Assembly: GCA_000146045.2 (NCBI GenBank)
Contig: BK006944.2
Span: forward strand, 128,001-192,000
DNA length: 64,000 nucleotides
DNA from: TPA_inf: Saccharomyces
Taxonomy: Eukaryota
Reading direction: 5' to 3'
This document shows positions 1-64,000 of this stretch, in pieces (position 1 is the first letter of the stretch; each line of letters opens with the position of its first letter). The notes under the pieces are model-generated. The model was not told the DNA's origin. It ran no database searches and saw only the letters and a program-made list of their open reading frames with translations. Made by a program: the position numbers and the translations under genes.

Positions 1-2261
1 TTTGGAGCTCACCGGATGCAATATTGACTCAAAACAAACTTCGAAGAGATAGTTTTTCGCAAGAGAACAGTGATTCGTTAAGTCCAGAAGATTCTATTTT
101 ATCAAGAAATTTGCATTCTAAGGTCAAACCCATCCCTCTGCCCAGAAACAGCCAGCAAATATTTACACCCCTGTCCAACTTAGAAGCGGAAAGGAGATCC
201 TCATATACAACTAGTAGCAACAACAATAGCATAACACAGAATAATAAATTCTCTTTTGCGAAGTTAAAGTATTCACTTCCAACTCAAAGTTCTGCAGTTC
301 CTGCGTCGTTCGATTCAAATGCTTCGTCACTAAATTTTCTTCCGACTACTACATTATCGACCTTATCAGAGCTACAAATAAGCCCCAACGATATGATGGA
401 TTTGATTCAGAAGCTTCCCAGAAATTTTTTGAACTTGCCGTATACTCAAAGGAAAAAGGTGATTATCGAGCATGCACCATCTCATGACTACAAGGCCATG
501 ATGTCCCTAGTTAAGAAGTTTATGTTAACATCTTCTAGAAGTAACTTTTCTCTCGCTGGGTTTGCCAATAATGCTTCAGTTTCGCAGGCCACGGCTAATG
601 ATGATAACATCAATAGTAGGAACACGCCCAATAATAGCAATGACACCTACGTAAATACGCGTCCACTTCAAAGATCTAGGCACGGTTCCATTGCATCCCA
701 ATTTTTAAGTTCTTTTTCACCTTCGATGACGTCAATAGCTAAAATGAATTCGAACCCATTGAGTGGAAGCGCAGGTGGCAGTGCGAGACCAGACGATAAG
801 GGTATGGAAATACTAGGTCATCGGTTGGGTAAAATCATAGGTTTCGGCGCATGGGGGATCATACGGGAATGCTTTGATATTGAAACTGGTGTTGGTAGAG
901 TGATAAAAATTGTGAAGTTCAAAGGACACCAAAATATCAAGAAACATGTGCTGAGAGAAGTAGCCATATGGAGGACTTTGAAGCATAACAGAATACTCCC
1001 CCTTTTAGATTGGAAGCTTGATGACAACTATGCAATGTATTGTTTAACGGAAAGAATTAACGATGGTACCTTATACGACTTGGTAATATCTTGGGACGAA
1101 TTCAAACGTTCGAAGATACCATTTGCAGAGAGATGCAGATTGACCATTTTTTTAAGCTTACAACTATTATCTGCATTAAAGTACATGCATTCCAAAACGA
1201 TTGTTCATGGTGACATCAAATTAGAAAACTGTCTGTTACAAAAAGAAGGTAAAAAATCGGATTGGAAGGTTTTCCTATGCGATTTTGGAATGAGTTGCCA
1301 CTTCGATGAGAAGCATGTTTATCGTAACGATACTTTTGATGAAAACTTGAGTAGTGGCAACAGCCATAGAAAGAGAAAAAGTATTGAACAAACTAATTTG
1401 ATAAAGTATCCCACAACCAATTTTTTACCTGACGACCGAACTAATGATTTTGACGCTAGTGAAAACTTAAAATACCAATTTGAAAATCGAAAGCATCAAC
1501 CGTTTACACCAAAAGGAATGGTTAGCTCCAGTTCACATTCATTAAAGCATCTCAATCAACCATCCTCTTCTTCTTCTTCTAATCTATTTCACAAGCCAGC
1601 CTCTCAACCTCAACCACAGCATCGGAGTCCCTTTCATGGGAGGCACAAGACAACCGATTTTTCAAACCTGGAACCCGAACCTTCTAAATATATCGGATCT
1701 CTGCCTTACGCTTCGCCAGAACTTCTAAGATACTCAGATGCAAGACGTTCAAAATCAGTTGAAATGCATATTTATGATTCACCAGACTCCTCTCAATCGG
1801 AAATTAGCGCAGCATCATCATCTTCCTCTAATTTATCTTCTCTATCATCCTCTACAAAGGCGTCCGCAGTCACGAATTCCGGTGTAACTACAAGTTCACC
1901 GTCTGGTTCATCGACTGATTTTCCATGTATTGTTTCTCCTTTAGGACCAGCATCCGATATTTGGGCCTTGGGAGTAATGCTATATACAATGTTAGTAGGA
2001 AAATTACCCTTTAATCATGAGTTCGAACCTAGGTTACGCTCTCTGATTAAAGTAGGCGAATTTGACCGATTTTCTTTAGCTCAGGTCTGTAAATTTGACA
2101 GGAAAAAAAATGAAGGAACGATTGGTCAAGGCTTGTATGACACAGTCATTGGATGTTTGACGATTGACTTGGATAAGAGGTGGAAATTGAAAAGGATTGA
2201 AGAAGTCCTTCAAAACGAAATGAACCTAAGCGAGGCCATTCACGATAATAATGGCTCATGA
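1..2261 (+). CDS. NNK1: Ser/Thr protein kinase Nnk1 (YKL171W). The 5' end is cut by the window edge; the C-terminal ~753 codons are present.
   Basis: The frame is open from nt 3 to the stop at 2259-2261; the track ORF 24..2261 begins at an internal TTG. Kinase motifs HGDIKLENCLL, DFGMS and ASPELL are present. The gene lies immediately left of MRPL38 and KKQ8, as on chr XI. Confidence 0.85.
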   Translation, partial: WSSPDAILTQNKLRRDSFSQENSDSLSPEDSILSRNLHSKVKPIPLPRNSQQIFTPLSNLEAERRSSYTTSSNNNSITQNNKFSFAKLKYSLPTQSSAVPASFDSNASSLNFLPTTTLSTLSELQISPNDMMDLIQKLPRNFLNLPYTQRKKVIIEHAPSHDYKAMMSLVKKFMLTSSRSNFSLAGFANNASVSQATANDDNINSRNTPNNSNDTYVNTRPLQRSRHGSIASQFLSSFSPSMTSIAKMNSNPLSGSAGGSARPDDKGMEILGHRLGKIIGFGAWGIIRECFDIETGVGRVIKIVKFKGHQNIKKHVLREVAIWRTLKHNRILPLLDWKLDDNYAMYCLTERINDGTLYDLVISWDEFKRSKIPFAERCRLTIFLSLQLLSALKYMHSKTIVHGDIKLENCLLQKEGKKSDWKVFLCDFGMSCHFDEKHVYRNDTFDENLSSGNSHRKRKSIEQTNLIKYPTTNFLPDDRTNDFDASENLKYQFENRKHQPFTPKGMVSSSSHSLKHLNQPSSSSSSNLFHKPASQPQPQHRSPFHGRHKTTDFSNLEPEPSKYIGSLPYASPELLRYSDARRSKSVEMHIYDSPDSSQSEISAASSSSSNLSSLSSSTKASAVTNSGVTTSSPSGSSTDFPCIVSPLGPASDIWALGVMLYTMLVGKLPFNHEFEPRLRSLIKVGEFDRFSLAQVCKFDRKKNEGTIGQGLYDTVIGCLTIDLDKRWKLKRIEEVLQNEMNLSEAIHDNNGS

Positions 2262-2624
2262 CTTATGATTAATGATATTGATTGCATTGAAAAAATACAT
2301 ACATTGTGCTTACTTTTTTTTCTCCCATTTTATAAATTATAACGAACTTCATAATTACTATTACGAAATATGTAAATAAGTATTTTTATCGCATATTTGA
2401 TGCCTCTATCACTTATTTGGCGCTATTCATTGCGACTCGTGCAACGTGCGAAAACTCAGAATATTTTTTTGAACAGCCTTAAATCATGTTGCTAAATGAC
2501 GGATGGAAGAAAAGGGACCTATAGAAGAGTTCGGATAAATTGTGAAGCGTGGATATTGGCATAGCGGATTTGTAGAACGGTGTGTCGTCAACCCTTTGAG
2601 ATCTGGATAAGCCATATTTTCTAA

Positions 2625-3050
<426 letters not shown>

Positions 3051-3287
3051 GAATAAAAGTACCCCCATTTTCCATTCATTAACGTTATAATCAAGGGACT
3101 GTAAACCAGCAAAAGAGCTTTGTCGTCATTATTTAATTAACCACCTGTATATATTGCTTAAATTTTAATGTATGACTTTAACTTTGAAAACGCATGAACG
3201 TGCTGCTGACGTTCTACTCATTGGAGTTGTATTCTTTTTCTTGTCTTATTCTATAATTGCATGCCGTGAATATTGTATACAAGATAT

Positions 3288-5492
3288 TTATGTGGAATCA
3301 TATATTAGGCAGCAATTCGTACTTTTCATCCACTGCATATCTAAAAGTTTGCCAACAGAAATCCTTTTTCTTGGTTCCCATTGAAAGATGCGATATAATG
3401 CGATTTTTCTATTTGTGGCCAACTCTGAGTTTACGTGCTTTAATTCTTCGAATACCCTAAACTGGTTTTTACGCTGCATTTCCTTGTAAAATTCATCATA
3501 AGACATATCTTTTTCTCTCGAAGCTACTTTCCAAAGATAATGCCCCAATATCATTGTTATATAAACAACGCCACAACTCCAACAGTCAATCAGTCTTGGA
3601 TCGTAATACTCCCCATCAACAAACTCTTCTGGAGCTACGTAAGGCTCTGATCCAATTATACCCTTTTGAGCATGAACCCTCCTTTCCCAAGCGGTTTGAA
3701 ATACAGAACTTGTACCGAAGTCACATATTTTCAATAGACCATGCGGATAAAAGAGAATATTTTCAGGTTTTAAATCACAATGAGCGATACCATGATCATG
3801 CATGAACTTAACACCATGAAGCAGTTGCTTCATGAAACAATCGGCTTCTAACGGATGTAATCGGCCCTTTAATTTCGACTTACCGACCAGCATACCATAA
3901 AGGTCACCAGCAGGGCAAAATTCCATTACTTCAATAAACGAAGAACTGTCTTCTAGAATATCAAATACGTTTAGAATATTGGGGGCTGGTTTTTTACCAT
4001 TTTTGTGGTAGTGGCTCAAGGAATGCCCAATAATAAACTCAGAGGTGATCTTTGTACAGAACTTCTCTAAATCACTGTCTGGTTTGGGTTTCAATTCTTT
4101 CACAGCATAGTATATGTATTTGCTATCATGATATGTTTCAAATGGGGGGGAGTCCTTTTCATTCCGTAGTCTGGCACACAGCTTAACTTCACCGTAAGCT
4201 CCAGCGCCAACGAGACCAACAGGATGGCCATAATTATCTTGAAAAGTAGGTGCTTGCTCGCCGATACACTCAGCCGGTTTTAGATTTTTTTCTTGCAAAT
4301 AATTTTGTAAACTTTTATGAATTCTGCTTGATAATGAATTAATCAACTTCAACTCATCACTGCCCAATGATGCGTCGGGATTCACTATTTTTAGATAATC
4401 TTCCCTTCCTTGCGTGGGCGAGCTGCGGTTGCTATCGTTAGGACTTTGACCGGTTCTTTTCTCATGGTTTGTCTGAGATTTTTCTACGTTTGGCAGAAGA
4501 GATAAAGCGTTTTCAATATCGCATTCATTTTTATGATGTTTGAATAGACCAGAAAGAGTAATACCTAATCTTGGTCTAGATAATGATCCCTGTCGATGTG
4601 CCGGTAAGGAGTTACCTTTCTCTAATTTCGCAATTACCCCTGATAACTTTATATTATGTTCATGACTTCCGTCTTCGTAAACTTTGAAGCCATTTTGCTC
4701 AATTATACATTGCACATCTGCTCCTGCAAATCGAGGCAAGCTCTCCAAACTTTCTTCATCTGGATGTGACCTCCTGGTGTATAACCTTTCATTATAGAAT
4801 TGCTTGGAGGGGAGAGGATTTGGATATGATGTTGCTCTGCGTAAAGCCTTCTTATTGTAGTCATCTATGTAATTATACGGCGCCCGGTCTTTACTTTTCA
4901 GTATATCTTTGTTCGAGCCACGATAAGGTGTGAGGTCATTGTCTGAATCATCTAGTAAAGAATCCATAGCCCATTGACTGTCTGATGAACTTGTCGTTCC
5001 ATTTGAACTGTCACATGACGAAACAGATGAACTTCTTGAACGTGGACGCCGTATGCCATGAAAAGTATGAGAAGCAGATCTTTTGTATTCTGGTAAACTG
5101 TTAACAATTTCCTGTTCTTCCCCAGATATAGAGCGATGTCTGGTAGGACTATTACTAGCACCACTTCCTGTCTGTCTAAATGGATGTGACAGGCCCGGGG
5201 TGCAACACTTCAATGTATAACTACGCTGGCGTATTGGAGAATTTTTTGGATCTAAAATTTGTGCGGATACGGTTGATCGTCTTGGTGGCTCAGAGCTTCT
5301 CTTGGGTGAGGTAGAAGACGATCGATAAGGAATTCGGGTGACATTAATAGGACTTGAATCTCTTGAACGAGGCGGCCTGAAAAGGTTTTTAAAGGACTCA
5401 GAAAATGACCTTACTCTTCTTGTCACAGGTTGTTGCCGCTTCTTCTCCTCCTGCATTACCATTGATGCTGTCAATGTTTTTGAGTCCATCAT
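3288..5492 (-). CDS. KKQ8: Ser/Thr protein kinase Kkq8 (Hal5 paralog). It is 734 aa from the first ATG pair, or 724 aa if initiation is at the in-frame ATG at 5462.
   Basis: Motifs [25 protein letters not shown] and APEE are present with a Ser/Arg-rich N-terminal half. Two adjacent ATGs lie at 5487-5492 and another ATG at codon 11. My memory of 724 aa favours the downstream start. Confidence 0.85.
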   Translation of the reverse strand: MMDSKTLTASMVMQEEKKRQQPVTRRVRSFSESFKNLFRPPRSRDSSPINVTRIPYRSSSTSPKRSSEPPRRSTVSAQILDPKNSPIRQRSYTLKCCTPGLSHPFRQTGSGASNSPTRHRSISGEEQEIVNSLPEYKRSASHTFHGIRRPRSRSSSVSSCDSSNGTTSSSDSQWAMDSLLDDSDNDLTPYRGSNKDILKSKDRAPYNYIDDYNKKALRRATSYPNPLPSKQFYNERLYTRRSHPDEESLESLPRFAGADVQCIIEQNGFKVYEDGSHEHNIKLSGVIAKLEKGNSLPAHRQGSLSRPRLGITLSGLFKHHKNECDIENALSLLPNVEKSQTNHEKRTGQSPNDSNRSSPTQGREDYLKIVNPDASLGSDELKLINSLSSRIHKSLQNYLQEKNLKPAECIGEQAPTFQDNYGHPVGLVGAGAYGEVKLCARLRNEKDSPPFETYHDSKYIYYAVKELKPKPDSDLEKFCTKITSEFIIGHSLSHYHKNGKKPAPNILNVFDILEDSSSFIEVMEFCPAGDLYGMLVGKSKLKGRLHPLEADCFMKQLLHGVKFMHDHGIAHCDLKPENILFYPHGLLKICDFGTSSVFQTAWERRVHAQKGIIGSEPYVAPEEFVDGEYYDPRLIDCWSCGVVYITMILGHYLWKVASREKDMSYDEFYKEMQRKNQFRVFEELKHVNSELATNRKIALYRIFQWEPRKRISVGKLLDMQWMKSTNCCLIYDST

Positions 5493-5720
5493 GCAATTAA
5501 ACTAGCTAGTTGAAGTGAAAATGAAATTTCCTTATTTTCCACAAGAAATACGCGGAGGGCAAAAAAAGGGACCCAAGGGCTGACAATATTCAGCACAATC
5601 CTACTTATTGTACTCTAAATTATATACTTATATGCCCCATAAGTGAGTTTTGAATTTACATATTTCCATGAAGGGCAATGTTTTTTGATATATACATGAA
5701 CAAACTTATCGAGAGAAAGC

Positions 5721-6134
5721 TTATATAATACTTTCTTGCGGTCCAACTCTTATGATCTCATTTTCAGGAAGAGGAACGTGCTCTATTTTGTCAAGTAAGT
5801 CTTTCATTATATCTTCATGCATTTTATTACGCATATCAATAGTCTCTACAACGGAGCCTTCATGAGATAAAATCTCCAGTTTGCATGGAACGCTTTTTTG
5901 CTTGTCTTCGTTCTTTATCCTTATCACGTCAAACTTCATTCTTGGATTATAGAACTGCAAAGTGGGTAGGTAGTTATGCCAAAAAACTCTGGCACCCATA
6001 TGTCCATTGTGGTTTTTCGTTTGAAAAGTCAATCTAAGACCTGAGTATTTTTTAGGATCGACTAGAATCTGCGGTAGTCTGGTAGTGGCGCTAATTTTAT
6101 TCAAAAATTTTAACTGTTGTGCAACCTTAGACAT
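5721..6134 (-). CDS. MRP49: Mitochondrial ribosomal protein Mrp49, 137 aa
   Basis: A 137-aa minus-strand ORF sits between KKQ8 and TPK3. Its length and position match YKL167C. Confidence 0.8.
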   Translation of the reverse strand: MSKVAQQLKFLNKISATTRLPQILVDPKKYSGLRLTFQTKNHNGHMGARVFWHNYLPTLQFYNPRMKFDVIRIKNEDKQKSVPCKLEILSHEGSVVETIDMRNKMHEDIMKDLLDKIEHVPLPENEIIRVGPQESII

Positions 6135-6508
6135 CTTCTTATTGTAGCAGGCTCACTTATGTTATACTGTTCTTCTATTAATGAGTTTTATGGCCGATTC
6201 TTACAGATATCCTGTTTTCCCTGGGTGAAAAGTCCTAGATCACTTTGAACGTCCCAGTCTTCTGAGGACGCAAATGTAGTCACAATATGGCGTATATGAA
6301 TGCTCCTTTATTTATCTGTATACACCTCTATTGAATAGACGTACGTAGATATATACATGTACATATATGCATGTGTCACTTTTTTATCATGGCCCTGTTA
6401 GACTCACCAAGAATCTATAACCAGGTTTGTTTGTGCTTTTTCTTGTTCTTGTTTTTACTTTTATTGATTTTTTTTTTTTTTCAATTACAATTATCCCACT
6501 GAACCTCC

Positions 6509-7705
6509 TTAAAATTCTTTCATTAAATCCATATATGGATCCTCCCCTTGAATTCCATAGTTGAATTCCTCTTCAGGGTATCTGTCAAATTGAGAAGTGT
6601 CACCTTGGCCCTGTTGGATTGGTGGTTCGTACGGCGTTTCTATGTATCTTGCTAACAATTTCTCCCATATCACTTCGTTAAACCACGGATGGTTCTTGAC
6701 ATCTTCACTTCCATTTTGTAAGTTACCCAACCTTTCACTTAAGTCTCTGGTAATTAGCTTCTTCAATAAGTCCTGCGCGTCTGGATGGAAAAATGGTGGG
6801 AACTTCAATTCGGCGTTCAGTATATTTTCGTAAGTTTTCATGGTGTTCGAATTGTAAAATGGAGTGTATCCGGCAAGCATTTCATAGATTAGCACACCAA
6901 AACTCCACCAATCCACTGATTTATTATACGGTTTTGTACTGACCACTTCCGGCGCTATGTAATCTGGTGTGCCACATAATGTGTATGTGACATCGGGAAC
7001 GTATTTTGCGAAGCCAAAGTCGGTTATCTTGATATGGCCGTTTTTATCTAGAAGGATATTTTCTGGTTTCAAGTCTCTATATATTATATCCTTACTGTGC
7101 AAATATTCCAACGCTAAGCATACCTCTGCGGCATAAAATTTGGCTACTGGGTTGGGAAATCTTTGAGATTTACGTAGTAAAGAAAATAATTCACCACCTT
7201 CAATGTAGTCCATTACCATGAAAACTTGCTGAGAATCTTGGAACGTTCCCCACATTCGAATGATGAATGGATGTGAAACAATTGAAAGCATTCGGCGTTC
7301 GTCATTGGTGTGTTCAACCTGCTTCAGCTTCACTATAGTGTGCTTTTTCAATGTCTTCAAAGCGTAAAACCTCCCATTGTGATTGGAACGAATTAGGTGA
7401 ACTCTCCCAAATGAGCCAGTTCCCAAAGTTCTTAAAATCTGAAAGTCACTTAGGGAATACTTTCCTGAGGTATCTCTATATTGTAGCATTGGTTTTTTAA
7501 CCAAACAAATACCTGCAGACGCTTCTTCTTTCAACTTTCCGCTGTTTCTTCCATTTATCTCCACGGGTGTGTTGGAAGAACATTCCTCATGCACCGAATG
7601 TGCGTTTACAGGAATGTCTTGTCCAACGTTATCTGGAGTTGTTTCTGTCTTGGCAGTAATGCTTAATTTCCTGATTTCATTGTTGTTCATCGGATCAACA
7701 TACAT
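6509..7705 (-). CDS. TPK3: cAMP-dependent protein kinase catalytic subunit Tpk3, 398 aa
   Basis: PKA motifs [36 protein letters not shown] and the C-terminal FxxF are present. The track ORF extends 10 codons further to a TTG at 7735; the first real ATG is at 7703-7705 ([10 protein letters not shown]). Confidence 0.92.
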
Positions 7706-8102
7706 TTTGTGCAGGCTCGCTCTTTCCTTGTACAACCACCGATATACAATATGATTAATGTATTATTCAATAATATACGTGAAACTTTCTTATTGCTTAA
7801 AGAGTGATCGCCTATAAATTTTCTCCGACGACTGCACAAAGTGTCTCGTATGTCCACTCGAGTTTCTTACCGATAGAAGTAATAAAGCAGACAAAACTTT
7901 TAAGATCAGCTGGTAAAAAGTGTCTTTTCTTTCCATATTCTCATTGAACACAACTTTATTTTTCAATGGCATCGAAGAAATCCCGTAGCTGAAGCAACGG
8001 AAAAAAAATACCGGAAACTGCATAATGAGGCTATTCACTAAAAAGAAAGTGGTTCACCAGTATGCGTCGGAAACGTCATATAAATCTATATATGTATATG
8101 TA

Positions 8103-8127
8103 CATATATATATATATATATATATAT
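8103..8127. repeat. (TA)n dinucleotide microsatellite, about 12 units, in the TPK3 upstream region
   Basis: A direct tatatatatatatatatatatata run is read at about 8103-8127. Confidence 0.7.
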
Positions 8128-9931
8128 TAGTGAGTATTTTAATGTATATCAAGTTTTGATAAAGATTGCAACTTGGCTTGAAATAAACGCATTTTTGCGC
8201 ACCAGAGAGTATCTGAAACGTTGACGCAATTTTGCAAAAATGCATAGTCGCTTTTCTTCAGACCTTCCTAAATCACTCGTACCTGGAACGACTTTTTGAA
8301 GAATGAAGTCGTTGTCCTCTTGAAAAAAATAGTAAATGATACGGTTGATCGGCCGGTGGCCACCGTCGTGACAAACCTAGGAACTCAATTAGGACCATGG
8401 CATATAAGTATATGTGGTCCAAGCTTCGCTGTGTAGGCCGTAATTTTGCCGGCATTTACTATATTGTTGACGAATAAGTGATAGATTTGCCATATTTATC
8501 CCTCCTAAAGCTCGGTAAAGGGAACTATCTGAGATGGATAGCTTGAAGAAAAAAAAATACTTGCTGATGGACCTCCATGTACAACTTTTGAAATAGTTGG
8601 GACATTAAATGGAGTATGGTATGCGGTTATAAAAGTAACTCCCCGAAGCTCACTTAGAGAAGAAATTGTCTTGCTAAGGTAATAGATCTTGGAAAGTTTA
8701 AACAATCGTCAATTTTTTCGCTCCTTAAGCAATTGATGTTGTTGCGTTATTTTCTGGCAACGACGACTGGCAGGTCATAGAGACCTACCCAAACCAATAA
8801 AGTCTCAAAAATTCCACTTTTCATCAAAAACTAAGGAATTAGTCTTCCTGCGGGCAGTGAATGCTTTTATCGTTATGACTTTAGTGCAAATTGTAGATAT
8901 TTCGAATGCTTTTTGCATTTAAAAATGAAAATCTATGGCCATTTCTTGTTTTAAACTCATTGAACTTTCAAGGTAAATTCACGAGCAATATATTGGCATT
9001 GTCACCACGCTACAATTCGGTAAGTTTCTCGATTCAAACTAGTAAATACAACTATTGGAAGGGCACCCGGTGCTAAGGCGAGAAAACTGCTGATTGTGTA
9101 CATTATTAGGTGTGATTAGGAAAAATGAACGCGAATAGTAATTTATTTCAAAGATGTGCTTTTTTTTTTCGCTGTATAGCTGTTACAAGACCTGCTATTA
9201 AAAAATTCACTAGCAAAAATTGCTAGTATAAAGCTATTGAAGTACTTGATGAGTTTAAATTTTTCCTTGCCGCCATTTCTTTCGACAGGAGTACTTTATC
9301 GAAAAGATAAAGGCAAAAGTTATATATTTTTAAAAACGCTCCAAATGGATAGTACTTAGACAAAGCTCAAGTAATGTATTCCTTAATGTGTCAAAATTGG
9401 CCACTATGGTTGTGATTATATTTGAATTAAACTCGTGAGAGTGTTGAAGTATTCAATTCAGTATCATTAAATGCCTCTTTTGTTTGTTAGTTCGAAAATG
9501 AGAAATTGAGACATAAAATACTGTCTTCAAACAATCGGAAAATAACACATTGATTTACCATCACAGAAGATTTTTACCTCAGTACAGTGTCGGTGGCCAA
9601 CGTGTAAAGACTTCTTATATATCCGAATTTTTTTCTTTTCAGATTTATTTTTTAGAATGAATTCCAAGACCTTGATTCCCTTATTCTTTTCTCCGCAATA
9701 GTTGCCTACTAACTGGGCATAACTTAAAAGAAGCAGATAATAAGATAACCGGAAAAAACAGGAACATTTTCTTTGATACATTTCTACTAACTTGAATAAG
9801 GTTATAGGTTAGTATTTCCCCTTGATTTTGCCTCCTTTGAGGCATTTATAGAATTATTCAACAGGTAGATTGCCCCTGTCTTTCTTAATATACATATAGG
9901 AAAATATATACATAGCGGTGGGTATGTGAAT

Positions 9932-12691
9932 CTATTGTGTTTTTTTGGTTTTATCCTGTATGATGACATTTTTTAGCAACACATGACCGAGTACTTCCAA
10001 AATAAGCATGAACAAAGATGATAGGATCGCCAAACAATAGTTGGAAATGGTTATGCCAATATCCAACCACGACCCCTCCGTTCTTAAAAGGTAGAAAAAA
10101 TTCAACGACAGAATATCACTCATGGAAATAATTAATGATGAGATTGTGTAGTCCTTGAAGTTAAGTTTTAAATTCAGTATACCTAGGCATGTGGACAATA
10201 GCCCGTAGGGAATTATCAATTTCAACATCAATAATGCGCCCATCAGGAAAGGATCAAAAATTGGCAACAATCTACAAACAGACTCCAATGAAAATGAAGA
10301 GATTGAAGCGACGTTACCAGTTCCAAAGAATGCGACTTGAAGTAAAAAGAACCCGATTACTGAAACTCTTAGCACTTGTAACCAATTTTCATCTTTTTGG
10401 GTCTTCATTTCTTTGATTTTGTTCTCAATTTCAATCCATTGTACCATGTAACTAGTGAACAAGAAGTAGAAAAGGGATTCGAATGATATAGTCAAAATGA
10501 TAAAGGATGGTGCGAAGGTTAAATAAATGATCAATAATCTCACTTTGTAATCATTGTTGGGCTTCCTATAATGTAAAATTGGCATTACAAAAAGAGATAC
10601 AAAAAAAATTATCCATCCAGCGACCTGTGACTCTCTTGGTAACCCTTGTCTTAGCTGTAAAGAGATAACTGAACGATGAGTAACCGCCAACATGGCAGCC
10701 ACCAAGGAAATTTGAATGGCAAATATAGCACGCGTGTAGGAATTTATCCTGGAATGTATTTTGTAAAGAGCATAAAAGGCACTGAGAATGATTAATAACC
10801 CTGCTAGATGTATCTGGTTCAAGTCCTCAATTTTAACAGCGTCAAATAAGGTAAATGTAGATAAAAGAACACTAGTTATGATCCACAATATATTCACGGA
10901 TAGCTCTCTCACCCCACAAATAAACGGGTAAAACGCCAATATATTTGTAATTAGCGTAAACGTCCATCTATGGAAAAATCCATATACAATTCCCTCATAA
11001 ACTGATATAATAGAGATTGTTATTAAAACTCTTTTCCAAGGAGAGGTACCTTTGAAGAATTCCTTGATACCTGAACGTAGTACGGATCTATTTGTAAAAA
11101 TATAGCTCCAAAAGTATAATGGGAAAAGAAGGTACATGTAAAAATTGAACGGAGAATGTTGGTAGAACAAAATCCAATTTAGTAAAATTCCTATGGAACC
11201 AAATACTGCATGGCTTAATGGTGACGCTTTTTGGTCATCAATTACATTCTCTAATATGAATGATTTCAAAAATATTATAAAAGAAAAAAAGATCCACCCA
11301 ACAAACCCAAATGTAACAATAGTTCTAATGAATCTCCAATTATAGGTTGTCAAATAATGTAAACCTTCCAATGTTATCTGCATTAATTCCTCTGTAAGGG
11401 TGATTGCTTCTTGTTCCAAATAGTTTTCTCCTTCAGATATACGCTGAATTAAGGTTTCTATCTCTTCTAAGTAATGTGAATGAGACTTTTCAACAAACTT
11501 GAAGTATTCCTTATAAAAAAATTGAGAGTCTATTACCTCATCTTGCTTGACTAAGTACTGCTCTAAAATGCTTCTTGCGTTGTTGTACAATGCGGCAAGC
11601 TTGTCACTTTCTTTTCCATCGATATATGCTATTGGTAACTCACCAACTGAATTTTTAGGATAGTTCACACCAATCAAGTATGACATTAAAGAAGCAATAT
11701 CTGCTTGCTTGACATCATTTCTTTTAATGCTCGAAAGCTCCCAATTTTCAGTATAGTTGTCGGATACCGGAAAAGGATTATGTACTGGTTTATTCAAACC
11801 CGCACCCCAAGCAACAAGAGGGGTCCTTGTGTTGTTAGGATGACCGTCACCATGTGATCCAAATGCACTCATACCATGATCTGCTGTAAAAATAAATGCG
11901 GTTTTGTCGTCCGCAAAAAACTTGTTGACTTTGTCTATAAGGATAGGGATTTGATCATCAATATATTTGACATTGTCATAATACTCGGCAGAATATGGTC
12001 TATAAGAATGTCCGGCAGTATCGCAACCTAGTAGATGTAGAAAGAATACATTACCGTCTTGCCTAATTTCATAATCCAATGTTGAGTTCAGTGTGGAATT
12101 GTGGAATAATTGATCCAAGTGTCTAAAGACAAAAGCATCCAGCTCGATGGAAGATTGCGTAAAATCCTCGAAAGTATGATCATACATCCAAGTGTCAACT
12201 TTATTTGGGTCAGAAGCGCCATCTTTGAACATAGGTAAAATGTCAGGTGAACCGAATGAATAAGTATGAGTAGATTGGTTGAAAAAACTATCGAAATTGA
12301 CAGGGTTTGACTTCCAACCTTTTGTGACGGCACTAACATCTTCGTAAAACCCAGCAATCATAGCAACATGACCAGGACGGGATTCAGTTGGCATTCTGGT
12401 ATGTGATATACCGTAGGTGGCATTATTCATTACCAAAGATCTAATAAAAGGTGCCAGAAATTCTGTTTTTCCGGATACTGGATGAGTGACTTTATCAAAA
12501 GTGGTATCTGCACGTAAACCATCACCGACAATCAAAAACAATCTCTTTGCAGGAGGGGTTGGAGTACTTTGATATGGGCTCATACCATGAACGAGCGGTG
12601 AAATGAAATAGATATCAAAAATAGACCATAGGTAAAATAAATGAAATAAGACACCAACAGCCAGAAGCGTCGTTCTGGTTTTGTTCCACAT
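9932..12691 (-). CDS. MCD4: GPI ethanolamine-phosphate transferase Mcd4 (PigN family), 919 aa
   Basis: The N-terminal lumenal alkaline-phosphatase/sulfatase-like domain (GDGLRAD ... HLLGCDTAGH ... TADHGM) is followed by more than 10 hydrophobic transmembrane segments. Its 919 aa matches Mcd4. Confidence 0.92.
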   Translation of the reverse strand: MWNKTRTTLLAVGVLFHLFYLWSIFDIYFISPLVHGMSPYQSTPTPPAKRLFLIVGDGLRADTTFDKVTHPVSGKTEFLAPFIRSLVMNNATYGISHTRMPTESRPGHVAMIAGFYEDVSAVTKGWKSNPVNFDSFFNQSTHTYSFGSPDILPMFKDGASDPNKVDTWMYDHTFEDFTQSSIELDAFVFRHLDQLFHNSTLNSTLDYEIRQDGNVFFLHLLGCDTAGHSYRPYSAEYYDNVKYIDDQIPILIDKVNKFFADDKTAFIFTADHGMSAFGSHGDGHPNNTRTPLVAWGAGLNKPVHNPFPVSDNYTENWELSSIKRNDVKQADIASLMSYLIGVNYPKNSVGELPIAYIDGKESDKLAALYNNARSILEQYLVKQDEVIDSQFFYKEYFKFVEKSHSHYLEEIETLIQRISEGENYLEQEAITLTEELMQITLEGLHYLTTYNWRFIRTIVTFGFVGWIFFSFIIFLKSFILENVIDDQKASPLSHAVFGSIGILLNWILFYQHSPFNFYMYLLFPLYFWSYIFTNRSVLRSGIKEFFKGTSPWKRVLITISIISVYEGIVYGFFHRWTFTLITNILAFYPFICGVRELSVNILWIITSVLLSTFTLFDAVKIEDLNQIHLAGLLIILSAFYALYKIHSRINSYTRAIFAIQISLVAAMLAVTHRSVISLQLRQGLPRESQVAGWIIFFVSLFVMPILHYRKPNNDYKVRLLIIYLTFAPSFIILTISFESLFYFLFTSYMVQWIEIENKIKEMKTQKDENWLQVLRVSVIGFFLLQVAFFGTGNVASISSFSLESVCRLLPIFDPFLMGALLMLKLIIPYGLLSTCLGILNLKLNFKDYTISSLIISMSDILSLNFFYLLRTEGSWLDIGITISNYCLAILSSLFMLILEVLGHVLLKNVIIQDKTKKTQ

Positions 12692-13017
12692 TTTTTACAG
12701 ATTTCAGTTGTATGAGTCCTAAGGCTCTTCAATGCTTTGGTCGAAGATGGGTTGTTGAATATATAGTAAAGAACGGTTCTTTTTACCTTTAAGGTTTTTT
12801 TTTCGCGTTTAATGACAGCGATGCAAAAAGAATACACATATTATTTACGTGGCATCAACATATACATATTCAACGATTAACATCCTGTAGTTTAGGACGA
12901 AAAGACACATATGAAATACATATCTATGAAAAGTACTGCACCATAATGATTCAACAAAATAAAATGAGTAACATTAACATCACGCTAGTACTGCTAGATT
13001 AAAAATAATAATGAAAA

Positions 13018-13089
13018 CTCCGATACGGGGAGTCGAACCCCGGTCTCCACGGTGAAAGCGTGATGTGATAGCCGTTACACTATATCGGA
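13018..13089 (-). tRNA. tE(UUC): tRNA-Glu (anticodon UUC), 72 nt
   Basis: The reverse complement reads TCCGATATAGTGTAACGGCTATCACATCACGCTTTCACCGTGGAGACCGGGGTTCGACTCCCCGTATCGGAG. It has A box TAGTGTAACGG and B box GGTTCGACTCC, with the CTTTCAC anticodon loop carrying UUC. Confidence 0.92.
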
Positions 13090-13164
13090 TTACAAAGGAT
13101 AGAAAATTGAAACGTAATGGAATTACTCATGTAAATATTAAAGAACTCTTTTCATTTACATGGA

Positions 13165-13330
13165 TAATTGGTGAATGTTGTGGGGAATGTTGGATTTCAT
13201 TGCTGTTAAAGGCTATAATATTATGTGTACAGAATACACCGTGTGTGATAATATACTAGTAACACGTATACTACTAAATGGATGATAATATGCATGTCAA
13301 TTTTCTTAAATTTTGACTGAGATAGTGACG
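13165..13330 (-). mobile_element. Diverged, internally deleted Ty1/Ty2 delta LTR remnant upstream of tRNA-Glu
   Basis: Minus-strand similarity to the delta 3' terminus: ggtgaatgttg ... ggaatgttgg ... ttaaaggctataatattatgtgtacagaata aligns with delta ...AAAGGCTATAATATTAGGTATACAGAATA. The adjacent segment acaccgtgtgtgataatatactagtaa aligns with the delta 5' region ACACCGTATATGATAATATACTAGTAA. Small ORFs here and in the solo delta at 34.8 kb share the peptide LKAIILCVQN / [10 protein letters not shown]. Confidence 0.5.
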
Positions 13331-13793
13331 AATATATGGCATTATAAGATGACAACAATTTGTTTCCTTCTCAAATGAGAAAGGGCTCCACGGTACACAA
13401 AGTAATGTCTGAGAAATATTCTGTCCCAGGAATAGTTGAAGTTGCATCCGATTTCAATCCCGTGAAGTCTTGGTACTATCAAATTCGTTGGTTTTTTTTC
13501 TGGGAAAACTCTATCAAAGTATAAGGTGCGCTTTTAACGTAATTTATAATGATTTTTTAGAAATAATAATGTATATAGTATAAAAAAATAAACAAACTTT
13601 AAAAAAAAGAGTGAAGAACTGTAAAGCTCATTTCATAGGTTTCAAAAGAAAGCTTTATGAAATGAAGAGACGAATTAAGAAGAAAAAAATGAACCGACCC
13701 AAATTATGCCCTTTGGAGACAGAAATGACTAATGTACAGAATATGCTACGATGACTTTATGTTTTCATGCGACTATGAGAGGTAAACTTATGA

Positions 13794-14819
13794 TTAACAG
13801 TTGAGCAAATCGATAGCTTGTAGGTGGACTGCATTACATTGAGTTCCAATGTGCTCATCGTATAAGTTGTAGAAGTTTCCTGACAAACATTGGTAAAAAG
13901 TATCCTGGTCACCGATGGCCAAGTTACCTTCTGGGGTGATGGACCAACCAGCAGCATAGATAGCACCAGCTTGTGGTGGAGGACCATCGAATTGGAATTG
14001 TCTGTTGGCAACGATAGAACCAATTCTACCTTTACCGTCAGTCAGGATACCACCCTTTAAGTTCATTTCTAAAGTGCCACTGCTTTTACATGTTTCAGCA
14101 GTTACTGGGTCAGTGCCATTAGTAATTGGAGCTGGAGCTGGAGATGGTATAATGGTTGCAGAAGTTAAAGTTGTGGCTTGGATTTGGCCATCAGTGATTT
14201 GGGAGACTGGAGCAACAGTAGTATTGGTGGTGGCTTGGATTTGACCGTCACCAATTTGAGAAACAGCAGCAGCAGTGGTTTTAGTAGTGGCTTGGATTTG
14301 ACCGTCACCAATTTGAGAGACAGCTGCAGCAGTTGTTTTGGTAGTGGCTTGGATTTGACCGTCACCAATTTGAGAGACAGCAGCAGCTTTGGTTTTAGTA
14401 GTGGCTTGAATTTGACCGTCACCAATTTGGGAGACGGCTGCAGCGGTAGTCTTAGCTGAGGTAGTCTTGGTGGTGGCTTGGATTTGGCCGTCACCAATTT
14501 GAGAGACAGCAGCAGCTTTGGTTTTAGTAGTGGCTTGGATTTGACCGTCACCAATTTGAGAAACAGCAGCAGCAGTGGTTTTGGTAGTGGCTTGGATTTG
14601 ACCGTCACCAATTTGAGAGATAGCAGCGGCTCTCTTAGCCTTGGAGGAAGCAGTAGTGGCAATTGGTTCAACAGCAATACCGAAAGTAGAAGAGTAATCA
14701 GTTATACCACCCTTGTAAGTAGCTGATGGAGTTAAAGTGGACCACGGGTCCTTTGGAGCATAGGCAGCTAAAGATGTAGCAACTAAGGCGGAGGCAACTA
14801 ATGATTTTTTGTATTGCAT
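13794..14819 (-). CDS. PIR1: Cell-wall protein Pir1 (protein with internal repeats), 341 aa
   Basis: A signal peptide [21 protein letters not shown] is followed by a Kex2 site KAKR, eight [12 protein letters not shown] repeats and the conserved 4-Cys C-terminal domain (C-x66-C-x16-C-x12-C). Confidence 0.93.
14160..14630 (-). repeat. Tandem 57-bp (19-aa) coding repeats of PIR1, 8 units ([19 protein letters not shown])
   Basis: Near-identical nucleotide units read gtggcttggatttgaccgtcaccaatttgagagacagcagcagc. They generate the spurious long ORFs seen in other frames of the track. Confidence 0.9.
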
Positions 14820-16400
14820 TTTCTAGAATATACTATTAGGGGAGTTTTGTAGTTTGTTTTTTTTTAATACCAGTGTATTAACTTTTGTTTTCTTGATGAT
14901 ATTATTCTTATACAGTAATAGAGAAGATAGGACAACTATGCATAAAGTAGTAAAGATCTTGCTCCTTTTTATATGTGAGAATTGTAGCATTACGATCTTC
15001 TTATTGAAAGAATAATTAGTATACCAGCGTTCTAATATTTGGGCAGGAGAGATTGACTGGACACAGTCTAAACCCTTTCAGATACATGGGCTAAATGATG
15101 GTCCATCGTATTATTAAAGCAAGTAATCGAGCTCCAAGAAGGATTTACGTCCGCCATCTCAATTTCTTTTATTAGCGTTGCTTCTATAATTGGCAGGACA
15201 TAAAAAGGCTGCTAATAATAAATGATGATATAATTAAGAGCAAGCTGGCCGATCTCTCCATTTTTATGCGCTCCAAGCCACGTCATTTTCCGATGACAGG
15301 AATGCTTTGCATATTTCATATGAGATATACATTGACTCCTTTTCGACCAACCGTTTCATTAAAGGGGCAGCAGCTGTCAAAAAAGTAGCCGAAAAAGGCG
15401 TCTGGCTTCGAGGAATTATTACCTAAATAGGAAAGGCAGAATATATTAGAAAAAAAAGAAAAACCAAATGAGAAAAGTGCTGGTGCTAAATAAAACATTA
15501 TTGAGGGGCCAAGAGGGGACAAAAGAAGATATAACTAGATCATTAAGTTTTCGCTCTAGTAACAGGAACAAAGATTGTGAGATACACTGTTATGCTAAGA
15601 GACGGTGCGATATTCTGTACGAAAATTATTTAACTATTAACTAAATGTATACCACTTCACGTGCCACCGAGTAGGTTTCTAAAATGTGCAACCATTTTAG
15701 GTATGTGCGCAGCTCTTTATTCTAAACGGGAGTCACTACATTACTATTATCGTGTTTTTGCCCATGTACTTTCTTATAATCTTAAGACAACAACGGGATG
15801 ATAGGCGCATTCGGACTTTCATTGATGCAAATGTGTGAAAAATGCATCCAAAAGACAACTTTTGTACAGAATACAATTGCAAAAATACTTTACGGGCATA
15901 GATCGGTAAGGTCACCGGGAAGCTAGCGTAAGAGACCTTATTCGGAACCGAGCAACCATTTCCGAATGTAGTAGTAGTTGAAGGAGTAAATCGACCTTAT
16001 TGTACACTACTTCCTTTAAATTTGATTTCTGGCCCCGCGCAATTTCTTGGCGGTTAAGCTGTATTTTTACCTCATCGGGAAAAGTTATTGCAAGTTAAAG
16101 GGGATCAAACGATTAGCAAACTAATTATAGATCAAAGGCCGAGGGCTTTCTAAATTTGGCATATTTCGCCGTCGACTGAAATAGAAGGGATAAATCATGC
16201 ATCTCCAGGATTATCCCTACTCCATTCATTACAACATGCGCCAAATCAAGCCTATATAAGATTCTCGTCATTTAGCATGCTCTATTGATTTGTGTCTTGT
16301 TTTGTCTAACACTGAAACTGTAACCTAAGATTTCTTTAGATAATTATTACATTTACATCAATAAGAAATCTCATAAAACAAGTACTGTTTATAAGTAAAA

Positions 16401-17378
16401 ATGCAATATAAAAAGCCATTAGTCGTCTCCGCTTTAGCTGCTACATCTTTAGCTGCCTATGCTCCAAAGGACCCGTGGTCCACTTTAACTCCATCAGCTA
16501 CTTACAAGGGTGGTATAACAGATTACTCTTCGAGTTTCGGTATTGCTATTGAAGCCGTGGCTACCAGTGCTTCCTCCGTCGCCTCATCTAAAGCAAAGAG
16601 AGCCGCCTCTCAGATAGGTGATGGTCAAGTACAGGCTGCCACTACTACTGCTGCTGTTTCTAAGAAATCCACCGCTGCTGCTGTTTCTCAAATAACTGAC
16701 GGTCAAGTTCAAGCTGCTAAGTCTACTGCCGCTGCTGTTTCCCAAATAACTGACGGTCAAGTTCAAGCTGCTAAGTCTACTGCCGCTGCCGTTTCTCAAA
16801 TAACTGACGGTCAAGTTCAAGCTGCTAAGTCTACTGCCGCTGCCGTTTCTCAAATAACTGATGGTCAAGTTCAAGCTGCCAAGTCTACTGCTGCCGCTGC
16901 CTCTCAGATTTCTGACGGCCAAGTTCAGGCCACTACCTCTACTAAGGCTGCTGCATCCCAAATTACAGATGGGCAGATACAAGCATCTAAAACTACCAGT
17001 GGCGCTAGTCAAGTAAGTGATGGCCAAGTCCAGGCTACTGCTGAAGTGAAAGACGCTAACGATCCAGTCGATGTTGTTTCCTGTAATAACAATAGTACCT
17101 TGTCAATGAGTTTAAGCAAGGGTATCTTAACCGATAGGAAGGGTAGAATTGGCTCTATCGTTGCCAACAGACAGTTCCAATTCGATGGTCCTCCACCACA
17201 AGCTGGTGCTATCTATGCTGCTGGTTGGTCCATCACCCCAGAAGGTAACTTAGCTCTTGGTGACCAGGATACTTTTTACCAATGTTTGTCTGGTGACTTC
17301 TATAACTTGTATGATAAGCACATTGGTTCTCAGTGCCATGAAGTTTATTTGCAAGCTATAGATTTAATTGACTGTTGA
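16401..17378 (+). CDS. PIR3: Cell-wall protein Pir3, 325 aa
   Basis: It is a paralog of PIR1 with the same signal peptide, a KAKR site, eight SQI[TGS]DGQ[VI]QA repeats and the same C-terminal Cys domain. It is arranged divergently (head to head) with PIR1. Confidence 0.93.
16602..17042 (+). repeat. Tandem 54-57-bp coding repeats of PIR3, 8 units, of which 4 central units are nearly nucleotide-identical
   Basis: tctactgccgctgc[ct]gtttc[tc]caaataactga[ct]ggtcaagttcaagctgc[tc]aag is repeated consecutively about 16730-16900. Confidence 0.9.
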
Positions 17379-18004
17379 ACGATGCATCGATCAATCGGAG
17401 TCGTCCTCCTTTAACTTCACGAATTAGTTGCCACTCTCATTCCCCACACATAAACTTGTTTTATGGCATCCTTTTCATTTAGCATGTCTTTATTTCCAAA
17501 CCTTTCCTCGTTCTTTGCATTCATTTAGCGTTTGCTCGAGAAAGCATCACGTTTTCACACATTATCGTTCGTCGCTATAATAAAAATAGTTATAGAATTT
17601 ACTCAGATTTACATGTCGTACCTTTTTAATTGTAAAAAAAAAAATTTTATGATACATAATTACCTAAATATAATTCAGAATCAAACATACTTATAGCTAT
17701 TTGTATGCTATTAGGTGGTCCTGCTATAAAAATATCGTTTATAATACTTTATATTTTATCTTTCAACTTAGTCGCAATTGCAGAAGCTTTCCCTGAGAAA
17801 AAATTTGTGAAGCTAGCTGCGATAGCAAAGGAGCGCTTAAGGTATAGAAAAGCACTCAGCTGGAATGCCAAAAGATAGTTTAGCAACTGACCAAGGAAAA
17901 AGCTTGTAGGTAGACTTAACTTCATTGTTCTCTAATCCTTTCGTCGTGTATATTGTAAAAACTGCTGAACGAGTATTGATAAAAGATATCTTGGCCACTA
18001 AGGG

Positions 18005-18640
18005 GCAGATCCCCTTCTGGTGTGATAGACAACCCCAGGAGCATAGATAACACCAACTTGTGGTGGAGGGTCATCGAATTGGAATTGTCTGTTGGCAACA
18101 GTAGAACAGATGCTGCCCTTGCTATCTGTCAAAATGCCGCTCTTCAAAGTTACTTTCAAAGCGCTGTCACTGCTACGACAGCTTTTTTTTTAGAAACAGC
18201 AGCAATGCCTTGACATGTAACGTAAGAAAAGAAAAAAGAGATGGCAGAAGAAATACTAAGCGATAACGGCAATGTAGAGGTGCTTTTTTTATCGGAATAA
18301 ATAGAGAAGTCAGTAACAGTGATTGCTGTGGCTCCCTCTTTAATCGTATCTATGTAGGTTCCGATTAAAGTGGTCGTGATTCAGTATTTTTTTTACTAAT
18401 CAAAGTACATGCACTGTTTTTTGTGGGGATAGCAATGATTTCAATTTGGCCGTCAACGATCTAAGAAAAAACGTCTCTCTTAACCGTGGTAGATCCTGTT
18501 GTAATTGTTTGGACAGTGATACCGAAGAAGGAAGTAAATTCAGTAGCGCCGCATGAGGTAGTAGCAGAAGGAGTTAAGGTTGACCATGGCTCACTTGGCA
18601 TATACTGTTGGGCAGAAACAGTATAGTGAAACTGTTATCA
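18005..18640 (-). pseudogene. Decayed PIR-family gene relic (N-terminal block, one degenerate repeat and C-terminal Cys domain); no intact ORF
   Basis: The minus-strand translation of about 18010-18175 gives ...[42 protein letters not shown]..., which matches Pir1 [50 protein letters not shown] +1 indel near 18035 and in-frame stops disrupt it. The segment about 18440-18460, ttggccgtcaacgatct, is one repeat-unit remnant. About 18490-18600 encodes [28 protein letters not shown], matching Pir1 [28 protein letters not shown]. No signal peptide or start codon is preserved. Confidence 0.7.
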
Positions 18641-19629
18641 AACCAATATATTTGGGCTACATGGCTTTCCTTTCCCGAAAAAGACACCATTTAGTAATTA
18701 TGTTGTACTTTTACTCTCTGAACTTCTGTGAATATAAAAAATATACTAAATAAAAGGATGCAACTTCCTTAAAGAGGGCAAGATAGCGACATAAAGTGGA
18801 AAAGTGTTAGCAACATTGCGCAGGCATCGATTAATATATGCATATATACTTTTTACGTAGTCTACGTTAAATTGTCAATAGATCAAGCAGAATCGGTAGC
18901 TCTGTTAAGCGATTAAGCCCAGTGGCTTTTTGTCGCACCGTTTAGGTTCGCGTTAGCAAGATGGAAAAAAAAGAACGCGAATCATGTATTGACGTATGAC
19001 GTATTAGGCAATTTACAAGATTAAACTTAAATTTGCGACGGAGTTTTGAAGTAGAACGAACACCTTACTCATCCGCAACAGGAAATTTTCACGCAGAACG
19101 TGCCTAAGAAAAAAAAATCATATGCGTTTACAGGCACAAATGAAGAAAATGACCGGATATGGATATAAGCTTATGGAAGAAATTGCTCCTATTGAGTTAA
19201 GAATATGCGAGCGAGACCTGCATAAGGCTAATTATAACTCTTCAACCCAAATTTGTCTTTCTCTTCACACCCATCTCTTATAGTCCCATATATTCATATG
19301 AAAGTTCAATGCTTAGACTCAGTGTGTACTTATGATGTCGTTGAAGGCTATTTGGTCTACTGAAAATCCTACCTCGTACGAATACCCTTATAGTATTATT
19401 TAAATATGGGGTTACTATTCGCATTCGTTAGAGTGGTGGGAAATTGATATCTTGTTTGGGAGTTGCGAAACAAAAGAGGAGAAGATATGCGCGCTATGTT
19501 TTTCTTAAAAGAATGCCTACTGCCTATGAAATGAATATACTAAACGTAAAAGTGTAGATAATAGAAACAAAGATTAAGGTCGCTTACTGTAAAAAACGTC
19601 TTCATTTTAATTCAACGAAATAAAAGAAA

Positions 19630-20838
19630 TCACGTGGAGTGTAGCACCGCCAAAGAGCTATTTTTTATGTCTTCTAGTTGAGGCCTATTTCCATTCTGCG
19701 ACGAAAGTGTGCTTCTCTCACTTGGGCTAATCCATTTTTCAACAAAATCAGCAACGTCTTCGACTTCGCAGCTACTAGAAGAACTGTTAATACCATTATA
19801 AATGTTCTGTAACTGTAAGAAGTCCGTCATGAAGCATATTCTTCCACTCCGTTTGTCTGAAAATATTGAATCCGAATATGGCTGTACTATCTGGCTAGAT
19901 CCCGTCGGCCGTGGGCTTATTAAACTCTTTAATAACGATATTATTGTTGGGCTCGATCTTTGCGGGGTGTCTACAATGAAAAGTCTATGTTCTGGAATAT
20001 TATTCTTGATTGTCATCAATATCTCAATTAATTTAGTGGGGATATAAAGTTCTTTACCAGGACTTACATGGGATCGATCATTGAACATTTGTTCTAATGC
20101 AAGTTCACATGAGTAGTCAATGGCGCTATCAAAGCTCTTGGATTTTTGTCCATTCTTATTGATATCCACAAAGCACTGTTGCCACCCTTTGTCATCTGAA
20201 GAGTACCTTACTAAATCGTGGGTTGTGTATTTTATAACATCATTAAGCATCAAAATTTGGATTGGATCCTCTATGTGAAATTTTTTCTGTAAAAAATATG
20301 GGGAAACCGGATAATCTTGTACCAAACTGACTGATCCAGGTATTCCGTCTAAGAGCTTCGAAGGTATTTTGTCACACTTGTATAGAGGTACCATGAAATA
20401 TTTTATTTTCTGGAACATGTTATCAGATAAAGTAGACTTGAGATATGACATTAAATTTTTGCAAATCTGAATTGCTTGGGGTAAATCCGTGTAAATATTC
20501 ACAATGTTAAGATCGTAATAAGGATAGTCATTTAATTTGTAATTAACCAGTAGCCATTTGGCAAGGCATTTGCTAAATTGTGGCTCACAGTCAAGAATGT
20601 TATCAAATGAAAAGGGTTCTTCTTTTGCGGTTGTAGTTACAGGCTTCCTTTGCGTAAAAAAATTTTCTCTTTTCATTATGTTTGGGAAATTTTGCCACTC
20701 TATGTAATCTTTCAAAGAAATTCTCGCAGTTTGGCCTCTTCTTATCCCATTTGTAGAGAGTAATTGCTCGAAAGTAAACAGTGGGTAATCAGATTTCAGA
20801 TGAACTTGAATTCTCAAGGGGTGTAATCTTTTCATCAT
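19630..20838 (-). CDS. YKL162C: Uncharacterised protein, 402 aa (systematic YKL162C by position and length)
   Basis: Clean 402-aa minus-strand ORF beginning MMKRLHPLRIQVHLKSDYPLFTF. I recognise no catalytic motif in it. Its position between PIR3 and KDX1 matches YKL162C. Confidence 0.75.
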   Translation of the reverse strand: MMKRLHPLRIQVHLKSDYPLFTFEQLLSTNGIRRGQTARISLKDYIEWQNFPNIMKRENFFTQRKPVTTTAKEEPFSFDNILDCEPQFSKCLAKWLLVNYKLNDYPYYDLNIVNIYTDLPQAIQICKNLMSYLKSTLSDNMFQKIKYFMVPLYKCDKIPSKLLDGIPGSVSLVQDYPVSPYFLQKKFHIEDPIQILMLNDVIKYTTHDLVRYSSDDKGWQQCFVDINKNGQKSKSFDSAIDYSCELALEQMFNDRSHVSPGKELYIPTKLIEILMTIKNNIPEHRLFIVDTPQRSSPTIISLLKSLISPRPTGSSQIVQPYSDSIFSDKRSGRICFMTDFLQLQNIYNGINSSSSSCEVEDVADFVEKWISPSERSTLSSQNGNRPQLEDIKNSSLAVLHST

Positions 20839-21385
20839 TCAATCCCGCCAAAAGCACCTTTAAATGATATCAACTTTTTTGTGAAAATATTAGTAAGCTA
20901 TTTAAAACGGGAAAGAAAACTTGAGAGAGGACTGACGAGGGAATCATGTTTATATTCGGATCATCGCGAATCTACGCAATGGTGTATCCTACTTTCTCAC
21001 ATTTTGGTTTTTCCCGCTTTCGGAAGGAACTGCAAAACCGCCGAGAGGACTTTCTCTTTTTGCAATATTTGAAGTATATACCAATAATTAAGAAGGTGAA
21101 CAGGCATTTTACATATTCATTATAGATAGTGTATGTGCGCATCTATTAGTTGTGGTTTTCTGCTACAAAAATTTATCGTCTAAATAATTCAAGTTCTTTT
21201 TCTAGGTCGAAGAAAAAATCGCTGTCATCCTCATTTGTATTTTGGTTTGTACCATCATTGACATTTATATCGTGACCTGGGGGAGACGATGAAACTGGGC
21301 TCATTTTTGTTATATTTGGCTCAGTAGGTCCGTTCAGTAGTTCACTATTTTCATGCTTAGTATCTTGTTTGAAGGTGTTTTCCTT

Positions 21386-22687
21386 TTAGTTAACACCCTG
21401 AAATGAATTAGAGCTTATTCCCATAAGGTTTTGATATGGCTGGGTTGTAGTTAGTGATGGAAGTTGGCTTACATAGGAAAATTCAGGACTATAACTGGGT
21501 AAAACTTTCCTAGAAGGATGGACCTGTACAACTTCTTGAGGAATGGCATCCTCTAAAGATAGTGATGATGATGGGGAATCACCGCTAATAGGATGTTTTC
21601 TAACAACTTTCCTGAAATCAAATACTTCCTTTATAACTTCGTTTCCTAATTCCGCCATACTTTCGATATGCTCGAATTCGAATCTAAAGGTCTTTTGACA
21701 TGAGAATTCCTCATCTATATCATGCCACATTGACAAATATGGATGCTCTAGTGCATCCTCTACAGTAATCCTTTTTTTAGGATCAAATTCTAGCATTTTC
21801 TTTAGCAATTCAAGCGCTTCTGGATTAGCACCAGGTAGTATGCTTTCAAACGATCTTCCCGGGATATTACCGAACTGAAAGATATAATTATACACCTTTT
21901 GAGAGGCAATTTCCTGCAATGTTTCCTCAGGTGGTGTTCCAAGTATTTGTAGAATATGATTCAAATGATCTACATAATCCTTCCCTTCAAACATTGGTTT
22001 CCTACCAAGTAGTTCGGCCAAGATACAGCCTGTTGACCAAATATCGACAGCTTTTGTGCATTCTTGATAATTCAGCAAAATTTCTGGTGCTTTATACCAT
22101 ATCGAGGTTATATAACCCTTAATGAAGCCGTCGTTAACCTTGTGGTTTTCTGAATAACTACACGATAGCCCAAAATTACAAATTTTTAGTTGGCAATCAC
22201 TATTAACAAGTAAGTTTTTTGGTTTCAGGTCACAATGTAAAACATTAGCAGAATGTATGTATTTCAGAGCACACAGTATCTGATATATGAAGCTTTGAAA
22301 GTGTGCGTCTTCCAGGCGTTGTTCGGACCTTATAATTTGAGAAAGGTCACATTCCATTAGTTCTTCATATAAATAAACGCCATTTAGTGCCCCATTTGGG
22401 TAAAATACTATATCAGTATCGAAGAGCCACACTATATTTGGGTGCCCTCTTAAATGTCTTAGTAGTTTCAATTCACGAAGAGTTCTCTTGCAAGATAGTT
22501 TATTGCCAAACGCGTTTGGTATTTTTCTGATAGCCACGTGAGTTTCCTCGTTCGATTCTGTGTAAGTTGAAGAACAAATAAGGCTGTGTGAGCCCCGACC
22601 AATCTTACCTGTCAAATGAAAATGTTTATTTAGGATAAAATCTTGGCCGAATGCACGGAAAATACACCTCTCGGTGTCAGTCGCCAT
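21386..22687 (-). CDS. KDX1: Slt2-like MAP-kinase paralog Kdx1/Mlp1 (pseudokinase-like), 433 aa
   Basis: It has a MAPK fold (HCDLKPKNLLV, WYKAPE, DIWSTGCILAEL). However DFG is replaced by NFG (ICNFGLS), the activation-loop TEY is replaced by KGY, and the glycine loop is degenerate (GRGSHS). Confidence 0.9.
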   Translation of the reverse strand: MATDTERCIFRAFGQDFILNKHFHLTGKIGRGSHSLICSSTYTESNEETHVAIRKIPNAFGNKLSCKRTLRELKLLRHLRGHPNIVWLFDTDIVFYPNGALNGVYLYEELMECDLSQIIRSEQRLEDAHFQSFIYQILCALKYIHSANVLHCDLKPKNLLVNSDCQLKICNFGLSCSYSENHKVNDGFIKGYITSIWYKAPEILLNYQECTKAVDIWSTGCILAELLGRKPMFEGKDYVDHLNHILQILGTPPEETLQEIASQKVYNYIFQFGNIPGRSFESILPGANPEALELLKKMLEFDPKKRITVEDALEHPYLSMWHDIDEEFSCQKTFRFEFEHIESMAELGNEVIKEVFDFRKVVRKHPISGDSPSSSLSLEDAIPQEVVQVHPSRKVLPSYSPEFSYVSQLPSLTTTQPYQNLMGISSNSFQGVN

Positions 22688-25268
22688 TTAATTGTGAATC
22701 TTTCTTCGATATCAAACTATTCCAGGCCGAATTAATCTGGCGGTAAGTCACCTTTAGTTATCCTTCCATTTTGTCCCTTTTCATCCAGTCTCAAACGACA
22801 ATTAGGACTTACATTAAATAGGCTTTTTGCCTAGTATAACATCATAAAAGTACCTTCTTTTGTTTCTTCCAAAAAAAGACAGTAACCATCTGAAAAGAAC
22901 GTCATTGTCGAAAATTACAAAGTTTGTGGCAGCGCTTTTTACTGCAGCAAGTCAATTGCTTTCATGGCATTTTCAATCAAAATACGAGTTCTTACTAATT
23001 CCTACGGTGCTTCCTGCATTGATTGATCGCGAGTTACTATTTTTAACTCGAATGGGTCTGCGCGTGTTTCTCCGGTGTTGTTCAAAATAATCTGTTTGCT
23101 GCGTTTAATAACTACAACAGTTAACGGAAACAGTGAAATTTATTGGGGACTTTCAAGTAACGAATAATCATGCTGGTAGAAATATTTCTATTTTTATAAT
23201 TAACAAATCTTTTAATGACGTCTTGTGGGCTGAAAACTACGGCGTTTATTTTTTAGATAGGTTATTCCTTCGTTGGATTGAGTAAGAAAATGTCGATACT
23301 GTGTTACGTTTGCAAGGAAAAGATTTAGTTGCGATTAGCCATTCATTCTTGTGGAAACTTCTTTAAAAAGGGATGGCGATGGAGTACTTATGTCCAATTA
23401 TGAAGTCAAATTTATTTTCAAACCGTTACACGTAGATTATTTTCCTGCAGTGGTAAGTATCTTTGAAGTGTTGAAAGTTTTTTGGCACATATTTTTTTGC
23501 GGATGTGGGCCTGAGTTTCCTGTTAGAAACAAAGATATGCTTAAAACTAAATAACATTGGAAATTAGGGCATAGTCTTCAATGTTATACTTAAACATCAC
23601 AGCAGGAGATTGAGATGATTGAAAGAATGGTGCAAGAAATGATTCATTAACATTCTTCCAAGTTTTGCAATATTTGCAAGTATTACTATCAGACTTTAGT
23701 TGAAGTGACTATGCTATTACCAAATTTCACTGGAGCCAGAAAAATAAAGATCACTTAGAGACAAAGAAAAGTAACATCTTCAACATAAGCCGGAGCTCAA
23801 AAGTAGGAAATCGGATAAGAAACTTGATTCTGTTATTTCAAGTGATTTTTTGCTGTATCGCCCACGTTCTTGTTGTAGATGTTTTGTAGATGTGGGACCG
23901 AAAGTAAGTGAACAGTGAAGTAAACAGAATAGGATTCTAAAAAAGAGCTTATAAACTGTTCTTTAAAATTTTTTCTTTCGTGAATGTCCTCGAGCTATCT
24001 CAAAGAAAACGAAATCTTCATTCAACTTAAGTGTAGGTATTATTTGCTGTTTCATCAAATGCGGCACCAAAGTGGAAGTATTCTAGTCAGTTAGTTTTTC
24101 ATTGTGAGGAATTGATATGTCGTTCTCTGATAGAACCACGCTAAGTTGGTGTTCAATTTTTTGCAATTCGGTAGTAATTATGCCTTGCAACATGTTTTAT
24201 TCTTTTATAGTGTGATACCGTCAATATGATGATTTGCGGTGGAGCATGCATGTGCTTACTAGAAGTGCTGCTCTGGTGGGCATTTTAGGGACAAGAATAA
24301 ATTCTTCTCTCCACTATCTGAACTTCCGTTATTCTTCTGCACGTAATTGCCGTTTTTAGGATTTTTTGGAGTTGTCACGGTATAGATATGTCTTATTGCG
24401 TGATTTCACGGTGTCTTGCACACAACATTTCCAGGTCACAATATTTGGTTCGAGGTTCCCAGCAAGAATTCATTATCCTTTTCAATGTGTCGCATTAAAT
24501 CATTATCCAAAAACAAAAGAACTTAAGAAGTACAAAAGACACTTGAAGTATGCTAGCGTAAGAAATACGGTAACCAATATTTATATGTAACATGCTTATT
24601 CTGTCATGATTTCACAGTTCAAACTACATTCCTATTCAAAATCATCGCGTTAGTGAGACAAAATCGGTGGGAGAGATGTTAGACAAAAAGATGACAACAT
24701 TGGAAATAAACCACGACGAAAAATACCTTTGAAAGGATCTTTTTTCGATTTTCCTGTGAATTTGTAGGCTTTTGATGGTACGAGGGTAAACCAAACTGGA
24801 CGGGAAATCACCATTATTAGTCCTATGTAGAGCCTCGTCACCATACCTATATAAACATAACTATTCTTTTAAGTACTTAAACGGCTTTTTTCTGAAACAA
24901 ATAGCCAATGTTTTCATAACGAAGATTCCAAAGTTACTTAACGCTCTTCAGGCACTTCCTTATTTATTATGACACGTACAAAATAATAAATTCGTAGTTA
25001 TAAGATTATCTTATCATATTTAAAATATCTCTTCTTTCAGTTGAAATTGGGCCCAAAATTTTTACCCCATAGCGTTAAAATTAAACAAAAACTGCTATTT
25101 CGGTGACAAATTGTAAAAATTCTGAAAACGGAAGAAACAAAAACGTTTAAAATGATTAAACTTTGGTAAAGCAATAATCTACAAATAATTGGAAAAGGAA
25201 TAGTAATAAAGATGGGGAGAATTATGAAGAAGAATGTCATAAAAAACACTGAAAACAATTAACGAGCC

Positions 25269-25706
25269 ATGGGTAAAAGAAAGAAGTCAACAAGAAAGCC
25301 TACCAAGAGACTGGTCCAAAAATTAGATACGAAATTCAATTGTTTATTTTGTAATCATGAAAAATCAGTTTCATGCACTCTGGACAAAAAAAATAGTATA
25401 GGAACTTTATCGTGCAAGATTTGTGGGCAGTCGTTCCAAACGCGCATAAATTCATTATCACAGCCTGTTGATGTATATAGTGATTGGTTTGACGCCGTCG
25501 AAGAAGTCAATTCTGGCCGTGGAAGTGACACAGATGATGGTGACGAAGGTTCTGATAGTGATTACGAAAGTGATTCAGAGCAAGATGCTAAAACGCAAAA
25601 TGATGGCGAAATAGATTCTGATGAAGAGGAGGTAGACTCGGACGAGGAGAGGATAGGCCAAGTTAAAAGAGGCAGAGGCGCCTTGGTAGATAGTGACGAT
25701 GAATAA
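25269..25706 (+). CDS. ELF1: Transcription elongation factor Elf1 (C4 zinc finger plus acidic tail), 145 aa
   Basis: It begins [14 protein letters not shown], has a [12 protein letters not shown]...CKICG zinc ribbon, and a D/E/S-rich C-terminus. Confidence 0.9.
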
Positions 25707-25815
25707 TCCGGTCCTGAGAAAAAACCATATTTACTTAGGTCATATATATTTTATATTTTAAAGCAACCACCCGTAAGCATTTAAGTCTCTTAAGCCAACA
25801 AATCGCCTCGCCATC

Positions 25816-26451
25816 TTAATCATCGTCATCAGTATCGAATATAGATTTTGGTGGGAAAGCGGTTTTAACGTGGTCCGCTAATTGCATCTGTCCATTTCCA
25901 TCGTTCGTGGGACATCTATCAATGGTAATTGCGCCCACCTTTGATTTCAATAACGTGAAAGTACCATTGTTATTTTTGTCTGGATTATTAGGCAATAGTT
26001 GGCTAGCTTCCAACCGCTGCTGCTGGTCCTGTTGTATATGACTTTGTATATGCCTTTGTGGCGCATCCTCACATTTGCTGAAATCGAATTCGGGAGGTGG
26101 TGATGCTGGGGGCGATATCAGGAACATTTTTTCACTCTCTGGTACCTTCAAGTATTGTTTAGTTAAATTCCTTTGTCCGTCTTGCAAGGAGTAGCTGAAG
26201 TTAAAATTTTCCATTTCTAAAGCACGAGACGCATCCATAACATGCTGAGATATATCATGACTGGGGCAGATCAACAGTATTCTTTTAAACCTTTTCAAAA
26301 TAATCAACTGTAGTGGTTCATTTTCATTGATTTGAAACTTCCTTAAGATATTCTTGGATAGCCAAACCTGGATTCTTTCAACATTATCATTATCAACAAT
26401 GTCGCACTTATCCGAGGTTATAATTATCGTATCCGTTATAATATTACCCAT
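25816..26451 (-). CDS. RCN1: Calcipressin-family regulator of calcineurin Rcn1, 211 aa
   Basis: A 211-aa minus-strand ORF with a calcipressin-type motif FLISPPASPPPEF near the C-terminus. Its position matches YKL159C. Confidence 0.85.
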   Translation of the reverse strand: MGNIITDTIIITSDKCDIVDNDNVERIQVWLSKNILRKFQINENEPLQLIILKRFKRILLICPSHDISQHVMDASRALEMENFNFSYSLQDGQRNLTKQYLKVPESEKMFLISPPASPPPEFDFSKCEDAPQRHIQSHIQQDQQQRLEASQLLPNNPDKNNNGTFTLLKSKVGAITIDRCPTNDGNGQMQLADHVKTAFPPKSIFDTDDDD

Positions 26452-26990
26452 CTGCAGTTCTGTGTTTTATATATCGGTTGGTTTATTGCTTGATCTTTTT
26501 GGCCCTCTTTTTTTCATGGAATTACTGTATTTAAAAAGAAAACCATACTTTATATAGAAGTCATTGGGCAGAAGGGTCTTGTCAACGAGCCGCCTAGGAA
26601 CTACACCTGACAGCAACTTGCGGCAAGATAGTAAGATAGCATAATTCAAAGCCTCTTGAACCTTACAGCGCCTTGCCGCGGTTTGGTAAACTTCTAAACT
26701 GTGTATGTTACACGTGAAGCGAGGCTTGGAACACCTAAGAAGAGATCCTTTTCATATTTACTATCCATCAACACTGCGCCTTTTCGTGATGATGCATTTG
26801 ATAGTATGGCAGATGTGCTACGGTACTTCGATCTAATGTGCTCTTAGACAGATATGCTAAATAATTTCAATCTAATTCGTCCGCGTTGTAAATTAAGAAA
26901 TCATGTAAACGTTATATCAAGAAATAACAATCGAAGGATAGTTCAAAAAATCTGACATAAAAAGGTACTTAAAAACACAGGTTGCATAAT

Positions 26991-29900
26991 ATGCCAATTG
27001 TTCGGTGGCTATTATTGAAAAGCGCAGTTAGAGGTTCTTCTCTAATAGGCAAAGCTCACCCTTGTTTAAGGTCTATTGCTGCACACCCTAGGTATTTATC
27101 TAATGTGTACTCACCACCAGCAGGCGTCAGTAGATCACTGCGCATCAATGTAATGTGGAAGCAGAGTAAATTAACTCCCCCAAGATTTGTGAAGATCATG
27201 AATAGACGCCCTCTGTTCACAGAAACTAGTCACGCCTGTGCGAAGTGCCAAAAAACGTCACAATTACTAAAGTATGTTTACACAAAAGCTTAACAAAGAA
27301 ACAAGGAAAAGATATACATAATATAAATTACCACTGATTATTTTGAACATGAGACCGAAATACCAGGATGTATTACTAGCCTTGTTTACCATTCTTCAAC
27401 TGGTGATTACAAAGTGAGTTCTCATTCATTGTTACCCTCATATTCTTATCTTCTGCAGCAGGAAAAAGGGATTTACCCAACTAATTGACTTTGATAGAAT
27501 TGTGATTGCAATAGCTTAGGTAATATTTCAGTTAGACTACGACATCCAGTTATTTTTTTCTATTTCTCTGCTCGTTACCGACCTTTGAGTTCTTACTAAC
27601 TTACATTCTCTATTAATTGTACCCAAAAGTACGAAGGACAACTAAAATGACCAGTAAAACCCCAAATCGTGAAATTCTTCCTGATAATGTCGTTCCTTTA
27701 CACTACGATTTAACCGTGGAACCTGATTTCAAAACATTCAAATTTGAAGGCTCAGTCAAAATTGAGCTAAAAATTAATAATCCTGCAATTGATACGGTAA
27801 CATTGAACACCGTCGATACCGACATCCATTCTGCAAAAATCGGTGATGTCACATCTTCCGAGATTATCTCTGAAGAGGAGCAACAAGTCACCACATTTGC
27901 GTTTCCTAAAGGGACCATGTCTTCTTTCAAGGGTAATGCATTTTTGGATATAAAATTTACTGGTATTTTAAATGATAATATGGCTGGCTTTTACAGAGCC
28001 AAATATGAGGACAAGTTAACAGGTGAGACAAAATACATGGCTACTACTCAGATGGAACCTACTGATGCTAGAAGGGCCTTCCCATGTTTTGATGAGCCTA
28101 ACTTGAAAGCCTCTTTTGCTATTACTTTAGTTTCAGACCCATCTTTGACACACCTATCCAATATGGACGTCAAGAACGAATACGTAAAGGATGGAAAAAA
28201 GGTCACTTTGTTCAATACGACCCCTAAAATGTCAACTTACCTTGTTGCTTTTATTGTTGCTGAATTGAAGTACGTTGAATCCAAGAACTTTCGTATTCCT
28301 GTCAGAGTTTACGCCACCCCAGGTAACGAAAAACATGGTCAGTTTGCCGCGGATTTGACTGCCAAGACTTTGGCATTTTTTGAAAAAACTTTTGGCATCC
28401 AATATCCTCTACCTAAAATGGACAATGTTGCTGTTCACGAATTTTCTGCAGGAGCTATGGAAAATTGGGGGTTAGTCACTTATAGAGTGGTTGATCTACT
28501 ACTAGACAAAGATAACTCTACATTAGATCGTATTCAAAGAGTGGCTGAGGTAGTTCAACATGAATTAGCTCACCAATGGTTTGGTAACTTAGTTACTATG
28601 GACTGGTGGGAAGGCTTATGGCTAAATGAAGGTTTTGCTACTTGGATGTCATGGTATTCATGTAATGAGTTTCAACCAGAATGGAAAGTTTGGGAACAGT
28701 ATGTTACTGATACCTTACAACATGCATTAAGCCTTGACTCTTTAAGGTCCTCTCATCCGATCGAAGTACCTGTAAAAAAAGCTGACGAAATTAACCAAAT
28801 CTTTGATGCCATCTCTTACTCAAAGGGTGCTTCTTTATTAAGGATGATTTCGAAATGGTTAGGTGAAGAAACTTTTATTAAAGGTGTATCCCAATACCTG
28901 AATAAATTTAAATACGGTAATGCGAAGACTGAAGACCTATGGGATGCTTTAGCGGACGCCTCCGGTAAAGACGTTCGTTCTGTGATGAACATCTGGACTA
29001 AAAAAGTTGGTTTCCCAGTCATTTCAGTTAGCGAAGATGGTAACGGTAAAATAACATTTCGCCAAAACCGTTACTTAAGCACAGCTGATGTCAAGCCCGA
29101 CGAGGACAAAACCATCTATCCTGTATTTTTGGCTTTGAAGACTAAAAATGGAGTTGACAGTTCCGTTGTATTGAGTGAAAGAAGCAAAACTATTGAATTA
29201 GAAGATCCTACCTTTTTCAAAGTTAACAGCGAACAATCCGGAATTTATATAACATCCTACACCGATGAAAGATGGGCAAAACTGGGTCAACAAGCTGACT
29301 TATTGTCTGTTGAGGACCGTGTCGGTCTGGTTGCTGATGTCAAGACACTATCTGCTTCTGGCTACACTTCAACTACTAATTTTTTGAACTTAGTCTCCAA
29401 ATGGAATAATGAAAAGTCATTTGTCGTCTGGGACCAAATAATCAACAGCATATCTTCAATGAAATCTACTTGGTTATTCGAACCAAAGGAAACCCAGGAT
29501 GCGCTTGATAACTTCACGAAGCAACTAATAAGCGGTATGACACACCACTTGGGTTGGGAATTCAAATCTTCTGATTCGTTCTCCACTCAACGTTTGAAAG
29601 TGACCATGTTTGGTGCTGCTTGTGCCGCAAGGGACGCAGACGTTGAAAAAGCTGCTCTAAAAATGTTTACTGATTATTGCAGCGGTAATAAGGAAGCCAT
29701 CCCAGCATTGATTAAACCAATTGTATTTAACACTGTGGCAAGAGTTGGTGGTGCAGAAAACTATGAAAAAGTTTACAAAATCTACTTAGATCCAATCTCT
29801 AACGATGAAAAATTAGCCGCATTAAGATCTTTAGGCAGATTTAAAGAACCTAAATTATTAGAAAGAACCTTAGGATATTTGTTTGATGGCACTGTCTTAA

Positions 29901-30232
29901 ACCAAGACATTTATATTCCAATGCAAGGAATGAGAGCTCATCAAGAAGGTGTAGAGGCTTTGTGGAATTGGGTTAAAAAGAACTGGGACGAACTCGTAAA
30001 GAGACTACCTCCTGGTCTTTCAATGCTAGGCTCCGTCGTCACATTAGGTACCTCTGGCTTTACATCAATGCAAAAAATAGATGAGATTAAGAAATTCTTT
30101 GCCACTAAATCCACGAAAGGTTTCGATCAAAGTTTGGCTCAATCACTGGACACTATTACTTCGAAAGCGCAGTGGGTTAACAGAGACCGTGATGTCGTCA
30201 ACAAGTATTTGAAGGAAAATGGTTACTATTAA
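26991..30232 (+). CDS. APE2: Aminopeptidase yscII Ape2 (M1 zinc metallopeptidase). Two exons, 26991..27271 and 27655..30232, give 952 aa.
   Basis: Exon 2 carries GAMEN and HELAHQWFGNLVTMDWWEGLWLNEGFA (HEXXH-18-E). Exon 1 (MPIVRWLLLKSAVRG..., track ORF 26982..27293 with a TTG 'M') ends in frame at GTATGT 27272-27277. The intron has TACTAAC at about 27594-27600. Splicing to AG 27653/27654 restores the frame (...QLL-N-KTPNREILPDN) and gives exactly 952 aa, the length I recall for Ape2. Confidence 0.75.
27272..27654 (+). other. APE2 spliceosomal intron (383 nt) with two cryptic upstream 3' AG sites
   Basis: 5' splice site GTATGT, branchpoint TACTAAC, and AGs at 27628-29, 27635-36 and 27653-54. 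Only the third gives the 952-aa protein. The second would give an in-frame 958-aa variant and the first a frameshift. Confidence 0.65.
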
Positions 30233-30612
30233 GAAAAAATCTCTTTTCTAGCCATTTTGCCTTTTTATATAGTCAAGTATCTATATGTGACAAATACTTC
30301 TTCTAAGCTTGGCCTTCTGATAGGCTTAGCTTGCAGTGGTTGCAAACATACATAAATCAACAAAAAAGTACGGCTTAAAATTTTGGTATTCATTTATTTC
30401 AACCCGTGCACACTGGAAATAAATCTGTACATAACAGCATATTTTGTTTTTGAAAAAATTTCTGTGTTCCTCCGATGTGGGAAGAATTTTAGGATCGGCT
30501 AAATTTCGTAAAGTATCAGTAACTTGGTATCTCTGTATAAGCGGAGTCTAATTTCGATAACAAGCAACTTCATCGTAACACCTTCCAACAAAGCAAAGAT
30601 AGATATCCCAAA

Positions 30613-31212
30613 ATGGTATGTTAGTATCCAATAAATGCAGCGCAACTGGACCAGTGAATAGAACAATACATATAGATAAGTCGCAAAAAGAAAAGAATAC
30701 ATGTGGTGGAAAATTTTGCACCAAGAGAGGCAAGAACTATGAAGAAAGACTTTTGAAATATTTCAAGCGGTTGCTACATATAGTGGATAAGATTCAGGAT
30801 GGACGTATGAGCTTACAGTTCATTGTAGGGGAATATAAAATTCTGATGATGGCGAACTTCATTCCCAGCAACTCAAGCTATTGTTATTTTTCTATTCTGC
30901 ACCGAGATGAGGAGAAAAAAGGAAGTTTACTAACAGTTAGATTTATTTCTTATTCGTCTACAACAGGTTTTAGTTCAAGATTTATTGCACCCAACTGCAG
31001 CTTCTGAAGCAAGAAAGCACAAATTAAAGACATTAGTCCAAGGTCCAAGATCGTACTTCCTAGACGTTAAGTGCCCAGGTTGTTTGAACATCACTACAGT
31101 TTTCTCACACGCCCAAACTGCAGTTACCTGCGAATCCTGCTCAACAATTTTGTGCACCCCAACTGGTGGTAAGGCAAAGCTTTCTGAGGGTACATCTTTC
31201 AGAAGAAAGTAA
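30613..31212 (+). CDS. RPS27A: Ribosomal protein eS27 (Rps27A). Exon 1 is ATG only (30613..30615); exon 2 is 30967..31212; 82 aa.
   Basis: ATG at 30613-15 is followed immediately by GTATGT 30616-21. TACTAAC lies at 30928-34 and the 3' AG at 30965-66. Exon 2 encodes [19 protein letters not shown]...C4 zinc-ribbon (CPGC...CESC)...FRRK. Total 3 + 246 nt gives 82 codons plus stop. Confidence 0.88.
30616..30966 (+). other. RPS27A intron, 351 nt
   Basis: Canonical GTATGT ... TACTAAC ... cAG signals read directly from the sequence. The frame was checked against the overlapping track ORF 30618..31007. Confidence 0.85.
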
Positions 31213-31455
31213 TTTCATTACTAGACAGATGAAACGAAATTTACTTCAAAAGAAGAGCATTAATAAAGTGATTCAATTATGGAACCAGCAGGGTAGGTTT
31301 TATCATATATAATATACACTCAGTTGTCATCTTTATTGGCTTTTTAGAAACGCTGCAACAAACTGTACTATATATATATCATATTCACGTATGTAGAATA
31401 TTAAAGTATTGAATATATTAATATTATTACTTTATTTCCAGTTACTTACAATTTC

Positions 31456-33342
31456 CTATTTTCTATTTACATGTTGTAAAAAATCGTTGCCGTGAAAAGT
31501 GGACAATTTCTTCATTACCTCAAAGTTTGAGAACTGATGATCATCAAATTGAAGAGAGTCCTCCAATTCATTATAAGATTCCATAGCCTTTCTAGCTTTT
31601 TGACGTTCTTCCTTTTTCAACTGCTTGATTCTCTCCTTTTCTAGCTTGTGGAACTTCTTAACATTCAAGTCTCCCAGCCCTTTAATCTGTGTTTTGGCCG
31701 CTGAGGCCCATAAATCACCTTTCTTACTCTTTCTGGCATCGTGGTATATTTGTTTAGAAAACGACCGCGAAACCGTCCATTTTTCAAGTTCTCCTGATGG
31801 CGCACATAAATCCATCATAACATGACCTTTACGTTTGACAGGATCATTGATAATTCTAGGCCAGGAATTTTGCGTGTCATCACCCAGTGATCCAATGTCA
31901 TATTTGCCGTTCACATTTTCATTCCGTAATTTCTTAATTTCTTTCAACGTATTTTCGTCCTTATGTGATCTCTCGAATATTAAATAGGAGTAGTTTAAAA
32001 TTTCATAGTCACGACCATTTCTTCTTCCCGTTCCTTTTAGCCTCGACGCATTTCCTTGAGAACCATCCCATGAAGTAGCGAGAAGTTTACCCTTCTTTAA
32101 CTCTATACTGAATTTGGGACGCTTGATGCTTTTTTGAAAATTGCAGAACTTTAAGTCTTTACCCTCTTTATGAGTATAAAAGTTAGGATTTCCAACCTGT
32201 AAGGGACATTTCCTTTGATGTGGACAAGGTGCAATCACCTTCAGAAAATAATTACTGGAAATGTTTCCTAATTCAGCATCTTTTTTGCCTCTGACTGTTA
32301 CTCCCCTAGACCAAGGTCTTGGTATTTTTCCGAATTCATCTGGAAAGTTTTCAGGTCTAAGCGTAATTTGCCTTGCCCTGGCTATAATCTCGAATCCCAT
32401 TGGGTTGCCTCGTTCAATAATAACAATGTGGCCTCCAGGCGCTAGAATATTTAAGTAGTGCTCAATATTTTCATCCACCTGAATTGGAAATTGATTCCCG
32501 TCATGAAGAAGTTGATGCGTTAATATTATGAGGTCATATTCCTTAGATGCGGGAATAGAAGACCGCAAGTTAGTCATAATGTTTATCTTTTTTGTCATCA
32601 CTTCTCCAATATGTTCATCCTCTTGAAAGTTTTTGTTCCGTCTATCTGTTTCCTGCTCTTTCTCTGTAGACACATTTTCTTCTACAGTATCGACCACCTC
32701 GTTAAGTTGTCTGCTCAAAATGATTTTGGCTCTTTCTTGCATCTCCGCATTCCCTAAAATAACGGCATCTTTTAGATCAGGTCTATAATTTGGGCCTAAA
32801 ATATCATTCAAGGCAACTATACCAGTCGCTGGGCCATATCCAACATCAAGGATTCTTTGAGGTTTAAAATTATCAGGACCTACCCTTTTTTGTAATTCTT
32901 TCAGACTTTGGAAAATAGAACCATAATTTTGTAAAAAAATGGACGCTATATGTGCATCCACTTCCATTTTGGTTCTACAGGGACGATGTAATGAATTTGG
33001 TTCCTGAATCTCTTTGTAATAATTTGTAGCAACCCTTCTAAGATTATTGGGAATATGTACAGCCATAATATTATTGTTGATTGCTTTGCTTACATCAGGA
33101 TTCAACTCTAATTGGTCCCGGTACGACTGGCCCTGAAGTGTTTTGGAAAGTAATCTGAGCTCTTTAGAATTAGTTGCTTGAGTGGTGCTAGCGGTTTCAT
33201 CTCTGTACGACGGAAGAACATTGATTCCTCTTTTATTTGAGTCTATAAAATCCGCCAAATCTAACTTTGGTAAGTTTAAACTTGTGAACTTTGAGCTGAA
33301 CCGGACATTTTGTGGTAGGATACTGAAGCATCTTTTCATCAT
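31456..33342 (-). CDS. RSM22: Mitochondrial small-subunit protein / putative methyltransferase Rsm22, 628 aa
   Basis: A 628-aa ORF with a basic N-terminal presequence (MMKRCFSILPQNVRFSSKF) and a Rossmann-like methyltransferase region (ILDVGYGPATG). Length and position match YKL155C. Confidence 0.85.
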   Translation of the reverse strand: MMKRCFSILPQNVRFSSKFTSLNLPKLDLADFIDSNKRGINVLPSYRDETASTTQATNSKELRLLSKTLQGQSYRDQLELNPDVSKAINNNIMAVHIPNNLRRVATNYYKEIQEPNSLHRPCRTKMEVDAHIASIFLQNYGSIFQSLKELQKRVGPDNFKPQRILDVGYGPATGIVALNDILGPNYRPDLKDAVILGNAEMQERAKIILSRQLNEVVDTVEENVSTEKEQETDRRNKNFQEDEHIGEVMTKKINIMTNLRSSIPASKEYDLIILTHQLLHDGNQFPIQVDENIEHYLNILAPGGHIVIIERGNPMGFEIIARARQITLRPENFPDEFGKIPRPWSRGVTVRGKKDAELGNISSNYFLKVIAPCPHQRKCPLQVGNPNFYTHKEGKDLKFCNFQKSIKRPKFSIELKKGKLLATSWDGSQGNASRLKGTGRRNGRDYEILNYSYLIFERSHKDENTLKEIKKLRNENVNGKYDIGSLGDDTQNSWPRIINDPVKRKGHVMMDLCAPSGELEKWTVSRSFSKQIYHDARKSKKGDLWASAAKTQIKGLGDLNVKKFHKLEKERIKQLKKEERQKARKAMESYNELEDSLQFDDHQFSNFEVMKKLSTFHGNDFLQHVNRK

Positions 33343-33600
33343 TTTACCTAAACTAGACGGGCCACCTTATGTCCTAAAGTGTCAGAGGTTTTGCTGCAAT
33401 ACTGTTCTTAATTTTTCACCATTCACTTTTTTCATCTAGTGGCGGAAAAAAATAAGAGATATGGAAAACAAATATGAACCATCATTAAACTTGAAAAAGA
33501 TGAGAAGAAAAGAAATAGTTAGGCTTTAAGTGTCTGTATTGATCAATTAATTATTACTTTACCACTGCTGTTTATTAGCATAATAGCACACGGGATCAGA

Positions 33601-34335
33601 ATGCTTAGTAATACACTTATTATTGCCTGTTTATTGGTGATAGGGACAACCATAGCGCTAATAGCAGTGCAAAAGGCATCCTCCAAGACAGGGATCAAGC
33701 AAAAAAGTTATCAACCATCTATTATCATTGCAGGTCCTCAAAATTCTGGAAAAACGAGCTTGCTTACGCTGCTAACCACAGATTCAGTAAGACCAACTGT
33801 TGTTTCTCAAGAACCGTTATCAGCAGCGGATTACGATGGTTCCGGCGTCACGTTAGTGGACTTCCCAGGCCATGTCAAGTTGCGTTATAAACTCTCAGAT
33901 TATTTGAAAACAAGAGCCAAATTTGTTAAAGGGTTGATATTTATGGTAGACTCAACAGTTGATCCTAAGAAATTAACAACAACAGCTGAGTTCTTGGTAG
34001 ACATATTATCAATTACTGAATCTAGTTGCGAAAATGGTATTGATATCTTAATTGCATGCAATAAAAGCGAATTGTTCACTGCAAGACCACCATCAAAGAT
34101 CAAGGATGCTTTAGAAAGCGAAATTCAAAAGGTTATTGAAAGAAGGAAAAAATCGTTGAACGAGGTTGAAAGAAAAATTAACGAAGAAGATTATGCAGAG
34201 AATACACTAGACGTTTTACAGTCTACCGACGGGTTCAAATTTGCAAATTTGGAAGCATCTGTAGTTGCTTTTGAGGGCAGTATTAATAAAAGAAAAATTT
34301 CCCAATGGCGCGAATGGATAGATGAAAAACTGTAA
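33601..34335 (+). CDS. SRP102: Signal-recognition-particle receptor beta subunit Srp102 (Arf-like GTPase), 244 aa
   Basis: An N-terminal transmembrane anchor is followed by the P-loop GPQNSGKTSLL, then DFPGH (switch II) and NKSE (NKxD-like). Confidence 0.9.
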   Translation: MLSNTLIIACLLVIGTTIALIAVQKASSKTGIKQKSYQPSIIIAGPQNSGKTSLLTLLTTDSVRPTVVSQEPLSAADYDGSGVTLVDFPGHVKLRYKLSDYLKTRAKFVKGLIFMVDSTVDPKKLTTTAEFLVDILSITESSCENGIDILIACNKSELFTARPPSKIKDALESEIQKVIERRKKSLNEVERKINEEDYAENTLDVLQSTDGFKFANLEASVVAFEGSINKRKISQWREWIDEKL

Positions 34336-34486
34336 TATAATTATAATTTATAACTAGATGAACGATAGATAGTTTAAAAACAAGCATTTAACATAGCTCT
34401 AGATTCCGTACGCAGAGAAAGACATAGTTGCATCATCGACACATGCAATATCAAAAGTAACTCTTTTTGACTGCTGGTGTAAAAAA

Positions 34487-34558
34487 CACTCACGATGGGG
34501 GTCGAACCCATAATCTTCTGATTAGAAGTCAGACGCGTTGCCATTACGCCACGCGAGC
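34487..34558 (-). tRNA. tR(UCU): tRNA-Arg (anticodon UCU), 72 nt
   Basis: The reverse complement reads GCTCGCGTGGCGTAATGGCAACGCGTCTGACTTCTAATCAGAAGATTATGGGTTCGACCCCCATCGTGAGTG, with an A box, a B box GGTTCGACCCC and an anticodon loop CTTCTAA. Confidence 0.9.
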
Positions 34559-34830
34559 TAATATTTGTTTGATGTTCCAGCAGTTATATGATCTAATTAT
34601 GCGGGAAAATAATTGAAGATAAGTAGTTTGATGTATTTTTATTATAGTATTATATTTTCTGATTTGGTTATAGCAAGCAGCGTTTTTTTTCTTCTTTACC
34701 ATAATCATTGTACCAGGAAATTTTGTTCATAATTATTGTGTTGATTGTCAATGGTCAAAGGTACAACTAATGAAGATTAAATATGGTGAATAGGAGGCCT
34801 GCTAGCCACCGTACATTTAATATGTCCGCG

Positions 34831-35169
34831 TGTTGGAATAAAAATCAACTATCGTCATCAACTAGTGGTTATACTACCAGTATATTATCTTATATGGTGT
34901 CAAATGTGGACATGATGACATAAGGTATGAGAAACTGTCATCGAAGTTAGAGAAAGCTGAAATACAAGGATCAATAATGTAATAGGATAATGAAACATAT
35001 GAAATGGAATGAGGAACAATCGTGATATTATTATGTAGAAATATCGATTCCTTTTTGGGGATGCCTATATCCTCGAGGAGACACTTCCAGTATATTCTGT
35101 ATACATAATATAACAGCCTTTATCAACATTGGAATCCCAACAATTATCTCAAAATTCACCAACCTCTCA
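34831..35169 (+). mobile_element. Solo Ty1/Ty2 delta LTR, about 339 bp, about 270 bp upstream of tRNA-Arg
   Basis: It begins TGTTGGAATAAAAATCAACTATCGTCATCAACTAG and ends ...GGAATCCCAACAATTATCTCAAAATTCACCAACCTCTCA. Internal delta blocks are present (GGATAATGAAACATATGAAATGGAATGAGGAACAATCGT ... CTATATCCTCGAGGAG). No flanking 5-bp target duplication is obvious. Confidence 0.88.
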
Positions 35170-35641
35170 TGGCGCATATTCATCATGCATGTAACTACCA
35201 CATCAATGTTCAATCATGGACTTTTAACTAATCTTAAGTACTATTCGAACTGCCCATTCAGCTTTTCCCTTTGCAATTGGTGCACTCCTACTTGAACGAA
35301 TTCGCGGGGTGTACATTAAACTACGATGTAAACATCAAGGTTATTGCTATAACATGTCATGTCACCATTAATTACCACTCATTCCAACATACTGTCCCTG
35401 ACGAAAACTGTTTATGCGAGCGCAAAATGAACCTATTCAATTAATAATACTCCTCAAATTGCTACCACGACAGGCTGAAAAAAGATGTCGACGAATAATG
35501 TAATCGTGTCAAACAAACGTTATCTTGACTATATATAGCTACTTAATTTGAAATAATAAACTATACAAGTCTATATCATTGATATATTCAGTAAGAAAAA
35601 TGGAGGGAAAAAGAAATCATCAAATCATTCATTCTTCAGAC

Positions 35642-36385
35642 TTATTTCTTACCTTGGTTGGCAACAGCAGCGGCACCAGCAGCGGCAGCTTCTGGGTCCA
35701 AGTAGTAAGATGGCTTAGATGGCTTCAAGTTTTCGTCCAATTCGAAGACCAATGGAATACCAGTTGGGATGTTCAACTTAGCAATGTCAGCATCAGAGAT
35801 ACCTTCCAAGTGCTTAACCAAACCTCTCAAGGAGTTACCGTGAGCGGCGATCATGACGGTCTTACCACTCAACAAGTCCTTGGCAATGACATCTTGCCAG
35901 TATGGCAACAATCTGTCAATGACCAAAGCCAAAGATTCAGTTTCTGGCAAGACATTTGGGTCAACGTACTTGTATCTTTCATCACCCTTTTGAGAGAATG
36001 GAGAAGAAGCGTCGATTGGGGGAGGTGGAACATCGAAGGATCTTCTGTAGGTGTTGAATTTTTCTTCACCGAACTTCTTCAAAGTTTCAGCCTTGTCCTT
36101 ACCTTGTAAGTCACCGTAATGTCTTTCGTTCAATCTCCAGGATCTGTTGACTGGAATCCATAATCTGTCAGCCTTTTCCAAAGCAATGTTAGCAGTTTGG
36201 ATAGCTCTGGACAACTTGGAAGTGTACAAGACGTCTGGGTAGACCTTCTTTTCCTTCAACAATTCACCGGCTCTAGCGGCTTCTTGTTGACCCTTGGCAG
36301 ACAATTTAACATCAACCCAACCGGTGAATAAGTTCTTTTCGTTCCATTCGGATTGACCGTGTCTAACTAAAACTAACTTTGGCAT
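35642..36385 (-). CDS. GPM1: Phosphoglycerate mutase Gpm1, 247 aa
   Basis: [23 protein letters not shown] contains the RHG phosphohistidine motif. Codon usage is strongly biased, typical of a glycolytic gene. Confidence 0.95.
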
Positions 36386-36734
36386 TATTGTAATATGTGT
36401 GTTTGTTTGGATTATTAAGAAGAATAATTACAAAAAAAATTACAAAGGAAGGTAATTACAACAGAATTAAGAAAGGACAAGAAGGAGGAAGAGAATCAGT
36501 TCATTATTTCTTCTTTGTTATATAACAAACCCAAGTAGCGATTTGGCCATACATTAAAAGTTGAGAACCACCCTCCCTGGCAACAGCCACAACTCGTTAC
36601 CATTGTTCATCACGATCATGAAACTCGCTGTCAGCTGAAATTTCACCTCAGTGGATCTCTCTTTTTATTCTTCATCGTTCCACTAACCTTTTTCCATCAG
36701 CTGGCAGGGAACGGAAAGTGGAATCCCATTTAGC

Positions 36735-36785
36735 GAGCTTCCTCTTTTCTTCAAGAAAAGACGAAGCTTGTGTGTGGGTGCGCGC
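36735..36785 (-). promoter_or_regulatory. Candidate GPM1 upstream activating sequence: a Gcr1 CT-box (GCTTCC) next to a Rap1-like site
   Basis: gagcttcctc lies at about 36736-36745 and tgtgtgtgggtg at about 36770-36781 (reverse complement CACCCACACACA, resembling the Rap1 consensus ACACCCAYACAY). Both are about 350-400 bp upstream of the GPM1 ATG. A TATA-like element gttatataac is at about 36508-36517. Confidence 0.4.
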
Positions 36786-36843
36786 GCTAGTATCTTTCCA
36801 CATTAAGAAATATACCATAAAGGTTACTTAGACATCACTATGG

Positions 36844-36844
<1 letters not shown>

Positions 36845-36879
<35 letters not shown>
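36845..36879. repeat. (TA)17 microsatellite between GPM1 and NNR2
   Basis: The run ctatatatatatatatatatatatatatatatatatatg is read directly. Confidence 0.8.
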
Positions 36880-36882
<3 letters not shown>

Positions 36883-36916
36883 ACTTAGCACCATCGCGCG
36901 TGCATCACTGCATGTG

Positions 36917-37930
36917 TTAACCGAAAAGTTTGGCGAACACTTCACCGACACGGTCATTTAGATCTGTCGTCTGCATTGCACGTCCCTTAGCCTTAAATCC
37001 TAGGCGGGAGCATTCTCGTGTAATTGTGCAGCCTGCGTAGCAACTCAACATAGCGTAGTCTACCCAGTTTTTCAAGGGTTTATCGTTAGAAGATTCTCCC
37101 TTTTCTTCCTGCTCACAAATCTTAAAGTCATACATTGCACGACTAAATGCAAGCATGCATGATATAGCTCCTGTCAAAGTATCACCTTGGCCTCCTACCC
37201 TCTTGTTGCTGCCCTCTTCGCTGTTCGTCAACATGTCTTTTTCACTATCGGGTGAGAATATCTTATCTGACTGACCTTTCTCCACCACAATACAATTCAA
37301 TTCCTGGGCGATCAAGCTGCCCATCTCGGAGTGAGAGTCTCCCTTCTTGCCTATGGCATCACATAGTCTTTTGAATTCTACCACATTGGGCGTCAAGATC
37401 ACTCTACCTTTGGGGTAGCTTTTCAGCATTTCTTTGACTTCGCTATCTTGAGTTACTAAGAACAGTCCATCAGCATCAATTACTAACGGGATCTTGCCCT
37501 CATGTTTTTCAAGTATATATCTTATGATATCCTTAATGGATTTTAACATTAGGGGGTCCCTACCCAAGCCGGGTCCAATTACCACAACGTGGATTCTATC
37601 CAATAAGGAATTGATTTTCTTCCTTTGTTCGTCCATATCAACGTCTAATTTGGTGTTACTCATACGAAGGTATGGATGAACCATTAGGTTTGGGGTGTAC
37701 GATTTAATGACCGTACCAGCGTTGTATTCGCAGATGACATGTGTCAAATCACAGCCCATCAAGGCTGTAGCATTGGCGCTGAAATACGGTGCCCCTGTAT
37801 AATCTTCGCATCCTCCAATAATGCAAACTCTCCCACCAGACTGTCCCTTATGAAACTTTGGCAATAAAGGTGGTATACATCTTTTCTGCGCCAACTTTAT
37901 CAATTCTCTATGAGACAATTCTGCTAACAT
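36917..37930 (-). CDS. NNR2: ATP-dependent NAD(P)HX dehydratase Nnr2 (YjeF C-terminal / carbohydrate-kinase family), 337 aa
   Basis: Motifs IGPGLGRD and GGQGDTLTGA place it in the ribokinase-like YjeF_C family. The 337 aa matches YKL151C. Confidence 0.85.
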   Translation of the reverse strand: MLAELSHRELIKLAQKRCIPPLLPKFHKGQSGGRVCIIGGCEDYTGAPYFSANATALMGCDLTHVICEYNAGTVIKSYTPNLMVHPYLRMSNTKLDVDMDEQRKKINSLLDRIHVVVIGPGLGRDPLMLKSIKDIIRYILEKHEGKIPLVIDADGLFLVTQDSEVKEMLKSYPKGRVILTPNVVEFKRLCDAIGKKGDSHSEMGSLIAQELNCIVVEKGQSDKIFSPDSEKDMLTNSEEGSNKRVGGQGDTLTGAISCMLAFSRAMYDFKICEQEEKGESSNDKPLKNWVDYAMLSCYAGCTITRECSRLGFKAKGRAMQTTDLNDRVGEVFAKLFG

Positions 37931-38543
37931 TTCCAGTGATACGGTAGTGATCGTATTGAACTGGTGTTGCTAATAAAATTTCACCGACGCCTATATACCT
38001 ATTTACACCTTTACATATATATCTACTAGATCACGTTGCAAGACCCATCACATCGCATCACATCACATCACTCCCTATTCTGCCCTTTACAGCGCAAAGG
38101 AGTCGTGTGTGGGTGTGTGCTCCTTTTGACGATCATAAGAGTCCATTTCTAGTATGCAAGCTGGTAACAATAGGTGAATGAATTAGGTTCATTTGCGATG
38201 ACCTTCAGTATCCCTCCACGCAATGCTAAACTATCCCCCTCATTATGACGCCTATATCGTATAAGGAACTTGTTACCCCTGACAATTCAAACTTCAAAGG
38301 TCTAAGACCAAACAAGCGTAGGAACTATCGCTCGGAGTGTTTCTCCGTTTGAAAAAAGAAGAGAAATAAGGGCCCTTGATTGGTGTCTTGTCGAGAGAGG
38401 TACGTATATAAGAATGCAGTTTGCTCGCAATGCCCGCTTGTGTTAAGTACTCTTACCTTTTCCCTCAATACTAACGTTTTGAAGCAGCCAAACTAACAAT
38501 AGTATAACGTATATAGGTTAAAATAATATTCCAAGTCAAAAAC

Positions 38544-39452
38544 ATGTTTTCCAGATTATCCAGATCTCACTCAAAAGCATTACCGATTGCTCTAGGTACA
38601 GTTGCTATAGCAGCTGCTACCGCATTCTATTTTGCAAACCGTAACCAACATTCCTTTGTCTTCAATGAATCTAATAAAGTGTTCAAAGGTGATGACAAAT
38701 GGATCGACTTGCCAATATCTAAAATAGAGGAGGAATCCCACGACACCAGAAGGTTTACTTTTAAGCTGCCTACCGAAGACTCAGAAATGGGGTTGGTCCT
38801 AGCATCTGCTCTGTTTGCTAAATTTGTCACACCAAAGGGATCCAATGTGGTGAGACCATACACTCCTGTGAGTGATCTTTCCCAGAAGGGTCACTTCCAG
38901 CTGGTCGTCAAGCATTATGAAGGTGGTAAAATGACCTCACATTTATTTGGTCTTAAACCAAATGACACCGTTTCTTTCAAGGGTCCTATTATGAAATGGA
39001 AGTGGCAACCTAATCAGTTCAAGTCAATCACCTTGTTAGGTGCCGGTACCGGTATCAACCCTCTGTACCAATTAGCTCATCATATAGTTGAAAACCCAAA
39101 CGACAAGACCAAAGTTAACTTGCTATATGGGAACAAGACTCCTCAGGACATTTTACTAAGGAAGGAACTGGATGCGTTGAAGGAAAAGTATCCTGACAAG
39201 TTCAATGTTACTTACTTTGTTGACGACAAGCAAGATGACCAAGACTTTGATGGTGAAATTAGTTTCATCTCCAAAGATTTTATTCAGGAGCATGTTCCAG
39301 GTCCAAAGGAAAGCACACATTTGTTTGTCTGCGGTCCCCCACCATTTATGAACGCTTACTCAGGTGAGAAGAAGTCACCTAAGGACCAAGGTGAATTGAT
39401 CGGTATCTTGAACAATTTGGGCTACTCCAAGGACCAAGTTTTCAAATTTTAA
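38544..39452 (+). CDS. MCR1: Mitochondrial NADH-cytochrome b5 reductase Mcr1, 302 aa
   Basis: An N-terminal membrane anchor is followed by the FAD-binding motifs RPYTP and GGKMTSHL and the NAD-binding motif GAGTGINP. Confidence 0.92.
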
Positions 39453-39611
39453 GCATGGAGGAAAGTAATTGATATTTTTTTTAATTTCGGATCGTTCAAA
39501 TTAGTAAATATATAAAAAATATATATATATTCATGTGTATGACTAAAAATTCTCTCAAGAAGGCTTGGCTTTAAGCTCTAATTCCGTCTGCATTCGTAAT
39601 AGAAATATCTC

Positions 39612-40829
39612 TCAAGTCATGAATTTAGAGATAAATGCTTTAGTTTGTCGTACTTCATCTTTCTGAATATCTAAGGTGTATGCAGGAATGGCATAATTTT
39701 CCCAATCAATATCCCTTCCTTCCTCTCTATTAGATTGAGACAGTTCTATCCAATTGACGCTATTAAACGGTTTATTGCTTAGGAGATTCTTATTTTTTTG
39801 ACAAATTACCAAATTATTGATAAATTCAGGATCCCAGAACATACGGTGATTCTCGTCCTTCCACGAAGCATGCGATGTATCCGGTTCTATTTCCAGAATT
39901 TCTAACCAACGTCTTCTTGGCAGGCACTTGTCCAACGCCAAGAACCGTGTCTCGCCGTATTTGGAATCATACTCATTCTCTTCTTGGCAATTCATAATAC
40001 CAGACCTTTCGTCCTCGTCACTGGATAAATCCAAATCTATTTCATTATTGTTTTTTTTTGTCTTTGAAGTTGACTTATTAGGCGGTTCGTGGCTTCTTTT
40101 ATTATGCTTAATGGAGGCCATGAACCTGACATGCAAATGGGCGCTCAACCACCATTGAGGCCGCAAATCTCTTAGTAGTTGCCAGGTCACTGGGCTGCCT
40201 AGTTTTCCCTCTTTAATATCTTGCTCAAAAAAAGGCTTAAGCTTCAACAAGTGCTTAGTATCGCCATGATAAACGACTCCATTGGGCCAATCGTGGCTCA
40301 GCATAATATCAATACGATGCTTGATCATAAAAAGAGGAGCAATATCAGAAATTCTTACATGATACAGATTTCTTATGTTAGCTTTCCAATTGTTATTTTC
40401 TAGGTCATTCCAATCTGGTCGTTGCTTATTGAAATCCCACTCTTTCCATATCCCGCTCAATGAACCTATCCTTATGCCTTTAAACCATATAACGTTAGAG
40501 TATCCCATATAAAAAATGTTCTTTGCTACATAACCACCATGTGGCAGAAGCATTAAATGTCTCATCGATTCATGATTACCGCCAATAAAAATAGTAGGGA
40601 CTGGGGCTTCAATCTCATTATTGTAGTATGATATGAAATCACCGAGTCTTTGATATTTTGGTGGTATGGCTATTGACTTAAAATCCTGACCATCACGAAT
40701 ACTTTGAAAATCTCCAAGAATAATTAATAGATCGATGGGAGTCTTCGCATGGATTCGTGACACTTCTTTATAAATTTGGTTTAGCTGACCATGACAGCAC
40801 CCTTGTACAGCAATTCGCAATTTAGTCAT
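39612..40829 (-). CDS. DBR1: RNA lariat debranching enzyme Dbr1 (metallophosphoesterase), 405 aa
   Basis: Motifs GCCHG, GDFQ and GGNHE belong to the calcineurin-like phosphoesterase family. The first ATG is at 40827-40829 (MTKLRIAVQGCCHG); the track extends 2 codons further to a TTG. Confidence 0.9.
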   Translation of the reverse strand: MTKLRIAVQGCCHGQLNQIYKEVSRIHAKTPIDLLIILGDFQSIRDGQDFKSIAIPPKYQRLGDFISYYNNEIEAPVPTIFIGGNHESMRHLMLLPHGGYVAKNIFYMGYSNVIWFKGIRIGSLSGIWKEWDFNKQRPDWNDLENNNWKANIRNLYHVRISDIAPLFMIKHRIDIMLSHDWPNGVVYHGDTKHLLKLKPFFEQDIKEGKLGSPVTWQLLRDLRPQWWLSAHLHVRFMASIKHNKRSHEPPNKSTSKTKKNNNEIDLDLSSDEDERSGIMNCQEENEYDSKYGETRFLALDKCLPRRRWLEILEIEPDTSHASWKDENHRMFWDPEFINNLVICQKNKNLLSNKPFNSVNWIELSQSNREEGRDIDWENYAIPAYTLDIQKDEVRQTKAFISKFMT

Positions 40830-40994
40830 AAGCAAAATGATAAATGTCTGCCCATCTTAATTTTTAGTTACATATTTACGTTCGCCATATGACTTTCTCC
40901 TGCTCATTTTTTGTGAGGGCCAGAAAAACACACATCTGGCTAATGAGAAAAAAAATTGGAGAACTAAGGAAATGCCTCGATAAAAAATTGAAAG

Positions 40995-41036
40995 TAATAA
41001 ATAAATAAATAAATAAATAAATAAATAGTAAGTTAA
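40995..41036. repeat. (ATAA)n tetranucleotide repeat, about 8-9 units, in the DBR1/SDH1 intergenic region
   Basis: The run ataaataaataaataaataaataaataaatag is read directly. Confidence 0.75.
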
Positions 41037-41206
41037 TAAATAACTAAATAAATAGAGTATGTATAAGAAGAAACTTTATGTAAATGTATATTAATAGGTA
41101 TATATACAAATTAGTGAGTCAGTGGTAAAAAAGTGCAAACGCACAAAAAAAGTGCAATTAAAGAAGAGTATGATATTCTTTTCCGTAAAATACAATGAGG
41201 TTCAAA

Positions 41207-43192
<1,986 letters not shown>

Positions 43193-43369
43193 TTATCTTC
43201 AATAAGGGGTTGGGGAGGAGATTAGTGAAAAGAATATCGAAAGTGCAAAGTATACTACTGGTTAGTTATAATGTGTCTACTAGTTTATTAGTGCTATTTA
43301 AGCTTCAAGCCGCCTCGACGTGGCAAAAGGTTAGAGTCGAGGATGCCTGAATATATAACGGGTTTGAGC

Positions 43370-43460
43370 AAACAAACAACCAATAGAAGAGGCCCGGATC
43401 CCTTGGTCCAGCGCTTGCTCGGCGCCGCGTTCTGCGCTGTGATTGGTCCACCCCCGCCCT
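43370..43460. promoter_or_regulatory. GC-rich island with two CCAAT/HAP-complex-type boxes in the SDH1/AVT3 divergent promoter
   Basis: caaccaatag lies at about 43377-43386 and tgtgattggtcc at about 43438-43449. TGATTGGT matches the Hap2/3/4/5 consensus TNATTGGT. The segment is about 65% GC over roughly 120 bp, against about 38% genome-wide. Confidence 0.4.
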
Positions 43461-43782
43461 CAAAGCCGTGACTCCATAACGACTTTCCAGCGAGCTTGGT
43501 ACCTGGCAATAGAGGATGATCCTCACCTCCGCTACTTTTGGGAGCTACTTTTAGCACGGAAAGGTATATTTTGGACTACTGTATGAGTAAATCCTTATAT
43601 AGACGACATTATTACTAAAGGTAGAGCGAGAGATAGTAAAAGGGTTGGTTACCCGGTCGGGCCTTTTTCTCGTATTATCATTTGTGCTCGTGAGGCTATG
43701 AAATAAGAAGGATCGATGGTCAGTAGTGAAAGAGTGGGAAGCAAAGTTTATTAAGAAGCGTATAAGGGATTGCATCGCGGAT

Positions 43783-45861
43783 ATGAATGGAAAAGAGGTT
43801 TCAAGTGGCTCTGGAAGAACGCAGAGCAACAACAACAAAAAAAATAACAACGGAGGCAGTACAGGAATCTCGCATGCGTCTGGCTCACCTTTAACGGACG
43901 GCAACGGTGGCAATAGCAACGGTAATAGTAGAAGTAGAAGCAGAAGTAGAAAATCTAGTGGAACTACAGGTGGTTTGCTAAAAAAGCCGCCGCTGCTTGT
44001 GAACAATGAAGCGGTGCATGCTAGCGTACCCGACGCGTCGCACACTTCCTGTAACAATGGCACGCTTGAAGTGAGCATAAATAACCCTGAGCCACATGTG
44101 GTAGATGCCGTGGCACGCCACTTGATAAGAAACCCGAGTAACAGCCTACAATTGCAAGGCGGAGACATTACAAGAGATCTGTATAAGTGGACAAACGACC
44201 ATCCTTCATCACCATCGCAGTATCAGTACCCAAGTCAACCTGCACTTTCCACCTCAATACCTTCACAAGCGCCCTCATTCTCGAATCGTAAAAGGTCTAT
44301 GAGCTTTTCTGCCGCTTCTATAGCATCTTCCTCTCACCTTAACAACAACTCGGAGGCGAATGGGAATCCTCTAGCGGCAATAGGCCTGGCGCCCGCACCG
44401 ATGACGCACGAAGAAATCAGGGCTCCTGGTGGATTCAGAAGATCTTTTATAATACAGAAGCGCAGGAAACATAACGTTGATGCGCCCATACCGAATTTTT
44501 TCACCAGGAACTTTATTGAATTTTTGACCTTGTATGGCCACTTCGCTGGTGAAGATTTATCGGAAGAAGAGGAGGAGGAGGAAGAAACTGAAGAGGAGCC
44601 AGAGGAGGAAGCTTTGGAAACGGAAAGCACCCAGCTAGTTTCTCGTGAACACGGGCGCCATCCTCACAAATCATCTACGGTAAAGGCGGTGCTGCTCTTG
44701 TTAAAGTCATTTGTTGGGACAGGTGTGCTTTTCCTACCAAAGGCTTTCCATAACGGTGGTTGGGGATTTAGCGCCCTTTGTCTACTCTCGTGTGCCCTCA
44801 TTTCTTATGGATGTTTCGTATCATTGATTACCACCAAGGACAAAGTAGGCGTAGATGGGTACGGTGACATGGGTCGTATACTATATGGGCCCAAAATGAA
44901 ATTTGCCATTCTTTCGTCTATCGCCTTGTCACAAATCGGGTTTTCTGCTGCATACACTGTTTTCACTGCAACTAATTTGCAGGTCTTTTCTGAAAATTTC
45001 TTCCATTTGAAACCGGGCAGCATCAGTCTAGCCACCTATATCTTTGCACAAGTACTCATCTTTGTCCCACTATCTTTGACAAGAAACATAGCCAAGTTAA
45101 GTGGGACCGCGTTAATAGCAGATCTATTTATTCTACTGGGATTGGTTTATGTTTACGTTTACTCCATTTATTATATTGCTGTTAATGGTGTCGCATCCGA
45201 TACAATGCTTATGTTCAATAAAGCGGACTGGTCGTTGTTCATCGGTACCGCCATATTCACCTTTGAAGGTATAGGCCTACTTATCCCCATTCAGGAGTCA
45301 ATGAAACACCCGAAGCATTTCCGGCCATCGTTGTCCGCGGTGATGTGTATCGTGGCAGTGATTTTCATATCATGTGGTCTCTTATGCTATGCCGCTTTTG
45401 GATCTGACGTGAAAACTGTTGTTTTATTGAATTTTCCGCAGGACACTTCCTATACTCTCACTGTTCAATTACTGTATGCATTAGCCATTTTGTTATCCAC
45501 GCCGTTGCAGCTATTTCCCGCGATACGTATTTTGGAAAACTGGACTTTTCCCTCAAATGCATCTGGTAAATACAACCCGAAAGTCAAATGGTTGAAAAAC
45601 TATTTCCGTTGCGCTATTGTCGTCCTGACATCTATCCTCGCTTGGGTAGGCGCCAACGATTTGGACAAATTTGTATCACTGGTAGGCTCCTTCGCGTGTA
45701 TCCCATTGATCTACATATACCCGCCATTGTTGCACTATAAGGCGTCCATCTTATCTGGAACCTCGAGAGCCAGGCTTCTTTTAGATTTAATCGTCATAGT
45801 ATTTGGAGTTGCTGTCATGGCCTACACGTCATGGCAGACGATTAAAATGTGGAGCCAGTAA
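43783..45861 (+). CDS. AVT3: Vacuolar amino-acid transporter Avt3 (Aa_trans family), 692 aa
   Basis: First ATG at 43783 (MNGKEVSSGS...); the track begins 19 codons earlier at a GTG. A hydrophilic N-terminal third (SRSRSRSRKS, poly-E) is followed by about 11 transmembrane helices typical of AVT transporters. Confidence 0.9.
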   Translation: MNGKEVSSGSGRTQSNNNKKNNNGGSTGISHASGSPLTDGNGGNSNGNSRSRSRSRKSSGTTGGLLKKPPLLVNNEAVHASVPDASHTSCNNGTLEVSINNPEPHVVDAVARHLIRNPSNSLQLQGGDITRDLYKWTNDHPSSPSQYQYPSQPALSTSIPSQAPSFSNRKRSMSFSAASIASSSHLNNNSEANGNPLAAIGLAPAPMTHEEIRAPGGFRRSFIIQKRRKHNVDAPIPNFFTRNFIEFLTLYGHFAGEDLSEEEEEEEETEEEPEEEALETESTQLVSREHGRHPHKSSTVKAVLLLLKSFVGTGVLFLPKAFHNGGWGFSALCLLSCALISYGCFVSLITTKDKVGVDGYGDMGRILYGPKMKFAILSSIALSQIGFSAAYTVFTATNLQVFSENFFHLKPGSISLATYIFAQVLIFVPLSLTRNIAKLSGTALIADLFILLGLVYVYVYSIYYIAVNGVASDTMLMFNKADWSLFIGTAIFTFEGIGLLIPIQESMKHPKHFRPSLSAVMCIVAVIFISCGLLCYAAFGSDVKTVVLLNFPQDTSYTLTVQLLYALAILLSTPLQLFPAIRILENWTFPSNASGKYNPKVKWLKNYFRCAIVVLTSILAWVGANDLDKFVSLVGSFACIPLIYIYPPLLHYKASILSGTSRARLLLDLIVIVFGVAVMAYTSWQTIKMWSQ

Positions 45862-46212
45862 TCCGCCATTTTTGACCGAGTACATCATGTACAGACACAT
45901 ATATATATATTTATATATGACTCGTTATCTATATGCATCTGGAACACACATACCTTGTTTTAATTATGATTAGCATAAATGTACTATCCTTGTCAATTTG
46001 GTATGGCTGAGTTTACCCGGACGAGAGGAAAAGGTATAGTGAATAGGATTACCGAATTTTGCCACCCGAAAACTAAACTAGCATGCAGCTTACTATACAA
46101 AGAACTGGGTATATACAGTATTTTCCAAGGAGATGAGAATTCAAAGCAATATTCAATTGAGATATTTTTTTGAACCATCGTAATAAATCAAGGAAGTTAG
46201 GAACTATACGGA

Positions 46213-47616
46213 ATGCCACCAAAAGAAGACTGGGAAAAATACAAGGCACCTTTGGAAGACGATGATAAAAAACCTGATGATGACAAGATCGTACCCTTAA
46301 CAGAAGGTGACATTCAAGTCTTAAAATCATACGGTGCAGCTCCATACGCAGCCAAATTAAAGCAAACTGAGAATGACTTAAAAGACATTGAAGCGAGAAT
46401 CAAAGAAAAGGCCGGTGTGAAAGAAAGCGATACAGGGTTAGCACCCTCCCATCTATGGGATATTATGGGTGATAGGCAGAGACTGGGCGAAGAACATCCC
46501 TTACAAGTCGCTCGTTGCACGAAGATCATTAAGGGGAATGGTGAAAGTGACGAAACTACGACAGATAATAATAACAGCGGCAATAGCAATAGTAATAGCA
46601 ATCAACAGTCTACTGATGCAGACGAAGACGATGAAGATGCCAAGTACGTGATAAATCTTAAGCAAATTGCCAAATTTGTCGTCGGATTAGGTGAACGTGT
46701 TTCTCCAACAGATATAGAAGAAGGTATGCGTGTAGGTGTCGATAGGTCGAAATATAATATTGAACTTCCATTGCCTCCAAGGATTGACCCATCAGTTACT
46801 ATGATGACCGTTGAAGAAAAGCCTGACGTTACTTATAGCGATGTCGGTGGCTGTAAAGACCAAATTGAAAAGCTGAGAGAAGTTGTCGAGCTGCCCTTAT
46901 TATCTCCAGAAAGATTTGCTACTCTTGGTATTGATCCACCAAAGGGTATCTTATTATATGGGCCACCTGGTACTGGTAAGACATTATGTGCTCGTGCTGT
47001 TGCTAATAGAACTGATGCAACTTTTATTAGGGTCATTGGGTCTGAGCTAGTGCAAAAATATGTCGGTGAAGGTGCTCGTATGGTTAGAGAATTATTTGAA
47101 ATGGCTCGTACCAAAAAGGCTTGCATTATATTCTTCGATGAAATCGACGCTGTTGGTGGTGCTCGTTTTGATGATGGTGCTGGTGGTGATAATGAAGTTC
47201 AAAGAACTATGTTAGAACTGATTACACAGTTAGACGGGTTTGACCCTCGTGGTAACATTAAAGTGATGTTTGCCACCAATAGGCCCAACACTTTAGATCC
47301 AGCTTTATTGAGACCCGGTAGAATTGATCGTAAGGTAGAGTTTTCATTACCTGACTTGGAAGGTCGTGCAAATATCTTCCGTATTCACTCTAAATCAATG
47401 AGTGTGGAACGTGGCATCAGATGGGAACTTATCTCCAGACTGTGTCCAAACTCTACCGGTGCAGAATTAAGATCTGTTTGCACAGAAGCCGGTATGTTTG
47501 CCATTAGAGCAAGAAGAAAGGTGGCTACTGAAAAGGATTTCCTGAAGGCTGTTGATAAAGTTATTAGCGGATACAAGAAGTTTAGTTCCACATCGCGTTA
47601 TATGCAATATAATTGA
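46213..47616 (+). CDS. RPT1: 26S proteasome regulatory ATPase Rpt1 (AAA+), 467 aa
   Basis: Walker A GPPGTGKT and Walker [10 protein letters not shown] motifs are present, with an SRH/arginine finger. An N/S-rich low-complexity insert is specific to this ortholog. Confidence 0.95.
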
Positions 47617-47842
47617 CGTCAATGTACTTTTTTATTATATATTATGAGAAGGGTTAATAAAAACAACAAGTACAACTACAACTATCGAGATAAAAAGGAT
47701 ACGAGAGTATCCCCTCAAATAGAGAAAGAATTAGCGTATATAATGCTAAAGAAAATTCACGTTTATTATATATTATTATCCTCATTATTACTGTTACTAT
47801 TATTATTAAATGTTTTATTGAAGTCAGTGGCGTCCTTATCTA

Positions 47843-48481
47843 TCATTCCCACCAACTAACGAGTCCCATGCCATCAGTTTGACAACTACCTAATAGGGCA
47901 TATGCTGGAGGTTTTTCGTTTTGAGGAGTTTCTTCATTCTTACCCTCAATCTCATTCTCTAATTGAGCTCTTTCCTCCAATTCTCGTTCTTTGGGTGATT
48001 TTGGCTTCACATCAACAAAAACTTCTCTTTCGATTCTGAATCTAATTTTTTCATTTACATCGAAATATAGTTTCGTCTCTTCATCCATGGGCCAAATCCA
48101 TGCACTTTCTTCAGGGGTATAATAGCACCCTTCGAATAACATATTTTGTGGGATAAAAATGTCATCAAATATACCTAACAGTGAAACTTTTATGCCTTCT
48201 GCTGTACATTTAGAAATCCATCCAGTTACTATCTCACCTAGAAACGGTTTGAAAACAACGGCTCGAAATGTAACGTTAATATAGGATGATCCATCGCCTG
48301 GCTTCAATTGGCCTTCCTCGACGGTTAATAAGTCGTAAATCGTAATACATAGACCGACATTGGGAATAATCTTGTTGGCGAACTTATTATTTAACTGATG
48401 TGTGATTGCCGATATTGTATCGCGATGGAATTGATCGGGCGGGATTCGTACCAAGTCAGCGATTTTTGAAAGGATAAACAT
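47843..48481 (-). CDS. RPC25: RNA polymerase III subunit C25 (Rpb7-like), 212 aa
   Basis: It begins MFILSKIADLVRIPPDQF and has an S1-like C-terminal fold. Length and position match YKL144C. Confidence 0.88.
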   Translation of the reverse strand: MFILSKIADLVRIPPDQFHRDTISAITHQLNNKFANKIIPNVGLCITIYDLLTVEEGQLKPGDGSSYINVTFRAVVFKPFLGEIVTGWISKCTAEGIKVSLLGIFDDIFIPQNMLFEGCYYTPEESAWIWPMDEETKLYFDVNEKIRFRIEREVFVDVKPKSPKERELEERAQLENEIEGKNEETPQNEKPPAYALLGSCQTDGMGLVSWWE

Positions 48482-48780
48482 ATTACCTTGTTCAATGAAT
48501 TTTCTAATTTAAATAGTACTACAGAATGTCTTTATACTACCCGATAGTTTCTTCCGAATAACGCTTCTTGCGTCTATTTCTGCACATGGCTTGAATATTC
48601 GTTATTATGATACGAAATTAACTAATCCGTATAACGCGACTGAAAATTTGTCAAATAAAAATTTTAAGCGATGAGCATCGCCTGAATATTATGAGCATCT
48701 AAATCAGGGTTCTTACCGAATCCTACGAGCAACCAGTATAGTATTTCAAAGACTTTAAGGGGAATATAAAAAGCACGAAG

Positions 48781-50172
48781 ATGTCGAAGAAATTTAGCTC
48801 TAAAAACTCCCAAAGGTACGTGGTGGTACACAGACCCCATGATGATCCTTCATTTTATGATACAGATGCCTCTGCGCACGTTTTGGTTCCTGTCTCCAAT
48901 CCAAATAAAACTTCTCCAGAAGCAGATCTTCGAAAAAAAGACGTGAGTTCAACAAAACCAAAGGGTAGGAGGGCTCATGTGGGAGAAGCAGCTTTATATG
49001 GTATTAATTTTGATGATTCTGAATACGATTATACTCAACATTTGAAGCCAATAGGTCTCGACCCTGAAAACTCCATCTTTATAGCATCCAAAGGCAATGA
49101 ACAGAAGGTCGAAAAAAAAAACATTGAAGATTTATTCATCGAACCTAAGTATAGACGTGATGAAATTGAGAAGGATGACGCGCTACCTGTGTTTCAAAGA
49201 GGGATGGCAAAGCCAGAATATTTACTACACCAACAAGATACCACCGATGAAATTAGAGGTTTCAAACCTGATATGAATCCTGCATTAAGAGAGGTGCTTG
49301 AAGCTTTAGAAGATGAAGCATATGTTGTTAATGATGATGTTGTGGTTGAAGACATCAGCAAAAAGACACAACTTCAAGGCGATAACTATGGAGAAGAAGA
49401 AAAGGAAGATGACATTTTCGCACAATTACTAGGGAGCGGTGAAGCAAAAGATGAAGACGAATTCGAGGATGAGTTTGATGAGTGGGATATTGATAATGTA
49501 GAAAATTTTGAAGATGAAAACTACGTTAAGGAAATGGCGCAATTTGATAACATCGAAAACCTGGAGGACTTGGAAAATATCGATTATCAAGCTGATGTTC
49601 GAAGATTTCAAAAAGATAACTCTATACTAGAAAAGCATAACTCGGATGATGAATTTTCTAATGCAGGTTTAGACAGTGTAAATCCCTCTGAAGAGGAAGA
49701 TGTGCTGGGCGAATTGCCCTCTATCCAAGACAAAAGCAAGACGGGGAAGAAGAAAAGAAAGAGCCGTCAAAAAAAGGGTGCCATGTCAGATGTATCTGGA
49801 TTTTCCATGAGTTCAAGTGCCATTGCGCGTACAGAGACGATGACAGTACTGGATGATCAGTACGATCAAATCATCAATGGTTACGAAAATTATGAGGAAG
49901 AACTAGAAGAGGACGAAGAACAAAATTACCAACCATTTGACATGTCAGCAGAAAGATCTGATTTTGAGTCAATGCTTGATGACTTTTTGGACAATTACGA
50001 ACTGGAGAGTGGTGGCCGTAAACTGGCTAAGAAAGATAAAGAAATTGAAAGGCTGAAGGAAGCTGCTGATGAAGTAAGCAAAGGTAAACTGTCTCAGAGA
50101 AGAAATCGTGAAAGGCAAGAGAAAAAGAAACTTGAGAAGGTCACCAATACACTAAGCAGCTTAAAATTTTAG
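48781..50172 (+). CDS. LTV1: Pre-40S ribosome export / biogenesis factor Ltv1, 463 aa
   Basis: An acidic, low-complexity 463-aa protein with a C-terminal basic coiled coil (RRNRERQEKKKLEK) and a GINFDDSEYDYTQHL motif. Its position matches YKL143W. Confidence 0.88.
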   Translation: MSKKFSSKNSQRYVVVHRPHDDPSFYDTDASAHVLVPVSNPNKTSPEADLRKKDVSSTKPKGRRAHVGEAALYGINFDDSEYDYTQHLKPIGLDPENSIFIASKGNEQKVEKKNIEDLFIEPKYRRDEIEKDDALPVFQRGMAKPEYLLHQQDTTDEIRGFKPDMNPALREVLEALEDEAYVVNDDVVVEDISKKTQLQGDNYGEEEKEDDIFAQLLGSGEAKDEDEFEDEFDEWDIDNVENFEDENYVKEMAQFDNIENLEDLENIDYQADVRRFQKDNSILEKHNSDDEFSNAGLDSVNPSEEEDVLGELPSIQDKSKTGKKKRKSRQKKGAMSDVSGFSMSSSAIARTETMTVLDDQYDQIINGYENYEEELEEDEEQNYQPFDMSAERSDFESMLDDFLDNYELESGGRKLAKKDKEIERLKEAADEVSKGKLSQRRNRERQEKKKLEKVTNTLSSLKF

Positions 50173-50514
50173 AGGAGTAGAATGAGATGAGAAAGCACCT
50201 ACATTACAAGTACTGTGTAGACATGTATACTTAGCCTAGAATGCATTGATGCTAAAATACATCCTGCCCACCGGGTAATAATTATGAAACGCGGCGGTGC
50301 TCTTTGTGGATTTCGGAGAAAGGGGGTGGAGGAAGGAGGTCGATTTTCATTATTCAAATATTGTTTTAGTATAAAGAAAACCGGCGTGCATTGCTTCAAA
50401 GAGCCGTTCAAATTAGTAACCGTTTGAGATATCTTGTCTTACTACTCGTATTCCGCAGATAAAGTACATTTTAAGAAAGGAAGTAAATACACATAAATAA
50501 ATAGCAGGAAGAAA

Positions 50515-51174
50515 ATGTCTAACGAAATTGAATTACTGCAGAAGCAAGTCTCTGAATTACAAGACTTAGTGAAGAAGCAAAGTCTGATTATCTCTAAGAC
50601 AGGAGAGCGTGTGCTGGAATTGCAGTTAGATAAACAAAAGCACGACGTAACTGATTTTGATTCGAAATTCTCTAAATCTATCTCGAAGAAATCAGGATCC
50701 GCTACTCAATTCGATGCCACTGATTTTGCCACAAATGAAGATCTAGTGGAATTAGTCAAAGAACTACAGGGTGAGCTAAATTTCATCGAGGAAAGGTCTA
50801 TCAGAAGACTTGTTAACTCTTTGAAAAAAGATGATGATGACGTTATAGCGCCACTGCCTAATGCAGATGGTGATATTCCTGCTATTTCAGACGGAGTGTT
50901 CCCTAAGTCGTTGAAAGAATTTAAAGACATCCCAGACTTAAAACTGGTAAGACTTGCTAAATTCTACGAAAGATTGCCACCAACTCTAAAGGAACAAGAA
51001 GATTTTGAAAACTTCCTGGAAGGTAAGGTGGAAGCCTTTCACATTAATGAGACCACTGATGAAGAGATTTCTAAGGAGTTGGAAAAGTTCTCCAAAGATG
51101 AGCTAGATGATGCATTTAATGATGTTGCCCGCTATCTAGGTCTCTCCCTTAGAAGAGGAACCGAAATATGGTAA
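50515..51174 (+). CDS. MRP8: Mrp8 (originally mis-assigned as a mitochondrial ribosomal protein), 219 aa
   Basis: A 219-aa acidic coiled-coil protein beginning MSNEIELLQKQVSELQDL. Its position between LTV1 and SDH3 matches YKL142W. Confidence 0.85.
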   Translation: MSNEIELLQKQVSELQDLVKKQSLIISKTGERVLELQLDKQKHDVTDFDSKFSKSISKKSGSATQFDATDFATNEDLVELVKELQGELNFIEERSIRRLVNSLKKDDDDVIAPLPNADGDIPAISDGVFPKSLKEFKDIPDLKLVRLAKFYERLPPTLKEQEDFENFLEGKVEAFHINETTDEEISKELEKFSKDELDDAFNDVARYLGLSLRRGTEIW

Positions 51175-51509
51175 ACAGAAAATGAAAAAAAATGAAAAAT
51201 CAATGAATAAGAGGGCTTGAGTTCCAGGTTCTAGAAATTTCCCTCACTTATATATATATATATATCTATATACATATAGTTTTGAGTATATCATAACAGG
51301 ATTCTCTTTCAATGAAACCTATGTTTTCCGCGGCATTGCAGTTAAAGGATGTTCTAGTGGTGAAAAAGAGAAGAAAAGAATTCAAAGTTTTCCTCCCATA
51401 AGTATACCTATACTTTTTATCTGTGATTGAAAGCTGTATACCAACAGCCTTCTATATATTACCTTGTATACCATTCAGTAGTCTTAAGCATCATCTAACT
51501 TTTGACCAG

Positions 51510-51650
51510 GTCCATTCTGATTGGCTGCGGTAGCCCGCTCCGTTTTCCGCTCTAAGCGTTTGGTACTTGTATAAATGTGCACTGGCATTATGATATCGAG
51601 ATCCCCGCATAGAAATCTCAGGACCAACCAAAAATTGCCAATCACAAGCT
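51510..51650. promoter_or_regulatory. CCAAT-type (HAP complex) boxes upstream of SDH3
   Basis: ctgattggct lies at about 51515-51524 and ttgccaatcac at about 51633-51643, 30-150 bp upstream of the SDH3 ATG at 51667. Confidence 0.35.
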
Positions 51651-51663
51651 CTAAGAATAATAA

Positions 51664-52263
<600 letters not shown>

Positions 52264-52778
52264 TTCTTTAAGGCGACGCACCTGTTTCTACACACAAATA
52301 TATATATAGCCAATTTTATATATACGTTCCTATATATGACCCAATACCGCACTTATTTATTCTTTAAGATCTTTATAACCCAAAATGCCGATTAACACAA
52401 ACCTATATTTACTAGGGGCACATTTTTTATTTTTTTGCCTTTCTGTAAAATACAATAGAGAAAATAAAGGAACAAACAAGAGGAAAAACAGGAAAAGATA
52501 GCGCAAGAGTAATCATATTCAACAAAATATCAGTGATTTTTTACAGATATCAAGATAATTTCTTTCCGGATACTTATTGAAGCTATTATTTGTTACTGGC
52601 AAGAAAAAGCAAACATAGGCGGTCATTTTTCTTTTGTATAAAGTAAATACAAGAAGAATTATTTTCGAGGAATAACTAGGTGTGCAGAGATATTAAGGAA
52701 CAAGGAAAGAAGAAAGAAAACAATTCGAACAAAACTTTATTATTCTAGCACTATTTTAAAAAACTGTCTTTTGGCAAA

Positions 52779-54425
52779 ATGTACTTCCCCTTTTTAGGCA
52801 GATTATCGATAACAGATTACATTATAGTCGTCTTGGTATACATAGAAAGCATTATTTCATCAGTCCTTAAACTTATACCACAACCAATGATTAACCTTTT
52901 CGAATGGCTAATAAATTTCTCAACGTCCTCCGATGACAATACCATCGAAGAAAAGTTAAGGTCAGCTCCAACTATCCATGAAATGTGTGCAATTTTTGAT
53001 ATATCTGTCGAGGATCATTTGGTAAGAACTGAAGACAATTATATCTTGACACTGCATAGAATCCCACCGATTTCTAAAAACAGATTTAACAATAAAGTGG
53101 TATACTTACATCACGGTCTTTTGATGTGTTCTGATGTTTGGTGTTGCAATATTGAAAGACATAAAAACTTACCGTTTGTATTGCATGATTTAGGTTACGA
53201 CGTCTGGATGGGAAATAATAGAGGTAATAAATATTCAACTGCCCACTTGAACAAACCACCAAAATCGAACAAGTTTTGGGATTTTTCTATCGACGAATTT
53301 GCGTTCTTTGACATTCCAAACTCAATTGAATTCATCTTAGATATAACAAAAGTGGACAAGGTCATCTGCATCGGATTCTCTCAAGGCTCTGCTCAAATGT
53401 TTGCTGCATTTTCGTTGAGTGAAAAATTGAATCGAAAAGTCTCCCATTTTATAGCCATAGCACCCGCTATGACTCCAAAGGGGTTGCACAACAGAATTGT
53501 CGATACCTTGGCCAAATCATCGCCCGGCTTTATGTATCTTTTCTTTGGTAGGAAAATTGTGTTACCTTCAGCTGTCATTTGGCAAAGAACTTTACATCCA
53601 ACACTTTTCAATTTGTGTATCGATATCGCAAACAAGATACTGTTCAATTGGAAGTCGTTTAACATTCTACCGAGACAAAAGATTGCTTCTTACGCAAAAC
53701 TTTATTCAACGACCAGTGTAAAATCCATTGTTCACTGGTTCCAAATATTAAGATCTCAGAAATTTCAAATGTTTGAAGAGTCTGATAACATGCTAAATTC
53801 CTTAACTAGGCCTTACCAAATTGCTAATTTTCCTACTAGAACAAATATCAAGATTCCCATTCTTTTAATTTATGGTGGCATAGATTCTTTAGTTGATATT
53901 GATGTGATGAAAAAAAATCTACCCTTCAACTCCGTCTTTGATGTTAAAGTTGACAATTATGAACACCTGGATTTGATTTGGGGCAAAGATGCCGATACCT
54001 TGGTCATTGCTAAAGTCTTGAGGTTTATTGAATTTTTTAACCCTGGTAATGTTTCAGTGAAGACTAACCAGTTACTACCATCAGCAAGTCTGGTTGAGGA
54101 ATTACCAAGCACGACATGGAAGACAACTCATCCAACGCATGGTCTCAGTTATAGAACTCACTCGGCAGACCGTTCTCCGTTGTCTGTACAAGCTGATGAA
54201 GCGGATGAGGTCCACAATGCTGACAATTCAAGGTTCTTAAGACGAGTGTTTTCTACTAGTGCCATAGACGAGGACAACGAAAATGAGCACCAGGATGATA
54301 CAGAAGATCAAATCCATAAGGAGCAGCAAAGACGGTTAAGTGCCTATCTGGAATCATCCAAAGATTTACGACAACTAGATGCCAACTCTTCGACAACTGC
54401 GCTGGATGCTCTAAATAAAGAATGA
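52779..54425 (+). CDS. TGL1: Steryl ester hydrolase / lipase Tgl1 (acid-lipase family), 548 aa
   Basis: An alpha/beta hydrolase with the nucleophile elbow GFSQGS and the oxyanion motif HGLLMCS. It has an N-terminal transmembrane segment. Confidence 0.9.
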   Translation: MYFPFLGRLSITDYIIVVLVYIESIISSVLKLIPQPMINLFEWLINFSTSSDDNTIEEKLRSAPTIHEMCAIFDISVEDHLVRTEDNYILTLHRIPPISKNRFNNKVVYLHHGLLMCSDVWCCNIERHKNLPFVLHDLGYDVWMGNNRGNKYSTAHLNKPPKSNKFWDFSIDEFAFFDIPNSIEFILDITKVDKVICIGFSQGSAQMFAAFSLSEKLNRKVSHFIAIAPAMTPKGLHNRIVDTLAKSSPGFMYLFFGRKIVLPSAVIWQRTLHPTLFNLCIDIANKILFNWKSFNILPRQKIASYAKLYSTTSVKSIVHWFQILRSQKFQMFEESDNMLNSLTRPYQIANFPTRTNIKIPILLIYGGIDSLVDIDVMKKNLPFNSVFDVKVDNYEHLDLIWGKDADTLVIAKVLRFIEFFNPGNVSVKTNQLLPSASLVEELPSTTWKTTHPTHGLSYRTHSADRSPLSVQADEADEVHNADNSRFLRRVFSTSAIDEDNENEHQDDTEDQIHKEQQRRLSAYLESSKDLRQLDANSSTTALDALNKE

Positions 54426-54957
54426 AAAGAATGCGAGAGAAACCCTATTAAACTATTTTTTGTCTAGGATAATAATATTAGCGCTAATCTAAAAATCGAT
54501 GAACTAAAGAAAGAATATACGTACGTTTTATACACAATAAATGGATTTCATAAGAAGTCCTTAATATCCTCATGCTTGTGGATACTGGAAATTAGTAAAG
54601 TAATTAACTTCCTTTTAGCATTATTCTTATTTGGCTTAAAAAGGTCACGTGAAGCTCTATTTTTTTCGTTTTTTTTTTTCACTGATGGAAGAGAAAAACC
54701 TCTACATAATAAGGTAACTTTACATATTGATTGCCAATGAGATGTTAAAAAATGGACGGTTCAGACAGTAAAATACATTTAGAAAAAAAGAGAAGGTCTT
54801 ATCAGTGTATTTATTCACTGTGCATATTAGCTTTTTTTGGACTTTTTTTGTTCCATTAGTACTTTTAAAAAACCTATTTGTAAATAAAACTAATTCTAGC
54901 ACTATTCTTTGCACTAGAATAACACAGGGACCATACAGCATAAATTATTTGGTAACA

Positions 54958-56544
54958 ATGTCCTACAATAATGGCAATACTTATTCAAAGAGTTATAGCA
55001 GAAATAATAAGAGACCCTTGTTCGGAAAGAGGTCGCCAAATCCTCAGTCCCTAGCGAGACCACCGCCACCAAAGAGAATACGGACTGATAGTGGTTACCA
55101 GTCGAATATGGACAATATATCTTCTCATAGGGTAAATTCAAATGACCAACCAGGCCACACGAAAAGTCGTGGTAACAATAATTTATCTCGCTATAACGAT
55201 ACATCCTTTCAAACAAGTTCCAGATATCAAGGTTCAAGATACAACAATAATAATACGTCGTATGAAAATAGGCCTAAAAGCATAAAAAGGGATGAAACAA
55301 AGGCTGAATTCCTGTCTCATTTGCCAAAGGGGCCCAAATCTGTTGAGAAATCAAGATATAATAATTCATCCAATACTAGTAATGATATAAAAAATGGCTA
55401 TCATGCTTCAAAATACTATAACCACAAAGGCCAGGAAGGGCGGTCTGTCATAGCTAAGAAAGTTCCAGTTTCGGTTCTAACGCAGCAAAGGAGCACGTCA
55501 GTTTACCTAAGGATAATGCAAGTCGGAGAAGGAACATATGGTAAAGTTTACAAGGCAAAAAACACGAATACAGAGAAGTTAGTAGCGCTGAAAAAATTGA
55601 GATTACAAGGAGAGAGGGAAGGCTTTCCCATAACCTCTATACGAGAGATTAAACTACTACAAAGTTTTGATCATCCAAATGTCTCTACTATAAAAGAAAT
55701 AATGGTCGAATCTCAAAAAACTGTATATATGATATTTGAATATGCTGACAACGACTTAAGTGGATTACTATTAAATAAGGAAGTCCAAATTTCTCACTCA
55801 CAATGCAAACATCTCTTCAAACAATTGCTATTAGGAATGGAATATTTACATGATAATAAGATTTTACACCGTGATGTTAAAGGCTCAAACATCTTAATCG
55901 ATAACCAGGGGAATCTAAAAATAACAGATTTTGGACTAGCGAGGAAAATGAATTCGCGAGCTGATTACACTAACCGTGTCATTACGTTGTGGTACAGACC
56001 ACCAGAACTATTGTTGGGAACTACAAATTATGGAACAGAAGTTGACATGTGGGGTTGTGGCTGCCTCCTGGTGGAATTATTCAATAAAACTGCAATTTTC
56101 CAGGGCTCTAATGAATTAGAGCAAATAGAATCAATTTTCAAGATTATGGGAACTCCTACAATAAATAGCTGGCCAACGCTTTACGATATGCCGTGGTTTT
56201 TTATGATTATGCCACAGCAAACTACCAAGTATGTCAACAATTTTTCTGAGAAATTTAAAAGCGTTTTACCATCTTCAAAATGTCTGCAATTGGCGATTAA
56301 TTTGTTATGTTATGATCAGACGAAAAGGTTTAGTGCAACCGAAGCTTTACAAAGCGACTATTTCAAGGAAGAACCAAAGCCTGAACCTTTAGTTCTTGAT
56401 GGATTGGTAAGTTGCCACGAATATGAAGTCAAATTGGCAAGAAAACAAAAGCGTCCTAACATACTATCCACCAACACAAACAATAAGGGTAATGGTAATA
56501 GTAATAATAATAATAATAATAATAATGACGATGATGATAAATAA
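54958..56544 (+). CDS. CTK1: CTD kinase-I catalytic subunit Ctk1 (CDK family), 528 aa
   Basis: The kinase core has GEGTYGKVYKA, the PITSIRE (PSTAIRE-like) helix, HRDVKGSNILI and DFGLAR. An N/S-rich N-terminus is followed by a C-terminal poly-Asn/poly-Asp tail. First ATG at 54958 (MSYNNGNTYSK); the track begins 51 codons upstream at a non-ATG start. Confidence 0.92.
   Translation: MSYNNGNTYSKSYSRNNKRPLFGKRSPNPQSLARPPPPKRIRTDSGYQSNMDNISSHRVNSNDQPGHTKSRGNNNLSRYNDTSFQTSSRYQGSRYNNNNTSYENRPKSIKRDETKAEFLSHLPKGPKSVEKSRYNNSSNTSNDIKNGYHASKYYNHKGQEGRSVIAKKVPVSVLTQQRSTSVYLRIMQVGEGTYGKVYKAKNTNTEKLVALKKLRLQGEREGFPITSIREIKLLQSFDHPNVSTIKEIMVESQKTVYMIFEYADNDLSGLLLNKEVQISHSQCKHLFKQLLLGMEYLHDNKILHRDVKGSNILIDNQGNLKITDFGLARKMNSRADYTNRVITLWYRPPELLLGTTNYGTEVDMWGCGCLLVELFNKTAIFQGSNELEQIESIFKIMGTPTINSWPTLYDMPWFFMIMPQQTTKYVNNFSEKFKSVLPSSKCLQLAINLLCYDQTKRFSATEALQSDYFKEEPKPEPLVLDGLVSCHEYEVKLARKQKRPNILSTNTNNKGNGNSNNNNNNNNDDDDK
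56500..56541 (+). repeat. Coding trinucleotide repeat (AAT)9 followed by (GAY)4 at the CTK1 3' end
   Basis: aataataataataataataataataatgacgatgatgat encodes NNNNNNNNNDDDD. Confidence 0.8.
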
Positions 56545-56802
56545 GGATATATAGCCAATTGAAATAAGTAGACACAAAAAATAGATTAATAACTTATTTA
56601 TTACGCGATACCCGTAAATATGATACGAACATCTAATTTCATGTGAAGCGGCCTAGTGAATAGAAGGTTTGCCTATTTTCACTCGTTCACTATACGTAAC
56701 TTGGTTGTCTTTTTATGCAAGCTGTTTGTCCATCGTACCAACACCATCTCATTTCACATCTTATAAATTAGCCTGGCCACTAACTGTCTTACCTCTTATG
56801 CC

Positions 56803-57012
56803 TTATTGCGTTTTTCCAAGCATCTGCTCCATATAATAAATGTAACTACCTATCAACCAACTTCCATGTACCTTACCCAATTGGCCTACCAAGTTTTCGT
56901 TACATTGTTTCGACATGATATCTAGTTGTTTTGTCGTTTCCTGTAAATTCGTTTGAAGCTCTCTAAGTTCGTGTGCAAGCTGATTATACTGCCTTTGTTT
57001 GTTAGCGTTCAT
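56803..57012 (-). CDS. HSK3: DASH/Dam1 complex subunit Hsk3, 69 aa
   Basis: A 69-aa coiled-coil protein beginning MNANKQRQYNQLAHELRELQTNLQETTKQL. The track extends 15 codons further to a non-ATG start. Confidence 0.8.
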   Translation of the reverse strand: MNANKQRQYNQLAHELRELQTNLQETTKQLDIMSKQCNENLVGQLGKVHGSWLIGSYIYYMEQMLGKTQ

Positions 57013-57285
57013 TCTCTTGCCTGAAATTCTTTGTGTCCTCTTCGTTTTGAAGTTCAAATGTTCTGATATGTTCTATTTCGCCATTTATCTTGTTGATCTT
57101 TCTTCCCACCTTTACAAAAAAATAACGTTGATTTCAATGGGCATGATATAATATGAGCAATACAAAACATCAAAGCCTTCTTAGGAGTGTTACTTTCAAA
57201 CATGGATCTATAAACAAGTTATTCAATGATTAAACTATATACAGATGAAATTTTTATATCAATAAAACGATCTTTTACGTATCAT

Positions 57286-57822
<537 letters not shown>

Positions 57823-57956
57823 TTATAAAGTTGAAAACGGAGTGCCCTGTATTTATACCTATGATAGTTTAGGAAGATTTAACCATAATTAAAGCCAGAG
57901 ATACAAAAGTCGAATATCTTCAAGTTATCTGGAACAACTTTCATATATTTGATAAG

Positions 57957-58292
57957 ATGGAGCAAAACAAAGATCCGCAGATGATCTCGAAACATAGTTC
58001 TAGGCTACCTATATGGGTGCTAAGTCCTCGCGAAGAACAACAGGCTCGCAAGAACTTGAAGACGGAAACATACAAAAAATGTGCAAATTTTGTTCAAGCA
58101 ATGGCAGATTGTGCTAAGGCAAATGGAATGAAAGTTTTTCCCACTTGTGATAAGCAACGAGATGAAATGAAATCGTGCCTCCTGTTTTATCAAACAGATG
58201 AGAAATATTTAGATGGTGAAAGGGATAAAATTGTTTTAGAAAAAATCAACAAGCTTGAAAAGTTATGTCAAAAACAAAGCTCTACAAAATAA
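57957..58292 (+). CDS. CMC1: Twin Cx9C mitochondrial intermembrane-space protein Cmc1, 111 aa
   Basis: Two CX9C pairs are present, CANFVQAMADC and CDKQRDEMKSC. Confidence 0.88.
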   Translation: MEQNKDPQMISKHSSRLPIWVLSPREEQQARKNLKTETYKKCANFVQAMADCAKANGMKVFPTCDKQRDEMKSCLLFYQTDEKYLDGERDKIVLEKINKLEKLCQKQSSTK

Positions 58293-58459
58293 GCTGTGTT
58301 GATTGATGTTTTTGATTTACATCTTTTAAGGATTTTTTGATATATCCATTCTTGTACATAAATTATATACACACAGCCCAACAATAAAAAGGAAAAATTA
58401 ATACGAAGGGTATATATGTATGGTATAATACTTAAGTTCACTACAACGGACGTTTATAG

Positions 58460-60640
58460 TCAGAATAAATCGAGGAGATCCTGTGACACTATATTGCCGC
58501 CCGAAACATCGGGATTGTTTTTACCACCAGAAGATATACCGTTTGAGTCGCCACCTAGTTTCAGCTCCTTCAACCCTTGTACAGCCTTGGTATCATTTGT
58601 ATTTATTTGTGTGGCATCCTCAGATGGTCCGAAATCAAATAAATCATCCAAATCGCCTAAAGTTGTTAAAGTATTCAGCATTCCTGCATTTGTATTTGTT
58701 ACATCATCTCTTTCATCAAAATCCAATAGCACATCATCGTTAGCCTTGCTAGAAATTTCATTTTTTGCCATGCTTTCTAATTCCTCTATATGTTTTCCTT
58801 TAACTATATTTTGAACATACTTTTTGCCTTTTCTCCTATTTGAGTCGGGCTTGAAATAAATGGAACTTATAGTACCCAATTCCATTAATAGTTTCTCTAG
58901 CACTTCTGGTGAAAACTTCTCCAGTGTATTGGAGATCATTGGAAGTTTATTTTGACATAGATCATTAACCAAACTTTCATTATTTGGCATCGAAAGGCAT
59001 CTCCAATACATCATAGCCATATCTCGCACATCTAATTCATGTGTCTGTTGTGTGGCCAATTCTAGGACGCTTTGTAGCATACTACCCGTTAAAGTAGCAT
59101 GTAGTCTGACTATTGTCATTAGTAAAGACATCTGTGTTAAAGCTTCCTCTTGAACAAAGTTCTCTATAAAAATATTGATTTTTGACTCCAAATCTGAGAA
59201 ATTGTTGGGATGCTGTCCTAGCAACCAGACATAGTTGCACTTCGCAATATCTGATTGTAATAACACCTCTGGATTTGACCAAGTATTAAATACTGCACAA
59301 ACTTGTTTGGCCATCTTATCGTTTCCGGGGCAATGTCTTAATAAATCACATAATGATATACAGCAGTCGTCTTTTATTGTGTCTTGTCTTTCTAACAATT
59401 CTAGGAGAATATCCAAGACTTTACTGACGAATGATTCTTGTGCATATTTAATACCCAACTGGGACAAAGCTTGAATAGCTCTTGAAACAAACTCAGGTTC
59501 ATATTCCATTGCGTATTCCTTTAATTCTGTCAACAACAAAGTACATTGTTTCAAGTTGGAAGGATCGACTAGTCTTACAAGGATATCGATCTTCTCTAAC
59601 TTGACGTAAAGAGGATCGTTGAACTTGACATAAAATATTCTCAATTCTTTGGTTAACAGCTCTGGATATTTCTCCAATATGATCCTAATATTTTTCAAAG
59701 CAACATATTGCATTTCAGGCGGCGTAGACATCAGTGATACAAAAGCAGATGATAATCTTTTCATTATCAGACTGTTCGAGGAATATTCAATTTGAGGCAA
59801 GTTCCTTACGATTACCTTTATTGTAGCTAAAACAACGGCTGGATTAACGTGTTGTAAATGCGCAGTTACTCGATCAATGATATCTTGTGCCTCTAAAGAA
59901 TCTTTTGCCGAATATTCCGAAAGAGTTCCTAGTATGATAATTCTAGCCCATTCCGTACATTCGTTCAAAGCTAATAAGAATTGTGAAACGTGGGACTGGA
60001 TCAAACTTGAAAGATCAACGGCATCCATATCCATATTGTGAATTTCAATTAATGCTGCTGTTGCGTTTGCAATGACTAAAGGATTTGAGTCATCTAGGGC
60101 ATTGACCAAATCTTCGACGACACCCAACTCAACGCATAAATCCTTGTTTAATTGGAAAAGTTTTGCGACACATATCACTGCGGTTTTTCTAACATATGCA
60201 TTATCATCATGCAAGGTACGGCGGAGTGGTGTTTCAATGTATTCCAGGATTTTGTCAACTCTTATCATTGACATCGTTCTGATTGCCATGCAGCGAATTA
60301 AGGGATTTGGATCTTGTGCATCAGTAATGAATGTGTTAACGGCAAGAATACATAATTCGGGATGCGTCTCAGCATAATTCATCACATAAAGATAAACCAG
60401 TTTTTTTTGTTCAACGTCAATTGTGGCAATGTTTTTCAAGACGTCTGGGAACAGCGAAGAGACATCTTTTCCCAACGTCATTTGCTGGATCGTTTTCTTT
60501 ATTGCATCTTTCCGAGTCTGTGGGTATTGAGATACTAATCCAGTTCTTAATTCACTTAGTTCACCCTTACCGGATATTTTTGGCGCAATTCTAATGGAGT
60601 CTTTTAGAAACTTCTTGATTCTTTTATCCAATGGTGGCAT
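58460..60640 (-). CDS. APL2: AP-1 clathrin adaptor beta subunit Apl2 (beta-adaptin), 726 aa
   Basis: An N-terminal adaptin trunk of HEAT/ARM repeats (KKGELSELRTGLVSQ..., RKDAIKKTIQQMTLGKDVS) is followed by a C-terminal hinge rich in D, N and S. Confidence 0.9.
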   Translation of the reverse strand: MPPLDKRIKKFLKDSIRIAPKISGKGELSELRTGLVSQYPQTRKDAIKKTIQQMTLGKDVSSLFPDVLKNIATIDVEQKKLVYLYVMNYAETHPELCILAVNTFITDAQDPNPLIRCMAIRTMSMIRVDKILEYIETPLRRTLHDDNAYVRKTAVICVAKLFQLNKDLCVELGVVEDLVNALDDSNPLVIANATAALIEIHNMDMDAVDLSSLIQSHVSQFLLALNECTEWARIIILGTLSEYSAKDSLEAQDIIDRVTAHLQHVNPAVVLATIKVIVRNLPQIEYSSNSLIMKRLSSAFVSLMSTPPEMQYVALKNIRIILEKYPELLTKELRIFYVKFNDPLYVKLEKIDILVRLVDPSNLKQCTLLLTELKEYAMEYEPEFVSRAIQALSQLGIKYAQESFVSKVLDILLELLERQDTIKDDCCISLCDLLRHCPGNDKMAKQVCAVFNTWSNPEVLLQSDIAKCNYVWLLGQHPNNFSDLESKINIFIENFVQEEALTQMSLLMTIVRLHATLTGSMLQSVLELATQQTHELDVRDMAMMYWRCLSMPNNESLVNDLCQNKLPMISNTLEKFSPEVLEKLLMELGTISSIYFKPDSNRRKGKKYVQNIVKGKHIEELESMAKNEISSKANDDVLLDFDERDDVTNTNAGMLNTLTTLGDLDDLFDFGPSEDATQINTNDTKAVQGLKELKLGGDSNGISSGGKNNPDVSGGNIVSQDLLDLF

Positions 60641-61123
60641 AGTTGAAACTGTTTTTTAAGTGCAGTGGGAAGCTGAGCAAAAAAAAAAACTAAGCTGCAG
60701 GAAGTGAGTTCGTACCCAGATAATTGGTGTATTATGACAATAAAGCTACAACAGATAACGCTTAGTCATTGGGAAAGTGTTCTTTATATCGTAGGCTTTC
60801 TTCACTGAAAAGAGCTCTTTCTGATATTACTACAAGATTTGAAACTCATAATATCATTCTGTACGCGAAAACAGTAGATGTGACAATAAGACATGAAGTA
60901 TATAAAAGAATAACAATAATTATGCTCTGTTTGTAAAGCGTTAATTAACATATGCATGTTCGTTTTTCAGGCAATATGATCGATGGTTTTCAGACCCTTT
61001 TAAATAATGGGTCTTAGTATTTATAAGATTATGCAATTTTTTTTTCTTGGTGAAAAGAATTCTTCAGCTATGAATAAACGTCGTTGGCAAATAATGGCCT
61101 CGATTAAGCACCTACTCTGTTCT

Positions 61124-63442
61124 CTAAGACTTGTGAGACTGTGCTATAAATTCCATCGCATCGCTACCGCCTTTCTCTAGCATGGGGCATTCTAAAACAT
61201 CAGCGATACATTTCCAAGGGTCTTTTAGCCCTCCCCATTTTAGTAAATGCTTTTTAAATTTATCACCATTTTTTCGACTGTACGGATCATCCTCGAAAAG
61301 GGCGTACCAGATTTTAGAAGCTATCGTCCTATCAAATAAGTAGCTGTAATAAGTTGCCCCGTATCCAAATAAATGGCCGAATCTTCCACACCAATTACTC
61401 TGATCGTCCACTAGGACCTTTAAACGTCGTTCTAGTGCTTGATAGTTTTCCACAACGTCAAAGTTATCAATATCAGAAATGATTTTTTCATCATGAAATG
61501 ATTGATCCAGCATAGCCATCTTTGCTTGAGAGTATGTTTCACAATTTTGAAGGAAGTTAGTGCTTTTCATGAAGCGCTGTAACATATCAGCCTGAATTGT
61601 TTCTCCAGTCCCGTAATGTTTGCCAATCTTTGTCAGAATTCGTATATCCTTAGCGAAGTGCTCCATCAGGATACTTGGTAACTCTACAAAATCAGTAGCA
61701 CATCTTGTACCACTTATGTTTTGCATATGAGTTCTCCCTAACATTGAGTGCATTGCATGTCCCATTTCATGGAAGAGCGTTTCAACTTCACTAAGCTGCA
61801 AAAAACAAAGACTTTTTTTAGAAGCGATTAGTATTGGAGAAAAATTACACACCAAAGAAATAACAGGTAATTGAAAGTAGGTACCGTCTGGATTCTCACC
61901 GACTTGGATGGTTGAGAAATCAGTTTCACTGGGATATATTTGCCTAGAGCAACAAACTGTGAAATGAGCCGGATTTGAAGTCTTGCCATTTCGTTCGAAT
62001 AAATCACAATAAATTATGCCGATGATTCCTTCCTCTTCAGATATCACATTCAATCTTCTCACGTCTGGGGACCATGTTTCTCCCTCATCAGTAATTGCTG
62101 GCTCTAATCTAATACCATATATTTGCTGAAACAAATCTGACAAGCCCTGAATGACATTTCCTAATGTAAAATAATAGCTTATTTCTTTGGCATTGGGAGA
62201 GTTTGACGGGTTGAGCTGGAAATATTTGCCAGTATAGTAATCCCTATCCCATGGTCTCACGAGCTTCAATATTTCGTCCGTGTTTGTAGTCAACGGCTTC
62301 TTAAGATCTTTGGCCTTGAGTTCAGCTATAAATTTCAATTCATTTGCTGTCTTCTCTATAGTATTGTTCATTAACGTCAAAATAAAATCTTGAACATCTT
62401 TCGGATTCTTTGCCATTTTACCTTCCAATTGATACTCTGCGTAACTTGTTTTGTGCATTAAATTAGCCAAGATTGCCCTTAGTTTGATTAAGTGACTCAA
62501 TCTTTTAACCTGTTTGTCAGAACAACTGTGAAGAGCGGTCCACAACTTTTTTCTTACCATCTCATTTTCACAACTTTTTAATAATGCATAAGCTGCATAC
62601 CCAAATGTAGGTACTTTATAATTTTGCCCTTTTACATCTTTATTTAATTGCTTCAATAGAAATGTACTCACTTTACTATTATCCAGATCTTTACATGGTA
62701 TCTTCACAGAATTTGAACCAGGATAGTCTGTATGGTTGATGAATTCTTGACCTACTAAACTGATTTCCTGAGATAACTGGATAAACTTTTCTCTAACATC
62801 TGGATTCATATAGATTCCTGACTTTTCAAAATCATCCAATAATATTTTACCAACTTTAAGTTCTTCTGCGCTTAACTTCGAAGACACTTCTGGATTGTTT
62901 AAAACCGACTTTAGTATGTTACATAAGGAAACATCAGTGTTCAAGACATTCATGAATTCAAACATTTGTTCATGGCAATCTTGTGCTGCCCTAACAAATG
63001 CATCATCTGGATGTGTTGACCTAATAAACTCGCACAAATCAATAACTCGACATAGCGTATCGCTTAATCTGTCCAGGTTCATAATATAGGTTAATTTACC
63101 ACTCTCGCTAAAATCATTCCTCATTTTGTCGAGAAGTTCTTGTGCTTGCTGCAAAGAAACCTGGCTAAACTTACGCAAACCATCTGGAGAAGTCAAATAA
63201 GGGTTCTTGAAAAGTCCGGTTTTATTTTTTTTAAAAAGATATTGTGAGATCTTGCTATTATTAGCATCCTGACCATTAATATTTCTCCAATATGAATTGT
63301 CGTCGAAAATCTTCTTAATGCTTCCTGGACTGGTCCTAGAGACTGCGCCGGCTGTGGCGAAGAACCTGAGTAACTTATTTTGGCGGGAAGGTGACGGTAT
63401 GGAGGCATTGGACCCGGCTTTCAATATTATCGTGCGAAGCAT
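61124..63442 (-). CDS. OCT1: Mitochondrial intermediate peptidase Oct1 (M3 thimet-oligopeptidase family), 772 aa
   Basis: The zinc motif HEMGHAMH lies in an M3-family fold. First ATG at 63440-63442 (MLRTIILKAG); the track extends 9 codons further to a GTG. Confidence 0.92.
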   Translation of the reverse strand: MLRTIILKAGSNASIPSPSRQNKLLRFFATAGAVSRTSPGSIKKIFDDNSYWRNINGQDANNSKISQYLFKKNKTGLFKNPYLTSPDGLRKFSQVSLQQAQELLDKMRNDFSESGKLTYIMNLDRLSDTLCRVIDLCEFIRSTHPDDAFVRAAQDCHEQMFEFMNVLNTDVSLCNILKSVLNNPEVSSKLSAEELKVGKILLDDFEKSGIYMNPDVREKFIQLSQEISLVGQEFINHTDYPGSNSVKIPCKDLDNSKVSTFLLKQLNKDVKGQNYKVPTFGYAAYALLKSCENEMVRKKLWTALHSCSDKQVKRLSHLIKLRAILANLMHKTSYAEYQLEGKMAKNPKDVQDFILTLMNNTIEKTANELKFIAELKAKDLKKPLTTNTDEILKLVRPWDRDYYTGKYFQLNPSNSPNAKEISYYFTLGNVIQGLSDLFQQIYGIRLEPAITDEGETWSPDVRRLNVISEEEGIIGIIYCDLFERNGKTSNPAHFTVCCSRQIYPSETDFSTIQVGENPDGTYFQLPVISLVCNFSPILIASKKSLCFLQLSEVETLFHEMGHAMHSMLGRTHMQNISGTRCATDFVELPSILMEHFAKDIRILTKIGKHYGTGETIQADMLQRFMKSTNFLQNCETYSQAKMAMLDQSFHDEKIISDIDNFDVVENYQALERRLKVLVDDQSNWCGRFGHLFGYGATYYSYLFDRTIASKIWYALFEDDPYSRKNGDKFKKHLLKWGGLKDPWKCIADVLECPMLEKGGSDAMEFIAQSHKS

Positions 63443-63678
63443 TACTGATATTACTTTCGGCGCCTTCACTTAATGTTCTGATACCTATTCCCTTACACAT
63501 TTAGTCTTTGCAAGTAAATTCATCATTTGTTTTGATTTTGACGCTATATATGTATTTTTCTCACTTTTGTTCATGAGGCGGTGACGTAAAATTCGCCATA
63601 TCCAATGAGGAATCGACATCTTTCGGCATTTCAACATATTGATGAAAATTTAGAAGAATATATATACAAATGTAAGAT

Positions 63679-64000
63679 TTATATAGGCGTACCATCAACC
63701 TTTTTAAGTTCACGTTGAGCTTCCTCAATGAGTTCATTAAATCTAATCATCTCTGAAATACGAATAGCCTTTTTAAGTTCCTTCTTAGATGCCCTCAAGC
63801 GTCCCTTATGCAAATTTATCACACCAATACCGTAGTGAGCAAGGGATAATGCCTTAAGTATTCTCTGATCCATTTCGCTTTCCATTGCAACTTTTGGATA
63901 TTGATTTTCATTGGCAAAGCTGATAATACTTTTATAGCAGTCAGCCGAGTACTGTAAGCAGGAATTCTGGTTTTCTTGTAACCTGGACCGAATAAGTTCT
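63679..64000 (-). CDS. YKL133C: C-terminal 107 codons of a minus-strand gene that continues past the right edge (YKL133C, Mgr3-like, by position)
   Basis: The reading frame has no stop from 63886 to 64000, and the stop codon is at 63679-63681. The 68-aa track ORF is only the part after an internal Met. Identity is assigned from synteny only. Confidence 0.55.
   Translation of the reverse strand, partial: ELIRSRLQENQNSCLQYSADCYKSIISFANENQYPKVAMESEMDQRILKALSLAHYGIGVINLHKGRLRASKKELKKAIRISEMIRFNELIEEAQRELKKVDGTPI

Follow-up and report, generated by a model that had tools for sequence, protein, structure and literature searches.

A PIR-family pseudogene between PIR3 and YKL162C of Saccharomyces cerevisiae: the remnant of PIR6, partner of CIS3

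The minus strand between PIR3 and YKL162C on the left arm of S. cerevisiae chromosome XI carries a decayed PIR cell-wall gene. The relic occupies positions 17880-18662 of the window, that is, of the whole 64-kb stretch of DNA analysed here (window position + 128000 = chrXI coordinate), and is almost certainly a unitary pseudogene, the S. cerevisiae remnant of PIR6, which was the whole-genome-duplication partner of CIS3/PIR4. This reading is based on the observed homology, extent, lesions, synteny, intact orthologues and neutral-like divergence of the relic. The PIR6 remnant is already known, having been published twice (PMC10483737; bioRxiv 10.1101/2023.09.07.545205), and the present analysis adds to the published account a handful of lesions specific to individual strains, together with an indication of relaxed constraint in S. 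paradoxus.

PIR homology on the minus strand

The relic is flanked on one side by MCD4 (9932-12691, minus strand), PIR1 (13794-14819, minus) and PIR3 (16401-17378, plus), and on the other by YKL162C (19630-20838, minus) and KDX1 (21386-22687, minus). Pieces of Pir proteins are spread over three minus-strand reading frames between PIR3 and YKL162C. With the window's own Pir1 and Pir3 as tblastn queries, the C-terminal pieces at 18186-18034 and 18035-17883 have summed E values of 1e-25 (Pir1) and 2e-24 (Pir3), and the N-terminal piece at 18604-18440 has E values of 7e-11 (Pir1) and 1.5e-10 (Pir3). Elsewhere in the 64-kb window, tblastn with these two proteins gives no match better than E = 2.

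Pir1, Pir3, Hsp150, Cis3 and Pir5, which the first-pass annotation of this DNA had proposed as queries, all match the interval in tblastn, Pir5 being the weakest of the five (E 6e-23 and 5e-14). For the N-terminal block, Cis3 scores 73.6 bits (E 4e-20) and Pir1, Pir3, Hsp150 and Pir5 score 54-57 bits. The frame-corrected translation of the relic, obtained after removing one inserted base and reading through two stops, scores 66.9 bits against PF22799 (PIR1-like_C; cut-off 27.6) and covers profile positions 1-70 of 74. PF00399 (PIR repeat) has no match in the relic at E <= 0.01 in Pfam, and the repeat is recognisable by alignment only (S*IVDGQIE). Given the tblastn E values and a PF22799 score above the cut-off, the PIR homology is therefore real and beyond chance, as the first-pass annotation had supposed for the minus strand of this interval, and so is the PIR-family pseudogene that it marks.

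Extent and parts of the relic

In a MAFFT DNA alignment with the ORFs of four sister species (S. paradoxus, S. mikatae, S. kudriavzevii and S. uvarum), the PIR6 pseudogene retains both the ancestral ATG and the ancestral TAA at its ends, occupies 17880-18662 on the minus strand (783 bp), and is collinear over its full length with intact orthologous ORFs of 744-780 bp. The interval originally assigned to it, 18005-18640, is too short at both ends; for example, the final ~40 codons of the C-terminal domain (...VYLQAFSLVSC*) fall below 18005.

A start codon and a signal peptide had been thought to be missing, but both are found by the orthologue alignment. They occupy 18606-18662 (minus), where the ancestral ATG at 18662-18660 is directly followed by a stop in codon 2 (CAG>TAG, 18659-18657) and the signal-peptide remnant is interrupted by a 2-bp deletion beside 18623. 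After frame correction, this remnant aligns to MQLKRIALAAASLTAVSAQGYTPGEPW of S. uvarum. A reading of the entire signal-peptide remnant in frame 2 was also considered and was ruled out, because the frame switches at the 2-bp deletion in the orthologue alignment.

The mature N-terminus, or subunit I (18476-18605, minus), was delimited by tblastn with Cis3 and by the orthologue alignment, and ends with the Kex2 Lys-Arg site, the codons of which are still present at 18481-18476. It is followed by a single degenerate PIR repeat (18431-18475, minus; DVFS*IVDGQIEIIA), seen in the alignment as one repeat-like unit. In its SQIxDGQ motif, the first Gln codon has been changed from CAA to TAG at 18463-18461. 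This Gln is the residue that links Pir proteins to beta-1,3-glucan (PMC10483737). The C-terminal PIR1-like domain remnant, identified by tblastn and PF22799, extends over 17883-18186 (minus) and is closed by the original stop at 17882-17880.

Three collinear Pir blocks had been recognised in the first pass. The blocks stand, but the stretch between them is also homologous, and represents the remnant of the Ser/Thr-rich linker (18187-18430, minus; ..DITTTL..EGAT..STL..). The homology of this part is seen against the linker of the PIR6 orthologues and is not visible against Pir1 or Pir3.

Disabling lesions

Alignment to the orthologues reveals nine disabling lesions in the relic, comprising five in-frame stops and four frameshifts. 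In addition to the stops in codon 2 and in the repeat, there are a TTR>TAA change in the linker (18192-18190) and two stops in the C-terminal domain, Cys>TGA at 17924-17922 and CAA>TAA at 17918-17916 (all minus strand). The frameshifting indels on the minus strand are the -2 beside 18623, a -1 after 18381, a -1 after 18196, and a +1 in the G-run at 18036-18033. The linker also contains three in-frame 3-bp insertions (18422-18420, 18394-18392 and 18223-18221, minus). The first-pass annotation had listed in-frame stops and one +1 frameshift; the stops are confirmed and number five, and the +1 exists in the G-run, but it is one of four frameshifting indels in all.

Of the four cysteines conserved in the C-terminal domain, a single one remains in place. 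The first has been replaced by Arg (with a neighbouring Ser>Cys change), the second by Tyr (FYQC>FYQY) and the third by TGA, while the fourth is kept. An uninterrupted ORF, a glucan-linking Gln repeat and the four conserved cysteines, the criteria of a functional PIR gene, are all lacking in the relic. With five stops and four frameshifts relative to intact orthologues, the locus is a pseudogene, as had been proposed.

Intact PIR6 genes in sister species

The presence of the gene in other Saccharomyces species, one of the checks suggested with the first-pass annotation, was determined at four loci. Those of S. paradoxus, S. mikatae and S. kudriavzevii were reached by way of their YKL162C neighbour, and that of S. 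uvarum by a direct match; the S. cerevisiae chromosome X cluster was reached through Cis3. In all four species, the gap between PIR3 and the YKL162C orthologue contains an intact ORF of 247-259 codons that matches the relic in position and strand. The products are 253 aa in S. uvarum (SUVZ_11G0550), 258 aa in S. paradoxus (exactly identical to SPAR_K00570) and 259 aa in S. mikatae, and the S. kudriavzevii gene (SKDI_11G0580) is likewise intact. For a fifth species, S. eubayanus (and S. pastorianus), an intact 253-aa Pir6 is on record and was seen as protein only. The order YKL162C - PIR6 - PIR3 - PIR1 - MCD4 is found in S. uvarum and S. kudriavzevii; the same order was followed up to PIR1 in S. 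mikatae and up to the start of PIR3 on the S. paradoxus contig.

A neighbour-joining (NJ) tree was calculated with numpy distances on 176 columns, with 300 bootstraps and a midpoint root. In this tree, the relic is the sister of S. paradoxus Pir6 (94% bootstrap), and the pair is joined by S. mikatae Pir6 (98%).

These results bear on the possibility that the relic arose from PIR1 or PIR3 by a recent tandem duplication, independently of the whole-genome duplication, and then decayed. The relic does adjoin PIR3 and PIR1, and tandem PIR clusters are common. However, it is single-repeat, its N-terminal block has the Cis3/Pir6-type motifs (GEPW...SCG/A, KRDxxSQ) and not those of the Pir1/3 type (KDPW...YKGG), it groups with Pir6 and not with Pir1 or Pir3 in the NJ tree, it has orthologues across Saccharomyces, and a pre-duplication species already had three PIR genes in the same order (see below). 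Orthologues and synteny together already refute the tandem-duplicate reading, and its probability is regarded as negligible.

CIS3 as the duplication partner

Two PIR clusters, on chromosomes X and XI, are present in S. cerevisiae. On chromosome X, the order is VPS35, FBP26, SSY5, FAR1, CIS3(+), HSP150(-), PIR5(+), FMP33, JJJ2, YJL163C. In the pre-duplication species Torulaspora globosa, a single locus has the order VPS35, FBP26, SSY5, FAR1, CIS3-like(+), PIR(-), PIR(+), FMP33-like, JJJ2, MCD4. The products of its PIR cluster are 227 aa (CIS3-like), 367 aa (minus-strand PIR) and 292 aa (plus-strand PIR), and its MCD4 product (919 aa) shares 74% identity with the MCD4 protein of the window. The PIR order of T. 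globosa recurs at another locus that has just one cluster of three PIR genes. The origin of the relic in a chromosome X/chromosome XI pair of PIR clusters, descended from the whole-genome duplication, is supported by this synteny, in agreement with the first-pass annotation.

That annotation had gone further and proposed that the relic derives from the ohnologue of PIR5 (YJL160C), a reading in which this copy disappeared during the gene losses that followed the whole-genome duplication. It is true that both clusters read C-W-C, that PIR5 is the least studied member, and that the relic does match Pir5 by tblastn. However, the C-W-C strand pattern is symmetric and hence cannot pair the members of the two clusters; the flanking genes decide. 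The comparison with the chromosome X block and a pre-duplication species, which had been recommended as a check, decides for the CIS3 end. On chromosome XI, MCD4 adjoins PIR1 and the relic lies at the opposite end of the cluster. Since MCD4 is at the multi-repeat end of the cluster in T. globosa and beside PIR1 on chromosome XI, PIR1 therefore corresponds to PIR5, PIR3 to HSP150, and the relic to CIS3.

The numbers of repeat units and the similarities point in the same direction. One repeat unit is present in the relic and in each Pir6, 1-2 in Cis3-type proteins, 4 in Pir5, and 8-13 in Pir1, Pir3 and Hsp150. Cis3 is also the paralogue closest to the intact Pir6 proteins of S. uvarum, S. kudriavzevii and S. 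eubayanus, with identities of 62-65% in the N part and 79-83% in the C part. For the other Pir proteins, the corresponding identities are 42-55% and 69-78%, and Pir5 is the least similar. Pir5 also has the lowest alignment identity to the relic itself (46.2%), in addition to being its weakest tblastn match. The C-terminal block of the relic is about equally similar to all paralogues (51-57%).

The NJ tree contains no clade of Pir6 and Cis3 against the multi-repeat Pir proteins; the midpoint root falls beside the Pir6 clade, to which it is attracted by long branches. Because the deep node of Pir6 and Cis3 is unsupported in this tree, the partnership with CIS3 rests on synteny, repeat number and pairwise similarity. 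All three point to CIS3 (YJL158C), and the relic is its whole-genome-duplication partner and not that of PIR5. The PIR5 reading is already refuted by synteny. It is further opposed by the gene being intact at the same spot in four Saccharomyces species (and known as protein in S. eubayanus), which makes the loss recent, and by both published accounts, in which Pir1 is paired with Pir5 and the relic with Cis3 (PMC10483737; 10.1101/2023.09.07.545205). It is considered very improbable.

Timing and rate of decay

The open PIR6 frame has been kept in the sister species, and the loss therefore occurred after the split of S. cerevisiae and S. paradoxus, not early after the duplication. The first-pass annotation had placed the loss of this third copy in the aftermath of the whole-genome duplication; the intact genes of the sister species reveal instead a recent, S. 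cerevisiae-specific loss.

Identity between the relic and S. paradoxus PIR6 is 75.5%. The corresponding values are 72.6% and 75.2% for the flanking intergenic DNA, 88.4% for YKL162C and 86.3% for KDX1. The branch pN/pS, calculated from parsimony-polarised changes, is 0.71 in S. cerevisiae (44 nonsynonymous and 19 synonymous changes), versus 0.26 in S. kudriavzevii and 0.22 in S. uvarum (Fisher p = 0.001). Among 28 other Pir proteins, 66 alignment columns do not vary, and in 20 of these the relic has changed. S. cerevisiae PIR6 is drifting at about the neutral rate, and the pattern is one of continuing neutral decay.

In the intact S. paradoxus PIR6 (SPAR_K00570), 6 positions that are invariant across the Pir family have been replaced, and pN/pS on this branch is 0.59 versus 0.22-0.26 (p = 0.03). 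Constraint on PIR6 could already have been relaxed before the S. cerevisiae lineage arose, or outside it, and the S. paradoxus copy may perhaps be a 'dying' gene that precedes its first disabling mutation. This suggestion is a tentative one.

Alleles of other S. cerevisiae strains

Polymorphism in the population, which had also been named as a check, was assessed with eight further S. cerevisiae alleles. This is a small sample; six of the eight alleles were taken from short contigs (metagenomes or read assemblies), and the coverage of one is ~2.4x. These alleles are 98.2-99.3% identical to the window over the relic and 98.3-99.1% over a longer intergenic stretch. Eight of the nine lesions are common to the window and all eight other alleles; the 1-bp deletion after 18381 is missing from all eight. 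In addition, private lesions are present in individual alleles, namely a TGA at 18582, 1-bp deletions at 18394 and 18191, and a 2-bp deletion at 17953-17952. Lesions are thus still accruing strain by strain.

Two database proteins were examined as possible further alleles and rejected. A 148-aa protein (P0090) appeared to represent a less decayed allele in which the TAG was read as Gln. Its DNA has the TAG, the 'Q' is due to recoding by the gene caller, and only the extra C at 18381 is real. A 210-aa S. cerevisiae protein (P0098) appeared to come from an allele with an internal deletion. Its locus has no deletion and the gene spans 692 bp; the protein is the product of a spurious-intron model with the N-terminal half out of frame.

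Short open reading frames and YKL162C-A

Three short ORFs of 50, 46 and 53 codons lie within the relic, and they are by-products of its decay. The first of these (17922-18074, minus) was identified by exact-sequence look-up as the annotated dubious ORF YKL162C-A, the product being recorded as 'Putative uncharacterized protein YKL162C-A [S. cerevisiae S288C]' in UniProt and NCBI. The second (18461-18601, minus; ...KRDVFS) uses as its start an internal ATG where the ancestral gene had a Thr codon (ACx), and ends at the TAG of the repeat. The exact sequence of its product is absent from a collection of 15 billion proteins, and it is not annotated anywhere. The 53-codon ORF is likewise unannotated. 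An ORF of about 46 codons in the N-terminal block had been reported in the first pass and does exist, but its suggested identity with YKL162C-A does not hold, that name belonging to the 50-codon ORF. The accompanying view that the small ORF is a pseudogene fragment and not a gene is supported by the alignment with intact PIR6.

YKL162C-A opens with an ATG that lies upstream of the +1 insertion and outside the ancestral frame. After 15 codons the insertion brings it into that frame, in which the last 35 codons lead up to the Cys>TGA change. The N-terminus has been ascribed to two single-base frameshifts 40 bp apart (PMC10483737), whereas in the present alignment one +1 insertion together with an out-of-frame ATG suffices.

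It has been suggested (PMC10483737) that the pseudogene is partly reborn, with YKL162C-A being a new, selected gene for a small secreted peptide, the signal of which is provided by the 15 out-of-frame codons. In that study, a signal peptide is predicted (DeepSig 1.0, SignalP 0.57), the new residues (15 to 21) function as a signal sequence on over-expression, a ymScarletI fusion is secreted under the TEF1 promoter, the segment is transcribed strand-specifically in respiring and sporulating diploids, and ribosome-profiling hints are mentioned with the data not shown there. The ORF is, moreover, open in seven of eight full alleles (the window's own included; a ninth contig ends inside the ORF), and 12 peptide variants of it are found in strain assemblies.

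On the other hand, the native protein was undetected under every condition tried (PMC10483737). Over the 153 bp of YKL162C-A, the eight alleles contain 5 nonsynonymous SNPs, no synonymous SNP and one 2-bp deletion by which the final 9 codons are altered, and among the 12 peptide variants 9 of the 50 positions are variable. There is no detectable constraint on YKL162C-A. The ORF ends at the Cys>stop mutation, without all four conserved cysteines, and the divergence rate of the whole relic is that of intergenic DNA. A reborn gene is accordingly regarded as improbable, and the relic, read as a dead PIR6, probably has no present function. Total absence of function is not proven, because transcription and a signal sequence that works on over-expression have been reported (PMC10483737).

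Proposed history and significance

Ancestral PIR6 encoded a single-repeat Pir cell-wall protein, with the order signal peptide, subunit I, Kex2 Lys-Arg site, Gln repeat, Ser/Thr-rich linker and four-Cys C-terminal domain. Its biochemical role, judged from knowledge of the family, was presumably that of other Pir proteins. The gene remained intact for most of the post-duplication time, and its frame is still open in other Saccharomyces. In the S. cerevisiae lineage, PIR6 lost its function and then drifted at an about-neutral rate, with five stops and four frameshifts accumulating and three of the four cysteines and the key Gln codon being lost.

The relic explains why S. cerevisiae has five Pir proteins and its sister species six, and identifies the dubious ORF YKL162C-A as a fragment of a dead gene. 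[quoted passage not shown] For the pairing of duplicated clusters in general, the case illustrates that the strand pattern is insufficient and that the flanking genes of a pre-duplication genome are needed. Beyond tidy annotation, the significance of the relic is small.

Comparison with known genes

The closest counterparts of the relic are the intact PIR6 orthologues, which resemble it in length, domain order, single repeat, position and strand. In contrast to the relic with its stops, frameshifts and altered family-invariant residues, they are open frames.

Within S. cerevisiae, CIS3/PIR4 (YJL158C, chromosome X) is the ohnologue by position, gives the best N-terminal match and has a single Gln repeat like the relic. 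It shares with the relic lineage the GYTPGEPW...SC motif and the KRDxISQIxDGQ sequence directly after the Kex2 site. CIS3 differs in being intact (227 aa), whereas the relic is non-coding, and the linker of Pir6 is different and longer. PIR5 (YJL160C, chromosome X) belongs to the same family and to the same cluster on the sister chromosome as CIS3, but it has four repeats, the lowest similarity to both the relic and intact Pir6, and a location at the FMP33/JJJ2/MCD4 end, which is the position of PIR1.

In the published literature, the section 'S. cerevisiae encodes a Pir6 remnant' of a 2023 paper in Microb Cell Fact (PMC10483737) places Ykl162c-a at a locus homologous to Cis3. That paper pairs Pir1 with Pir5 and Pir3 with Hsp150, leaving the Pir6 remnant as the paralogue of Cis3, and reports full-length Pir6 in seven other Saccharomyces species. 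The bioRxiv study (10.1101/2023.09.07.545205) lists REMYKL162C-A (REMPIR6) at chrXI 145880-146662 as the whole-genome-duplication paralogue of CIS3, with no intact copy in 94 or 1011 strains. It gives the identity to S. paradoxus as 75% and counts 5 in-frame stops, 10 inserted bases and 3 deletions that together remove 4 bases. It also mentions an inversion in Ashbya gossypii. REMPIR6 is the same object as the pseudogene described here, since its chromosomal coordinates equal window positions 17880-18662, and the independently obtained lesion counts and identity agree.

Lesions and protein entries of the PIR6 relic

The lesions of the PIR6 relic are not all shared among the strains of S. cerevisiae. 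The 1-bp deletion at window position 18380-18381 is missing in all of the other S. cerevisiae alleles examined (8 of 8), which have a C instead. It is therefore a younger lesion, confined to the lineage of the strain from which the window derives, and is no part of the original inactivation of the relic. Other alleles carry strain-private lesions of their own. In window coordinates, one allele (L014) has a TCA to TGA change at 18582 and has also lost single bases at 18394 and 18191, and another (L015) has a 2-bp deletion at 17953-17952, which alters the end of the dubious ORF YKL162C-A.

Artefactual products of the pseudogene are present in public protein collections under three entries. P0090 (148 aa) and P0089 (101 aa) are ORF calls in which TAG is taken for Gln. 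P0098 (210 aa), a model from a strain assembly, contains a spurious intron, and its N-terminal half is out of frame.

PIR6 in other Saccharomyces species

In S. paradoxus, PIR6 (SPAR_K00570; positions 10208-10984 of locus L008) is an open ORF. Despite its intactness, it carries six replacements in columns that do not vary among 28 other Pir proteins; ANRQFQFDG has become ANGQFQSDG, for instance, and WSTLTPS has become WSNSTPS. The pN/pS on the PIR6 branch is 0.59 in S. paradoxus, while the branches of S. kudriavzevii and S. uvarum give 0.22-0.26 (p = 0.03 by Fisher's test, with a single S. paradoxus sequence). Constraint on PIR6 may be relaxed in S. paradoxus too, as judged from this one sequence.

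The S. kudriavzevii PIR6 (positions 10069-10827 of locus L010) is annotated with a product of 247 aa beginning with MSPVAALL. An in-frame ATG upstream of this start would give MQLKHMSPV..., which lines up with the products of the other species, where the sequence begins with MQLK. The annotated start is thus probably five codons too late.

Neighbouring genes

KDX1/YKL161C (21161-22687 on the minus strand of the window, downstream tail included) is 433 codons long here; its counterparts in S. paradoxus, S. kudriavzevii, and S. uvarum run to 504-508 codons. One in-frame stop lies directly after ...SFQGVN, where S. paradoxus and S. kudriavzevii have Glu, and beyond it a tail of about 70 codons remains legible in the unchanged frame (KENTFKQD...SSPPGHDINVNDGTNQNTNEDDSDFFFDLEKELE). 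The stop in this S. cerevisiae allele looks premature.

The window also contains two tRNA genes on the minus strand, tRNA-Glu(UUC) at 13018-13089, between MCD4 and PIR1, and tRNA-Arg(UCU) at 34487-34558; both are unconnected with the relic.

Apparent edge of the sister block

The interval between the relic and YKL162C (about 18663-19629) was compared with the loci of Torulaspora globosa (pre-duplication) and S. cerevisiae chromosome X (L012 and L011). The sister block shared by chromosomes X and XI seems to stop exactly at the relic. Both in T. globosa and on chromosome X, a CIS3-type gene is followed by FAR1, and no homologue of YKL162C or KDX1 lies within 10 kb of the CIS3-type gene at these loci. 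The relic therefore meets an old rearrangement boundary on its YKL162C side.
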